IMG/VR virus record: IMGVR_UViG_3300025128_000026
Location: 1,215-65,214 of that record
Direction: 5' to 3' (one strand)
From: a virus
Taxonomy: Duplodnaviria > Caudoviricetes
DNA: 64,000 bases
Positions within the stretch are counted from its first letter, which is position 1. The number at the start of each line of letters is the position of its first letter. The position numbers and the translations under genes are program-made. Of the stretch, positions 1 to 64,000 are shown in pieces. Under the pieces are notes generated by a model. It made no database searches, had not been told where the DNA came from, and saw only the letters and a program-made list of their open reading frames with translations.

Positions 1-2107
1 CACCATTGCTTTCTGCTAAAACTAATTGTGCTTTAGAAGGTTTCATGCCCTTTGGTAATCTTCGTACGTGCGCCCGTCTTTCACCAGAAAACTTTCTACT
101 TTCATTAAAAAAAACTTTTTCTCGTTTTCTTTGCTCTGCATCTGGATTAGTTCGGTACTTTACTCTTGGTAAATAAATAATTCTTTTAACATTAGACTTA
201 ACACCAGTTGGCACTCTACGACCTCTGTAAGCCATTGTTCTATCTCTTTCAATCAAAACCTTCCAATCCCTGATACATGACGCTAGTTTCACGTACAATC
301 GGTCAAACATATTTTTTAAATTATCAGGATCATCAAATATTTGTTTTCGATTAACTAACCAATATCTAAACTCACTTTCTCTTTTACAATACAATTCAGA
401 TAAATACCTGTCGTTTTCGTCATGTAAAAATATGTGTATAAAGTCCTCAGTTTCAATAAAACGAGCGTATCGAAGATTAGTGTCGTCTTGTAATTCTACA
501 CAAGCGTTGTAGGGTATTAACAATCCTGTTTCTTGGCTCATGGCCTCATTTAAAATTAAAGATACTTTTTCTTTAACGTCCGGGTCAAGCTCGTACGTTT
601 CATTGTATCTTGTGCTTTGATGTGGCACAAAACGAAACTCTTCAAAATGTTCCCATAAATTATTTTTATTAAAAATCTCACCTTTTTCTAAAAACAATGG
701 ATAATCTTTGTCACTTAAAAAATTATGTGCAAGAGAAAAATAGTCTGCGTATTTCCAATAATACAAACAATCTATTTGTGTAGCACCATCAACAGACACA
801 GAGGTTCCTTTTTCTGTAAAGTTGTGCATATAGAATAAATCTAAAAATACATCAACCAAAGTATGTGAGCTAAATTCATTTTCTTGTTTCTTAGCATATG
901 AATAGCCATATAATTTTTGTTTAATAGATCTAGATTGATTTAAAAATTTAGTATTATCTGAGTTTAGTTCTTCAAACAGAACAATAGATATATCCTCTGT
1001 ATTTTTACAATTTAAAAAAGGCTCTATGAATTCTTCCATGCTATCATCAGATTCTTTTTTATTTTTTAAAAAAGTGTTCATCATATTAATAAAACCAACT
1101 GCTTTAGCTACAAATGAAAACGTATAACTTGACTTTAATAAATCTAATTTATTTACGTTTCTTAACTTATTAAAAGAATACTCATTAAATTTATCTTCGT
1201 TTATTAAATTAGAACCCTCATTGGATTTTTTAGTTTGATCATAATTAAAATCAATATAATCAAATACTCCGTTCATCTCCGCAATGTCATCATTAAAATT
1301 TTTAGGTAAAGACCTGTAAATATTTAAAGCATACTCATCATCTCGTTTTACTGCGGCCTCTAGTATTGAGATTAAGTTATCGTTCTTTCTTAAATGTATT
1401 TTATAAACTTTATTTTTATAGGCTTTTGTAAATGCCATATAAATTGTAATACCTTCTTTATACTCAAGAAATTGTTTGGCTATTTCTTTATTTATAAAAT
1501 AAGTTTTATCACCCATACGAAGTATCGGTTCAAGTATGTTATTATCTTTTAACCCTTTATCAACGTATTGATACAAACAAAAAAAGTGTGCGCCTTTTGG
1601 ATTGTCGTCTCTTACGATTAGAAAACCATTTTTGTATGGTGTGACCACTTCACCATATCTACTTTTTCTAGAATTTTTTATTAAAGAGTAATCAATCTCC
1701 TCAGTAAAAGGTACACCTATGTCTTTTATAGTTGAATCAAACTTTTGATCTACGAACCCATTAAGAAGATCTAATTTAAAACCACACAGTTGGTGCATGG
1801 TGTTAAAATTACCACCCAAATTAAAATTAACGATATTGCAATCTGGTTTTAGTTTATAATCGTAAAAAGGCTCCAACTTTTCTTTTTCAATTTTTTGTGT
1901 ACGATTAACCGTATCAATAGCGGCAATCCTTGCCGCTTGATCCATGCCCCTTGAATCTTTTAAAATTTCTTTAGTAGGTAGTTTCTTGTGAAGCTCACTA
2001 ACTTTTTCTTTGTAAGAACTTTCATCAATTTCATTATTATCATAACTTCTTGATAAATCATTTTTATCTCTTGAGTATTGTTTGTAAGTATAACTTTCTT
2101 GTGACAT
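1..2107 (-). CDS. Large hypothetical protein (>702 aa, runs off the window edge; absent from the ORF track)
   Basis: Hand translation from ATG at 2107 (MSQESYTYKQYSRDKNDLSRSY...) stays open to position 1 (...SGERRAHVRRLPKGMKPSKAQLVLAESNG). Upstream AGAAAG RBS-like sequence follows the stop of the previous gene. Confidence 0.85.
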   Translation of the reverse strand, partial: MSQESYTYKQYSRDKNDLSRSYDNNEIDESSYKEKVSELHKKLPTKEILKDSRGMDQAARIAAIDTVNRTQKIEKEKLEPFYDYKLKPDCNIVNFNLGGNFNTMHQLCGFKLDLLNGFVDQKFDSTIKDIGVPFTEEIDYSLIKNSRKSRYGEVVTPYKNGFLIVRDDNPKGAHFFCLYQYVDKGLKDNNILEPILRMGDKTYFINKEIAKQFLEYKEGITIYMAFTKAYKNKVYKIHLRKNDNLISILEAAVKRDDEYALNIYRSLPKNFNDDIAEMNGVFDYIDFNYDQTKKSNEGSNLINEDKFNEYSFNKLRNVNKLDLLKSSYTFSFVAKAVGFINMMNTFLKNKKESDDSMEEFIEPFLNCKNTEDISIVLFEELNSDNTKFLNQSRSIKQKLYGYSYAKKQENEFSSHTLVDVFLDLFYMHNFTEKGTSVSVDGATQIDCLYYWKYADYFSLAHNFLSDKDYPLFLEKGEIFNKNNLWEHFEEFRFVPHQSTRYNETYELDPDVKEKVSLILNEAMSQETGLLIPYNACVELQDDTNLRYARFIETEDFIHIFLHDENDRYLSELYCKRESEFRYWLVNRKQIFDDPDNLKNMFDRLYVKLASCIRDWKVLIERDRTMAYRGRRVPTGVKSNVKRIIYLPRVKYRTNPDAEQRKREKVFFNESRKFSGERRAHVRRLPKGMKPSKAQLVLAESNG

Positions 2108-2120
2108 ATATTTCTTTCTA

Positions 2121-2570
2121 TTATTCTAAGCTCATTATCTCCTTATATTTTTTAAAATCAACAACTTTATCATTCATTAGAATTTCTTTTGAATAATGTT
2201 CTATAATTTTTTGTACGCCCGGTAACTTAACGTGTGCAAAAGGCCAAATTAATTTACAAACGTAATAGGCATCTCTAAACTGACAACGCCAACGCCACTG
2301 TTTTTTCCAACCAACAGTATATTTTGTTCGATATCTTTTCTCACCAAGTGTTCCAACACCCAATACTTCGTGTAACCAAATCAAAACAGATTTATCTGTC
2401 ATTGCTATTTCCATTCTAATAGACCAAGTTGGATATGCTTTCTTTTGTCCCTTTCGTTTACGCATGTATTGTTTGTAAGTGATACAACCCTCGCCATCAA
2501 ATAAACCTGCGATGTAGGCTATATCTAATTGATCACTCACGTTCAAATCCACCGTAGATACCCGCACCAA
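2121..2570 (-). CDS. Free-standing single-motif LAGLIDADG-family protein
   Basis: IAYIAGLFDGEG motif; paralog at 60473-60934. True start may be slightly downstream. Confidence 0.8.
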   Translation of the reverse strand: MVRVSTVDLNVSDQLDIAYIAGLFDGEGCITYKQYMRKRKGQKKAYPTWSIRMEIAMTDKSVLIWLHEVLGVGTLGEKRYRTKYTVGWKKQWRWRCQFRDAYYVCKLIWPFAHVKLPGVQKIIEHYSKEILMNDKVVDFKKYKEIMSLE

Positions 2571-2581
2571 TATTTATCATA

Positions 2582-2779
2582 TCAGTTGTGCTCAGTGCGC
2601 AGTGACTTAAGCAAAGGGTGAGAATCAAAATACTCATCAAATTCCTTATCATGTATTTCTCCTTTCGAATTACAAATAGTGCATTGCATCACCACATCAT
2701 TCGCAGGGTTTTCGGACTTGTGTGTTTTAACAAATCCGTTACCTTGACAATTAGGACAGATCTTTTTTGGATCCGTCAT
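2582..2779 (-). CDS. DnaJ-type zinc-finger small protein
   Basis: CPNCQGNG...CTICNSKG (two CxxCxxxG motifs); paralog at 61103-61288. Confidence 0.75.
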   Translation of the reverse strand: MTDPKKICPNCQGNGFVKTHKSENPANDVVMQCTICNSKGEIHDKEFDEYFDSHPLLKSLRTEHN

Positions 2780-2903
2780 CTTTTTTTGTCTCGACTGGTT
2801 TTAATGATGCTAACATTGCTATGTGTTGTGCAACTTCACCGTACGGTCTTTGCCACATATATTGTAATAATTGTTTTCTTTGTTCTTCAGTCAACGTAAA
2901 CAT
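2751..2903 (-). CDS. Small hypothetical protein (50 aa)
   Basis: MFTLTEEQRKQLLQYMWQRPYGEVAQHIAML...; AGGAG RBS; same-length conserved copy at 61260-61412. Confidence 0.7.
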   Translation of the reverse strand: MFTLTEEQRKQLLQYMWQRPYGEVAQHIAMLASLKPVETKKDDGSKKDLS

Positions 2904-3076
2904 TATTTCTCCTTCATTTTTCCGTTAAGTTTCTTTTTCTTTTCGTTTGCAATACATTCAATAGTCTTAGATATGGACAGTTTTGCGTCAGGCAATAATA
3001 CCTTCGACAACTCTTCTAAAACCCTGTATGTTTCTTTTGGAAGAGAAACGTTTCTATACTTTGTTATATCGGTCAT
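2903..3076 (-). CDS. Small protein, possible ribbon-helix-helix DNA-binding regulator (57 aa)
   Basis: MTDITKYRNVSLPKETYRVLEELSKVLLPDAKLSISKTIE... has a beta-helix-helix pattern; AAAGGA RBS; conserved at 61412-61585. Confidence 0.65.
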   Translation of the reverse strand: MTDITKYRNVSLPKETYRVLEELSKVLLPDAKLSISKTIECIANEKKKKLNGKMKEK

Positions 3077-3130
3077 ACTTTCCTTTCATTTATTAATATT
3101 GATAATATAGGAGATTAATATTAAAAGTCA

Positions 3131-3349
3131 ATGATTAAATATGTTTTAATAATGATTATTTGTAGCGGAATACCTGGTAATGAATGTAGACCTATACCAG
3201 TGCCCATCTCTGAGTTTGATGAATACCATAAATGTATTATATATGGATATGATTATTCTAGTACAATGTTAAAATCATTAAATCCGATGACTATTAATGA
3301 ATTTGAAATGTTTACTGCTTTTGATTGTAAAGAACAAACTACAACTTAA
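3131..3349 (+). CDS. Small Cys-containing exported or membrane protein
   Basis: Hydrophobic N-terminus and 4 Cys; highly similar copy at 61642-61860. Confidence 0.7.
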   Translation: MIKYVLIMIICSGIPGNECRPIPVPISEFDEYHKCIIYGYDYSSTMLKSLNPMTINEFEMFTAFDCKEQTTT

Positions 3350-3558
3350 TAATTACAAATACAACCATATAAATCACCACTGCCATCTTTCATCACATGA
3401 GCGTTAACAGGGTAATCGTAATATGTTGTTAGATGTAATCTAAGTATATCACAAAGATCAAAACAATCCATTTCACTTAATAACTCTATTCCCTCTGTCA
3501 TTTCCTTTGTCACCTTTACTAAATGATAAAGTTCGTCTGTCAACAATATCAAATCCAT
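3346..3558 (-). CDS. Hypothetical protein
   Basis: DCFDLCD...GCIC motif shared with 61939-62142. Confidence 0.7.
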   Translation of the reverse strand: MDLILLTDELYHLVKVTKEMTEGIELLSEMDCFDLCDILRLHLTTYYDYPVNAHVMKDGSGDLYGCICNY

Positions 3559-3661
3559 ATGCTACCTCTTTTATCTTTCTATACCAAAGTTCTTTATACT
3601 TTGGATCTTTTGTTTTGTTCCAAAGATTCGCTATCTTGTCCAAATTGTCTTGAGTATTCAC
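3473..3661 (-). CDS. Small hypothetical protein
   Basis: LDKIANLWNKTKDPKYKELWY conserved in copy 2 (62063-62239); GTG start inferred. Confidence 0.55.
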   Translation of the reverse strand: MNTQDNLDKIANLWNKTKDPKYKELWYRKIKEVAYGFDIVDRRTLSFSKGDKGNDRGNRVIK

Positions 3662-3824
3662 CGGTTTTGTTTCCCCATTCAATAATTTTTTTAACATTTT
3701 TACCAACTATCTTTACGTCAACACCGTACCTCTTCCACGCTTTCTTCATTAAGTTTAGCTCTAAAACAAAATTAGTCCACTGTTTTTGATTAATACCCTC
3801 TATGTCTAAGACTAACTTCTTCAT
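3594..3824 (-). CDS. Hypothetical protein
   Basis: LELNLMKKAW motif conserved at 62178-62402. Confidence 0.7.
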   Translation of the reverse strand: MKKLVLDIEGINQKQWTNFVLELNLMKKAWKRYGVDVKIVGKNVKKIIEWGNKTGEYSRQFGQDSESLEQNKRSKV

Positions 3825-3988
3825 TTTTTTAATCGTTTCATTTCTTCGTACATTTTTTGTAGTTTAAACACACTACAATTTAAAACAAAAAAAGCTATTT
3901 CATCTCTCATCTTTTTTTGCTCTTCATGAGCTTTCGCTTTATTTTCCGTTATGGACATATCTATGCCCCATTTAGTTTGATCTGTCAT
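3821..3988 (-). CDS. Small hypothetical protein (55 aa)
   Basis: MTDQTKWGIDM...NCSVFKLQKM; same-length homolog at 62399-62566. Confidence 0.7.
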   Translation of the reverse strand: MTDQTKWGIDMSITENKAKAHEEQKKMRDEIAFFVLNCSVFKLQKMYEEMKRLKK

Positions 3989-4036
3989 AATATCCCTTTC
4001 ATAATTGTAGGATAATCATTTCAAGATGTTTGTCAA

Positions 4037-4171
4037 CTATTGTTTTCTTCCTTGACGATTGTAAGGTTTATGATCTCTTTTTTCTGATTTTGATAGTCTT
4101 TTTTTATGTCTTCTTGGTCGTTTTCTAGGTTTTGGCCTTGGTGTAAAGTTTACAAATTTTTGTCTAGCCAC
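4037..4171 (-). CDS. Very basic 44-aa peptide
   Basis: (GTG)ARQKFVNFTPRPKPRKRPRRHKK...NRQGRKQ; conserved with mostly synonymous changes at 62840-62974. Confidence 0.7.
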   Translation of the reverse strand: MARQKFVNFTPRPKPRKRPRRHKKRLSKSEKRDHKPYNRQGRKQ

Positions 4172-4394
4172 GATTTTCTCTTAACCATTGTTTGTCAGAT
4201 TCATTTAATTTTAAATATCTGATTGAGCCATTGACGTGTTGTTTAGTGTCTGCCCCACAATTTGTACATCTATAAAAATCAGTGACAATTGCAACCATAA
4301 TTGCCTCTTCTTCACACTCTTCACAATGCCCATGAACAGTGTCAATTTTTGAAAAATTAAATTTTATTTTAGACAAGATCTTTTGCCTTTCCAA
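4164..4394 (-). CDS. Zinc-ribbon protein
   Basis: CEEC...YRCTNCG; diverged homolog at 62961-63203. Confidence 0.7.
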   Translation of the reverse strand: MERQKILSKIKFNFSKIDTVHGHCEECEEEAIMVAIVTDFYRCTNCGADTKQHVNGSIRYLKLNESDKQWLRENRG

Positions 4395-4845
4395 TCACAG
4401 GCTTGTATTTTGTTTTACCCTCTGATTTGTAGGCATGTAAAAATTGTTTTCTTGGTTGGTCGGTGGTATAACTACAATGTATCCACCCACTGTTTGGCTC
4501 TCCTGGTGTATAAAACTCTAATATCAATTGGTCATATTCTAGGTTTTGATGAATCCAGTCAGCTAACTCAGCGTTGTCTGTGCCCATACATTCGAAGTCT
4601 GCGGCCTCAGCTTTTGCATGTTGGCTGTTGATTGAGCTACCTATTTTTAGGCACAGCTGTTCGCTACGGAACCCTGACGTTACCTTGACTCTGCCGAAGT
4701 GGTCACGTACCGGCTGTAAAATATTTTCACAAAGTAATCTTAATTTTTCTATCTGCCCTGAGTTTGGATTGTTATTGATATCCAAACGGATAGCGGTATC
4801 TGATTTAATTAACTCTTGAAGAGTGAAGTTACGTGAAAGATTCAT
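4369..4845 (-). CDS. Endolysin, peptidase M15A family
   Basis: SGFRS, SQH..AEAAD and WIHCS Zn-peptidase motifs. Confidence 0.9.
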   Translation of the reverse strand: MNLSRNFTLQELIKSDTAIRLDINNNPNSGQIEKLRLLCENILQPVRDHFGRVKVTSGFRSEQLCLKIGSSINSQHAKAEAADFECMGTDNAELADWIHQNLEYDQLILEFYTPGEPNSGWIHCSYTTDQPRKQFLHAYKSEGKTKYKPVIGKAKDLV

Positions 4846-5183
4846 TATTGTGCTAATGGATTATCGCTCTTTGCTTTTAGTTCGTCTATTTGATTTTGTA
4901 ATATTTGTATTGTTTTTTCGTTTACTAATATTTTAGTATGCCCGTGTTCTTCGTGTTTATGTTCACCAACTTTATGAGTGTGTGATGTATCTGCATTTTC
5001 TAAAGCATTAACTTTTTCTTCTAACACTGCAATCTGTGAAGAAAAATCTATACCACCACTAGCACCTTCTAATGCATCTAGTTTAGTTACAATCTCCCCA
5101 TACTTTACAAAGCCACCACCAATTGCTGCAATGACACCAAGTAAAGCTGCTACACCGGCTAATTGATTTTTAATCTTATCCAT
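4845..5183 (-). CDS. Membrane-anchored coiled-coil protein with a His-rich patch
   Basis: N-terminal TM helix, heptad repeats, HTHKVGEHKHEEHGH. Confidence 0.7.
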   Translation of the reverse strand: MDKIKNQLAGVAALLGVIAAIGGGFVKYGEIVTKLDALEGASGGIDFSSQIAVLEEKVNALENADTSHTHKVGEHKHEEHGHTKILVNEKTIQILQNQIDELKAKSDNPLAQ

Positions 5184-6579
5184 TTTGTAAAACCTGTAAC
5201 TCGTTTATCAAATTTTGACGTTCTTGTAAAATGCTATTCAACTTTTGTTTTTGTATAAAAATAGGATCTTTTTGTTTGTATTCTACTAAATCAATATCAT
5301 AAATAATACGATTGTCCTTTATATCTATTTGATCTTCGTATATAATACGCGGTTCATAAAAAGGTATATTATATGCTTCCAGAAGATTACCTGATGACAT
5401 TACTTTTAATTTTACTAAGTTTTTTAGTTCTAAGTTTTTATCTATTTGCTTAACTTGTTTGTCAATCTTTTCTAAGATTGTTTCAAGTCCTGCTGTTTTT
5501 GTTTCTTTCTGTTGTACTTCTTCTTGCTCGCTACCATCCTCTTCCGTAGCATTGGCAGTCTCAGTAGTTTCGCTATTGGATTCTTCTTGTTCATTTTCTT
5601 TTTGCTCTTCTTCAAAACCTTCTTGTAACATTTCTGATACAGTCTTTTCTTCTTCTTTTTCTTCCTCTGTAAATGTTTCAATTATTTCCATGACAGGTTC
5701 CTCTTCTTCTTTTTCCTCTTCTTGTAACATAACAAACTCTTCAATGATAGGTTCCTCTTCAAACTTCTCCTCTTCTTCCATGACTATCATGACAGGTGGT
5801 TCCATCTCAAACTCCTCTTCCATTTTTATTTCTTCTTCAAAAAAGAATTCTTCTACAATCTGTTCTATCTCTTCAAACTCTTCACCCAAGTCATCAAATA
5901 TTTCAACTATTTCTTCTTTGATTGCAGGAGGTAATGGTGAATATAATATATTTAATAGTGTTGCTTTTAGTTCTGCACCCAATAAGTTTGGTCCAACAGC
6001 ACTAGTGCTATTAGGATTATTACCATCTATACCTTGCCACTGCCAACTCCATTTTCTTGAACCCTCTCCAGTATGTGTGACTGTGTCTGTATATGTATAT
6101 GTATTGTTATTGTAACCTGAATCTGTATTTCTGTTTTGTGTGACTGTTGCAAGCTCTTCATTATTCTCATCTAGTATTGTAACTGTTGTAGAATAACTAT
6201 CTTGACCTGATGTTGCTTGACCACATTGATGTGCGGACCCAACCCACTCGCAGTTTTGTACCTCTGTCTTTGATGTAAGTGTAACACCACCATCCAAACT
6301 ATCTTCTGTAGTTGTATGATCACCTGCAGATATATTTAATAGCGTACCTGATGCAGATACTGTGCCGGTGCCGTTTGCTTCTAGTTCATTAAAGTTAGAT
6401 GAATAATCAGTGACATTGTTAAGAGTGAAACCAGTAGAGCTATTGATACCATCTATTGTACTATTCGAGTGTTGTGGACTTGTTTGTCCTGTTCCTGCAT
6501 TGGGTAATAAATTACCTGTTGTTGCTGTATCTGCAAGTACACCAGTTGATAGTAATAGTAAAGGTATTAACCATTTCAT
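5176..6579 (-). CDS. Secreted protein with a long acidic (Glu-rich) linker
   Basis: Signal peptide MKWLIPLLLLSTGVLA, Thr/Asn-rich beta domain, E-rich tract. Confidence 0.75.
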   Translation of the reverse strand: MKWLIPLLLLSTGVLADTATTGNLLPNAGTGQTSPQHSNSTIDGINSSTGFTLNNVTDYSSNFNELEANGTGTVSASGTLLNISAGDHTTTEDSLDGGVTLTSKTEVQNCEWVGSAHQCGQATSGQDSYSTTVTILDENNEELATVTQNRNTDSGYNNNTYTYTDTVTHTGEGSRKWSWQWQGIDGNNPNSTSAVGPNLLGAELKATLLNILYSPLPPAIKEEIVEIFDDLGEEFEEIEQIVEEFFFEEEIKMEEEFEMEPPVMIVMEEEEKFEEEPIIEEFVMLQEEEKEEEEPVMEIIETFTEEEKEEEKTVSEMLQEGFEEEQKENEQEESNSETTETANATEEDGSEQEEVQQKETKTAGLETILEKIDKQVKQIDKNLELKNLVKLKVMSSGNLLEAYNIPFYEPRIIYEDQIDIKDNRIIYDIDLVEYKQKDPIFIQKQKLNSILQERQNLINELQVLQNG

Positions 6580-6812
6580 TCTAATATTAATTTTTTAATA
6601 GACTTTGATCCGTCTATGTTCAACTCGAGTTCAGCCATCGACTTAATGCACTGGTGCTGTATGCTATCATTTTTTTCACCTCTAGATGCATGTCTCTTAC
6701 CTTTTAAACACATTGCCATGGAATATTTACCTGTTTTAGGATCAACTTGAATTCTGTGTTCCTTGATCTCTCCGTTGACAATCATAAGAAGGGCTACTAC
6801 CAACTCTGTCAT
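6576..6812 (-). CDS. Hypothetical protein
   Basis: ORF coupled by overlapping start/stop codons to its neighbours. Confidence 0.65.
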   Translation of the reverse strand: MTELVVALLMIVNGEIKEHRIQVDPKTGKYSMAMCLKGKRHASRGEKNDSIQHQCIKSMAELELNIDGSKSIKKLILE

Positions 6813-7186
6813 TGATGGCTCCCATTTGCTCTAACTTTATCTTTTAGCACTTCTATATCAGACAATGCTTGATCTAATTGTTCTCTTAAAAACTCGATAT
6901 TGACTTTGTTGGTCATATTCATCTCTTGAGTTTCTTCCATTTTCTCTACAGACTTATACAAATCCTCGATTAAAAAATGTTGCTCCTGATCGATAGGGAC
7001 TTGTTCACTTCGTTTTAATAAATCATTTTCGAACAACTCACGTGATGTCTCCAGAGATACCAACCTTGCTGTCAGCTCCGTGTATGCGAACACTCCCATT
7101 GCCACCAACACTATCAACGATACTACCGTCTTCATCGGCATCTGCACTCGTGCCTCTTCTCCGATGTTGAGTGGTTTATTGCTCAT
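6809..7186 (-). CDS. Membrane-anchored coiled-coil protein
   Basis: Single TM segment followed by a heptad pattern. Confidence 0.7.
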   Translation of the reverse strand: MSNKPLNIGEEARVQMPMKTVVSLIVLVAMGVFAYTELTARLVSLETSRELFENDLLKRSEQVPIDQEQHFLIEDLYKSVEKMEETQEMNMTNKVNIEFLREQLDQALSDIEVLKDKVRANGSHQ

Positions 7187-7320
7187 CTTTTTCTTTTTCT
7201 TTTTAACAGTTTAACTCTAGTATGCCAACACCATTCTACCATTCTAACAATACCAGTTTCTACAAAAGATATTGAATTATCTAAAAAACCACAGAATCTG
7301 TATATTAATCTGTCTATCAT
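7183..7320 (-). CDS. Small hypothetical protein (45 aa)
   Basis: MIDRLIYRFCGFLDN...KRKRKR fills the gap with start/stop overlaps on both sides. Confidence 0.5.
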   Translation of the reverse strand: MIDRLIYRFCGFLDNSISFVETGIVRMVEWCWHTRVKLLKRKRKR

Positions 7321-8015
7321 TTAGGTTCTTTCCAATCTATTTTTTGTTTTGTCTGAACATCTTCTTTTTGTTTATCTTCGTCTAATTTAGTCATCTCTTC
7401 TGTAATCTTTGCTTGTTCCTCTTCATTTTTCTTTTCAATAATTTTTAAATTTTGTACATAAGTTTCATAATCAGGTCTTAGTTTATCATATTTTTTCCAT
7501 GCTGCTTTTGCTTGTTTACCAATCTTACCTTCAAAAGGACATGGTGTGCCTGCTTGTTCCATAGCAAAGAATACTCTTTCATCTTGACATAGTATTGCTA
7601 CAGCTGCAACTTTCATACCTAAACTATTTAGTTCTCTTGATAATTTTATTCTTTCACAATTTTTATCTCTAAAAGATTTACCACCTGATACACCAATACC
7701 AAAAGTTTGTACTCCTGCTGATGCTCCTGCAAGACAAACATCAGATCCTGCGTTAGTCACACTTGGTGCTGACGCTGTTGGTGGTGCAGATCTCATGTTA
7801 GATGTAGAGTTATTTGTAGTTGTGGTATTATTTGAGCTACCACTTTGATATGTATTGTTGGCTGTGCTCGTATATCCACCTGTGATTGATGTGTTAGATC
7901 CGGATGTATTGTTTTGAGTTGTGTTAGGGTAAGCTGGTGTAACACAAAATGCTAGTGAACATAATAATATAATTAGTGCTCCTGTAAAATAATAGTTCAC
8001 CCTACGACTCTCCAT
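7317..8015 (-). CDS. Exported Cys-containing protein with a T/N/S-rich linker
   Basis: N-terminal hydrophobic segment; APPTASAP...DVC...NCERIKLSREL...LCQD..PCP. Confidence 0.75.
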   Translation of the reverse strand: MESRRVNYYFTGALIILLCSLAFCVTPAYPNTTQNNTSGSNTSITGGYTSTANNTYQSGSSNNTTTTNNSTSNMRSAPPTASAPSVTNAGSDVCLAGASAGVQTFGIGVSGGKSFRDKNCERIKLSRELNSLGMKVAAVAILCQDERVFFAMEQAGTPCPFEGKIGKQAKAAWKKYDKLRPDYETYVQNLKIIEKKNEEEQAKITEEMTKLDEDKQKEDVQTKQKIDWKEPK

Positions 8016-8019
8016 TATG

Positions 8020-8112
8020 TTATTTCCAAAATCTACTTTTTAATTTTAAGATAGGTCCTACAATCCATCTTCTGTAAAGATTTCCTATTCTGTTTATTAC
8101 TCTTTTAATCAT
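8020..8112 (-). CDS. 30-aa basic amphipathic peptide
   Basis: MIKRVINRIGNLYRRWIVGPILKLKSRFWK fills the gap between genes. Confidence 0.4.
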   Translation of the reverse strand: MIKRVINRIGNLYRRWIVGPILKLKSRFWK

Positions 8113-8755
8113 TTTTCTTTTCCTCCATTTCGTAAAAGAACTTGTCGGTGTCTTCTGTTTTCCATTGGCCAGAATCTTCTACGTTCCATTCTGATGTTTG
8201 CACTTTCCAGTCAGGAATATTGTCTTTCACAGTGAAAGAAGGTAGATCCCATATACATCTATTGTTAGGTTGTGCTGCATAATTACCGTCATCTAAGGCA
8301 ATTATGTGTGCGCACTTATGTTCGTGCGGTATCTCAGAATGTTCGACGTCAAGTATATTAGACTCTGGATGTGCAAAGTCAACAGTAAATAAATATTTAC
8401 CGTGATGCCATTTTTTATCTTTGCCTATGTACTTGCCTGATGTGCCGCCTAGAATATCCCAAATATGAACAGCAGGATAATAACTAAAACAATTCCAAAG
8501 CTGAAGTTCATCAAGTCTACGTTTAGGAACATCTTCCGGTCTAAAGCCTCTCTGAATGAAGGCAGATATCGGGAGACGATAAAAGACAGCGCCATTCTCC
8601 ATAATCGCATGAAATAAAATAGCGTGACCTGCAATAGAGCTAAGACCAAAGATAATACAGTCTTCAACTTCTCCGTGATGTTTTTTAAGATCATATAAAT
8701 ACTCCCTTCGTATTTGTGCATACTCCACTGGTATGTTTGCATTTAAATAAGACAT
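8105..8755 (-). CDS. Conserved phage hypothetical protein
   Basis: 216-aa ORF following the polymerase; HEHKCAH motif. Confidence 0.75.
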   Translation of the reverse strand: MSYLNANIPVEYAQIRREYLYDLKKHHGEVEDCIIFGLSSIAGHAILFHAIMENGAVFYRLPISAFIQRGFRPEDVPKRRLDELQLWNCFSYYPAVHIWDILGGTSGKYIGKDKKWHHGKYLFTVDFAHPESNILDVEHSEIPHEHKCAHIIALDDGNYAAQPNNRCIWDLPSFTVKDNIPDWKVQTSEWNVEDSGQWKTEDTDKFFYEMEEKKND

Positions 8756-8761
8756 AAATCC

Positions 8762-10627
8762 TCACTTTATTTCTCCCCAGTTTTTACCAGACTCATAATC
8801 TACCTTGTTTGGTATTTCTAAGTCAACTGCGTTTTCCATAATATCTTTTATTTTTGCAGCTTCCAAGGGATTTATTACTGATATATCAAGTTCATCATGC
8901 ACCTGTATATGTGGTGTGATGCCTTCTTTGTGTAACTCTAACATAGCTTTTTTAGTCATGTCTGCAGCGGATCCTTGAATTAATTTATTCAAAGCTTTGT
9001 ATGTATAAGCACGCTTGATACCTGGTCCATGTTCCTGGACAGCTTGATCAAATGGTAAAGCTTTGTGCATGCCAAAACTATTTGGTTCCCACAAATGAAA
9101 CCTACATAACCTACCAAGTAAAGTTCTAATCTGTCCACGTTGTTGTGCTCTGTTAGCTACTGAGTTCATTAATTTTTTAACAAATGGAACTCTCTCATGA
9201 TAAATTGTAAATAGTTCTTCTGCTTTATCTTTTGATACACCTAACTCTGCTTGTAGTTTAGCTTTACCCATACCATAAAATAATCCAAGATTAATTGTCT
9301 TAGCAGCACTTCGTGGTATGTCAGCCATCTTAGCAACAATTGTATGAAAGTCTGCGTCACCATCTTCGTAGGAATCTTTAACATTAAAGACGCTTGAGTC
9401 TTGATCAAGGGATGCATAGTGCACTACTAGTCTTGGTTCTTGTTGACTGTAGTCAAAGCATCCCCACTCGCAACCGGATTCAGGTATGAAGAGGGATCTA
9501 ATCATCGGCCCTAAGTCTTTGTTACGAGCAGGAATTTGTTGTAGGTTTGGATTGCTGTATGAAAATCTACCTGTTACTGTACCACCAGTGTCAGATCTAA
9601 TTTGATTTATATCAGCGTGTATCCTACCATTATGTTCGTGTTTAATTATTGTATCTATAAAGGTTGTATGTGCCTTGTTTATCTCTCTTGCTTTTGATAT
9701 ACATTGCACCAAAGGATGTTCATGAGTAGACAAAAAGTTTTTAGTAAATGAAGGCGCTTGTGTTTTTACTGTCCGTTCGTATTCCAGGTTTAATTTATCA
9801 AAGACTTTGGCTATCGACCGCGCTGCCCATATTTGAGTATCTATTCCTGTTTCTGTTTTTACTTTTTGCAGGAGCTCTTTTTCTTGTGATGCTAATTGCT
9901 GCTTCAGTGTATGAGCTTTTTGAACGTCCACTCTCACGCCAAGAAATCGCATATCGACCAGACAAGGAAACAGATCAGTCTCTAAATTAAAAATAGATTC
10001 TAAATCTTGATCTACCATTTCTTTTTGCATAACTTTCCAAAGTGCAAACGTTAGTTCTGCATCGCGTTCAGCATAGTTACCAACATACATTGCAGGTAAT
10101 TTCCACATGTCAGCTTTAGGATCAACACCCCATTCTTTTGCAGCGTTGTTTAATTCTGTTTCATTCTTACCTTGACCACAATAATCCCAACCCAGTGATC
10201 CAAGATCATATCTAAATCTGTTTTCGTTCACTAGTGATGCTGCAATCATAGTGTCAACAATCTGTCCATTGATTTGTATACCCATCGATCTAATCCAACA
10301 CACATCATACATAGCGTTGTGAAAAATTTTTGTAGACTCAGACTTGCAAATATCTGTAAACCATTGAATTACTTTACTTTTTTCAAGGTTACCACCACCC
10401 TCATGATCGAAAGGAAAGTAACCTGCGTAGCCCTCTGTTGCAACTGCAATGCCTACAACTTTACCTTTACCTACTACGGATCCTGATCCCATAGTTTTTA
10501 ATTCTGGATCGTGTGTTTCTAAGTCAATCGCAATCTCATCACAAAATCTTAGATCCGGAAACTCTGTGGGTTTTACCCACTCTGTTTGTGCTTTGAACAC
10601 CGTTTTATTTTTTAGACTCATATACAT
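8762..10627 (-). CDS. polA: DNA polymerase family A (3'-5' exonuclease + polymerase)
   Basis: IAIDLET and FHNAMYD exonuclease motifs; TGRFSYSNPNLQQIP, DYSQQEPR, KTINLGLFYG, IQGSAADM, QVHDEL. True start may be slightly downstream. Confidence 0.97.
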   Translation of the reverse strand: MYMSLKNKTVFKAQTEWVKPTEFPDLRFCDEIAIDLETHDPELKTMGSGSVVGKGKVVGIAVATEGYAGYFPFDHEGGGNLEKSKVIQWFTDICKSESTKIFHNAMYDVCWIRSMGIQINGQIVDTMIAASLVNENRFRYDLGSLGWDYCGQGKNETELNNAAKEWGVDPKADMWKLPAMYVGNYAERDAELTFALWKVMQKEMVDQDLESIFNLETDLFPCLVDMRFLGVRVDVQKAHTLKQQLASQEKELLQKVKTETGIDTQIWAARSIAKVFDKLNLEYERTVKTQAPSFTKNFLSTHEHPLVQCISKAREINKAHTTFIDTIIKHEHNGRIHADINQIRSDTGGTVTGRFSYSNPNLQQIPARNKDLGPMIRSLFIPESGCEWGCFDYSQQEPRLVVHYASLDQDSSVFNVKDSYEDGDADFHTIVAKMADIPRSAAKTINLGLFYGMGKAKLQAELGVSKDKAEELFTIYHERVPFVKKLMNSVANRAQQRGQIRTLLGRLCRFHLWEPNSFGMHKALPFDQAVQEHGPGIKRAYTYKALNKLIQGSAADMTKKAMLELHKEGITPHIQVHDELDISVINPLEAAKIKDIMENAVDLEIPNKVDYESGKNWGEIK

Positions 10628-10793
10628 ATTTTTCTTTTATAATTTTATTTAATTTATCTTTGTTGCTAAACGCATACAAAGCAGCATTATAATCGTGTGG
10701 AAATATTTCCCAATCAACTAAAGAAGGATAGATTTCTATTCTAAACTTGTGTTTATTTATCTTAACTTCTTTTGTTATTGGTTTACTTCGCAT
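10605..10793 (-). CDS. Hypothetical protein
   Basis: Coupled ORF in the replication operon. Confidence 0.55.
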   Translation of the reverse strand: MRSKPITKEVKINKHKFRIEIYPSLVDWEIFPHDYNAALYAFSNKDKLNKIIKEKYVYESKK

Positions 10794-11031
10794 TTTTTGT
10801 GTCTCTCATTTTTTTTAATTCTAATTGGCAATAGTGTATTATTTTTTTAATATCTTCTGCGCCTCCTTTTCTCTGATATCTACAAACATATTTCACAACG
10901 TTTCCTTGAAAGAATGATAAATCATTTTTAGAAATAAACTCATAAGGCTGTATGGGAAACTTAGTGTAGTGATTCCCGCCTACCTGGGTATACTGTGGAA
11001 ACGCTTCGTCTAGTATATTCTTGTCTGTCAT
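10783..11031 (-). CDS. DUF3310-family protein
   Basis: QVGGNHY...FFQGNVVKYVCRY..KGG.EDIKK signature. Confidence 0.8.
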   Translation of the reverse strand: MTDKNILDEAFPQYTQVGGNHYTKFPIQPYEFISKNDLSFFQGNVVKYVCRYQRKGGAEDIKKIIHYCQLELKKMRDTKNAK

Positions 11032-12464
11032 ATTTTAAACTCCTTAGATTTATTTGGGCATCTTATTAAATATAAATTTTTCATAGTTCTTGTTATACCT
11101 ACATACCAAACACGATATTCTTCATCACGTTTTTGTATAGATTTTTTTGCTCCTTTAATTGTATTTGCGGTTTCATTTAAAAGTAAAACAACATTAGTTG
11201 CTTCACCACCTTTAGCTCCGTGTATTGTTGACACTTTTATTCTTGCGTCTTTCGTTGGATCCTCATTGTTAAGTAATAATAACTTCATGTAAGTTATCTG
11301 ACTTTGAGATACATTATCAAATGCATCATACCATTTCAATGAAAGATTCATTGGTCCTTTTATTCTTTCTTTAATTCTTTGTAATTGTATATCAGGTAGT
11401 GTTATTTTTTTCTGTAATTGCGACCAGTATTGTATATCTTCGTACAAAGATTTACCAATACTATTTCCCTGTGCAGATTCAAAAAATAAACCTTTCTTTT
11501 TTAAATAAGTTGGTATTGGTTTTAATAATGATTTAGTTCTAGTTAATATTAACCAATCACCAGTAGACATATCTATGTCTGATAATTTATAAATTTGAAA
11601 AATATTTCCAGGTTCGTCTTTTGGAAAATATTCTTTGTCAAGTCTATTATCTTGCACTCTGTTGATGACATCTAATGCAATTTTCTGTATACTACTTGGC
11701 ACTCTTTTTGAATATTTTAATGGTATCTCTTCTGCCTCCCAGTTAATAAAAGAATCTACATCAGCACCAGCCCAACCAAATATAGCTTGGTCATCATCGC
11801 CTGCAATCCACACATCACACTTGGTATCTTCTTCAATCTTTTTAATCATAGACCATTGTATTAATGATAGGTCTTGTGCTTCATCTACAAATATAACATC
11901 AAATTCAGGAGTCTTACCTTTGTCTAAAAATTTTTGTATCATGTCATTAAAATCAATGAGTCCATATATGTCTTTGTAACTAGTTATTTCTTTATCAATA
12001 GCATCTAACTTATCTCTTTCTATTTTTGATAGATGTTCGTTTAAATCTAGTTGATCCATGACACTTATTTGTTTTACTCTAGCTAAATTAATTAAGCTTA
12101 GATACTCACTGTCTGATGAAAAGATGCCATTCCAATTGTTAGTCTCGTAAGATGCATATTTTATTTGAATACCACATGTCTCACCTATTAATTTGTAGTT
12201 CTCATCTTGCATAACGTTTTCTTCTTTTAGCCCCAACTGATTAAATGCTAATGAGTGAAGTGTTTGAAAGTATTGTATGTCTTTTTTAGTTAGGTCTTTG
12301 TTTTTATCTAGATACCTGTCCCTTGCTTCTCCTGCAGCTTTTCTAGTAAAAGCAAAATAACCTATACGATCTAGAGGCACACCTTTGTTTACATACTTTT
12401 GTACCTCGTTTAATAAACGTCTAGTCTTACCCGTGCCTGGTGGTCCTACAACTTTGTATCTCAT
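11028..12464 (-). CDS. UvrD/Rep-like SF1 helicase
   Basis: GPPGTGKT, VDEAQD, GDDDQAIFGW, STIHGAKGGE, YVGITR. Confidence 0.95.
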   Translation of the reverse strand: MRYKVVGPPGTGKTRRLLNEVQKYVNKGVPLDRIGYFAFTRKAAGEARDRYLDKNKDLTKKDIQYFQTLHSLAFNQLGLKEENVMQDENYKLIGETCGIQIKYASYETNNWNGIFSSDSEYLSLINLARVKQISVMDQLDLNEHLSKIERDKLDAIDKEITSYKDIYGLIDFNDMIQKFLDKGKTPEFDVIFVDEAQDLSLIQWSMIKKIEEDTKCDVWIAGDDDQAIFGWAGADVDSFINWEAEEIPLKYSKRVPSSIQKIALDVINRVQDNRLDKEYFPKDEPGNIFQIYKLSDIDMSTGDWLILTRTKSLLKPIPTYLKKKGLFFESAQGNSIGKSLYEDIQYWSQLQKKITLPDIQLQRIKERIKGPMNLSLKWYDAFDNVSQSQITYMKLLLLNNEDPTKDARIKVSTIHGAKGGEATNVVLLLNETANTIKGAKKSIQKRDEEYRVWYVGITRTMKNLYLIRCPNKSKEFKI

Positions 12465-14032
12465 TAGTAGTTACTTTCTTTTCTCTCTACAGGTTTGTAT
12501 TCTATTTTATCTATGTGCATTTGTTTTAGTCTGCATACCTTTAGTGTTTTGCCATCTACGTTTAGTGAGTGATTAAACTCTACACCACATTTGTCTTTCA
12601 TTTTTTGTGCTATTCTTTCTTCTGGTATTTTCCAACTAGATCCTAGATGGTCTATGAAAGAATTAAATCTAAAGTAGTGATGACCTTCTTCCGTCAAACA
12701 TGATCCACTATTTATCTGCACTCTCTTTTGAGCTCTTGGTCCATTAACACAGTATTGATACAACTCTTCTTTTAATCTATCTCCTATCTGTGTGCCTGCA
12801 GGCGGTTCTATCTTTGTAGAATTTTTTCTAAGTTCTGTAAGCTTTGCTCTAAAATCTTTTGGTTTCAATGGTTCGTGATAGATACCTGTTTGCTCCCATA
12901 TCAAATCCAAAAGTTCCGTTTGTTTAGTAATTAATCTTCTATGACTCGCAACCACACCTGCCTTGTTACCATCAGGTAGTTCTACATTAAAATGATACTC
13001 AGGTTCTGCATACATAATTATTTGAAAGTCTGATATCTCAGGAAACATTGTAATGCTATCTGACTTAACACCAAAAGGTCTACTATAACAAAGTGTACGC
13101 ATACACTTACTGTGTATTGGATCTTCATAACAAGTGTGACCTGCAGTATCTTTCTTCCATGCAGCTATCTTAGAATCTAATTTTGATTTATCCCAAGGAG
13201 ACTCTAGATAATTATAGTTTGCATTTGAAACAAAGTCAGGCCATTTATCTTTGTATTTCTTTTTAGCAAAGACCATATAATTGTACATAAATCGATCTCT
13301 GCCATCATCTAATTTTTTCTTAGAACACAAAGCCAGACATGGTGGACCATCATCAAACTCAGGATTAGTTCCAAGTAATACGTTCTTGTATGTTTCTTCT
13401 ACAAGTCTATCTAAATCTGATTTATTAATTTTATTTTCGTTAGCAAATTTTACAAATTGTTCTAGGTCTAATGGATTATTATTTTTATCTACTGCATATC
13501 TTTTTGTGCTGCCATTGTTGTAGTAAGGTAAGTTTATAAAGTTACCTGGTTTTATGTCCCCTTTGTCATCTTCCTTTAATTCTTTCTGCTTTGGAAAAAT
13601 TTCTGTCTGTGGATCTAATCCCAGAGGCATTAAAAAAGATTTCAATGCTGAGATTAAATCTACAGCTGGTATTGGTTCCTCTGAGAACAAATAACAATGC
13701 AGACCTCCACTTTTTGAGAGTATGGGTATTAATGGTAACTTGTATTGTTGAAACAAAGCAAGATAATGTTCAACATTAAAATTAGAATAATCTTTTGCGT
13801 CAATATCTATACAACCAAACTGAACTGTTTTGTCTAGTCTACATGGTTGTATACCAATAGATATCTTACCTTCTATGTGATCTTTATAATCACCTTGTGT
13901 TATGGGTCTTCCTGCCCATTCATAATTAGGTTTGAGCTTGTTTTTCTCTGCATCCATCTCAGCAGAGGACATATCAGCAATACCAAAATCACCTTGGTAT
14001 CCAGTAAATAATTTTATAAATTCATCAAACAT
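12464..14032 (-). CDS. Primase, AEP/PrimPol-like
   Basis: GCIDID, SKSGGLHCYLF and GNFINLPY motifs, plus a PPC Cys-containing region. Confidence 0.75.
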   Translation of the reverse strand: MFDEFIKLFTGYQGDFGIADMSSAEMDAEKNKLKPNYEWAGRPITQGDYKDHIEGKISIGIQPCRLDKTVQFGCIDIDAKDYSNFNVEHYLALFQQYKLPLIPILSKSGGLHCYLFSEEPIPAVDLISALKSFLMPLGLDPQTEIFPKQKELKEDDKGDIKPGNFINLPYYNNGSTKRYAVDKNNNPLDLEQFVKFANENKINKSDLDRLVEETYKNVLLGTNPEFDDGPPCLALCSKKKLDDGRDRFMYNYMVFAKKKYKDKWPDFVSNANYNYLESPWDKSKLDSKIAAWKKDTAGHTCYEDPIHSKCMRTLCYSRPFGVKSDSITMFPEISDFQIIMYAEPEYHFNVELPDGNKAGVVASHRRLITKQTELLDLIWEQTGIYHEPLKPKDFRAKLTELRKNSTKIEPPAGTQIGDRLKEELYQYCVNGPRAQKRVQINSGSCLTEEGHHYFRFNSFIDHLGSSWKIPEERIAQKMKDKCGVEFNHSLNVDGKTLKVCRLKQMHIDKIEYKPVERKESNY

Positions 14033-14046
14033 ACAGATCCCGGGTC

Positions 14047-14076
14047 GGAGCGGCTCCAGTCTCCCTTTACCGCTCC
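14047..14076 (-). promoter_or_regulatory. Intergenic GC-rich hairpin directly upstream of the primase
   Basis: GGAGCGG...CCGCTCC stem with a purine-rich interior (TAAAGGGAGACTGGAG). Confidence 0.5.
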
Positions 14077-14095
14077 TATCTTTCTCACGAAAGAA

Positions 14096-14854
14096 TTAGT
14101 AGTTAGATTCCTCTTGACCAGTAGCAGCTTGTTGCTGACTACCTTTTATAGAGTTATGAAAATCCCTAGCCATTTGGTAAAGCGATGCGTTATCTACTTT
14201 TCTAAGTAGGTTCACATTAAAAGTATGCCAAGTAAAACTACCGCTCTGCTCAACAGAGTTTAGTTTGTAAACTCTAGAAAACATTGGAGCTGGCACAGCT
14301 TTGCCTGTCTTTGGATCATTCTCAAACTGATCTTCCATCAAAGAGTTCCATTGTCTACTAGTCTTAAGACCAGTTGACTTCATAGTTAACAAAGCCTTTT
14401 CAGGTTTGTCCCCATTGATGATAACAAAGTAGTTTGCTGTTTTGATAATCTGATTACCATTAGCTAACATATCTTTGTTCTGTTCGTTTTGAGTTACTTG
14501 ACCCATGATGTCAGGTCCTCTGTCATTGTGCACAGGTCTGCCTTCTCTTTTTTCAAAGGGAGCCCACTCAGGATATGTCATCTTGTAGAATACAGGAATA
14601 ACATCTATTCCTTTTTCTCCATTGTACAGTTTTTTAGTAACTGTATTATAAAACATACCTGCTTCTGCACCTTCAACATACTTTGCATGTTTCTTTTTAG
14701 TTTCATCTGATCCTGATTGTAACAGTTTCAGAAAGGGTAATGCAAGATCAGTCTTTTCAATTGTCTCAAGACCCATCCCTGAATCTGATACAAAATCAAT
14801 TGTTGCTAATGCACCACCTTGTTTGTTTGCTACGTCTCTTGTTTCTTCATTCAT
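14096..14854 (-). CDS. Putative ssDNA-binding or replication accessory protein
   Basis: Position in the replication module; LPFLKLLQ motif; acidic/aromatic C-terminal tail (EESNY). Confidence 0.55.
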   Translation of the reverse strand: MNEETRDVANKQGGALATIDFVSDSGMGLETIEKTDLALPFLKLLQSGSDETKKKHAKYVEGAEAGMFYNTVTKKLYNGEKGIDVIPVFYKMTYPEWAPFEKREGRPVHNDRGPDIMGQVTQNEQNKDMLANGNQIIKTANYFVIINGDKPEKALLTMKSTGLKTSRQWNSLMEDQFENDPKTGKAVPAPMFSRVYKLNSVEQSGSFTWHTFNVNLLRKVDNASLYQMARDFHNSIKGSQQQAATGQEESNY

Positions 14855-14855
14855 G

Positions 14856-15419
14856 TTATTTACTCCTTGTTATTTTTGTTTTGTTTCCTTTAAACAGATT
14901 AAAATGTTCAGATGGCAAGTCTTGTTTCCCTTCGACTCGTTCTCTGTACAATGCTTTGAGAGTCATGGGTTCTACCTTCAATTTTTGTTGGGGCTGATAC
15001 CCATTACTCTCGGCAAGGTTAGCGTATTCACGCGCCTTGTTATCTTCGTTTCGACCAAAGGAAACAGTGATTTCATTTTTAATCAAATCACCCAGGTCGT
15101 TATTTCGAAGCCAGTTAAATGCGCCCTCTCTTTTATCTACAGGTATTGTGGCGCTGTAAATTTCTTTTACTTCAATTGCTGAACCATCGTGTAACTTCAT
15201 GGTTTTAAGTTTCATAGATTCCATTATCTCTGGAATAACTTGTTCAGATATTTTATCTGCAGCTTCTTTCTTTTGTTTTAATTTTTCTTCATCTGCTTTT
15301 ATTTCGTCTTCTAATTTTTGCAGTTGAATAACATAACTAGATAATGACTCTACATTATTTAGTTCATTAACTTGTTGAGGTGCATCCTCAACAAACATTT
15401 GTTGTAAGTCTTCACTCAT
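14856..15419 (-). CDS. Conserved phage replication-module protein
   Basis: N-terminal coiled coil; AFNWLR..GDLIKN, VEPMTLKA. Confidence 0.7.
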   Translation of the reverse strand: MSEDLQQMFVEDAPQQVNELNNVESLSSYVIQLQKLEDEIKADEEKLKQKKEAADKISEQVIPEIMESMKLKTMKLHDGSAIEVKEIYSATIPVDKREGAFNWLRNNDLGDLIKNEITVSFGRNEDNKAREYANLAESNGYQPQQKLKVEPMTLKALYRERVEGKQDLPSEHFNLFKGNKTKITRSK

Positions 15420-15768
15420 CTATCTTTCCTCTTTCATATAAGTTTATTTCTATTGGGTAGTATTGTCTTTCTTGTTTGTCCCATTTTAACAAATTGTATT
15501 TACCATTAGTCATATCAGAAACAATAGAACAGGCAACACCTATTATTGCAGGATCTCCAGTTAATAATAAATAATCATCTGTTGTAAAATCTTTTAACAG
15601 TTTTCTTAATTTAAATATTAGAGGTCCTGGTGAAAAAATAATTTGCGATAACTCAGGTAATAAAAATTTAAGCTCACCGTATTTTGATGCGCCCATAATA
15701 TTTATTTTAGGGTTACCGGTTTGGGTACCAGGTATTTCCTGGATTACATAAACAGTATTATCTTTCAT
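15412..15768 (-). CDS. Hypothetical protein (probable start MKDNTVYVIQE)
   Basis: DYLLLTGDP motif; start moved downstream of the promoter. Confidence 0.7.
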   Translation of the reverse strand: MKDNTVYVIQEIPGTQTGNPKINIMGASKYGELKFLLPELSQIIFSPGPLIFKLRKLLKDFTTDDYLLLTGDPAIIGVACSIVSDMTNGKYNLLKWDKQERQYYPIEINLYERGKIDE

Positions 15769-15771
15769 GGC

Positions 15772-15804
15772 TTGACATATAGTTTGTTTTTGATAAAGTG
15801 TCAA
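15772..15804. promoter_or_regulatory. Overlapping divergent sigma70-type promoters
   Basis: TTGACA...TGTCAA spanning 33 bp; on the minus strand TTGACA-N17-TATATG. Confidence 0.65.
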
Positions 15805-15822
15805 CTAGAAAGAAGAAAAACT

Positions 15823-17253
15823 ATGAACTATAAATTTAAGACTAAGCCATACGCGCATCAACTCAAAGCATTAGAAATGTCTTGGGATAAAAAAGCATTT
15901 GCATATTTTATGGAAATGGGAACAGGTAAATCTAAAGTATTAATTGATAACATATCAATGCTTTACGACAAAGGTAAGATCAACGGTGCCTTAATTGTTG
16001 CACCAAAAGGTGTATATAAAAACTGGTATAGTGCAGAGATACCCACACATATGCCTGACCATATTGAAAAGAAGGCTGTATTGTGGCAAGCAATGATTAA
16101 CAAAAAACAACAACAAATTCTTGATACTTTATTTAAACCAGAAACAGATCTACATATTTTAATTATGAATGTAGAGGCACTGTCTACTAAAAAAGGTGTA
16201 GACTTTGCAGCTAAATTTTTAAACTCACATGATTGTTTGATGGCTATTGATGAGTCTACAACAATCAAAAACCCAGATGCTAAACGTACAAAAAATATTG
16301 TAGGTCTGGGTGAGAAAGTTAAATTTAAAAGAATACTTACAGGTTCACCAGTTACAAAGTCACCACTAGACTTATATAAACAATGTGAGTTCCTTGACAC
16401 TTGGCTCTTGGACCATGCTTCTTATTACACGTTTAGAACTAGATACGCAGTGATGAAGACAGCACACTTTGGTGGTAGATCTGTGCAGATAGTAGCTGGA
16501 TACAAAAATCTTGCAGAGTTGTCTGACAAACTAAAACCATTTTCTTATCGTGTATTAAAAGATGATTGTCTAGATCTACCAAAGAAAACATTTATGAAAC
16601 GTATTGTAAACCTGACACCAGATCAGTTTAAAGTATACGAGCAGATGAAAAAACAGGCACTTGCAATATTAAATGGCAAGATGATTACTACTGCAAATGC
16701 ATTGACACAGTTGATGCGATTACAACAGATTACATGTGGTCACTTCAAAGCAGACGATGGCACAACACAAGAATTAAAAAGTAATAGACTCGATGAACTA
16801 ATCAATGTGTTAGGTGAGATAGAAGGTAAGGTTGTTATCTGGGCCCACTGGCAGAGTGATGTTAGACAGATTATAAAAGCAATCGTTGAAGAGTTTGGTC
16901 CAGATTCTTTTGTAGACTACTATGGTTTAACACCACAAGAAGATAGACAAAAAAATATTAAACGTTTTCAAGACGATGATAAGTGTAGATTCTTCATAGG
17001 CACACCACAAACAGGTGGTTATGGTATTACATTGACTGCAGCTAGTAATATGATTTACTATTCTAACGGTTATGATTTAGAGAAACGTCAACAATCAGAA
17101 GCTAGAATAGATCGTATCGGTCAAGAAAAACCCATGACATATATTGATATTATCTGTGAAGATACAGTTGATGAAAGAATTGTAAAAGCTTTACGTAAGA
17201 AAGTTAATATTGCAAGTAAGGTTATGGGCGAAGAACTAAAAGCTTGGATCTAG
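15823..17253 (+). CDS. SNF2-family (SF2) helicase
   Basis: MEMGTGKS, IDES, LTGSP, GGYGITLT, QSEARIDRIGQ; start at MNYKFK after AGAAAG. Confidence 0.93.
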   Translation: MNYKFKTKPYAHQLKALEMSWDKKAFAYFMEMGTGKSKVLIDNISMLYDKGKINGALIVAPKGVYKNWYSAEIPTHMPDHIEKKAVLWQAMINKKQQQILDTLFKPETDLHILIMNVEALSTKKGVDFAAKFLNSHDCLMAIDESTTIKNPDAKRTKNIVGLGEKVKFKRILTGSPVTKSPLDLYKQCEFLDTWLLDHASYYTFRTRYAVMKTAHFGGRSVQIVAGYKNLAELSDKLKPFSYRVLKDDCLDLPKKTFMKRIVNLTPDQFKVYEQMKKQALAILNGKMITTANALTQLMRLQQITCGHFKADDGTTQELKSNRLDELINVLGEIEGKVVIWAHWQSDVRQIIKAIVEEFGPDSFVDYYGLTPQEDRQKNIKRFQDDDKCRFFIGTPQTGGYGITLTAASNMIYYSNGYDLEKRQQSEARIDRIGQEKPMTYIDIICEDTVDERIVKALRKKVNIASKVMGEELKAWI

Positions 17254-17426
17254 AGAACTTTATCTAACAAACTAATTATTACAAAAGCTGCTGTACCAAT
17301 CAGTAGTCTTTCTATTCTAACAATTTGTAATTTTAATTCTTTAATTTGTTCAAAAGTTTGCCTTTGCATTATTCTGCAAAGTTTTTCATGATCTTCTATT
17401 TTTTGTAATGCTGATTTTCTAGCCAT
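17250..17426 (-). CDS. Small C-terminally membrane-anchored protein
   Basis: MARKSALQKIEDHEKLC...IERLLIGTAAFVIISLL. Confidence 0.6.
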   Translation of the reverse strand: MARKSALQKIEDHEKLCRIMQRQTFEQIKELKLQIVRIERLLIGTAAFVIISLLDKVL

Positions 17427-18862
17427 TATAGTAGATCTACGATCCCTCCGTCGCCGTAAGGTTTTCTTTGAACTAAACCACCATCTTTCCAACCCCAACC
17501 AGACATACCACCTCCACCGCCAGGTCTTGCTCCTCCAGATCTTGCTTGTCGTGATCCACCTCCGGCTTTTGCTGCAGAAGATCCACCACCGCCATAACTA
17601 GCACCGCCACCCTGACTCGGTGGTCCTCCACCGCCTCCACCCTGACTTGGTGGTCCACCTGTTGATACATTACTGTAATCAGGTTTTGAAGTAGTTACTG
17701 CTCCTGTATCACCTCTACCAGAAGATGGTGTGTAAGTTGCAGCATCATCATAGTCTTGAATGGATTTGTCCATACCTTCACTTAATCCGACAGCTCCTGA
17801 AGCGCCAAATCCTGCAGCTGCTAAATCTTTTTGTATTTTTTCTCTTTTCTTCTCTCTTTTGTCATAATCCAACATTGTTTTTTCTTTTTCTTTTTCATCA
17901 ACTTCTTTTTGAGTATCCTCTAAAAGTTTAGTAAATATATTTTTTTCAAAACCATCTATTGCTGTTATCAATTCATCATAACGTTTTTTACTAAGTTTTC
18001 CGTCGTCAAGATTTTTCTTTAAGTTAGCTTTTCTATCATCAATTGTTTTTTGAGACATATTCTGTAAATTATAACCTTGGAATATATTAATTCCTGATGG
18101 ATCAGAGTAATCTAATGCACCAAATTTACCGGTATCTGATCTAGTGCCAAAATTTTGAAATGCTATTCTACCTATATCATCCACAGCAAGACCTTGATCT
18201 AAAGCTCTTCGTTCTAAAATCGATCTTCTATTTACAGGCATAGCTTCTTTAAGAAAATCTATACCAGTTTTAGCCATTGCTGACACAGGATTATAAACTG
18301 CTGCTGCAACTTTAAATAAAGGATTTTCTAATATATTTTGTCTGACACTTGCTAAAAAACCTATGTCTTCTTCATCGTCTCCAACTCCTGTTATAAAAGC
18401 TCTATCATCATAACTTTTTCCTGTCTCATCATATACAAACTCTCTTCCAGGTCCACTTTGAACTATACCTCCTGGCGCTCCTCCTATGTAATTAGGATTG
18501 GGGTTTTCTTTAGTGCCATAAAAGAATTCACCAGCGTCAGCTCTGTTTTGTAAATATCTTTGATCTGCTTCTGACATAAATCTTATGTCCGTTGTAGGTA
18601 ACTCAGAAAATTTTGTGCCTTCCATCGTAGTTCCTCCTACTGGATCAAATGGATTAAATACTGATCCTGTTGGTTGTTTAATTCTGCTTAAATCAACCCC
18701 CATGGCATTAATCGCTTCATTGCCACGACCACTACCTCCAGCTCCTGGAAATGGATCTGTTGTTACTGGACCATCATCGCTTTGATCACCGCCACCTAAA
18801 TAGTATTGGTACAGATCAAACAGTCCGCCTCTTTGTCCTAATCTAACTCCTGGGTATTCCAT
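17426..18862 (-). CDS. Putative internal virion (ejection) protein
   Basis: Gly-rich C-terminus ending KDGGLV..GDGGIVDLL; lies in the ejection-protein cluster. Confidence 0.6.
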   Translation of the reverse strand: MEYPGVRLGQRGGLFDLYQYYLGGGDQSDDGPVTTDPFPGAGGSGRGNEAINAMGVDLSRIKQPTGSVFNPFDPVGGTTMEGTKFSELPTTDIRFMSEADQRYLQNRADAGEFFYGTKENPNPNYIGGAPGGIVQSGPGREFVYDETGKSYDDRAFITGVGDDEEDIGFLASVRQNILENPLFKVAAAVYNPVSAMAKTGIDFLKEAMPVNRRSILERRALDQGLAVDDIGRIAFQNFGTRSDTGKFGALDYSDPSGINIFQGYNLQNMSQKTIDDRKANLKKNLDDGKLSKKRYDELITAIDGFEKNIFTKLLEDTQKEVDEKEKEKTMLDYDKREKKREKIQKDLAAAGFGASGAVGLSEGMDKSIQDYDDAATYTPSSGRGDTGAVTTSKPDYSNVSTGGPPSQGGGGGGPPSQGGGASYGGGGSSAAKAGGGSRQARSGGARPGGGGGMSGWGWKDGGLVQRKPYGDGGIVDLL

Positions 18863-18864
18863 AA

Positions 18865-21800
18865 TTATATTCCTCTCATTAGTTTATCATACTCAGCTCG
18901 CTGTGCAAGATTCATTTGAGAGTATGGAATTGCAGTATTAACAGAAGTTACAGGCGGTTGTAATAACTGAGGATTAACTTGCGCTAATCCAGATATATTA
19001 GATGTTACCGGTTGTTCTTCTGTTGGTGTGCTAAATGGGTTTTCAAACTCAGGAAACTCTCCTAAAGATAATGGTGCAATCGATAGCATATCATAGATAG
19101 CACTTATAACAGGAGCTGCTGAGTCCATTGGATTTGCTACACCTAATCTAACGGAATTTTCTCTTATTGCTTTATTTACTTCTCTTGAAATATCATAAGG
19201 TCTAAAGATACCTTCTTCTAGAGCACGTTTTTCTTTTTTAGATGTAGCTCTATCTAATGATTCATTTAAATTTTCTTCATTAATTGCTAACGTTCTTGCT
19301 GCATCTATATCTAATTTATAGTTTTTCTTAACACCAAACAACGCTCTGTTTGCATTTATGTATGCATCAACAATTTGTTCTGGTGTAACTACACCTGCTC
19401 TTAGTGCTTCTTTAGTAAATAATCTTTTAGAATCTCTAGCACCTCTAACAAAGTCAGCTGTCTTGTATTTAAAAGTTCTTTCAGGATCTACTTTTACATT
19501 TCTTGCACCAACAAAACCCCACAGTTCATCGCCAAACTCAAACTGTCTACCTTGTGGATCAAAACTATCTGGGTCATCTTTATTTTTCAAAGATATCTTT
19601 AATCTTTTTAATGTTGGATAAGATAATGGCGCTTGTGATTTAACCAAGTGGGCCATAATTTTATATGCTTTATTACCATCAGAATCTTGTTCGTTAAATA
19701 CCTCAAAACCTTCTCTTGTTTTACCACCTCTAAGAAATATATCAGCTGTAGCTTCTGTCCAAATAGATTCTGAAATAAATGGTGATGCAACTTCTTTACC
19801 TGCAATAAACATACCTCTAAGAAAATCATCCATCATACCGTCTTCATCTTCTCTACCTGAAGCAACTTCATTAACAATAGTTTGAAAAGGTCTAATTAAA
19901 ATATCGTATGGGTTAGCATGACTGAAGTCTACATATTTATCTAACTTACCTGTCTCTTCATCTCTAATAGGAAGTAGTGTAGAGTTCTTAGACCAATCAG
20001 CTACATATCTTCTTAATGCTTCCATCTCATCGTTAGTGACATTGTGTATTGTTTTAAACGCTGCAACTGTTGCTGCTGGAATTGCTGCTGTAGTTGCAGC
20101 CATACCTATTAATCTTTGGTATCCTATTCTTGCTAATGGTTTTACTGTATCACCTGCATCATTAACAGTTGTGTAATTAATTTCTTTTAGTCCACGTCTT
20201 GCAATGTTTGTACCTGTTCTCATAATTTCTGCAGGGAAAGATACAAAATTTCCAAGCGGTAATTTTCTTAAACCTTTTACAAACTCAGACACATAATCAT
20301 AGTTTGGTATATTATTTCTTACAATATCTGCTGCCTCTTCTTCTATTTCGTCTATTGTTCTTTTAACTCCAGCTCTTTCGTATGCTGTAGCTAATCTTCT
20401 AGACTCTACAGAAAACGTAGCCATCTTCCAAAAATCATCTTCAGCTGTATATAAATCTTCCCCAACTCCTCTTGCTTTAGATGCAAATCTTGCTAACCAT
20501 CTAGGTGCAATAGTGCTTGCATTTTCTACAAGATTAGTATCACCAATTAAACTTCTTAGATCTCCTAATCTTACGTTAGAGTTTGTTACACCTAATTGTA
20601 ACATTTTTCTGTATCTATCATTTTGTTTTCTCATACCAGGTAAGGGTGCTTGCAGTGCTTGATATGCAAACTTGATAGCTGTTGGATCTGGTATAACACC
20701 ATTCGCAGTTGCGAAGGCACCAGCGCTCACAAAGTTACGAATGTGTGTAATTGGTGACAAAATTGTTTTTGCCATTTGTGATGTTGCTTTAGGATATAAA
20801 ACAAAACCTGCGTATATCTGACTTGTTAAACCTTCACCTAATAAATTTTTATTTGTTTCTTCTAATGCATCTGCAATTTCATCAATTGCATACATACCAT
20901 TAAGTGGATTAGTAGATCCTACTTCTAGTTTTTTTGCAGGATCTAAATTAATTTGTCTAAATCTAGCTGTATTTAATTCTCTTGCAGCTGTACCATCGGC
21001 TACTTCATCTGCAGTATAAAACATTTTTCTACCCGTAGAACTAGCTGCACCTAATCTATCTGATTGTTGTAATAGTTCGTTAAAAAATTGATTACGTCTT
21101 GTAATTAAAGATAGTCTTGTTGTACCACTTAATATAGTCTGCATTGGGTTTTTAGTTTTACCTAATACTGCTTCTATATTTTTTCTCGCTTCTTTATTTA
21201 TTAACTTACTATTATCTAAGTTTACTAAATCTTCTTGAATAGTGCCTTTTCTGAAAATTGGCATCTTAAATAATGGAGAGGCTTCTTTATCTAATCTTAA
21301 ACCTTTTGGTAGACCTTGTTTTTGTGCAGACTTAACAAGTCTTTCAACATAAAGTTCTGCTTCACCATCAGTTAATCTAACACCATTTCTTCTAGCTTGT
21401 TCAATAAACATTTTTTTAGTAGCTTCAACTGCCTCTGTTGCAGGTTTCCAATTGAAAAAAGGTATTAAAGATCTATTTTGATACACATCATAAGTTTGTC
21501 CTAACCAATCTTTAAATTTATTACCAAACAAACCTTTAAACTCATCTAATTGTTTACCTGTAATTCTTGTGCTAAGAGCACTAAACATTTCACCCCAACC
21601 AGTTCTAATCGCTGTAATATTATCAAAGATGTCATCTATGTTTTTTAATTTGTCTGCATCATCTCCTATAATATCTCTTAATTTTTTTATAAGTTTTGCT
21701 TTTTTAGTTGCATCTACATCACCAAATTTAACATTACCTGCTTTATTAACCGTAGGTTTACCTGAAAGTAGGACATCATTCATTTGTTCTAACACATCTT

Positions 21801-22740
21801 TTCTATCTTTATATAATGGACTTTTATCAGATATAGTTTTCCATGCAGGAAATATTGCATCTATTCTTTTATCTAATTCTCTTGATGTTTGTTTTGCAAG
21901 TTGTATATCTTGAGCTCTTAAACCAATTTGTCTTCTTTCAAGATCAAAAAATTCTTGTGTCTTACCACCTCTTGCTCTTGCAAACGATGCAATTTTATCT
22001 AGTGTTTGATCTATTTTACTATTTGAAAATCTATTCTTAGCACCTCTTGTTGCTAGATTCTTAATTGTTTTACCAACACCACCCAGTATACCACTAAATA
22101 AAGCACCCTCAGTACCAAACTTAACTCTGTTAATTAGTTCTCTTGTTGGATCGTAATCATCATCTCTTTCAAGTTCTGTTGGTCCACCTAATAAATCACC
22201 AAACGTTCCAACTTCATTTACGTCGCCAATAAACACACCTTCAGCTACACCAGATGCAGCGGACCCAACAATAAATTGTGCAGTCTTACCTCTAGCATTT
22301 AGTTTAGTTGCTTGTTTAGCACCTTTAACTAAATTAGGTTCTGTTAGTTTAAAATATTTACCAGCTCTACCAGCTTGAAATGCTTTGGCTGCAAGGTTTG
22401 CACCTGCAGAATATGCACCTACAGCAGGAAAACCTATGTTAACTAATGTTTCTGTAATTTTACCAGCAGTTGTTGCTTCTGCTTGTTCATCTAATGTAGT
22501 AAGGTCATCAAAAAATTTTTCTACTTCTGCTGCCTTGTTAGTATCAGCTCCTAGATCCATGAGACTAGCACCTAGTGACGCAAAACCTTTTGGTATAGCA
22601 AGTAAACCAGAACCTACACCTGCAAGCATAGACTGTAATACACTTATATCGCTGTAGTCTTCAGCTTCATTTAATTTAAAGCCTGTGCTTACGCTTTCTT
22701 TTTCATTTTGTTCAAGAAGCTTCTCTAGTTCCGAGGCCAT
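18865..22740 (-). CDS. Large internal virion (ejection) protein, 1291 aa
   Basis: Size, helical composition and position typical of podovirus ejection proteins. Confidence 0.7.
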   Translation of the reverse strand: MASELEKLLEQNEKESVSTGFKLNEAEDYSDISVLQSMLAGVGSGLLAIPKGFASLGASLMDLGADTNKAAEVEKFFDDLTTLDEQAEATTAGKITETLVNIGFPAVGAYSAGANLAAKAFQAGRAGKYFKLTEPNLVKGAKQATKLNARGKTAQFIVGSAASGVAEGVFIGDVNEVGTFGDLLGGPTELERDDDYDPTRELINRVKFGTEGALFSGILGGVGKTIKNLATRGAKNRFSNSKIDQTLDKIASFARARGGKTQEFFDLERRQIGLRAQDIQLAKQTSRELDKRIDAIFPAWKTISDKSPLYKDRKDVLEQMNDVLLSGKPTVNKAGNVKFGDVDATKKAKLIKKLRDIIGDDADKLKNIDDIFDNITAIRTGWGEMFSALSTRITGKQLDEFKGLFGNKFKDWLGQTYDVYQNRSLIPFFNWKPATEAVEATKKMFIEQARRNGVRLTDGEAELYVERLVKSAQKQGLPKGLRLDKEASPLFKMPIFRKGTIQEDLVNLDNSKLINKEARKNIEAVLGKTKNPMQTILSGTTRLSLITRRNQFFNELLQQSDRLGAASSTGRKMFYTADEVADGTAARELNTARFRQINLDPAKKLEVGSTNPLNGMYAIDEIADALEETNKNLLGEGLTSQIYAGFVLYPKATSQMAKTILSPITHIRNFVSAGAFATANGVIPDPTAIKFAYQALQAPLPGMRKQNDRYRKMLQLGVTNSNVRLGDLRSLIGDTNLVENASTIAPRWLARFASKARGVGEDLYTAEDDFWKMATFSVESRRLATAYERAGVKRTIDEIEEEAADIVRNNIPNYDYVSEFVKGLRKLPLGNFVSFPAEIMRTGTNIARRGLKEINYTTVNDAGDTVKPLARIGYQRLIGMAATTAAIPAATVAAFKTIHNVTNDEMEALRRYVADWSKNSTLLPIRDEETGKLDKYVDFSHANPYDILIRPFQTIVNEVASGREDEDGMMDDFLRGMFIAGKEVASPFISESIWTEATADIFLRGGKTREGFEVFNEQDSDGNKAYKIMAHLVKSQAPLSYPTLKRLKISLKNKDDPDSFDPQGRQFEFGDELWGFVGARNVKVDPERTFKYKTADFVRGARDSKRLFTKEALRAGVVTPEQIVDAYINANRALFGVKKNYKLDIDAARTLAINEENLNESLDRATSKKEKRALEEGIFRPYDISREVNKAIRENSVRLGVANPMDSAAPVISAIYDMLSIAPLSLGEFPEFENPFSTPTEEQPVTSNISGLAQVNPQLLQPPVTSVNTAIPYSQMNLAQRAEYDKLMRGI

Positions 22741-22748
22741 TTAGTCTC

Positions 22749-23873
22749 CTAACCTTTTTCTTTTCCAAGAAATTCAAGAGCTAACTCTCCCTTTGCATTT
22801 ACTATTACTTTATATAATCCGTTGTCAGGAGCGTGATAAACTACTTTACCTACTGAATCTTCAGAAAATGTTTTTACATCTTTTTTATTATTGATAACTC
22901 CTGCAAAATTTTCATCGTCTCTGTATTTATCTTGAACAGCTCTAGATTTACCTAAATCTGCTTCTATTCTTAAAAATCTATCTTCTGGATCTTCTATATC
23001 TGCTTTAGCTGTAAGAGATTTAAATAATATTTCTTCATCAGGAGTTCTTCCTTCTTTTCCTTTTAAAGCAAGTTCTTGAACAACTTCATAGTTACCCTTT
23101 GCCCTATCTTTTCTACTTGCTTGTGCAATACTCTTTTTAATATCTTCTTCTATTGCAAGTCTAGCTGCAGCTTGTTTAGTTTCATCTATTTTACCTGTTG
23201 CACCAGCTGCTGCAGTAATAGCGTTTGCTATATCTTGCATAGTGTTACCAGTAGACTTACCAAACTGTGCACTAGCTGCTGCAAGAGCATTATTAATAAC
23301 TCTTTTTCTAGCACCAGGATTTAATAATTCTTCAAATTCTCTTGCTCTAGCTTTAAGAATTGCATTTTTTTCAGCTTGAGTCACAACATTAGAACCAGTA
23401 TCTTTTGTTGTAATTGTTGGTTCAGTGTCTTCATCTGGCACTTCAACTTTAGGTGTAGTTTGTTTTAAAACGTCTTCTAAATTTCCAGAAAAATATTTTT
23501 GATATGGTCTTAATTGTTCTTGTGTTGATAAAGCTGTTTCTGCAGCTTTTTTCTTTTGAACAATTGGAGCTGATTCTACAACTTGTGATATAATATCTTT
23601 TTTAGGATCAGCAGGTCTTAAACTAAATATATTAGCAAACCTACCTGCCATATCTTTTTCAGCTCTAAATGGATTACCCATTCCTATTGATTGAAATGCT
23701 CTTAATTGGTCCATGTCAGGAGTTTGATAAAAAGGATCAAATGTTGCATTTACATTTTGTAAAGGTGTACCATCTTGTAGTTCTTCTCTATCAACCAAAC
23801 CACTCATAATACCATCGTTACCTACTTCGGCTTTGCCTCCTATTCTAAACATTGGTCTTCTTAAAGTTCTCAT
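22749..23873 (-). CDS. Putative internal virion protein
   Basis: MRTLRRPMFRIGG start; Ala-rich helices. Confidence 0.6.
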   Translation of the reverse strand: MRTLRRPMFRIGGKAEVGNDGIMSGLVDREELQDGTPLQNVNATFDPFYQTPDMDQLRAFQSIGMGNPFRAEKDMAGRFANIFSLRPADPKKDIISQVVESAPIVQKKKAAETALSTQEQLRPYQKYFSGNLEDVLKQTTPKVEVPDEDTEPTITTKDTGSNVVTQAEKNAILKARAREFEELLNPGARKRVINNALAAASAQFGKSTGNTMQDIANAITAAAGATGKIDETKQAAARLAIEEDIKKSIAQASRKDRAKGNYEVVQELALKGKEGRTPDEEILFKSLTAKADIEDPEDRFLRIEADLGKSRAVQDKYRDDENFAGVINNKKDVKTFSEDSVGKVVYHAPDNGLYKVIVNAKGELALEFLGKEKG

Positions 23874-23881
23874 AATTTTTC

Positions 23882-25060
23882 CTATCTAAAAACGTTTCCG
23901 TAAATACTTGCTAGTCCAGTTCCTATTTGTAACGCACTCGATAACGGACTTGCTTGTGGTGCGTCTGGAGCAAAAGTAACTTGACCTGGATATCCACCCA
24001 TCAATCCTGTCACTGCTGTTCCAAATTGTTGTGATCTTTGTAATGGTTCATATGCTGCCATCTGTGCAGTTTGTCTAGCTGCATCTGCTTCTGCTTGTGC
24101 TTGAGCTTGTCTTACACTACCTAATGCACCAAGACCTGCAATCTCTTGTTGAGCCGCCTGTTGTGCAAAACTACCAAGCCCTTGTTGAAATGCACCTTGT
24201 GCTAATTGTGATTGTGCTAATCCTTGTTGTGCAGTTCCTAGACCTAATTGTCCAGAAGCTAATGCTGCTTGCTGTGATGCAAGGCCAGATAAATTTTGTA
24301 AGTCTTGTTGTCTTGCAGCTTGTGCCTGACCATAACCAGCTTGTAATAGTTGTGCTTGTGTTGCTGCTCGATTCCTGTCGCTTGCTGCTTGGAACTCGGC
24401 TAGTTGTACACCCTCACGGCCACCACCAAATGCACCCGCTCGTAAAGCAGATTGTGCAATTGCTTGTTCTTGTATTTGTCTTTGTCTATCAAACTCTGCA
24501 AGAGTTGTGTCAATAACTTGTTGTTGATATGGTGACATGTAAGATGCAATGGTTCCTGCACCTGTACCTGCACCAGTTCCTGTAAGAGCTTGTGCTTGTC
24601 CCAATGTAGTTCCAGCTGCACCTAGTCCTGTTCTTGCTGCACCAATATCACCAGCTACTCCCCCTAAAGTTGTACCAGCTTGACCTGCAGCCGTTGCTGC
24701 ATCTGTTAAATACTGTTGATAAGCTCCAAGTCCCGTGGCACCTGTGGCTTTAGTAATGGCATCTTTTTGTAATTGATCCATGCCTGCAACAGTAGGCGCA
24801 AGATCTGCCATTTGTGCTTTTCTAATATCGAATTCTCTAGCTGTTTGTTTTGCACCTGCTTGTCTTGCAGCAAACTCTGCATCTGTTTCAGGTTTTAACC
24901 CCTGTGCAATTCTATCAGCATCTAATTCACCTTTTACAAGTTGACCCGATACATCTGTTGTTGTAATTGGAGTACCAACTGTTTTTGTAAGTGTGTCAGC
25001 ATACGTTTTACCTAATGCTTCTATAAACTCTGCGGGTAATGTTCTTGTTTCTGTAACCAT
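23882..25060 (-). CDS. Putative DNA-pilot or ejection protein (Ala/Gln/Gly-rich)
   Basis: YMSPYQQQVID, GAFGGGR, C-terminal amphipathic helix. Confidence 0.65.
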   Translation of the reverse strand: MVTETRTLPAEFIEALGKTYADTLTKTVGTPITTTDVSGQLVKGELDADRIAQGLKPETDAEFAARQAGAKQTAREFDIRKAQMADLAPTVAGMDQLQKDAITKATGATGLGAYQQYLTDAATAAGQAGTTLGGVAGDIGAARTGLGAAGTTLGQAQALTGTGAGTGAGTIASYMSPYQQQVIDTTLAEFDRQRQIQEQAIAQSALRAGAFGGGREGVQLAEFQAASDRNRAATQAQLLQAGYGQAQAARQQDLQNLSGLASQQAALASGQLGLGTAQQGLAQSQLAQGAFQQGLGSFAQQAAQQEIAGLGALGSVRQAQAQAEADAARQTAQMAAYEPLQRSQQFGTAVTGLMGGYPGQVTFAPDAPQASPLSSALQIGTGLASIYGNVFR

Positions 25061-26379
25061 TATCCTACTTTTCTCTCTAATGATTTCATAGTGTCATACA
25101 TTCTTTGTGCACCTTTTTCTATACTACCACCGCCTGCGCCTCTTACAGCGTCAGCAGTCATAACAAATTCATTTTTAGATAACATTGCTGGAACGTCATC
25201 TGCTTTTTCTTTGATGCCAACTGGTACAAAACCACCTTTGTCTCTGTAGTCTCTTTCAATAACACCACCTTCGTTCATTCTCATTTTACCTGTAGGTATT
25301 TCCATCATACCTCCACCCATAGCTTTTTTTCTACTTGCAGCCATGGCCTGCATGACACCTGCTCTGTAAGAATCTTCTTCGTCTTCGTCTGCAGGCATTG
25401 CGCCTTTCATTAATCCTATTCTACCACCGTCTGCTTCTTCTACTCTTCCTTTTTTCATATCAAATGCTGATCTTAACTGATCTAATTCATCTCTGGTTAA
25501 AAGTCTTAAATCATCTTTGTCAAACATTTCTTTAGCCATTTGTCTTAGCTCATCTGTTCCCAATGCAAACCCTATTCTACCACCGTTAGCGGCCATCTGC
25601 ATCGGTGCTTCTTGCATAATACCTTCTGGTGCTCTAGCACTATCACCTAAATATATTTCTAAAAATGATTTAAAGTCTCCTTGGAAACCTTGACGTTTTG
25701 CTTCTTCAAATGCTTGTGTTAATTCCATTAACATGTCCATTTCAAATTCTTCAGGACCTGTTTCAGACGCCATTTTCATGTTACCTGTATATCTTACGTC
25801 TGGTGCGCCAGCTTCTAAACTTTTAATTCCTTCTTTGTCCATAGTATCTCCTCCAAGTCTATAGCCGACTCTACCACCCATAGCTCTATATTCTTGTGTG
25901 TTATCTAATATAAATTTTCTTACTTCTTCTGCAGAAGCATTTGGGTTTACGTTACTATAGTACCTATTCATTAAAGGTTCAAGTCTTTTGAGACGCTCTG
26001 CATAAGCATCCTCGTCCTCTCCTTCTTCTTTAGGAAACATATTAGCTAGTGTAAAAGCGGCACCTCCTCCTGCAAGTATTTTACCTGCTGTGCTTAAATT
26101 AGCAAAACCAGTTTTAGCCTTACCTAATAAACCTAATAGTCCAGAACCACTTGTTGCTTGTGGACCTAGTTGACTTGGAAGAGCACCTATTAACTTTCCA
26201 AAAGCTCCTTTACCAAACACACCACCAAATGATGTTCCAGGTATACCAAAACCAACTGCACCTAATATTGCAGCTTTACCTATAGGACTTTTAATAACAT
26301 TTTTTACACCTTTAACAGCTTTCTTAACTAGACTTCCCAGCCCATACATCTGCCTTGGTTGCATCGATCTATTTATCAT
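25060..26379 (-). CDS. Putative internal virion protein with repeated GGR(V/I)G motifs
   Basis: YGLGSLVKKAVK start; GGRVG and GGRIG x2; ADDVPAMLSKNEFVMTADAV. Confidence 0.65.
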   Translation of the reverse strand: MINRSMQPRQMYGLGSLVKKAVKGVKNVIKSPIGKAAILGAVGFGIPGTSFGGVFGKGAFGKLIGALPSQLGPQATSGSGLLGLLGKAKTGFANLSTAGKILAGGGAAFTLANMFPKEEGEDEDAYAERLKRLEPLMNRYYSNVNPNASAEEVRKFILDNTQEYRAMGGRVGYRLGGDTMDKEGIKSLEAGAPDVRYTGNMKMASETGPEEFEMDMLMELTQAFEEAKRQGFQGDFKSFLEIYLGDSARAPEGIMQEAPMQMAANGGRIGFALGTDELRQMAKEMFDKDDLRLLTRDELDQLRSAFDMKKGRVEEADGGRIGLMKGAMPADEDEEDSYRAGVMQAMAASRKKAMGGGMMEIPTGKMRMNEGGVIERDYRDKGGFVPVGIKEKADDVPAMLSKNEFVMTADAVRGAGGGSIEKGAQRMYDTMKSLERKVG

Positions 26380-26464
26380 AATTATGTTTTAGTTAATATA
26401 TTATATAGGCAGGAATTACACCTGGAATTTACTAATTTACTAGTTTTTTACTAATAAATCAAGA

Positions 26465-26806
26465 CTATGTTGTAACCTCTCTAGGCTTAGTTTCTAAGGC
26501 AGAAAGGACTACGTGTAGTCTATTAGCTGTTGCTGCAGTCACTTTTAATATCTCACTTTCCTGTAATACCAAAGGTGCTGATAGTAATTCTGTTGTACCA
26601 TTTGCAGATATAGATTTAGTTTTAAATAAACTAAATACAGCATTTGATGTATCTGTAATAGTCACTGTAATAGTATCTGCATTACCTGAGTCTTCAGATA
26701 CCAATATAGATTTTATAATAGCAGTTGTTGCTGATGGCACTGTATATAGTGTTGTAGCTGATGTAGAAGTTAAATCTACTTTTTTATTTACGAATGTATT
26801 AGCCAA
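26465..26806 (-). CDS. Small virion structural protein
   Basis: Thr-rich beta protein similar in type to 34639-34998. Confidence 0.65.
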   Translation of the reverse strand: MANTFVNKKVDLTSTSATTLYTVPSATTAIIKSILVSEDSGNADTITVTITDTSNAVFSLFKTKSISANGTTELLSAPLVLQESEILKVTAATANRLHVVLSALETKPREVTT

Positions 26807-26963
26807 GGAAGTATGCCTCCGCTTCTGCTTCTTCTTTTAAATCTTGTTGAAATGTTGTATTTAATTTTTGTACTATACTGTCTACATCTCTAACAAATGA
26901 TTGTTGCACTTGTTGATCGTAGTCTTCTAAAGGTTGTGTTAGTGATTGTACAATTCTTGCCAT
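26799..26963 (-). CDS. Small protein (54 aa), tail region
   Basis: MARIVQSLTQPLEDYDQQVQQSFVRD...EAYFLG; coupled to both neighbours. Confidence 0.6.
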   Translation of the reverse strand: MARIVQSLTQPLEDYDQQVQQSFVRDVDSIVQKLNTTFQQDLKEEAEAEAYFLG

Positions 26964-29119
26964 TATCTTCTACCGTCTGGTTGATAGTCAATTCTAAAAG
27001 TTCCAACTTTCCAAAACTGACTAGTGCTTGTGTTGTCTATTTTTAAAGATATAGATCTTGCTCTTGCACGTGTATCTATTTTTTGTGTGCTAGATGTTAT
27101 AGTAAATGGTCCAAGTGATGAGCTAACTTCCGTATCATTTGGAAAGTCTCTTAAATTTAATGTAATTCTTGTATCACCTGTTTGTGCTAAAAAGTCTGGC
27201 AACACTCTTCTTATCTTCATTATAAATTCACCATCGCCATCTAAACCTTGTCGACCTATATCAAAGTCTCCAGATTCAATACTAGCAGTAATAGATGAAG
27301 TTGAACCTTCTCGTATTTGATCTAATCCTTTTTCGTGTTCATAATAATAACTAACACCATCTACGTTACCTTGTACAAATGTAGAAGAGCCAGATGTACC
27401 ATTAGAACTTGTATCATATTCTGATGCGTGAGGTTTACCAAATACAGCAGAATCTTGCCAAGCAGTTCTAGCTAATGTACCTGTAGTCCAAACTGGCCGA
27501 TCGGGTGTTGAGTCAAGATAATTGTAACACACCATTCTATTAACTGTGCTAGATGAAGAACTAGGATAAAACCACATAACTTCACCAAACAAATTATTAA
27601 GACCTGCATTAATATGTTGTTTAGGAATTGTATTAATATCGTCATAAACAAAATCTTCAACTAAACACGGTAGTGATTCTAATTTACCAGTATATCTAAA
27701 GAAACCATTTTCTGACATCCAATATGCAGAACCATCAACTTCCACAGCTGCGTTCTTACCTATCAGTCCACAGTTTGTACCAACTTGTTGAAAAGAGAAA
27801 GTAAAAGGCGCACCTACAAATCTCATAATAAATAATGCAGTATCGGTCCAAACATAAATTGCATCACGACCTCTGATCGCTCCTACAATTTTAGATCCAT
27901 CTGCAAGTCTTTGTGTACCAGCAGTATTAGTTGCACTAGGTGAATAAGCATCACTGCCATCAATATTTTCTTGATCAGAAAATCTTATAAACATTTCATC
28001 TCTTGTACCTGATGAGCCTACTGTTGTTTCTGTTCCAAAAAATATTAAGTGTCTATCCGGTGCTGATACCAAACTAAATGAAGATGCGGTTGGTGCATTT
28101 GCAAGTATAGTTGCTCTAGTTGATGTTGCACCCGTAGGATCAGAATCCCATTCAAATGTTTCTCCACCAAATATGGTTGCAATAAGTTTATTACCAAAAT
28201 TATCTAACGACCATAAACCTGGTGCTGTTACAATATCTCCAGATGCTGCAGCGTTCCATGCAAAAAAGTTTGATGCATCTGTTACCACCGCTCCTGATGA
28301 GTGTGTTGCAGCTGTTGTACCATTAGCACCCCTAGTTAAACCTGATAAAGTTCCACCACTATTTCCTGTGTATGTAATTAATTCTGTTCCTATAATAACT
28401 GTTCCTGAAGATGGAAAAGATGTTGAACTTGCCATTGTTAATGATGTTACGCTTGCATTAATTCCTGATGACAATGTTGATGTAAACTGTCCTTGTTGTT
28501 GACCACCCCATGATCCAAGACCCCAACCTGTTGTAGCAGTTTCAACAGCTGGTCCTACTGGATAATAATGTTGCACCCTAATTCCACCAGACGTAGACGC
28601 ACCTGATCCAGATTCATTAGAACCCATAGTAATAGTTAATGTGGTATCAGTTGGTATTGAAGCTATCATAAATTTTGTATCATCAAAATCACTAGATGAA
28701 AAATTAGAATTAGTTATAGATGAAAAATTATCCAATAAAATAATATCACCTTTATTCATGTTGTGTGCTGATGCAAAAGTTATGGTTACAGTCGCAGATC
28801 CATTAGTTGTAGAAAATGCACTTGTTAAAGTTGTAGTAGATTTAATCGGATGTATGTCATAAAAAATACCACCAGAATATGCATATAAAATACTACTAGT
28901 TCCTAGTGCTGCATACTTGATACCTGAAGCGTTGACAAAATGATGAATAGCTGTGTTACGACCAGTTAATTCTACAGAACCTAGTTGAGCCCAACCACCT
29001 ATTTTTTCAGGCGTGCCATATCTAAATCTAACATTATCACCTGCAACCCATTGGTTTTCACCTCCAGTATCGGTAACTTGTTTATTAAATCCTGGTGCAA
29101 ATTTTACTTTTTGTAACAT
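26963..29119 (-). CDS. Tail nozzle / DNA-stabilization protein (P22 gp10 or tail tubular B-like)
   Basis: 718-aa beta-rich protein; IRFSDQE, CGLIG, VMWFYP, RTAWQD. Confidence 0.75.
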   Translation of the reverse strand: MLQKVKFAPGFNKQVTDTGGENQWVAGDNVRFRYGTPEKIGGWAQLGSVELTGRNTAIHHFVNASGIKYAALGTSSILYAYSGGIFYDIHPIKSTTTLTSAFSTTNGSATVTITFASAHNMNKGDIILLDNFSSITNSNFSSSDFDDTKFMIASIPTDTTLTITMGSNESGSGASTSGGIRVQHYYPVGPAVETATTGWGLGSWGGQQQGQFTSTLSSGINASVTSLTMASSTSFPSSGTVIIGTELITYTGNSGGTLSGLTRGANGTTAATHSSGAVVTDASNFFAWNAAASGDIVTAPGLWSLDNFGNKLIATIFGGETFEWDSDPTGATSTRATILANAPTASSFSLVSAPDRHLIFFGTETTVGSSGTRDEMFIRFSDQENIDGSDAYSPSATNTAGTQRLADGSKIVGAIRGRDAIYVWTDTALFIMRFVGAPFTFSFQQVGTNCGLIGKNAAVEVDGSAYWMSENGFFRYTGKLESLPCLVEDFVYDDINTIPKQHINAGLNNLFGEVMWFYPSSSSSTVNRMVCYNYLDSTPDRPVWTTGTLARTAWQDSAVFGKPHASEYDTSSNGTSGSSTFVQGNVDGVSYYYEHEKGLDQIREGSTSSITASIESGDFDIGRQGLDGDGEFIMKIRRVLPDFLAQTGDTRITLNLRDFPNDTEVSSSLGPFTITSSTQKIDTRARARSISLKIDNTSTSQFWKVGTFRIDYQPDGRR

Positions 29120-29138
29120 ACAAAATCCTTAATAATTA

Positions 29139-29170
29139 GGCAGGAGATGGTGTGGTGGAGATCTCCCGCC
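29139..29170 (-). terminator. Intergenic hairpin
   Basis: GGCAGGAGAT...ATCTCCCGCC imperfect stem. Confidence 0.4.
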
Positions 29171-29188
29171 AAATTATTATATACAATA

Positions 29189-29836
29189 TTATTTAGGTAA
29201 TTTAAAGCCTTTATACCATCCAGGCAACCCTAAAAAAGGTCTTGTATCATATTGATTTTGTTTAGCTGTTTTTGAGTTTGCTTTGTTGTAATGTAAAAAA
29301 ACTTGTCCACAATCTTCGCCAGTAAACTCTTCTCGCCAATGCTCAAGATCACATCCTGAGTATATTAACATATCACCTGGTTTTAAATCTACTTTAATAC
29401 CAGCTTGACTTGTTTTACCTGTTGGATCTAAATATATTGGCCAAGAGTCACCTCCAAGATTTAAAGTTGTAGATATTTCACAAGAATATCTATCTTTATG
29501 TCTAGCTAGTATATCTCCTTTTTTATAAATTCTAGCATAAGAATATGTTTCTGATAATTTTAATCCTGTATGTTTTTCCATAACAGGCTTTACTTTTTGT
29601 AATAAAGTTTCCATAACAATATCTCCATAATGTGAATATGTATTAGGAACTTGTTCATCGTTCCATACACCCCAATATTCTGTAAAAGGTGATATGTATT
29701 TTTGATCAAATAAAAATCTTGCAACTTTTCTTTTGTTTAAAAAATATGCAAAACAAAAATCTGCCATTTCTCTTGATATAGCAGACTTTAAAATACTATA
29801 TTTATTTTTTTGGAACGCCGATTTTTTTAATGACAT
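29189..29836 (-). CDS. 2OG-Fe(II) oxygenase
   Basis: RHKDR...EHWRE HxD...H facial triad. Confidence 0.85.
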   Translation of the reverse strand: MSLKKSAFQKNKYSILKSAISREMADFCFAYFLNKRKVARFLFDQKYISPFTEYWGVWNDEQVPNTYSHYGDIVMETLLQKVKPVMEKHTGLKLSETYSYARIYKKGDILARHKDRYSCEISTTLNLGGDSWPIYLDPTGKTSQAGIKVDLKPGDMLIYSGCDLEHWREEFTGEDCGQVFLHYNKANSKTAKQNQYDTRPFLGLPGWYKGFKLPK

Positions 29837-29957
29837 TTTTTCCTTTCAGTTGCATTTTAGATTTTATAAAATTATCTATAAAGTTTGGTTTATTTTTTAC
29901 AGAACTACTTTCTAATATGGTTTTTATTACAGCTTTTTTCATATCTTTATTTTGCAT
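29802..29957 (-). CDS. Small basic hypothetical protein (51 aa)
   Basis: MQNKDMKKAVIKTILESS...GVPKK fills the gap between oxygenases. Confidence 0.4.
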   Translation of the reverse strand: MQNKDMKKAVIKTILESSSVKNKPNFIDNFIKSKMQLKGKNVIKKIGVPKK

Positions 29958-30621
29958 TTAGAACACTATTAGGTATTGCTTGACAGTTCCAATGTATAAA
30001 CCTAAATGGCTCATATCCTATGTCAACAGAATATTGATGAGGCATGTACGATGGAAAAAACATCATTCTTCCTGGTTTTACTTGATAATTAATTTGTGAA
30101 GATGCGTATGTTATTTTAGATCTATCTTTTTCTGGTAAAAGATTCATAACATTACCAGGTCTTGGATCTTCAAATAATGGCATAGAGGTAGCCTCACTTG
30201 CTTTTAAAAAATAAAATCCAGATATGTGTCCATTCCAGTGTGTATGTAATGTATGGTGTCCTCCACCTTTCTTAGCAAATTCTTGCACCCACATTTCTGT
30301 TACAAATAAAGAATAATTTGTTAAATCAAAACCCATTTCACCTAATAAATTATATGAGGTAGCCCCTATATAATTTTGTAGATCTTTAAATTTTGGATCA
30401 CCTATTAATGTTGTTGAATGAAATACATGACCCATATCTTCTTTATTTCCAAATTTTTTATTTCTACTATCTATTGCTTTTTTTAAATTTTTCTTCGATG
30501 CTTCAATATAAGAATCTGATGCTTTATTTAATTTATTTACAAACTTAGGTTGGTCTGCCCACCATATAGGACATTTAAAATATTCCTCTAAATTTAATTT
30601 TTTTGGAAAAGTCATGCTCAT
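29947..30621 (-). CDS. 2OG-Fe(II) oxygenase (TIGR02466-like)
   Basis: HTLHTHWN, SGFYFL, FEDPR, FFPSYMPH. Confidence 0.85.
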   Translation of the reverse strand: MSMTFPKKLNLEEYFKCPIWWADQPKFVNKLNKASDSYIEASKKNLKKAIDSRNKKFGNKEDMGHVFHSTTLIGDPKFKDLQNYIGATSYNLLGEMGFDLTNYSLFVTEMWVQEFAKKGGGHHTLHTHWNGHISGFYFLKASEATSMPLFEDPRPGNVMNLLPEKDRSKITYASSQINYQVKPGRMMFFPSYMPHQYSVDIGYEPFRFIHWNCQAIPNSVLNAK

Positions 30622-31247
30622 TTATATGGCCATCCCAGATTCCAAATTACTAAACTATGCCTTGAACCTTTTTTAACAGGACATACTCTGTGCCAAACAA
30701 AACCAGGAAACACAACTAAAGATCCTTTTGGTAATATTTCTTTACACTTGTGTATATTTGATTTTTTATCTGGATCATTATTTCTAAGGTCAAATTCTAA
30801 TTCACCACCTGTATATTCTTTTGGATCTGATAATGTAACTGTTACAGATAACTTTCTAATTTTACCGTGATCTGCAGCATTAGGGTTTTCTCTTATATAT
30901 GGTTTATCCCAACTATCACAATGCCAATCATAAAATTGTCCTTTTTCATATTTTGTAAATTGACATGCCTCAGACCAACTCCATTCAAAATTCCAACCTG
31001 CATTTACATTTGCTAAATTAATATATGGCTGTATTTCTTTATAAATCCATCTGTCATCCATCCAAACAACATTAGAATCTCTTTTCTTTTTTAAGTCTTT
31101 AACTTCTGTTTGATTTAATTTTTTATCACCGTATCCTCCAGTAACTGCCATTTGATCTTGTAATGATTTTCCATATCGTACAATGTCATCACAAATACGT
31201 TCAGGTATTGCACTTTGAAAATACCAGTAATAATTTGTTAAATTCAT
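30618..31247 (-). CDS. 2OG-Fe(II) oxygenase, prolyl-4-hydroxylase/PKHD type
   Basis: YDWHCD, RKLSVT, Y.GGEL, FP..VWHRV.PV..G.RHSLV.W. Confidence 0.9.
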   Translation of the reverse strand: MNLTNYYWYFQSAIPERICDDIVRYGKSLQDQMAVTGGYGDKKLNQTEVKDLKKKRDSNVVWMDDRWIYKEIQPYINLANVNAGWNFEWSWSEACQFTKYEKGQFYDWHCDSWDKPYIRENPNAADHGKIRKLSVTVTLSDPKEYTGGELEFDLRNNDPDKKSNIHKCKEILPKGSLVVFPGFVWHRVCPVKKGSRHSLVIWNLGWPYK

Positions 31248-31286
31248 ATTCTTTCTTTTACCACCATAAAAACAATATATCTATTT

Positions 31287-33152
31287 TTATGAAACTGTCA
31301 ATGTCCCAGAAACTGTAAATGTTGCAACTTTACATCCACCTGGAGTAGTTGAAGTTTGATTAGTTCCAGGTGAAACACTAAATGTAGCGGCACTAGGGCC
31401 TCTAACTATTACTATACCAGATCCACCAGCTCCACCAGATCCTGCTACGCCTGTGTTTGGTCCACCAACTCCACCGCCACCACCGCCAGTGTTAGCTGTT
31501 CCTGATGTTGCATTAGCATCAATGGCTCCTGCACCACCTCCACCTGCTCCACCACATCCTCCAGCAGCAGCACAACTTCCTGGTGTAGTATATTTTCCAC
31601 CGCCACCGCCACCAGCATATGTTGTAGCTGATCCATTAATATCATTAGGAGCACCTGCACCTCCTGGTCCTGAAGCACTAGGAGCACCATTAACTCCAGC
31701 AGCTGTAGCTCCACCACCACCGCCACCTCTGTTATTATTTCTAGTTCCACCATTATTACCTTGAGGTGGACTTACAGGAGGGGTATTACCAGATCCCGCT
31801 GCAGGGCCTCCACCACCACCAGATCCTCCGTTTCCTCCAGCAGCAGATGCAGGAACTCCACCAGATCCTCCACCTTGACCGCCTCCTGTTGAGGTAATAG
31901 TACTAAATACTGAATTGCTTCCTTGAGCACCTTGTCTTGTTGGACTACCAGATGGCCCAGGAGTATTAGGGCCACCAGCCCCACCAGCTCCAACTGTAAT
32001 TGGAAAATCTTGTGAGCCAAAAGAACTAAAAGGTATTGCTGATCCTCTTAATGGAGATGGGCCATAACCAGAAGCTCTATAGCCTCCAGCTCCACCTCCT
32101 CCTCCTCCACCAACATCTTCTGTGCCTTTACCACCACCGCCACCACCTCCAGCAACTACTAAATAATCTATATTATAAGCAGTTAAAGGTTTAGGCCATG
32201 TTCCAGATTTTTTTGCTGCGAATTGACTTTTTAAATTCCATACACCACTTGCTTTGTTTAATTCTTTTAATATAACTATACCTGAACCTCCAGCTTTACC
32301 TGCAAAAGTTCCTGCAAAACAACTAGAAGATGTACCTGAACCACCACCTCCACCGCCAGTGTTAGCTGTACCTGCCACTCCATTTGGAGAGGAACCTCCT
32401 TCATTATCTCCTCCGTTGCCACCTTTTCCACCACCACCTGTTCCACCAGCGGCTCCAGCAACACCTGGATTATTATATCCTGCAGTTCCACCACCGCCTC
32501 CAGCGTAAACACCAGAATTAGGTGCACCTGGAAAATCAGAACTAACATCTAAACCTGCACCTCCAACACCTGGGCCTGTTGGGCCACCAGCACCACCAGC
32601 AGCAGAAGCTCCACCGCCTCCACCACCAAATTTTACTCCACCAGGAGAACCTGGCATATTACCGCCATCATTACCTTGTGGTGGATCTACAGGAGGTGTA
32701 TTACCTGATCCTTTAGTTCTTGCTGCTCCTGGACTTGCTCCAGCTCCGCCCCCTGAACCACCTGATCCAGCAGTAGAAGAGTTTGCATCACAAGCTCCAC
32801 CGCCTCCACCACCAGCAGATGAAAGAGTTGTTACTCCAGCAAAACTAGATGTTGATCCTTGTGTTCCAAGATTTGCACCTGGTACAGTTCCTCCTGCACC
32901 ACCTCCACCAATAGTTGCAGTATAAGCTGTATTTCCTAAAACTGGTACTTCTTCATTTCTTAAACCACCAGCACCACCACCGCCACCAGCTCTTGAACCA
33001 CCTCCACCACCACCAGCTACAACTAGAGATTTAATAAGTCTAGTTCCTGGTTGTGTTGTAAGACTACCTGTTGATGTTTTGACAGTTTGAGTACACTTCC
33101 CAAAAGAAGTTCTATTTACTCTACCAATAATTCCGCCATTAGTTCTAGGCAT
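31287..33152 (-). CDS. Glycine-rich tail fibre/receptor protein with two tandem Gly-rich domains
   Basis: Two VVAGGGGGG...GSGIVI domains. Confidence 0.8.
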   Translation of the reverse strand: MPRTNGGIIGRVNRTSFGKCTQTVKTSTGSLTTQPGTRLIKSLVVAGGGGGGSRAGGGGGAGGLRNEEVPVLGNTAYTATIGGGGAGGTVPGANLGTQGSTSSFAGVTTLSSAGGGGGGACDANSSTAGSGGSGGGAGASPGAARTKGSGNTPPVDPPQGNDGGNMPGSPGGVKFGGGGGGASAAGGAGGPTGPGVGGAGLDVSSDFPGAPNSGVYAGGGGGTAGYNNPGVAGAAGGTGGGGKGGNGGDNEGGSSPNGVAGTANTGGGGGGSGTSSSCFAGTFAGKAGGSGIVILKELNKASGVWNLKSQFAAKKSGTWPKPLTAYNIDYLVVAGGGGGGGKGTEDVGGGGGGGAGGYRASGYGPSPLRGSAIPFSSFGSQDFPITVGAGGAGGPNTPGPSGSPTRQGAQGSNSVFSTITSTGGGQGGGSGGVPASAAGGNGGSGGGGGPAAGSGNTPPVSPPQGNNGGTRNNNRGGGGGGATAAGVNGAPSASGPGGAGAPNDINGSATTYAGGGGGGKYTTPGSCAAAGGCGGAGGGGAGAIDANATSGTANTGGGGGGVGGPNTGVAGSGGAGGSGIVIVRGPSAATFSVSPGTNQTSTTPGGCKVATFTVSGTLTVS

Positions 33153-33164
33153 TAGTTAAGTCTC

Positions 33165-33644
33165 CTATGCGGACACCCAAGCTGTGCCGTTCCAATCGTA
33201 TACTGTTGGTGTTTCCGCAGTGTCGTTTGATTTAGTTGCTTCCCAACCTCTTGTGTTGTTAGCGTTATATTTTGTTTCGTTCCATGAAATTATGTATGTA
33301 AAACCTGATCCATCAGTTACTGATGGAGATGTTACTGGTGCTTGCCAGTCATCACTGCTATCTAAGGACCAAGATGCAAAAGGTTGTGGTATAATAAATT
33401 TATTTTTAGATGCATCATATCTATAACCAATACCTGCATATTGTTTTCTAAAATTATGATTGTAGGATGTTTGTTTCCATGTTCCACCACCAAAAAAATT
33501 TACACACCATGTTTCACCATCAACATGTTCATCAGAAGGTACGTGTGCATTGTCTACTACAACGACTCTTTTTACAATTTGATGAGTATCAGATGTAAAT
33601 CCTGTTGGGTCTGTTTTTGATTCTAGTTCTGCAAAGTGCGCCAT
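33165..33644 (-). CDS. Tail-fibre-associated protein or chaperone
   Basis: MAHFAEL...WKQTSYN..FRKQYAGIG..YD...FI.PQPF.SW. Confidence 0.7.
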   Translation of the reverse strand: MAHFAELESKTDPTGFTSDTHQIVKRVVVVDNAHVPSDEHVDGETWCVNFFGGGTWKQTSYNHNFRKQYAGIGYRYDASKNKFIIPQPFASWSLDSSDDWQAPVTSPSVTDGSGFTYIISWNETKYNANNTRGWEATKSNDTAETPTVYDWNGTAWVSA

Positions 33645-33696
33645 AATTTTCCTTCTTTTATATATTAAATTATTTAATTTAAATAGTCAATTTTTA

Positions 33697-34623
33697 TCAA
33701 AAACTCCATTCTCCACTTTTACGAAGATCATATACTTCGTTTAATGTCCAAAGTCCTGGAGCCGTAGCTGGATTAGTAACTTCAGGTTCTTTAATAATTA
33801 CTACTCCTGAACCTCCAGTTCCGCCTTGTTTATTTCCTTGTCCTGGTTTTCTTCCAGCACCACCACCTCCACCACCTCTATTAGTAGTACCATTTGATCC
33901 ATCAGCACCTTTACCACCATTTCCACCGCCACCTGCTCCACCTGAACCTGCGGGACCAACAGGGCCAAAACATCTTGCCCCACCTCCGCCGCCACCTGCG
34001 TATGAAACATCAGATCCTGAAATTGTATTTGGTACACCTGCTCCACCTGTTATTGTAGAACCAGCTGCATTAGCTCCACCTCCTCCACCTCCACGTTCAT
34101 CTGGTGTAGATGTTCCGCCTGTATTACCTTGAGGTGGACTCACAGGAGGAGTATTTCCTGCTCCACCTGGTCTGACTGGACTTGGGCCACCACCGCCACC
34201 TCCACCAGAACCACCCGCTACTCCAGTAGCGCCGCCACCGCCGCCACCACCAGCTGATGTAAGACAAAAAGCAGAAGAATTATTTCCACTAGTTCCATCT
34301 CCTGTTGTTTCTGGATTACCACAATAACCAGCTCCACCGCCACCTACTACTATTGGATAAGTTGAACATGCAGTGACTGGCACAGCGCTTCCTCTAAGTG
34401 GACTTGGTCCAAAACCTGTTGCACGATAACCACCAGCACCCCCAGCACCAGCACCATTACTATTAGCACCACCTCCACCGCCACCAGCGACAATTAAATA
34501 ATCAACATTCGCTGTTACTTGTGCAGTAAAAGTTCCTGATGAAGTAAATGTAGATACTCTTGCAGATACAGTAGATCCTTCTTGTACTGTTTGAACTGGT
34601 CCTATAATTCCGCCATTTGCCAT
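33697..34623 (-). CDS. Glycine-rich tail fibre protein, single domain (paralog of 31287-33152)
   Basis: Shared GGIIG start, GPSPLRGSA, NTPPVSPPQGN. Confidence 0.8.
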   Translation of the reverse strand: MANGGIIGPVQTVQEGSTVSARVSTFTSSGTFTAQVTANVDYLIVAGGGGGGANSNGAGAGGAGGYRATGFGPSPLRGSAVPVTACSTYPIVVGGGGAGYCGNPETTGDGTSGNNSSAFCLTSAGGGGGGGATGVAGGSGGGGGGGPSPVRPGGAGNTPPVSPPQGNTGGTSTPDERGGGGGGANAAGSTITGGAGVPNTISGSDVSYAGGGGGGARCFGPVGPAGSGGAGGGGNGGKGADGSNGTTNRGGGGGGAGRKPGQGNKQGGTGGSGVVIIKEPEVTNPATAPGLWTLNEVYDLRKSGEWSF

Positions 34624-34638
34624 AGCTTATAAAACCTC

Positions 34639-34998
34639 CTATGCGTCGTCTAATTCTTCATAAGAAACAAAATAAGTTAGATCACTATTAGCGCTTGCTG
34701 TGACTGCTAGTATATCTGTTTCATCTAAATAGATTGGGTTTTCTAAAAAACTTAATGTTGCATCTGCTGGTACAGAAATAGTATTTGCTATTTTTACATA
34801 GTTAGAACCATTGTCGACACTAACTTCAATTGTAATATCTGCTGCATTTGATCCATCAATGTTAGCAATAAGTATTGTGTTTATTTTTGCTACTTTATTA
34901 TCAGGTACATCAACAGCTGTTGCTCTTGAAGTAGTTACTGCTCCTGTAGCGTTTTTAGCATTAATTGTTGCTACGTTTACTATATTTGGTGTTGCCAT
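34639..34998 (-). CDS. Small tail structural protein
   Basis: MATPNIVNV...TISVPADATL..YLDE.D..SYEELDD. Confidence 0.7.
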   Translation of the reverse strand: MATPNIVNVATINAKNATGAVTTSRATAVDVPDNKVAKINTILIANIDGSNAADITIEVSVDNGSNYVKIANTISVPADATLSFLENPIYLDETDILAVTASANSDLTYFVSYEELDDA

Positions 34999-35010
34999 AT
35001 TATTCTCCTT

Positions 35011-37977
35011 TTATCCGAATACGATTGCCATTGCAATAGCTTTTCCTACTGATGCAGCACTAGAGTTTGCATCAATATACGTTACTAATCTTGAAGCAGC
35101 AACTTTTCTATTAGTGCCACCTGCTCCATTATCTACTATAAATAAGTCAGCATCTACAATAGCTTCTCCTATATCTGTAGCACCATCAATATCTAAACCG
35201 GCTATATCAAAACCACCTGCTGCTGTTGCAAGAGTTCCTGCAAATGTAGCATTTGCACCAGAAAAAGTTAAAGCTGTAGTTGTTCCTGATTTAATTATTA
35301 AATTTCCACTTGTATTTGTAGCACTACCAAATGTAGTACCATCATCTTTAAAAAATACATCACCACCGTCTGCATCTAAAATAATATCTCCAGCAACATC
35401 TAAAGTTAAATCACCTGAACTTAAATCTATTTCTGTGCCATCGATTGTTATGTTATCTATTGTAACGCCTGAATCTATGTCAACAGGAACAGCAAAAGAA
35501 GCTGTGTCATTACCTGCATCTATTTTAAATGCATTTGCTTGATTATTTGATTCAACTCTAAAGTCTGTATCAAAACTTCCATCATTAAATGCTACTTCTG
35601 TTGGAGTTAATTTTAAAATATCATTTCCAGATCCAGCGTGTCTAATTTGAAATCTTAATTGTGTATCTATAGAACCATCACTTACATCCAATGCTTGTGC
35701 TTCAATCTTTGCATATTCAAGTTTAGCACTTGCATCATCTTCACCCATGAAACGAATATCTCCAAGTATATCATTATCTGCTGGACTAGCAGAGTTTCTA
35801 TACAAAGAAAGTCTTGGGCCAACATTTGCGTCTGCATCTGTTGAGATAAGTTCAAGAGCAGCAGTATTATCCGATACTGTAATTGTTGCTCCTGAAGAAG
35901 ATGTAATCGCACCATCCACTTGTAATGTAGAAGCCATATCAACAGCACCATCAATATCTACTACATCTAAATTTGTTGTGCCATCAACATCAATGTCGCC
36001 TGAAATATCTAATTCTGTTGCTACAATTTTATTATTAAATGTAGCCGCACCTGCTTCACTACCATCAATAGTTAAGAATGTAGTATCAGCTCCACCATCA
36101 GTTCCTTTAAATATAATATCTGTATCACTACCTTGTGCATCAATTGTAACATCACCAGCAGATGTAGCAATAGTAACTGCTGCGTCCCCTGTTGCAATAT
36201 CATCTGCTGCTACAGAAGCACCACTTTGAAAATATGTTTTAAAAGTTTGAACAGTGGTCACTCTCATGGTTCCATTATCATTATGGATGATACCATCACC
36301 ATCAGCAATAGCAGTTGTACCTACAGTTGCACCACCATCAATTAAATTTAATTCAGCCGCTGTAGCTGTGACTGTTGTACTATCTATGGATAATGCATCT
36401 GTTTCTAATGTGCCATCAATATCTGCGTTTCCACTAATATCTAAAGAAGTTGCTGCAACTTCACCAAAAGCTACATCACCTGCGCTTCCGCTAAATACTT
36501 CAGAAGAATTAGATGCGTCTGCTATAAAAGTAAATTTACTAGCACTATCATCAAAACCAAAGAAACCAACTTTTGCTGCAGAACCATTATGATATCTAAA
36601 TTCTATACCTCTGTCTTTATTATCATCTGAACCCGGAGCAGTATCTCCACCTAATGTAAAGATAGGATCATCAATTGTAACTGTTGTACTATTAACTGTG
36701 GTTGTAGTTCCGTTAACAGTTAAGTCTCCTGTAACAGTTAAGTTATCAGCTACTGTAACTTCAGAAGTGCTATGACCTAATGTTATTGCTGTTCCTGATA
36801 TACCTGTACCTATTGACACAGATTCACTACTATTTGCAGTATCGACTATTAGATAAGCATCTGATCCTTGTTTAATTGTAAATGCAGTTGCTGAGTTATC
36901 AGAAACCGCTACGTTAATATCTGTTCCATCTGCACTAATAGAGTCAAGTGCTATGTCGCCTACGTTAGTTATTGCATTGTCGTTAAAAGATGTAGCACCT
37001 AGAGATATAGTCCCTGTTGCAGTTAAGTTACTAGAACCTATGTCTATGTTACCAAAACCACTAGAGATAGAACCACTATTTAGTGCACCTGTAGTTACTA
37101 AATTAGGCATTGCAGTGATTTCATCATCAAAGTATGCTGATAAATCTGTAACTGCAACTTGTTTCATTGTACCACCATCGTTTAGTACAACTCTATCTGC
37201 ATCTGCAACTGTAGTAGATGTAGCTGATGTATCGCCGTCTAGTATATTTAATTCTGTTGCTGTTGATGTTACGCCATCTAAAATATTTAACTCAGCAGTT
37301 GTTGATGTTACACCATCTAAAATGTTTAATTCTGCTGCAGTTGATGTAACAGCAGTGCTACCTAAAGTAAGGCCACCGTCTGGTATAACAACACTACTTC
37401 CAGATAAGGCTGTAAATGTATTTGCTGTAAATCTAAAATCATCTGCACCAGCAATTGCAATGTCTATTTGATCATCTGTGTCTGCTGTAATTGTAGTATC
37501 TTGGTCTTCATCTAATATTAATGAATCACCATTAAGATCATAACTTCCAACACCACCTGTTGCGGTATCTACAATATTTGTTCCATCAGAAAATAATAAT
37601 CTTGTTCCTTTATCAGAGGCACCAAAAGTTATACCAGTTCCTGATGCAGTTTTAAATTGAACTGTGTAAGCTCCTGAAGTTCCATTTACTACAATATAAA
37701 CTTTTTCAATTGAATCTGGAACAGTTACAATGGAGTTACCTGTAATGGTTCCCGTTAATTTTATAACTGCATGTCTTGCAACTGATGTTGATTCTGTTGT
37801 GTCACCATCTGTAATTGTTAATGCTGTTGTACCACCACTAGTTACTGCTTGTTCTACATAACCAGCAATTGCTTTTTCTACGATTTGTAAATTGGTATTA
37901 GTTTTTGTTCCCCATGTACCGGCATTTTCACCGGTTGCCATTAGTTCTATACCTAGATCTGAAAATGTTGATGCCAT
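35011..37977 (-). CDS. Long tail fibre protein
   Basis: 988 aa rich in T/D/G/S/A; N-terminal GENAGTWG; repeats; ends GKAIAMAIVFG. Confidence 0.85.
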   Translation of the reverse strand: MASTFSDLGIELMATGENAGTWGTKTNTNLQIVEKAIAGYVEQAVTSGGTTALTITDGDTTESTSVARHAVIKLTGTITGNSIVTVPDSIEKVYIVVNGTSGAYTVQFKTASGTGITFGASDKGTRLLFSDGTNIVDTATGGVGSYDLNGDSLILDEDQDTTITADTDDQIDIAIAGADDFRFTANTFTALSGSSVVIPDGGLTLGSTAVTSTAAELNILDGVTSTTAELNILDGVTSTATELNILDGDTSATSTTVADADRVVLNDGGTMKQVAVTDLSAYFDDEITAMPNLVTTGALNSGSISSGFGNIDIGSSNLTATGTISLGATSFNDNAITNVGDIALDSISADGTDINVAVSDNSATAFTIKQGSDAYLIVDTANSSESVSIGTGISGTAITLGHSTSEVTVADNLTVTGDLTVNGTTTTVNSTTVTIDDPIFTLGGDTAPGSDDNKDRGIEFRYHNGSAAKVGFFGFDDSASKFTFIADASNSSEVFSGSAGDVAFGEVAATSLDISGNADIDGTLETDALSIDSTTVTATAAELNLIDGGATVGTTAIADGDGIIHNDNGTMRVTTVQTFKTYFQSGASVAADDIATGDAAVTIATSAGDVTIDAQGSDTDIIFKGTDGGADTTFLTIDGSEAGAATFNNKIVATELDISGDIDVDGTTNLDVVDIDGAVDMASTLQVDGAITSSSGATITVSDNTAALELISTDADANVGPRLSLYRNSASPADNDILGDIRFMGEDDASAKLEYAKIEAQALDVSDGSIDTQLRFQIRHAGSGNDILKLTPTEVAFNDGSFDTDFRVESNNQANAFKIDAGNDTASFAVPVDIDSGVTIDNITIDGTEIDLSSGDLTLDVAGDIILDADGGDVFFKDDGTTFGSATNTSGNLIIKSGTTTALTFSGANATFAGTLATAAGGFDIAGLDIDGATDIGEAIVDADLFIVDNGAGGTNRKVAASRLVTYIDANSSAASVGKAIAMAIVFG
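37230..37352 (-). repeat. 39-bp coding tandem repeat (VTSTxxELNILDG x3)
   Basis: VTSTAAELNILDG-VTSTTAELNILDG-VTSTATELNILDG. Confidence 0.85.
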
Positions 37978-37987
37978 AATTTAATCC

Positions 37988-38692
37988 TTAAGGTGTTGGT
38001 GAGTTGACTGGGATTCTGACTGTTCCATCTGTGTAGTCATCTCTTCGTCTTCTACCTAGTTGTTCTCCTCCAAATCTTTCTGCCTCTTGTTTATATTTTT
38101 GTTCATAAAGTTGTAACATATCTATTGGTCCTTTTAAGAAAGCGTAAGTTTCTGCCAAGCAACAATATAGCAGACCATTTGGAAAATTCATACTAATATA
38201 ATTAGTGTCATCATTTTCTAATAATGCTGGTGCTGCATTGTAGTGTATTTTATACGCAAATGTTGCACTCGGTGTTGGTGATACAATAATAGATCCAGAG
38301 TTTGATGAGCTCTCTCCAGTTGCTCCTGTATCTAGCATTGCATAATATTTTGGTGTTCCAGTGGATGTAGTTGCTGAAATATATTCTTCTAAAAATGTTA
38401 AATCTCTTTTTTCTAAATAAGTATTAGCACCAGTATAAGTAGATCCAGTTGCAGTATAAACCTGCACTGCTCTAATAAATACAGCTCCCGCTGGCACAGT
38501 TACAGTTCCTGTTCCAGATGTAAAATTACCTGTAGCTGTTTTTCTATCAGCATCAATTGGAACATCTCTAAAAATTCTGTATTGCGCATTTAAAATAATA
38601 TTTTCTAATACACTGTCTGATAAAACTGTTGAGCTAACTTCTGTGTAGCTTCTTATTTGTGTTTTTAATCCTGATGCACTTAATCCTGCCAT
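37988..38692 (-). CDS. Tail adaptor or tubular protein
   Basis: TGTPKYYA, PTP, LLYCCLAE pattern; position. Confidence 0.7.
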   Translation of the reverse strand: MAGLSASGLKTQIRSYTEVSSTVLSDSVLENIILNAQYRIFRDVPIDADRKTATGNFTSGTGTVTVPAGAVFIRAVQVYTATGSTYTGANTYLEKRDLTFLEEYISATTSTGTPKYYAMLDTGATGESSSNSGSIIVSPTPSATFAYKIHYNAAPALLENDDTNYISMNFPNGLLYCCLAETYAFLKGPIDMLQLYEQKYKQEAERFGGEQLGRRRRDDYTDGTVRIPVNSPTP

Positions 38693-38693
38693 A

Positions 38694-39263
38694 CTACGCT
38701 GTCAATGTTGCTGGACCAGCCGAACAACTATTGCCTCCTCCTGATATACCACCACTTGTAGCAGTGTTTGTGTCTACAGTAAAGTGATAGAAATCTGTTG
38801 TATTAGTTATATTACCACTAGAATCTCGTTTGCCAACAGTGATAGAATACCCTGCAGCTTTTGCTAAATTAGCTCCTGTAATACCATCAAACCCTTTTGG
38901 ATTTTGAAAAGCATCTGGGTCAGAAGTTGTATAAATAGGACCTCTAAATCTTACAGTATCACTAGTTGATCTACCATGAGATTTTTCAAATACATTTATA
39001 ATACCAGAAGATGCTGCAATCGTTTCAAAAGGATCAGGGCCCAAGGGTCTTGCTACTTCACTTTCTTCTCTGTCAGGTCTTGCATCTCTTAAACCTTGAG
39101 AATCACCTGACCTTGAATTTAATTCTAACTGTGGATGTTTCTCTTCGTATTCTGAAATATGCACAAAATGACCATTCCATTCTTTAACCATTTCTCTATA
39201 TGGAAACTCCATTCCTGATCTGTCTGATATTGCTTTTGCGTATTTTCCTCTTGCTTGTGCCAT
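38694..39263 (-). CDS. Virion structural protein
   Basis: ISDRSGMEFPY..M..EWNG...KHPQL; structural module. Confidence 0.65.
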   Translation of the reverse strand: MAQARGKYAKAISDRSGMEFPYREMVKEWNGHFVHISEYEEKHPQLELNSRSGDSQGLRDARPDREESEVARPLGPDPFETIAASSGIINVFEKSHGRSTSDTVRFRGPIYTTSDPDAFQNPKGFDGITGANLAKAAGYSITVGKRDSSGNITNTTDFYHFTVDTNTATSGGISGGGNSCSAGPATLTA

Positions 39264-40027
39264 TATGCTCCTGGATAATAAGTTTTAGGTGTTATGATTG
39301 TACTAGAAGGAGATCCATCTTCTGCTAGTGCTCTTGCTAATTCATCTTCGTACAATAGTTTCATTTGTTGAACTAACTGTGGATTAAATTTTTGTGCTAG
39401 ATAAAAAGCTAATCCCGAAACCATACAAGGTACAAATCTAAAAGGTACATCTGTTGCATCTGTATAAGTTGAGTCTGCATCCTGTATTCTTTTTACAAAG
39501 AAGATGTGCATATCTTTTGATGCAGCTGTTGAATCTGGTGTTGGATATATAGTAACAGTTGTTTTATCTACGAATCGTTGAACAAAATATTGAGAGGGAG
39601 TTCCTTTAGATAATTTTGCAGACAAACTAGAATAAGTTGATCTATCAATTTTTGTCATCGCTGCATCTGATTGAGTAGTTTGTGTTCTGTTTTGTCTAAA
39701 CGTTGCTTCTAATACATCTGCAAGACCATATGTACTTGATCCACTTGTACCACCAACAGTTACCGAAGATGTTCCATCACCACTGGATCTATAAAAAGTA
39801 TACTCTGCTTGACCTTCAATAAGATCAATATTTGTATCTCCTACTTCCCAATAGTGTAAACCTCTATTACCCCATTCTTGAAAAAGAATATTAAGAGATC
39901 TTCTTGCTGATTTTAATTGATATCCAGAACTTACTTGTGAACCAATACGCTCGTATGCCTCTGCAATAATATCATCAACTGCAAAAGTTTTGTCAAAAGT
40001 AACTGTGCCGGAAGTTGTGTTGGCCAT
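39263..40027 (-). CDS. Head-tail adaptor (tail tubular A-like)
   Basis: ARRSLN...WGNRG, GTPSQYF, YPTPD, VPFRFVPCM..GLAFYL. Confidence 0.7.
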   Translation of the reverse strand: MANTTSGTVTFDKTFAVDDIIAEAYERIGSQVSSGYQLKSARRSLNILFQEWGNRGLHYWEVGDTNIDLIEGQAEYTFYRSSGDGTSSVTVGGTSGSSTYGLADVLEATFRQNRTQTTQSDAAMTKIDRSTYSSLSAKLSKGTPSQYFVQRFVDKTTVTIYPTPDSTAASKDMHIFFVKRIQDADSTYTDATDVPFRFVPCMVSGLAFYLAQKFNPQLVQQMKLLYEDELARALAEDGSPSSTIITPKTYYPGA

Positions 40028-40036
40028 TCGTTACTC

Positions 40037-40456
40037 CTAATAAATTTTTTGAAATTCTGCTATAACCGTATACATGTTACCAGAATCAGCTGCACCTGGT
40101 ACAACAAAGTTAACATCACTTTGATTACTATTACTAGATTTATCTGCTGGTATTCCACCAAATTCTCTAAAGTCCCAATATCCTGCGCCTGTTAATCCGA
40201 TAATAGGAATATCTCCATCTGAGTCTTCTTCATCTAGTCTTGCAAAAGAGTCTCCTCCGTCGCCACCTTGACATGAATACCAAACTCTAAGTAATGCTAA
40301 GTGAGCTACTGCAGTTCCATCTTCTCTAGCGTCTAACGCAGAGACATCTCCAAAAACTGTAGTGCTACCTGTTCCGTCTGATTCGTTTACTATTTTAATA
40401 ACTACTCTGTTATCATTTTGTTGTAGGATAGTTGGTCCTGTTACTGTGTCTGCCAT
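40037..40456 (-). CDS. Virion structural protein
   Basis: Beta-rich ORF with AAGGAGG RBS. Confidence 0.65.
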   Translation of the reverse strand: MADTVTGPTILQQNDNRVVIKIVNESDGTGSTTVFGDVSALDAREDGTAVAHLALLRVWYSCQGGDGGDSFARLDEEDSDGDIPIIGLTGAGYWDFREFGGIPADKSSNSNQSDVNFVVPGAADSGNMYTVIAEFQKIY

Positions 40457-40480
40457 GTTTCCCTCCTTAATTAAGAAACT

Positions 40481-40500
40481 GTGAGGGCCGAAGCCCTCAC
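40481..40500 (-). terminator. Rho-independent terminator-like hairpin
   Basis: GTGAGGGC-TTCG-GCCCTCAC followed by AGTTTCTT on the minus strand. Confidence 0.7.
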
Positions 40501-40511
40501 ATTAAGTATTA

Positions 40512-41018
40512 TTATTGATCTGCAAATGCAGGTACGTCAGCACCTTCTTGGTAACCCCAAATGTAATAGTTTGTACTATCTTTAGCTAAAATATTAATCT
40601 CAAATAAACCAAAGTCTGTAAGAGTTAGCTGTGAGTTAGAGTTTCCATCAGAATAAACTGATACGTTATCAGCGTTTGAATCTAAATGAACAATACCACC
40701 AATAAAGAAATTAGTATTTCCTGGTGTTACGATAATTAGATTTTCTGCTTCTTCTGCAGCGCCACCATAAATTAATTTAAAGTGTGCACCAGCAACCGGC
40801 GCTGGTAATGTGATTGTTCTATTAGCTGCAAGCGCAGGAACTACAAGAGTTCTTCCGCTATGTGTTGCGTTATCAAGAGTTTTATTCTCATCTCCTAATG
40901 CAACTGGTCCATCACCCATAGTGATGATTTCAGTAATTGCTCCTGTAGTGGCATTTTTACTGACAGTTTTTAATGTACTTTCAGATCGTACCGGACCTGA
41001 AAAAGTTGTAGTTGCCAT
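40512..41018 (-). CDS. Virion structural (head fibre or decoration-like) protein
   Basis: MATTTFSGPVRS start; TITLPAP; AGGAGG RBS. Confidence 0.7.
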   Translation of the reverse strand: MATTTFSGPVRSESTLKTVSKNATTGAITEIITMGDGPVALGDENKTLDNATHSGRTLVVPALAANRTITLPAPVAGAHFKLIYGGAAEEAENLIIVTPGNTNFFIGGIVHLDSNADNVSVYSDGNSNSQLTLTDFGLFEINILAKDSTNYYIWGYQEGADVPAFADQ

Positions 41019-41025
41019 AATTGTA

Positions 41026-41080
41026 TCCTCCTAGTTTCCGAATACTGTCTCTAGGCCGTCGACTATACTCGTCAGTATTC
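41026..41080 (-). promoter_or_regulatory. Candidate cis-regulatory RNA pseudoknot overlapping the RBS
   Basis: Stem GAATACTG/CAGTATTC; loop CCTAG is complementary to CTAGG of the SD (CTAGGAGG). Confidence 0.5.
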
Positions 41081-41177
41081 TAATAAATTGTATAGTGTGT
41101 TTTTTATACAACAGTTTTTAGTAGAGCGCAAGAGAGTGTGTAGTGCGGATGATGTTTTCCAACGATGTAGCTTTTTA

Positions 41178-41402
41178 TTAAGTAGCTACAGAAACTTGCG
41201 GAGCAGCACCTTCAATTCTATTCTGCTTGTGGGCAATAACTGCTTCTTCCAGTTTGATCTTTGTAATGACTTCTTTAACTTTGTCATCAATTCTGACCAT
41301 CTCAAGAGTGTATCTACCATTAGATAGATGCTCCTGTTCCCACTTCAACTCCAAGGACCTTTTTTGTTTGTATAGGTCTTGTATCATCGATAACCTCCTC
41401 AT
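41178..41402 (-). CDS. Small coiled-coil hypothetical protein
   Basis: MIQDLYKQKRSLELKWEQEH... with GAGGAGG RBS; true start is probably the internal ATG. Confidence 0.6.
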   Translation of the reverse strand: MRRLSMIQDLYKQKRSLELKWEQEHLSNGRYTLEMVRIDDKVKEVITKIKLEEAVIAHKQNRIEGAAPQVSVAT

Positions 41403-41577
41403 AGGTTATTCTGTTGACCTTGTTATCATAAGATATTCCAAGGTTTTCCCAATTTATACTTTTTTCTCCCAACTTGTCAAGGATTGATTTTTCAAGAGAA
41501 TCGGCATTATCTTCAGACAAAACCTCAAATTTTGCGTGATGATTATAAGCCCATATATTTATTAGGAATTTTTTCAT
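41320..41577 (-). CDS. Hypothetical protein
   Basis: ORF downstream of the MCP terminator. Confidence 0.55.
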   Translation of the reverse strand: MKKFLINIWAYNHHAKFEVLSEDNADSLEKSILDKLGEKSINWENLGISYDNKVNRITYEEVIDDTRPIQTKKVLGVEVGTGASI

Positions 41578-41598
41578 AATTCTACTTTCTTAGTACAA

Positions 41599-41623
41599 TG
41601 TGGCGGAACGATGTTCCGCCACA
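41599..41623 (-). terminator. Hairpin after the MCP gene
   Basis: TGTGGCGGAAC-GAT-GTTCCGCCACA perfect 11-bp stem. Confidence 0.7.
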
Positions 41624-41635
41624 AAATTATTTAGA

Positions 41636-42541
41636 TTACGCTCCTGGTGATCCAAAGATACCTCTAGGGTCTGAGAATCCAAAAGAATATCTCTCTCTAG
41701 CTTTGTATCTAACGTTACCAGTTTCGAAGTCACCTTCCATTGCAGTTTTAACCGGTGCTCTAACGAACATTTTTAATCCGTTAGGAACATCAGTTTTAAT
41801 GAAAAACGCATCAGTATCAGTTAAGTAGTGGTTCACAGTATAACCCTGTGGAATCATACCCATGTTACCAACTGCGTTGATGTCATTATCTGCAGTTCCA
41901 GTTCTGCCTGTAGACTTCATAAGTCTTTCAGCAGTAAATTGTAGAGCAGAAGGAATAATTAACTTAGTCCCTTGCGCCGCAATTTTTAGACCTCTTTCGT
42001 CAGTCATTGCTGCGATGTCGATAAGAGCTTGCTCTAACGAAGTTTCGTTTAAGTCAGCTGCTGTAGACAACTCATTTTTGAACGTTCCAGCGATGATTGG
42101 GTGGTCAGTAGCACAAAGCTCCTTACCATCACCACCTGTAAAGCTTGAATCAAACGCATTGTTTAATACGTTTGCAGCTTTAACTTGCTTAGCATTTGCC
42201 ATAGATCTAGCTAATGCTTTTGTATATCTAGACGCAAGTCTGTCATACAAGTTATCTTCAATCGCTTCTTCAGTGATTGAAAACGCTAAAGCAAGCGTTT
42301 CGTGAGTGTATCTAGCAGTGAAAGATTCCTGCGCTGTATCGTAGTTTACGCCTTGACCTTCAGGTTTAACCTGTGCGTTAGCGAAACCAGATAACATCAC
42401 TTCTTCTTCAAAAGCTCTGTCAGAATTTTCAATATCGAAAATTTCTGTGTGCTCATCTGCATAGTTTTTATATTCCAGGCCGAATAGTGCATTCAATCCT
42501 GGCTCTAGTTCTTTAACTAGTTGTGATCGTGATATTGCCAT
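41636..42541 (-). CDS. Major capsid protein (HK97 fold)
   Basis: MAISRSQLVKELEPGLNALFGLEY...KARERYSFGFSDPRGIFGS; highly expressed codon usage. Confidence 0.92.
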   Translation of the reverse strand: MAISRSQLVKELEPGLNALFGLEYKNYADEHTEIFDIENSDRAFEEEVMLSGFANAQVKPEGQGVNYDTAQESFTARYTHETLALAFSITEEAIEDNLYDRLASRYTKALARSMANAKQVKAANVLNNAFDSSFTGGDGKELCATDHPIIAGTFKNELSTAADLNETSLEQALIDIAAMTDERGLKIAAQGTKLIIPSALQFTAERLMKSTGRTGTADNDINAVGNMGMIPQGYTVNHYLTDTDAFFIKTDVPNGLKMFVRAPVKTAMEGDFETGNVRYKARERYSFGFSDPRGIFGSPGA

Positions 42542-42563
42542 AATTTATATACTCCTATTATAA

Positions 42564-43130
42564 TTATACGCCTGTTGTTAATTTAAATACATGTTCACCA
42601 GTATTGAATACAACATATGCATTCGCATTTGCTGAACTTGTATCACTATTGTCAGGATCTGTTGATATACCAATTTGTTTGAAACCACCAGATGTTCCAG
42701 AAGTCGACGTGTCAATTTCTGAAGATGATTGTCCAGTAGTAGTGCTTCCGCCTACTCCGACAAAATCAAATCCAGAATTGTTCATAGCCGCTGTTCCAGT
42801 GCCATCATGTTGTGCTTCATAAATGATATAAGGATCCGCATGCACTGAAGCCTTCAAATCAGAAGCATTTGTACTTGCTTTGTAGAAAGGCTTAAATGTT
42901 GGTTTGCTTGTGTCTGGGTCAGTATAGAATACACCAGCGAACACACCTAATTGTTGAGTGTCTCCAGCTGCTGCCGCTTCAATACCGCCACCCGCTACTG
43001 CTTCAACTACTTGACCAGTGTAAATTGCTGATCCGTAGTTTGCTGCTATAGCGTATTCTTCCGTTCTGATTAATCCACCTGTAAGATGTCTTGTAGGTTT
43101 GAAACCGAACGCTGCGTCTTTGTTAGCCAT
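42564..43130 (-). CDS. Capsid decoration/cement-like protein
   Basis: MANKDAAFGFKP start; directly upstream of MCP. Confidence 0.7.
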   Translation of the reverse strand: MANKDAAFGFKPTRHLTGGLIRTEEYAIAANYGSAIYTGQVVEAVAGGGIEAAAAGDTQQLGVFAGVFYTDPDTSKPTFKPFYKASTNASDLKASVHADPYIIYEAQHDGTGTAAMNNSGFDFVGVGGSTTTGQSSSEIDTSTSGTSGGFKQIGISTDPDNSDTSSANANAYVVFNTGEHVFKLTTGV

Positions 43131-43146
43131 ATTTTTATCTCCTTAT

Positions 43147-43173
43147 GTACCTGCCCCGAAGGGCCTCCAGTAC
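43147..43173 (-). promoter_or_regulatory. UUCG-capped bulged hairpin next to the RBS of the capsid operon
   Basis: GTAC-TGGAG-GCCC-TTCG-GGGC-AG-GTAC followed by ATAAGGAG. Confidence 0.5.
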
Positions 43174-43209
43174 CATTTAATTTATCCGTTGGTAAGAATA
43201 GTTAAAAAA

Positions 43210-43665
43210 TTAACTTTTCTTTGTACCACCGAAGGTTACACGAGTCTGTCGATCACTATTGATCGGCATACTTGGATGCTGTTCCTTCATTAAATCATTT
43301 TCGATCGCGTCGTTTCTATCTTGAGTTTGTTGTCTAAAATACTCTTCGCGCGACTTGACAATTTCTTCCGGTATCCTTGCCAGCAAAAGGCCGCCAACTC
43401 CGATCACCCCCTTGTATTTTCCGTCATTGATAGTTGGATAATCAACATCTGAATATTCATCAGCTCTCACTAATTCAAATCCAGATCTTAACTTGGCTGA
43501 CATATTTGATGAATCATCAAAACCCATCGATTCAGCTCTTATCCACCTATGTTTAAATCCATCCGGTGCAGGTGGTGCATCTAAAGATGATGGTGGAGTC
43601 CAAACTTTTTTCTTTTCTTCTACTTTTGTTTGGCTCGCACGGGAGTCTATTTTTTTATCTGTCAT
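43210..43665 (-). CDS. Conserved head-module protein
   Basis: WTPPSSLDAPPAPDG.KHRWIR, VGGLLLARIP. Confidence 0.75.
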   Translation of the reverse strand: MTDKKIDSRASQTKVEEKKKVWTPPSSLDAPPAPDGFKHRWIRAESMGFDDSSNMSAKLRSGFELVRADEYSDVDYPTINDGKYKGVIGVGGLLLARIPEEIVKSREEYFRQQTQDRNDAIENDLMKEQHPSMPINSDRQTRVTFGGTKKS

Positions 43666-43669
43666 ATGC

Positions 43670-44659
43670 TTATCTCTCCTTCGTGATATTCAATTGTTTC
43701 GCATAAAGTTCTAGTGGCACACCTAATTTTTTAGCTATTGTTACTTGAGACGGCGTGAGCCTCACTGTTTTATTACCGCGACTGTTATTTACTTTTCGCG
43801 TAGCAGAAGCTACAGTTTGAGTAGGTTTAGTCGATTCCCTAGTTTCAGTTTTAGCAAATTTATGCGGAAAGTCAAGCCTCATCCTTTTATCTACCTCTGC
43901 GTAATACTCATCAGATTTAGGATCAAAGCCTTCTTCCTCGGTTAGTTTTTTATGTAAATCAAATGCAGAATAGGTCATAGCCGAGTCTGTACCAAACCAT
44001 GGATTATTCTCAGCCCATTCCTCTGCTTTTGGATCAGGTTTATTTTTAGGAGGAGCTATTGCTTCTTCTAAAGTTCTAGCAGGCATTACTGGTTGATCTT
44101 TAGTTGCTTCAGCTTGTGCTTTCATTCCAGCAATTCTTGCCTCTTCAACACCTAATCTAGCTATTTCTTTTTGTGCTTCAACCTCACCAGCTATGTCGTT
44201 GTTTTCTCTAGCAGCAACTAATTTTGCTTTTGCAGCTTCTAAACCAGAAATTATTCTGCCAGACATTGCATCTACATAGTTTGGTTCTAATTGATTTACT
44301 TTTGTTTTAATTTTAGCGTTTTCGTTTTGCACACCTCTAGCAAATTCAAGAGCAGCTTCTCTTTGTCTTTCAGCTTCTCTCCATTTTTTAGTTAGTTTTG
44401 CAATTCTTTTTTTAACGCCCTCGCTATAATCTTCTAATTCTTCTTTTTTCTCTTCTTCTTTTTCTTCTGTTTTTGTTTCTTGTTTTTCTTCAACGACTTG
44501 AACATCCAACTGCTCATCAGATTTCTCAGATGTGTTATCGGACTTAGTATTGTTTTCAACATTTGTTTCCTCTTTCTCGTCTAAATTAATCTCAACTTCT
44601 GGACCAGACGTATCGATGTCGACCATGGGTTCAGTTTTTTTATTTTCTTCTTCAGGCAT
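43670..44659 (-). CDS. Capsid scaffolding protein
   Basis: Acidic coiled coil; W...NPWFG; C-terminal LTPSQV.IAKKLGV..YAK. Confidence 0.8.
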   Translation of the reverse strand: MPEEENKKTEPMVDIDTSGPEVEINLDEKEETNVENNTKSDNTSEKSDEQLDVQVVEEKQETKTEEKEEEKKEELEDYSEGVKKRIAKLTKKWREAERQREAALEFARGVQNENAKIKTKVNQLEPNYVDAMSGRIISGLEAAKAKLVAARENNDIAGEVEAQKEIARLGVEEARIAGMKAQAEATKDQPVMPARTLEEAIAPPKNKPDPKAEEWAENNPWFGTDSAMTYSAFDLHKKLTEEEGFDPKSDEYYAEVDKRMRLDFPHKFAKTETRESTKPTQTVASATRKVNNSRGNKTVRLTPSQVTIAKKLGVPLELYAKQLNITKER

Positions 44660-44678
44660 AGTTTGCTCCTTCTATGTT

Positions 44679-45122
44679 TTAATATTGATGAAATATATCT
44701 TCAGGGTTTTCGATGGTTGCTAATACTTCATCATCATTTAGCAATCTTACTTCCCCACCATCGATCTGTATTCTTGATCCAGCGTATCTTGCAAAAATAA
44801 TCCAATCACCTTTTTTACACCAAGGTCCTTCTGGATATCTTTCTTTATCATAACAGTGTGCACCCATTTTTAAGACCATGCCACAATTAGATCCAACTTG
44901 TTGTCGTTCTAATGTTTCTTGTCCTAAATAAAGTCCACCTTTAGTTTTCTCTTTCATTTTAAAAGGTAAAACTAAAAGTCTCCATCCAGTTGGTTCTGGT
45001 AATTTAGATGATTCTTTTTTTGATAAATCTACTTCTGGTTTTTTCTCAGCTTCTATTTTATCTAATAAAGCTGGTTTAAGTTTTGGGACCTCTTTTGAGG
45101 TCGATAACGGTTCCTTTTTCAT
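44679..45122 (-). CDS. groES: Co-chaperonin GroES-like protein
   Basis: PTGWRLLV...KTKGGL...KGDWIIFARYAG.....LLNDDEVLA. Confidence 0.88.
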   Translation of the reverse strand: MKKEPLSTSKEVPKLKPALLDKIEAEKKPEVDLSKKESSKLPEPTGWRLLVLPFKMKEKTKGGLYLGQETLERQQVGSNCGMVLKMGAHCYDKERYPEGPWCKKGDWIIFARYAGSRIQIDGGEVRLLNDDEVLATIENPEDIFHQY

Positions 45123-45315
45123 CTTTTTGCTCCTTATTATCTAGCAGGTTAGAGAGTTCCTGTAACAGTATTTGATACGTGTTAGCTTGTCCCAACATAT
45201 ACTTGTATTTTTCCATGTTGTCAACACCACCACTAATTAAAACATCGCCTACCTTTTGTAAATTTTCTCTCATTAGTTTTTGTAGTTTTGAAATTATTAC
45301 AAACCCATCTTCCAT
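45076..45315 (-). CDS. Hypothetical protein
   Basis: GGVDNMEKYKYMLG helical ORF upstream of groES. Confidence 0.7.
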   Translation of the reverse strand: MEDGFVIISKLQKLMRENLQKVGDVLISGGVDNMEKYKYMLGQANTYQILLQELSNLLDNKEQKDEKGTVIDLKRGPKT

Positions 45316-45530
45316 TATAGCACCGCCTTCTCTGGTTCAAATTCATCTAATACATCCAGTTTTTCTTTTGCAGCAGCTATTCTTTCAATTTGTTTGTTTA
45401 CCTCATCTATATGTTGAGGATGTTCACCGATACCCACTGAGTTATCTAAATAAATATTTGCAGTTGCGTCTGCTTCTGCAATCTCAGCTTCGTATCTAGC
45501 TCTAAGTGCTTCTAGTATCGCTCTTCGCAT
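45315..45530 (-). CDS. Hypothetical coiled-coil protein
   Basis: VGIGEHP motif. Confidence 0.7.
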   Translation of the reverse strand: MRRAILEALRARYEAEIAEADATANIYLDNSVGIGEHPQHIDEVNKQIERIAAAKEKLDVLDEFEPEKAVL

Positions 45531-45792
45531 TTCTTATAGACTCCTTTCCTTTCTTAGCAATTTGAACAACTTTATCTTTACCCATAACTTTGGCTCGTTG
45601 TTCCATTACTGTTAGTATCTGTATTTTTCTTGCAAACGGTTTTTTAACACGTTTGACTTTTGCAACAGTTGCTCTTGCATCTGCAGGTGTTGCAAATTTT
45701 ATCTTAACTGTATCTCTAGGATTCTCATCCGTATACAATCTTCTTCCTGAACCTTTTGGTTTCTTACCCGTTCCTTTTTTTGGATCCGCCAT
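45502..45792 (-). CDS. Small basic protein
   Basis: GKKPKGSGRRLYTDENP. Confidence 0.7.
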   Translation of the reverse strand: MADPKKGTGKKPKGSGRRLYTDENPRDTVKIKFATPADARATVAKVKRVKKPFARKIQILTVMEQRAKVMGKDKVVQIAKKGKESIRNAKSDTRST

Positions 45793-45895
45793 TAATAACT
45801 CCTTTTAATACTTTTGCCTGACCTGCGTGTGCTTTAGACGCTTTTTTTAAAGCTTTAACAACTTTTTTAATTTTTTTCTTTTTGTTGTTTAACAT
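45764..45895 (-). CDS. 43-aa Lys-rich peptide
   Basis: MLNNKKKKIKKVVKALKKASKAHAGQAKVLKG... Confidence 0.55.
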   Translation of the reverse strand: MLNNKKKKIKKVVKALKKASKAHAGQAKVLKGVINGGSKKRNG

Positions 45896-46182
45896 TTCCA
45901 TCTCCTTCTAGCCTGACGTATTCGTGAGTTCGGATCATTACGAGTTTTTGCTGATGCTCTTTTGAGTTGCCCTAGTGAACGTGCGCAGTAAGACTTTCTA
46001 CGTTTGGCAGCTTTTGATCCTGGCTTCACTTTTCCAGTCACGGCTGTTTTTAACTTAGAACCTGGGTTAAGTCTTCTATAAGCTTTGACTCCAGCTTCTG
46101 TCATTCCAGCCCCTTTTTTAGTGGGTCTAAAATTTTTTTTATTTCTTGCAGGCATTGTACCTTTTGAATAAAACTGTCTCAT
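45889..46182 (-). CDS. Small basic protein
   Basis: GAGMT.AG...RRKSYCARS...ARRRWKC. Confidence 0.75.
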   Translation of the reverse strand: MRQFYSKGTMPARNKKNFRPTKKGAGMTEAGVKAYRRLNPGSKLKTAVTGKVKPGSKAAKRRKSYCARSLGQLKRASAKTRNDPNSRIRQARRRWKC

Positions 46183-46538
46183 TAGATCATGCCTTTATAA
46201 TATTTTTCATAAGATGGATTACTTAATCTGACTCCACCATAATCTGTGTTGATTGCTGATCCCATATATCCACCCATGGCAGATTTTTTTCTTTTTGCAA
46301 ATGTTGCTGCTCTAGATGGTGTAGGGCCTGTATTCGCTTTTGCTTGTTTTCTTCTTACGGCACCCGCACGCTGCCCTTTGGTCATCGCTCTTGCTTTTGC
46401 AATGGGCACGCATTTTGGATATTTTTTTCTTTTTTCGCCACCACTTCGTCCACATTTCGGGTATGAACCATCTGGCCGCTTGTTTGCAATATCGACCCAG
46501 TTTTCCTTCACCCATGCTCGTAGACCTTTTTTGGCCAT
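46182..46538 (-). CDS. Small basic protein
   Basis: GLRAWVKENWVDI...CGRS...YPKCVP. Confidence 0.75.
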   Translation of the reverse strand: MAKKGLRAWVKENWVDIANKRPDGSYPKCGRSGGEKRKKYPKCVPIAKARAMTKGQRAGAVRRKQAKANTGPTPSRAATFAKRKKSAMGGYMGSAINTDYGGVRLSNPSYEKYYKGMI

Positions 46539-46789
46539 TAGACCATCCTTGTCAATTTCTTTTTATCAGACATGATAGCACCACAACCTCTTGCAACACT
46601 ACCAGAACCATAAAATTTTCTATCGCTCATCATGCCACCACCGGCAGCTTTCTTACGATTTTTCTTTTTGCCACCAGGTGTAACTTTACCTGAACATACA
46701 GCTGATGCGTACATGTTCGCGTATGCAGACGGGTAAACTTTAAATTTACGCTTCGCTGCTGCTTTACCTCTTGGACAAAGTTTAGCCAT
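46538..46789 (-). CDS. Small basic protein
   Basis: KRKFKVYPSAYANMYAS. Confidence 0.7.
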   Translation of the reverse strand: MAKLCPRGKAAAKRKFKVYPSAYANMYASAVCSGKVTPGGKKKNRKKAAGGGMMSDRKFYGSGSVARGCGAIMSDKKKLTRMV

Positions 46790-46983
46790 TAAACTTTACC
46801 ACCTTTTCTTTTCATAGCTCGTCCACCGCCTTTGTAAGCGATACCACCACCCATGAAAGGTGATCTTTTATCTTTTGCCATACCACCTTCTTTCAAGAAG
46901 CCCATGTTGTTTCTAACTTCTTTAGGTAGTTTTGGTAAACCTTTATTATCTGCTGGTATTGGTTTTAAATTTTTTCCAGGCAT
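46789..46983 (-). CDS. Small basic protein with GG motifs
   Basis: GLPKLP.EVRNNMGF.KEGG. Confidence 0.65.
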   Translation of the reverse strand: MPGKNLKPIPADNKGLPKLPKEVRNNMGFLKEGGMAKDKRSPFMGGGIAYKGGGRAMKRKGGKV

Positions 46984-47369
46984 TATTTTTTCCCTCCGTT
47001 TTTAAATATTTGTGTTCCCTTTATACCATATATGCTCGCGACCACAAGGATCCACAAATTTGTGAACCATGACGGGAGCTGCTGGAACTGCTCAAAGAAT
47101 TCTTTTATCTTTGCAGCCGCACCCGGATCATCCGAGAAGACCCCGTACGCAATCACTAATATCGGGAGCGTTAACACGACCAACACGAACTCGTCTTTCC
47201 AGTCCGACTGTCTTGCTTCCAATAATTTGCCCTGGTACTCGCTCTCCCCACGGGCCATCTTATCTGCGTGCATCAATTGTGCATCAGCCATTTTCATTTT
47301 AGTCTCTTGTTTCTTTTTATAGATGTGCGTTGCCGCGTTTAATCCTAATTTAAGTGCTGAAAACCACAT
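46983..47369 (-). CDS. Putative holin
   Basis: DWKDEF followed by two TM helices; VASIYGIKG and a basic C-terminus. Confidence 0.7.
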   Translation of the reverse strand: MWFSALKLGLNAATHIYKKKQETKMKMADAQLMHADKMARGESEYQGKLLEARQSDWKDEFVLVVLTLPILVIAYGVFSDDPGAAAKIKEFFEQFQQLPSWFTNLWILVVASIYGIKGTQIFKNGGKK

Positions 47370-47370
47370 A

Positions 47371-49872
47371 TTAATTTCCCTTTCTTATAATAGATATTGA
47401 ATCTGGAGTTTTGTCGTCTTTTAAAGCGCTTTGAAGCAAAGTTTTTTCTATAGAAGTCTCTGCACGAAGATTTGCAAGCTGTTCATTCTGTTCTAGCTTC
47501 TCATCTTGGTTTTGATCGTTCATCATTGCTCTCATTTTATCAAGATCCAATCTTTGTTGACCTTCACGCTCTTTTCTAGCGTTTTCTTGTGCTTGTAAAT
47601 CCAATTCTCTTGCTCTTAATGCAGCAATTGGATCATTTCCATAGTCACCGTTGATTTTTTTCTCTTCATTCATAAAATCTTCAGTCATTTCTGCAATTAA
47701 AATTGCTTTTCTTGACTCAATCTTCTGTTGTAGCATCTGAATATCGTTTTGAAGGTTAGGATTTTGCATCATCGCCTGTGGATTTTGCATCATTTGCAAC
47801 ATTTGTTGTAATTTTCCTAGTTCTTCTCTAAATTCTAGCTCAATTTGCTCTTGTGCCATCAAAGAAATGTGTTCTAAACAGTTTTTATGAAGTGCTGCAC
47901 CTATCATTGGTGCATTTTTTACCATTGTTGTGCCCATAAAGTTTAAATGAGCTGTCATATGTGCTCTATGATCCTGTCCTGGAAACGCTTGGAAAGGTTT
48001 TCCGGCTAATGCATCGATGTGTTCCAGTGCAGGATCTTTTGGTGTGGGTGGTTGAGGTTTTTTTAAGAGTAAATCTACATCTTTTACACCCAAAGCTTCA
48101 TACATATTTCTAAATACTTCGTATTGATTATGTAATTGTGGGTTAGCTGCTGCTAATTGCATTTGAGTTTGTGCTAAAGATATTCTTTGTGCTTGAGAAA
48201 ATATGTTTGGATCTGCAACAGGTAGAATATCTATTCTATCATCAAAGTCAGTTTGTTTAATTTGTCTTTGTCCACCGATAACATCGTAAGGATATACAGG
48301 TGGTAGATATAATTTACATACTCTAGCCATTAAAGTAAATTCTTGTTTCATTGAAGCATACAATCTTTTGTGAACTGCAGACATCACACGAGATCCTCTC
48401 TCTAACATAGCAACAGTTGTACCCACCGCTGCTTGTTGATTACCATCTCCTATTTGTAAATCTGCAATTGCTGCAAATCTTTGACCTGCTTGCACCACAC
48501 TTCCTAATAAATTAAATAATGTAGCTGATGGTTCTTTAAATGGTAAAGGCATAAATGCATCTCTGATACTTCCACCAGGTGCATCTACATCTTTGAACTC
48601 TCCAGGTTGAATGGGTTGTGCTTCATCTTTAACTCTAATACCACGCATCTTAAATCCTGCTGGCATGTTTGATAAAGTTCCTGCATCTAACAATGATCTT
48701 AGTGCCATTGTTGCAGTTCTAGATAATCCACCGATCATGTGAATCAAACCAAAACCATAAAAACCAAGACCTGGTAAAAATTTAAAGTGAACAAAATACT
48801 GTATTTTCTTTTTCATTTTATCACCAACTTCGTAGTTTCTTCTAATCGATAAAACTTCTTTTGATGATTCTTCTATTGTTACAATGTATGGTAATTTAAT
48901 TCCTGTGGGCTCAGATTCAGGACTCATGTCTTCAAAACCCATCAAGTCTAAATCAACATGACACTCTAACAATGTAAATATTTTTTGATCTTTACTTTTT
49001 GTTCGACCTTCTAACTCACGTTCTTTTCGATCTGTTTCACTTTCTTGATCTTGACCTGGAGTTAGTTCAATGTCTCTGTAAAAACCTGCAACTTGTTGTT
49101 TACGTAAATCGTTCTCTGACATTTTAACCACATGAATAATTGATTCCGCATCTTCTAATGAGGTAGCAGTATACGGAACAATTAAATCATCGGCAGGGAC
49201 AAACTTTGAAACTGTTCTTTGATGTATATCATCATAGTAAACTTTTTTAAAAGCTGAACCTGATAGTGGCAAATAAAATAACATCTGATCGAATTCAGCT
49301 TCATACTCTTTCATCTCAGACATTATTAAATAGTTTAAATAATCTTTAACACGTAGTGCTTGTTGTTCTTTGTCAGGTGTTGGTAACCCAACCATTTGAG
49401 TTCTAACAGGACCACCTGCTGGTAATAATTCTTTATAAGCTTGTGCTTGAAACTGAGTGACTGCTTCAGCTAACACTGGGTGAGTTGCACCTGATGCACC
49501 TTTGAATGGTTCTGAAGTTTGTTCGTATTTAAATCCTAAAAGATCTAAACCTTCTCTGTATGCTGACTCCCAATCTTTTCTTGAACTTTTGTAATCGCTA
49601 TAGTTTTCAAATAACTCATGGCCTAATGGACTTAGGATAGAGTCATCTAATAAATCTGCTAAGTTTGCAAAATGGCTTTCGTCTTCACCCGGGTTTACTA
49701 GACCTGGTTGAAAGTTTACGTCCACTGATCCGTCTGGATTTTCTTGAACGTCAACGGGATTGACAGGTTGCTTCTCTGCCTGCTCTTCTGCTATCTCTAC
49801 TTCAACTTCCTCTGGACTAGGTACTTTGATAGTTTGCTCTACGTTGGGTAGAGACTTGTCTATTTCTGCCAT
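47371..49872 (-). CDS. Portal protein
   Basis: 833 aa; HPVLAEAVTQFQAQAY, FKKVYYD, GFYGFGL, P22-like long C-terminal coil. Confidence 0.9.
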   Translation of the reverse strand: MAEIDKSLPNVEQTIKVPSPEEVEVEIAEEQAEKQPVNPVDVQENPDGSVDVNFQPGLVNPGEDESHFANLADLLDDSILSPLGHELFENYSDYKSSRKDWESAYREGLDLLGFKYEQTSEPFKGASGATHPVLAEAVTQFQAQAYKELLPAGGPVRTQMVGLPTPDKEQQALRVKDYLNYLIMSEMKEYEAEFDQMLFYLPLSGSAFKKVYYDDIHQRTVSKFVPADDLIVPYTATSLEDAESIIHVVKMSENDLRKQQVAGFYRDIELTPGQDQESETDRKERELEGRTKSKDQKIFTLLECHVDLDLMGFEDMSPESEPTGIKLPYIVTIEESSKEVLSIRRNYEVGDKMKKKIQYFVHFKFLPGLGFYGFGLIHMIGGLSRTATMALRSLLDAGTLSNMPAGFKMRGIRVKDEAQPIQPGEFKDVDAPGGSIRDAFMPLPFKEPSATLFNLLGSVVQAGQRFAAIADLQIGDGNQQAAVGTTVAMLERGSRVMSAVHKRLYASMKQEFTLMARVCKLYLPPVYPYDVIGGQRQIKQTDFDDRIDILPVADPNIFSQAQRISLAQTQMQLAAANPQLHNQYEVFRNMYEALGVKDVDLLLKKPQPPTPKDPALEHIDALAGKPFQAFPGQDHRAHMTAHLNFMGTTMVKNAPMIGAALHKNCLEHISLMAQEQIELEFREELGKLQQMLQMMQNPQAMMQNPNLQNDIQMLQQKIESRKAILIAEMTEDFMNEEKKINGDYGNDPIAALRARELDLQAQENARKEREGQQRLDLDKMRAMMNDQNQDEKLEQNEQLANLRAETSIEKTLLQSALKDDKTPDSISIIRKGN

Positions 49873-49975
49873 TTATTTTCTCCTGTTTTACTGTCTTAAC
49901 AGTATTGTATTTAATATTCAACCCTTGTGGTGTCGGTCCTCTTCTTGGTGGTGGACCTGATTTTTTACCTATCAT
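49817..49975 (-). CDS. Small Pro/basic peptide
   Basis: MIGKKSGPPPRRGPTPQGL...; ATG overlaps the upstream stop. Confidence 0.45.
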   Translation of the reverse strand: MIGKKSGPPPRRGPTPQGLNIKYNTVKTVKQEKINGRNRQVSTQRRANYQST

Positions 49976-58160: not shown

Positions 58161-58183
58161 CGATTTTTCGACGTAACAATTGT

Positions 58184-58426
58184 TTACGCTTTTTTCTTAA
58201 CTGAACCCATTCTCCAACTCTCAGAAGCAATATCAATCACCAATCTATGTGATTCTCTTGCACCAATTATATTATTTTCAAATAGAGTAATTGAATGAAT
58301 ATCAAAGTGACCATCCGGAGAATGAAACTCTCCCCTTGGTAGTCTAACCTGTACCCTAGCATTTTGACATGTGGGTGACTTTAAAAAATTGTCCAGCTGT
58401 TTAGCTAGTTCTTTCGCATTTATCAT
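58184..58426 (-). CDS. Hypothetical protein
   Basis: ORF transcribed from the divergent promoter at 58431-58463. Confidence 0.65.
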   Translation of the reverse strand: MINAKELAKQLDNFLKSPTCQNARVQVRLPRGEFHSPDGHFDIHSITLFENNIIGARESHRLVIDIASESWRMGSVKKKA

Positions 58427-58430
58427 GTGG

Positions 58431-58463
58431 TTGACTATTACGTTATGTTACGTTAAAAGTCAA
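58431..58463. promoter_or_regulatory. Overlapping divergent promoters
   Basis: TTGACT...AGTCAA spanning 33 bp, the same geometry as 15772-15804. Confidence 0.6.
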
Positions 58464-58466
58464 GCT

Positions 58467-59018
58467 ATGGGAGTGCCTAAAAGATTGACCGAAATGCAGC
58501 TAAAGTTTGCCAACTTGTTGGTGACTAATGAAGGACGTATGCATGCGTATGAGTGTGCTATCGAAGCTGGCTATGAAAAAGACAGAGCTAGAATCACAGC
58601 ATCAGAATTACAAAACCCTCAGAAGTTTCCATTAGTTGTAAAGTATATAGGTGAGCTTAGAGAAGAGAACCAACAGAAGTATAAGATCGATATAGAAAGC
58701 CATCTTACTGAGCTTGGTAGACTACGAGATGAAGCAAGAAAGTCTAAGGCCTGGTCTGCAGCTACAAATGCAGAAGTGGCACGTGGTAAAGCTGGAGCTC
58801 TGTACGTAGAACAAAAAATGATATTAACTGGTGACATCAAGAAAGCCAGCATAGAAGATATGCGTAAAGAGTTTGCAACTATCATGAAAGAGTATTCACC
58901 TTTGATAGACAGCGAGACTCAAGAGAATATAGATGAAAAAATTATTCCTAGAGTTAAGAAAGTTTCGTCATCTTCTTTACCCATTGACGAGGAATCATCG
59001 TCCGATCTCCAAAAGTAA
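58467..59018 (+). CDS. terS: Terminase small subunit
   Basis: LTEMQ.KF.......CAIEAGY.......ASEL HTH; AEVARGKAGALY. Confidence 0.8.
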   Translation: MGVPKRLTEMQLKFANLLVTNEGRMHAYECAIEAGYEKDRARITASELQNPQKFPLVVKYIGELREENQQKYKIDIESHLTELGRLRDEARKSKAWSAATNAEVARGKAGALYVEQKMILTGDIKKASIEDMRKEFATIMKEYSPLIDSETQENIDEKIIPRVKKVSSSSLPIDEESSSDLQK

Positions 59019-59244
59019 TTCCGTCTTCATCCTTATCATACGAAGCAAATATTTTGATATGGTTTTTTGTTTTTTCATATAGCCAACCTTCATTTACAGG
59101 GTTAGCTAATTTCATTTTATCAAACTCCTTATCATTAGCCCAGGCAGAATCAGATACACAATCAACCCACTCTACTCTGTATTTGTGATATGGAATATCA
59201 TTATTGATTTTATCAATTGTATTTAGTTTTCTCTTCTTGGGCAT
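58954..59244 (-). CDS. Conserved small phage protein
   Basis: VEWVD..SDSAW...GWLY...IP..WV. Confidence 0.7.
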   Translation of the reverse strand: MPKKRKLNTIDKINNDIPYHKYRVEWVDCVSDSAWANDKEFDKMKLANPVNEGWLYEKTKNHIKIFASYDKDEDGITFGDRTMIPRQWVKKMTKLS

Positions 59245-59497
59245 AGCTCTCTATAACATCAGGCCTATAGGTTTTCCAGAATTTTAAATGCAAAAATGGA
59301 ATCCAAAGTACTCGCGCGGCCCCTGTCTTCAAAAAACGTTGGTATTCCTTGCTGATCACCAAAGTGCCAGATCACCTCTCTTTTTCTAAAGGGTTTTGTC
59401 AAATTTAATAATTTCAAAAAACCTATAGGTGGTGATGAACCGCATAAAACCTCACTTTTTAATTGTGGCAATGCTGCCTTATTTATATAGTTTAGAA

Positions 59498-60181
59498 TCA
59501 TTCTAAATTAGAATAGTATTTATCAACTCGCTCTAGGAATTTATGTTGATATTTGATAAACTCTTTGCCTTTTATTTGAAATTTTTGGAAATAATTGTCT
59601 GGTGTACACATCAATACCACACCCTGAGTGATCTCAGTATTGTAGACCTGGTTATGGGCCATAGCATATGCCCCTAGCTGCATGAAATAATCTTCTATCC
59701 ACTCCTTACGTTTAGGCTTGTTCGATTGCTTAAAGTCAATAATCGAATCTTCGTAGTCGTAGACACCCACTAGATCCGTGGCACCTGCATACAGTCCCGG
59801 GTAATATAGGGTAACTTCACTGCCCCATATCTCTGACAAATCAACTAAGCCTTTGTCAATTATCACTTGAGCCATGTCGCCTGCCACCTGACCCTCGTCG
59901 GTTAGATCCTTGTGTCCTTCTCCCAGGATATACTTCTCCAGGTGATAGTGCATGTTGGTACCCCTGCTTGCCGCTTGATCCTTGACTCTTGTTGCCTGGT
60001 CCTCGCCTACCCGCGCCTTCCATCTATTAATCGAGTCTATCGCCTCCTGAGATTTAGTCGCTGACAGAATAGTTGTTACACTAGGTAACTTCTTACCAGT
60101 TATCTCGTAATGTCTTTTACCCTCTATCGACGTTCGCATCGACGCTGGGTATTCGTATAATTTATTCCACTTAAAACTCAA
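59498..60181 (-). CDS. PD-(D/E)XK exonuclease (Cas4/MGME1-like)
   Basis: LPSVTTIL, RGT.MH, YAGATD, IIDFKQ, QL.AYA. Confidence 0.9.
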   Translation of the reverse strand: MSFKWNKLYEYPASMRTSIEGKRHYEITGKKLPSVTTILSATKSQEAIDSINRWKARVGEDQATRVKDQAASRGTNMHYHLEKYILGEGHKDLTDEGQVAGDMAQVIIDKGLVDLSEIWGSEVTLYYPGLYAGATDLVGVYDYEDSIIDFKQSNKPKRKEWIEDYFMQLGAYAMAHNQVYNTEITQGVVLMCTPDNYFQKFQIKGKEFIKYQHKFLERVDKYYSNLE

Positions 60182-60476
60182 TTCCTATTACCAATCCTTT
60201 CTTCCCACCTTTTTCAATTGCAGGTGCAATAAATAATTTATCTTTTTTATATCGTAACATCGGTACAACATTCGCGTATCCATAACCTGTAACCAGTCCT
60301 AATTCAAATCCATTATGTTCTAGTCCAACATAAGCAGATATATTATCTTCACTATTATAATAAATACCTGATATCACAGCATCTTTTTGGCACCGTGCGT
60401 GTGGATGTATCGAGTTATAATTACCCTCTAACCCTACATGCATAGACAAAGCTAACATTAAACTAAGACAACTCAT
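60171..60476 (-). CDS. Small exported beta-strand protein, possibly outer membrane
   Basis: Signal-like N-terminus; GIYYNSE, ELGLVTGY; C-terminal Phe (IGIEF). Confidence 0.65.
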   Translation of the reverse strand: MSCLSLMLALSMHVGLEGNYNSIHPHARCQKDAVISGIYYNSEDNISAYVGLEHNGFELGLVTGYGYANVVPMLRYKKDKLFIAPAIEKGGKKGLVIGIEF

Positions 60477-60934
60477 TCTAAACTCATCGCTTGTTTGTAT
60501 TCATCTAAACTTACAACATTACCATTCATAATTTTTTCTTTAGAATAATGTTCAATAACCTGTTGTATCTTATCTAATTTTACATGAGCAAATGGCCACA
60601 AGATAAGACATACTTGGTAGCAATCTCTAAACGTACATCGCCACTTATATTGTTTTAGATACGGCGTACCATCTTTACGTTTACCTTTTACTCTTTTAGG
60701 CCTGAGTGTACCTACACCCAAGACTTCATGGACCCAAACTAATACAGAATAATCTGTCATGGTTATCTCCATGCTAATACGCATAGAATTAGAGGTCCGG
60801 TATCCATCTCCCTTGTGTTTCTTTTTCTTCTCGATACCACGTTTAAAGTGTATGGACCCCTCACCATCAAAGAGTCCTGCGATATATGCTGCGTCTACTT
60901 CGTTCATTTCTTGCCTTTCTGTTGTGCAATCCAT
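60473..60934 (-). CDS. LAGLIDADG-family protein, copy 2
   Basis: AAYIAGLFDGEG. Confidence 0.8.
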   Translation of the reverse strand: MDCTTERQEMNEVDAAYIAGLFDGEGSIHFKRGIEKKKKHKGDGYRTSNSMRISMEITMTDYSVLVWVHEVLGVGTLRPKRVKGKRKDGTPYLKQYKWRCTFRDCYQVCLILWPFAHVKLDKIQQVIEHYSKEKIMNGNVVSLDEYKQAMSLE

Positions 60935-61110
60935 ATCAACTCTTCTAGTTTTGTTTTGAATCGCGGCACTCGTTTGTTATCTTTCTGTATCACTTTCTTA
61001 CCATCTGTGTGTGCAAACTCTTGGTTGTCCCTTGACGCTCGATCCTCGTCTCTTATCTCTACATCAACAGAGTCTTGGTCAATATCTAGCCAGTGTCTGC
61101 TTTTACGCAT
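60904..61110 (-). CDS. Hypothetical protein (copy 2 only)
   Basis: Coupled ORF with no full counterpart in copy 1. Confidence 0.55.
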   Translation of the reverse strand: MRKSRHWLDIDQDSVDVEIRDEDRASRDNQEFAHTDGKKVIQKDNKRVPRFKTKLEELIWIAQQKGKK

Positions 61111-61288
61111 CGGATGGTTTCAGTATTTTATATCTTTCAAAATACTCGTCATACTCTTTGTCACGTACTTCGCCTTGTGAATTACAGACTACGCATTGTA
61201 TAACGTCATCGATTCGGTTAATGGATTCTTTAACTCTAACGAACCCATTACCAAAACAATTAGGACAGATCTTTTTTTGGTCCGTCAT
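61103..61288 (-). CDS. DnaJ-type zinc-finger protein, copy 2
   Basis: CPNCFGNG...CVVCNSQG. Confidence 0.75.
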   Translation of the reverse strand: MTDQKKICPNCFGNGFVRVKESINRIDDVIQCVVCNSQGEVRDKEYDEYFERYKILKPSDA

Positions 61289-61412
61289 CTTTTTTATTTT
61301 CTGCAGGTTTTAGTGATGCTAACATTGCTATGTGTTGTGCAACTTCACCGTATGGTCTTTGCCACATGTATTGTAATAATTGTTTTCTTTGTTCTTCAGT
61401 TAATGTAAACAT
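61260..61412 (-). CDS. Small hypothetical protein, copy 2
   Basis: Homolog of 2751-2903. Confidence 0.7.
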   Translation of the reverse strand: MFTLTEEQRKQLLQYMWQRPYGEVAQHIAMLASLKPAENKKDDGPKKDLS

Positions 61413-61585
61413 TATTTCTCCTTTAATTTACCATTAAGTTTTTTAGCTTTTTCGTTTGCTATAGATTCTACTGTCTTTGATATGGATAACTTTGCGTCAG
61501 GCAATAATACCTTCGACAACTTCTCCAAAGTAGAGTATGTTTCCTTTGTGAGTGAAACGTTTCTGTATTTGGTTATATCAGTCAT
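61412..61585 (-). CDS. RHH-like small protein, copy 2
   Basis: Homolog of 2903-3076. Confidence 0.65.
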   Translation of the reverse strand: MTDITKYRNVSLTKETYSTLEKLSKVLLPDAKLSISKTVESIANEKAKKLNGKLKEK

Positions 61586-61641
61586 CTGATTTCCTTTCGT
61601 TTATTAATGATGATAATATAGGAGAATAATATTAAAAGTCA

Positions 61642-61860
61642 ATGACAAAATATATATTAATGATGATAATATGCAGCGGAATACCTGGTAATGAATGTAA
61701 ACCTATACCGGTGCCTATGTCTGAATTTGATGAGTACTATAAATGTATTATCTACGGGTATGATTATTCTAGTACAATGTTAAAGTCATTGAATCCAATG
61801 ACCATCAATGAATATGAAATGTTTACTGCTTTCGATTGCAAAGAACAGACTACAACTTAA
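61642..61860 (+). CDS. Small Cys-containing exported protein, copy 2
   Basis: Homolog of 3131-3349. Confidence 0.7.
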   Translation: MTKYILMMIICSGIPGNECKPIPVPMSEFDEYYKCIIYGYDYSSTMLKSLNPMTINEYEMFTAFDCKEQTTT

Positions 61861-61942
61861 TGTGGCTCCCGGTAGGTCTCACCCGGGATTATTCCTAACA
61901 CATGCCGTGCATCGCATCCAAGACCAATGGGCCACAACTTAA
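61861..61942 (-). ncRNA. 82-bp inserted structured element (3-way junction plus pseudoknot) flanked by a 9-bp direct repeat
   Basis: ACAACTTAA at 61852-61860 and 61934-61942; single copy at 3341-3349 in the other allele. Confidence 0.6.
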
Positions 61943-62142
61943 CGACAGATACATCCAAACCACTGACCACCACCCCAGGGACCACTTTTAATTATGTGTT
62001 GGTTTCTATCTTCAAGATAAGTAGTTACTCGTTCTCGAACCATGTCACAAAAATCAAAACAATCAGTCGTTAGATTCTCTGCGATTAGGATCGAATGGTA
62101 GAGTCCGTCCTTTAGAATTATAATATCCATCTCCATAAGCAA
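61939..62142 (-). CDS. Hypothetical protein, diverged copy 2
   Basis: DCFDFCD...GCIC. Confidence 0.7.
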   Translation of the reverse strand: MLMEMDIIILKDGLYHSILIAENLTTDCFDFCDMVRERVTTYLEDRNQHIIKSGPWGGGQWFGCICR

Positions 62143-62239
62143 GTTCTTTTATTAGTTTATACCAAACTTCTCTGTATTTAGGATCTTTTGTTTTGTTGTA
62201 CTCGTTTGCGAGTTTGTCTAGTTGATCTTGTGTAGTCAT
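62063..62239 (-). CDS. Small hypothetical protein, copy 2
   Basis: MTTQDQLDKLANEYNKTKDPKYREVWY. Confidence 0.55.
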   Translation of the reverse strand: MTTQDQLDKLANEYNKTKDPKYREVWYKLIKELAYGDGYYNSKGRTLPFDPNRRESND

Positions 62240-62402
62240 TTACAGTTGTTCCTTTCTCAATTATTTTATTAATTGAATGTGCTTTTAACTTAACATCAAC
62301 ACCGTATGGCCTCCATGCTTTCTTCATTAAGTTTAACTCTAATAAAAATGTAGACCACTGTCCTTGTGATATACCTTCAACGTTTAGTGTAACCGTTTTC
62401 AT
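62178..62402 (-). CDS. Hypothetical protein, copy 2
   Basis: LELNLMKKAW. Confidence 0.7.
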   Translation of the reverse strand: MKTVTLNVEGISQGQWSTFLLELNLMKKAWRPYGVDVKLKAHSINKIIEKGTTVNDYTRSTRQTRKRVQQNKRS

Positions 62403-62566
62403 TTTTTTAACTCCTTCATTCTTTCTGTCATTTTTTGTAATTGATATACACTACAATTTTTTATAAACTCTTCAACTTCTTTTCGCATAAGCTTTTGATC
62501 TTCATAAGCTTTTGCTTTGTTTTCTTGTTGCACCATGTCGATGCCCCATCTTGTTTGATCTACCAT
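62399..62566 (-). CDS. Small hypothetical protein, copy 2
   Basis: MVDQTRWGIDMVQQENKAKA...; AAAGGAG RBS. Confidence 0.7.
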   Translation of the reverse strand: MVDQTRWGIDMVQQENKAKAYEDQKLMRKEVEEFIKNCSVYQLQKMTERMKELKK

Positions 62567-62581
62567 AACTTTCTCCTTTTA

Positions 62582-62785
62582 CTAACTCACTCGGTGGGCC
62601 TTCCTGGTAGTCACCCACAACCTTTCCCGAAGCGTCCCATCTAATTTGTTTAGATAAGTCGGTACTCAGAACCAATTCCCGTGTCTTCAGCCACTCGGCC
62701 GTAACCCTCGGGTCTTGTGCGTTACATCCGCTTAAACGTTGTTCCGCCACAAAGCTTTACAAAGTTGCAACTTTATAAATTGAGT
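62582..62785 (-). ncRNA. Candidate ~200-nt GC-rich structured leader RNA (copy 2 only)
   Basis: Multiple stems with G-U pairs on the minus strand; lies between the promoter TTGACA-N17-TATATA (62794-62822) and the ORF at 62566. Confidence 0.55.
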
Positions 62786-62839
62786 ATGCGTAATATATAG
62801 GATATCTAGGGATATTTGTCAACAATAAAAATAATTTTT

Positions 62840-62974
62840 TTATTGTTTTCTACCCTGTCGATTGTACGGTTTATGATCCCTTTTTTCTGATTTATTGAGG
62901 CTTTTCTTGTGACGCCGAGGACGTTTTCTAGGCTTTGGTCTTGGTGTAAAGTTTACAAATTTACGTTTGGCCAT
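62840..62974 (-). CDS. Very basic 44-aa peptide, copy 2
   Basis: MAKRKFVNFTPRPKPRKRPRRHKK... Confidence 0.7.
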   Translation of the reverse strand: MAKRKFVNFTPRPKPRKRPRRHKKSLNKSEKRDHKPYNRQGRKQ

Positions 62975-63203
62975 CTTTATCTACTTCTTGAACCGTTAGG
63001 TCTATAGGTAAATAACTTATCTTGCCATTTACTTTCTGCTCTATGTCCCCACCACAGTTTAAACATCTGTAGTAGTCTTGCACTACTGATATCAGCAGCG
63101 TATGGTCCCCGCAATGTGGACAAACACCATCCACCATCTTTGCTCTTTTAATTATTTCTGCAAACAATGTACTCTTTTTAGACAAGGTCTTTTGCCTTTC
63201 CAA
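62961..63203 (-). CDS. Zinc-ribbon protein, diverged copy 2
   Basis: CPHC...YRCLNCG. Confidence 0.7.
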   Translation of the reverse strand: MERQKTLSKKSTLFAEIIKRAKMVDGVCPHCGDHTLLISVVQDYYRCLNCGGDIEQKVNGKISYLPIDLTVQEVDKDGQT

Positions 63204-63654
63204 TCACAGGTTTGTATTTTGTTTTACCCTCTGATTTATAGGCATGTAAAAATTGTTTTCTTGGTTGGTCAGTAGTGTAGCTGCAGTGTATCCACCCACT
63301 GTTTGGTTCTCCAGGTGTGTAAAATTCTAATATCAATTGATCAAATTCTAGGTTGTTATAAATCCAGTCAGCCAATTCTGCATTGTCTGTGCCCATGCAT
63401 TCAAAGTCTGCGGCCTCGGCTTTGGCGTGTTGACTATTGATTGAGCTACCAATTTTTATACAAAGTTGTTCACTACGGAACCCGCTCGTCACCTTGACCC
63501 TGCCAAAATGGTCACGTACCGGCTGTAAAATATTCTCACAAAGTAATCTTAACTTTTCTATCTGCCCTGAGTTTGGATTGTTATTGATATCCAAACGGAT
63601 AGCAGTATCTGATTTGATTAACTCTTGAAGAGTAAAGTTACGTGAAAGATTCAT
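63178..63654 (-). CDS. Endolysin, peptidase M15A, copy 2
   Basis: Near-identical protein to 4369-4845. Confidence 0.9.
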   Translation of the reverse strand: MNLSRNFTLQELIKSDTAIRLDINNNPNSGQIEKLRLLCENILQPVRDHFGRVKVTSGFRSEQLCIKIGSSINSQHAKAEAADFECMGTDNAELADWIYNNLEFDQLILEFYTPGEPNSGWIHCSYTTDQPRKQFLHAYKSEGKTKYKPVIGKAKDLV

Positions 63655-63992
63655 TATTGTGCTAATGGATTATCGCTCTTTGCTTTTAGTTCGTCTATTT
63701 GATTTTGTAATATTTGTATTGTTTTTTCGTTTACTAATATTTTAGTATGACCGTGTTCCTCGTGTTTGTGTTCACCAACTTCATGAGTGTGTGATGTATC
63801 TGCATTTTCTAAAGCATTAACTTTTTCTTCTAACACTGCAATCTGTGGAGAAAAATCTATGCCACCACTAGCACCTTCTAATGCATCTAGTTTAGTTACA
63901 ATTTCCCCATACTTTACAAAGCCACCACCAATTGCTGCAATGACACCAAGTAAAGCTGCTACACCGGCTAATTGATTTTTAATCTTATCCAT
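63654..63992 (-). CDS. Membrane coiled-coil protein, copy 2
   Basis: Two amino-acid differences from 4845-5183. Confidence 0.7.
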   Translation of the reverse strand: MDKIKNQLAGVAALLGVIAAIGGGFVKYGEIVTKLDALEGASGGIDFSPQIAVLEEKVNALENADTSHTHEVGEHKHEEHGHTKILVNEKTIQILQNQIDELKAKSDNPLAQ

Positions 63993-64000
63993 TTTGTAAA

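Follow-up and report, generated by a model that had tools for sequence, protein, structure and literature searches.

A strongly conserved RNA family of marine SAR11 (Pelagibacter) phages, absent from catalogues, is represented in the window (the whole stretch of 64,000 nt analyzed here, from IMG/VR virus record IMGVR_UViG_3300025128_000026) by a single element on the minus strand. Judging from its sequence and its position, the reading that we favor, with a probability of about 0.35, is that this element would be a portable 3′-end module, either halting nucleases or generating the ends of transcripts.

The record is a virus contig of 65,214 nt, and the window contains two copies of one gene block, ~58.4 kb apart (2123–5191 and 60475–64000), which share stretches of 65–85% identity. 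We infer that the assembly of one circular or terminally redundant genome continued beyond its start into a second strain: most probably, the contig makes one full turn of a ~58-kb genome before passing into that strain. In copy 1, a plus-strand gene (3131–3349) and a minus-strand gene (3346–3558) converge, and their stop codons overlap within a single ACAACTTAA (3341–3349), which represents the empty site. In copy 2, the same word is found twice (61852–61860 and 61934–61942) with 73 nt between (61861–61933), and each repeat contains one stop codon: the left repeat that of the convergent 72-aa gene (61642–61860, plus strand) and the right repeat that of a 67-aa gene (61939–62142, minus strand). 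The right repeat also overlaps the first 2 nt of the closing stem P1 described below. The insert presents a G+C-content of 57.5%, against 36.3% for the window. A sequence-only reading of this stretch had described an 82-bp insert with a 9-bp duplication in one allele, with a deletion between chance repeats in copy 1 as the alternative. The former is what we observed (ACAACTTAA twice in copy 2, once in copy 1), and other viral contigs argue against the latter. In locus L025, both 90-nt flanks of copy 2 are matched at 90 of 90 positions, yet the sequence runs from a single ACAACTTAA directly into CGACAG and the element is absent. Loci L026–L028 likewise present empty sites, with 82–92% identity to the copy-2 flanks. 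These empty sites with a single repeat indicate that the copy-2 lineage gained the element by insertion, which makes the 82 extra bases a genuine insert at this site.

The element is carried irregularly by phages with related genes. Homologues of the 72-aa gene were fetched in 22 loci, none of which contains it (0/22). The 67-aa gene is related to the 70-aa gene of copy 1, whose family counts 452 relatives, and the element was detected in 2 of the 80 best loci of this family, which indicates a sporadic distribution. About 1 kb from the element, an ORF of 149–153 aa (60473–60934) presents a weak LAGLIDADG match (23 bits, at the Pfam cut-off), and its counterpart in copy 1 (2121–2570) carries the same motif.

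A 20-mer of the element was found in 23 viral stretches, 22 of which hold the whole element with differing flanks; the remaining match (L007) was discarded as a G+C-rich chance hit. Looser patterns brought the list to 123 different sequences of the element, distributed over 129 distinct contexts on viral contigs, which confirms the suggestion that other insertion contexts would exist. All these patterns fixed GGGTG and TACC, so that the invariance of both words is partly by construction. We built a covariance model (R1) from 80 unique copies of the element. In the window, R1 matched 77 nt on the minus strand (61861–61937; 85.5 bits; E = 8.9e-19), and this copy is the only one, the next-best score being 9.5 bits. 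Each of 100 member loci likewise contained one copy (100/100): 99 full-length hits scored 59.7–100.7 bits and one copy cut by a contig end scored 43.2 bits. Members range in size from 73 to 113 nt. No true copy was found by two pattern scans of 185,579 bacterial and archaeal species genomes (one per species); the pattern matches obtained, 4 and then 9, were attributed to chance based on their model scores (≤21 bits, relative to ≥59 for full-length members).

The 1-kb region around the element had no match among GenBank phages. When the element alone was used as the BLAST query, three records were retrieved, all Pelagibacter phages: Mosig EXVC030M, where the element scores 63.3 bits, and Kolga EXVC016S and Aegir EXVC013S, which carry a 113-nt form (65.3 bits). 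Mosig is a myovirus, and Kolga and Aegir count as siphoviruses, their records stating only Caudoviricetes. Mosig, Kolga/Aegir and the window's lineage have only their host in common. In Kolga, the element begins 4 nt past the stop codon of gp47 (3 nt between), a gene product 75% identical to that of the 70-aa gene of copy 1. Depth summed across the element reached 325–537 in the DNA sequencing run X1, relative to ~8 on its flanks, which shows that the element is common to many genomes in this sample. A second stretch of ~100 nt in the window (61536–61637) behaves in the same way (summed depth of 290–477 in X1, relative to ~8 nearby). It is located between divergent 57-aa and 72-aa genes, contains promoter-like sites on both strands and also seems to be common to many genomes of the X1 sample.

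We then analyzed the fold of the element. Covariation was counted on the model-based alignment (94 distinct rows), and the named structure leaves 95.1% of cells paired, against 31–49% when pairing partners are slid. The covariation score was 0.389, relative to at most 0.083 for the slid structures, and none of 500 shuffles reached it. The closing stem P1 pairs GUGGC (61931–61935, minus strand) with GCCAC (61862–61866, minus strand); three of its five pairs are doubly changed and its variants include GGGC/GCCC and UGGU/ACCA. The hairpin P2 pairs UCCCGG (61883–61888, minus strand) with CCGGGA (61867–61872, minus strand), with four of six pairs doubly changed and 96% of cells paired across the 94 distinct sequences; its 3′ strand is followed by the P1 3′ strand with 0 nt between in 107/129 sequences. 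The hairpin P3, GCACG-GCA-UGUGU (61898–61910, minus strand), pairs 61906–61910 with 61898–61902; four of these five pairs are doubly changed, and at the closing position 76 sequences have G·U, 9 have G-C and 4 have A-U. A further hairpin, P4, is present in 74/129 sequences and absent from the others. Finally, GGUCUU (61920–61925, minus strand) and GAGACC (61875–61880, minus strand), the latter within the P2 loop, form a pseudoknot whose central pair is U-A in 115 and C-G in 8 of the 123 unique sequences, with no half-changed form. The eight C-G sequences belong to four groups that are 60–85% alike, and one C-G sequence shares 94% identity with a form that has U-A. The compensatory form was found in the two-hairpin subtype only, using a pattern with the loop left free; with the same freedom, the window's subtype displayed no covariation at the pseudoknot (AGACC in the loop of 49/49 sequences). 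P1, P2, P3, the optional P4 and the pseudoknot are thus supported by covariation, and ~30 unpaired bases are conserved besides.

Much of the fold proposed from the letters alone survives this analysis. Double changes in P1, P2, P3 and the pseudoknot answer the concern that homologs might lack compensatory changes; the inverted ends pairing as P1 and the CCCGG/CCGGG hairpin both covary, and the predicted GGUCUU:GAGACC pairing is upheld by the central-pair counts given above. The register of the middle hairpin has to be revised: AUGC/GCAU is not conserved and the conserved register is GCACG/UGUGU. Folding of the single sequence was uninformative, neither strand folding better than its shuffles (minus strand: minimum free energy −26.0 kcal/mol, z = +0.37, 126/200 shuffles folding equally well), and an unremarkable folding energy counts to some extent against a 3′-end module. 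RNAalifold on a MAFFT alignment recovered P2 and P3 only, with P1 out of register, and the model-based alignment was used instead.

The strand of the RNA can be assigned from the same alignment. Read on the minus strand, G·U pairs occupy 209 cells and A·C pairs 12, as expected under the strand choice of the sequence-only reading. The P4 loops, read in the same direction, are UUCG in 14/74 and UACG in 7/74 sequences, and the element shares its strand with the neighboring S21, Hsp20 and primase genes. The G·U excess, the P4 loops and the same-strand neighbors together indicate that the RNA strand is the minus strand of the window. The long ORFs of the window are nearly all on the minus strand too, so the element is co-oriented with transcription.

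These observations weigh heavily on the idea that the element acts at the DNA level only, as a miniature transposable element or a recombination site whose inverted ends mimic an RNA stem. The clean insertion in the window, with a duplication of 7–9 bp, and the short inverted ends (P1), which differ in sequence between members and covary like an RNA stem, would fit such an element. However, compensatory changes preserve the internal helices and the pseudoknot, the G·U excess is restricted to one strand, UNCG loops occur on the RNA strand, and the element is always co-oriented with its neighbors. The duplication itself is not general. Three comparisons of filled and empty sites were readable (the window, L154 and L021), and the 7–9 bp duplication was seen in the window only. 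The comparison of L154 with L170, L035 and L036 revealed none (the insert starts with TAGTGG and ends with CCACAC), nor did that of L021 with L022, in which the downstream flank of L021 has diverged. A general target-site duplication was consequently rejected (0/2 other pairs), and the fixed-length duplication that a MITE or an IS leaves at every insertion was not observed. We consider a purely DNA-level element very improbable. Among the readable pairs, the duplication is particular to the window rather than a signature of the family, and 'tiny mobile element', one of four candidates first put forward, is apt as a description. In L070 and L307, whose contexts are unrelated, TTAAGTT likewise stands immediately before the element. 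We infer that the element entered by recombination through short identity, with selection keeping both overlapping stop codons, rather than by fixed-duplication transposition.

None of the catalogued RNA families searched accounts for the element. Searching the 64-kb window with Rfam 15 returned no match; at E ≤ 10, nothing was found at the window element or at a two-hairpin copy, and at E ≤ 1 nothing was found at the element in 10 other loci. The models searched include hammerhead, twister, twister-sister, pistol, hatchet and HDV-like ribozymes, riboswitches, tRNA and tmRNA, so that the covariance-model search suggested at the outset was run and no family matches. Weak hits of two snoRNA models and the mcrA model fell outside the element and were taken as chance. 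ARAGORN predicted no tRNA or tmRNA gene in the window and none at the element in seven loci. Titles and abstract openings in the literature on the element core, Flavobacterium-1, pelagiphage RNA and marine-phage ribozymes contained nothing relevant. The element is a new RNA family, unaccounted for by Rfam, by the tRNA finder and, as far as titles and abstract openings tell, by the literature found. An antitoxin RNA of known type, another of the initial candidates, is disfavored: a tandem array of the type III (ToxI-like) kind is absent, with one copy per locus in 100/100 loci and in the window.

A processing signal shaped like a tRNA, in which the P1–P2 stack and a pseudoknotted 'elbow' would be cut at the edges by RNase P or RNase Z, was considered in view of several geometric features. 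The commonest length of the P1+P2 stack is 11 bp (41/129), two unpaired nucleotides follow the P1 5′ strand in 125/129 sequences, and P2 joins the P1 3′ strand without a spacer (107/129); an AUUGGU stretch is reminiscent of a tRNA D-loop. However, ARAGORN is silent at the element, the Rfam tRNA and tmRNA models are unmatched, the 10-nt P2 loop is devoid of a T-loop sequence and the P3 loop varies in length, which makes such a signal quite unlikely.

Genomic contexts also inform the role of the element. In myophage-type contexts, its neighbors are a phage S21 gene upstream and an Hsp20 gene downstream. S21 was the upstream neighbor in 4 of 10 cases (eight other loci and the window's two small-gene forms), and Hsp20 was the downstream gene in 5 of 10 representatives. 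Mosig and Kolga, like many myophage contigs, have S21 upstream of the element; a functional link with S21 was rejected, as the window's genome is without S21, and the association was treated as a shared neighborhood. Downstream genes vary (Hsp20, primase and unknowns). A riboswitch or another 5′ regulatory element of the downstream gene could explain the conserved, aptamer-like core and the presence of Hsp20 50–230 nt downstream in myophage contexts. The arrangement of the loci is at odds with a 5′ leader: the next feature in the window is a convergent gene, downstream genes differ between loci, and a TATAAATA promoter-like motif separates the element from Hsp20 elsewhere. We regard this explanation as the most improbable of those considered. 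Separately, a glutamine riboswitch aptamer was detected directly after a phage Hsp20 gene (L053:2499–2547; 53 bits).

Promoter-like motifs are distributed asymmetrically around the element. Within 80 nt on the same strand, TTGACA occurs downstream in 34/129 contexts and upstream in 1/129, and TATAAATA, which we take to be the late-promoter word of T4-type phages, occurs downstream in 18/129 and upstream in 1/129; the 129 contexts are mutually non-independent. In the window, a promoter-like site on the minus strand (61642 to 61613; 10/12 matches) is found ~220 nt downstream. The element had been judged too complex for a terminator, and this judgment holds: no terminator-like site was called at the element, and at least 6 T in the first 12 nt after it were found in only 15/129 contexts. 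In L008, L009, L015, L018, L023, L024, L104, L134 and others, the element is flanked by arrays of short CAAGC/GCTTG repeats; some are palindromic around AAGCTT, and TTGACA is frequent within them when the RNA strand is read.

The element also neighbors another small RNA. Flavobacterium-1 (RF02976), named for Flavobacteria, scores 69–119 bits in contigs related to SAR11 phages (L009, L012, L018, L024, L052, L059, L127, L002, L154 and L068) and lies on the same strand, 7–10 nt from the element, in 10 of 20 window-type loci, upstream of it in nine and downstream in one. In myophage contexts, further conserved hairpins occur between the element and the next promoter, which indicates that the element is not always the last structure of its unit. 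Hairpins between S21 and Hsp20 (L077:300–760, L263:1366–1840 and other myophage-type loci) show compensatory changes of their own. In myophage-type loci, a hairpin with the loop CUCGUAAGAC follows a TATAAATA-like word upstream of the element, and a block around GGCAUUUGCGCC lies downstream; Rfam returned no match at E ≤ 1 over five such loci. Two short genes of Mosig annotated as 'hypothetical protein', Mosig_00015 and Mosig_00014 (MT647606; L263:1431–1550 and 1563–1679), cover the element and neighboring hairpins, and may be RNA rather than protein genes.

One contig of an RNA library (run X20) contains the element with 0 differences. It stops 3 nt beyond the 3′ end, with adapter letters adjacent, and is continuous upstream into the small-gene end of another phage. 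Run X18 yielded an adapter-joined contig at an unrelated place as well, so the end of the X20 contig is a weak hint only. Runs X18 and X19 are without coverage of the element, and such contigs show neither transcript ends, expression level nor absence.

These positional observations are best fitted, among the four candidates of the sequence-only reading, by the nuclease-resistant 3′ element. In the window, the element lies between convergent genes and begins 4 nt past the stop codon of the 67-aa gene (3 nt between). On the minus strand, the element would be read in one transcript with the upstream gene. P1 stacks on P2, and GAGACC in the P2 loop pairs with GGUCUU just after P1 to tie the pseudoknot; the variable hairpins P3 and, in other members, P4 project from a junction with many conserved unpaired bases. 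The element would act in cis. Placed behind a gene or small RNA and ahead of the following promoter, this compact, G+C-rich knot would create or shield the 3′ terminus of the RNA upstream of it. Stopping 3′-to-5′ exonucleases would be the likeliest route of protection, and self-cleavage an alternative means of making an end. Spread between phages would proceed by recombination into gaps between transcription units; in the window, recombination at the TTAAGTT(GT) identity would have left the duplication and preserved both overlapping stop codons. Against a 3′-end module, the proximity to promoters could merely reflect tolerance to insertion, and a simple hairpin would already be enough to slow exonucleases. 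The ~30 conserved unpaired bases point to a more specific role: catalysis, or binding of a ligand or a protein.

The first of these roles corresponds to a new class of small self-cleaving ribozymes, cutting read-through transcripts at the boundaries of units and, for example, freeing the Flavobacterium-1 RNA that ends 7–10 nt upstream. The size, the pseudoknot, the conserved unpaired junction bases beside freely covarying or optional stems and the sporadic intergenic spread among phages are all typical of known small ribozymes, and the element abuts another small RNA in 10/20 loci. Conversely, the Rfam ribozyme models are unmatched even at E ≤ 10, no known ribozyme lies nearby (window and 30 loci scanned), and the X20 contig, albeit weak evidence, runs uninterrupted through the element's 5′ edge. 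A self-cleaving RNA of this kind strikes us as possible though unlikely. The more specific version, a ~75-nt naked module punctuating SAR11-phage transcripts that may be a circularly permuted relative of pistol, is a little less probable still.

It is also conceivable, albeit doubtful, that the element is a stable small RNA, freed from its transcript, whose target in trans would be a conserved SAR11 factor and which would serve as a decoy, as an anti-defence RNA or to mimic an antitoxin. Unrelated types of phages that share only their host carry it, its distribution is sporadic like that of an accessory gene (0/22 and 2/80 best loci), it sits amid other small RNAs and its conserved core might serve as a binding face. 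Against it, promoter-like motifs are rare within 80 nt upstream (1/129), and the single copy (one hit per locus, 100/100) differs from a tandem array. We retain the portable 3′-end module as the preferred reading.

Pelagiphages are among the most abundant viruses of the sea and, to our knowledge, almost nothing is known of their RNA biology. A compact pseudoknotted RNA is common here to phage lineages that share only their host, and has no counterpart in Rfam or in 185,579 cellular genomes. Comparable profiles earlier marked ribozymes, riboswitches or nuclease-resistant RNAs; in each case the element would represent a new structural type, and it would constitute a new class if it proved self-cleaving or nuclease-blocking. 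In the window, moreover, a naked RNA module has inserted cleanly at the shared stop codons of two genes, and the cultured carriers Kolga, Aegir and Mosig make the element accessible at the bench.

Several known systems resemble the element in part. The PeSL cassettes of T4-type phages and the REP- or MITE-like repeats of bacteria are also short non-coding modules at varied intergenic sites. However, those are simple hairpins in many copies per genome, whereas the element presents one copy per genome, four to five helices, a pseudoknot and RNA-type covariation. Flavobacterium-1 (RF02976) is likewise an orphan small RNA of the same phage contigs and the same strand, but it is a distinct RNA, 121 nt long and differently folded, and it occurs alone in L170, L035 and L036. 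Like the element, two tRNA-like 3′-processing elements, the mascRNA of MALAT1 and the RNase P-processed C4 RNA of phage P1, have a closing stem that stacks on a hairpin and a tertiary contact resembling an elbow, and they are located at the end of a longer transcript. In contrast to these, the tRNA models are silent at the element, and its elbow is a 6-bp pseudoknot rather than a T-loop/D-loop contact. The pistol ribozyme is small, is found in phage-like contexts and has a similar topology, in which a hairpin loop and a nearby single strand form a pseudoknot of ~6 bp. Yet the strand order of the element differs, so that it would be at best a circular permutation, the Rfam pistol model gives no hit and the G-U cleavage site is not identifiable in the element. 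The xrRNAs (exoribonuclease-resistant RNAs) of flaviviruses and plant viruses consist of ~70 nt arranged as a multi-helix junction with a hairpin-loop pseudoknot. The element has such a junction, built of P1, P2, P3 and the optional P4 and closed by the pseudoknot, and it has conserved junction bases with variable stems as xrRNAs do; by analogy, it might also act in cis at the end of an RNA. It matches no xrRNA sequence or model, and while xrRNAs halt 5′-to-3′ enzymes in RNA viruses of eukaryotes, the element is found at 3′ ends in DNA phages, where it would perhaps be the first 3′-end knot of this kind.
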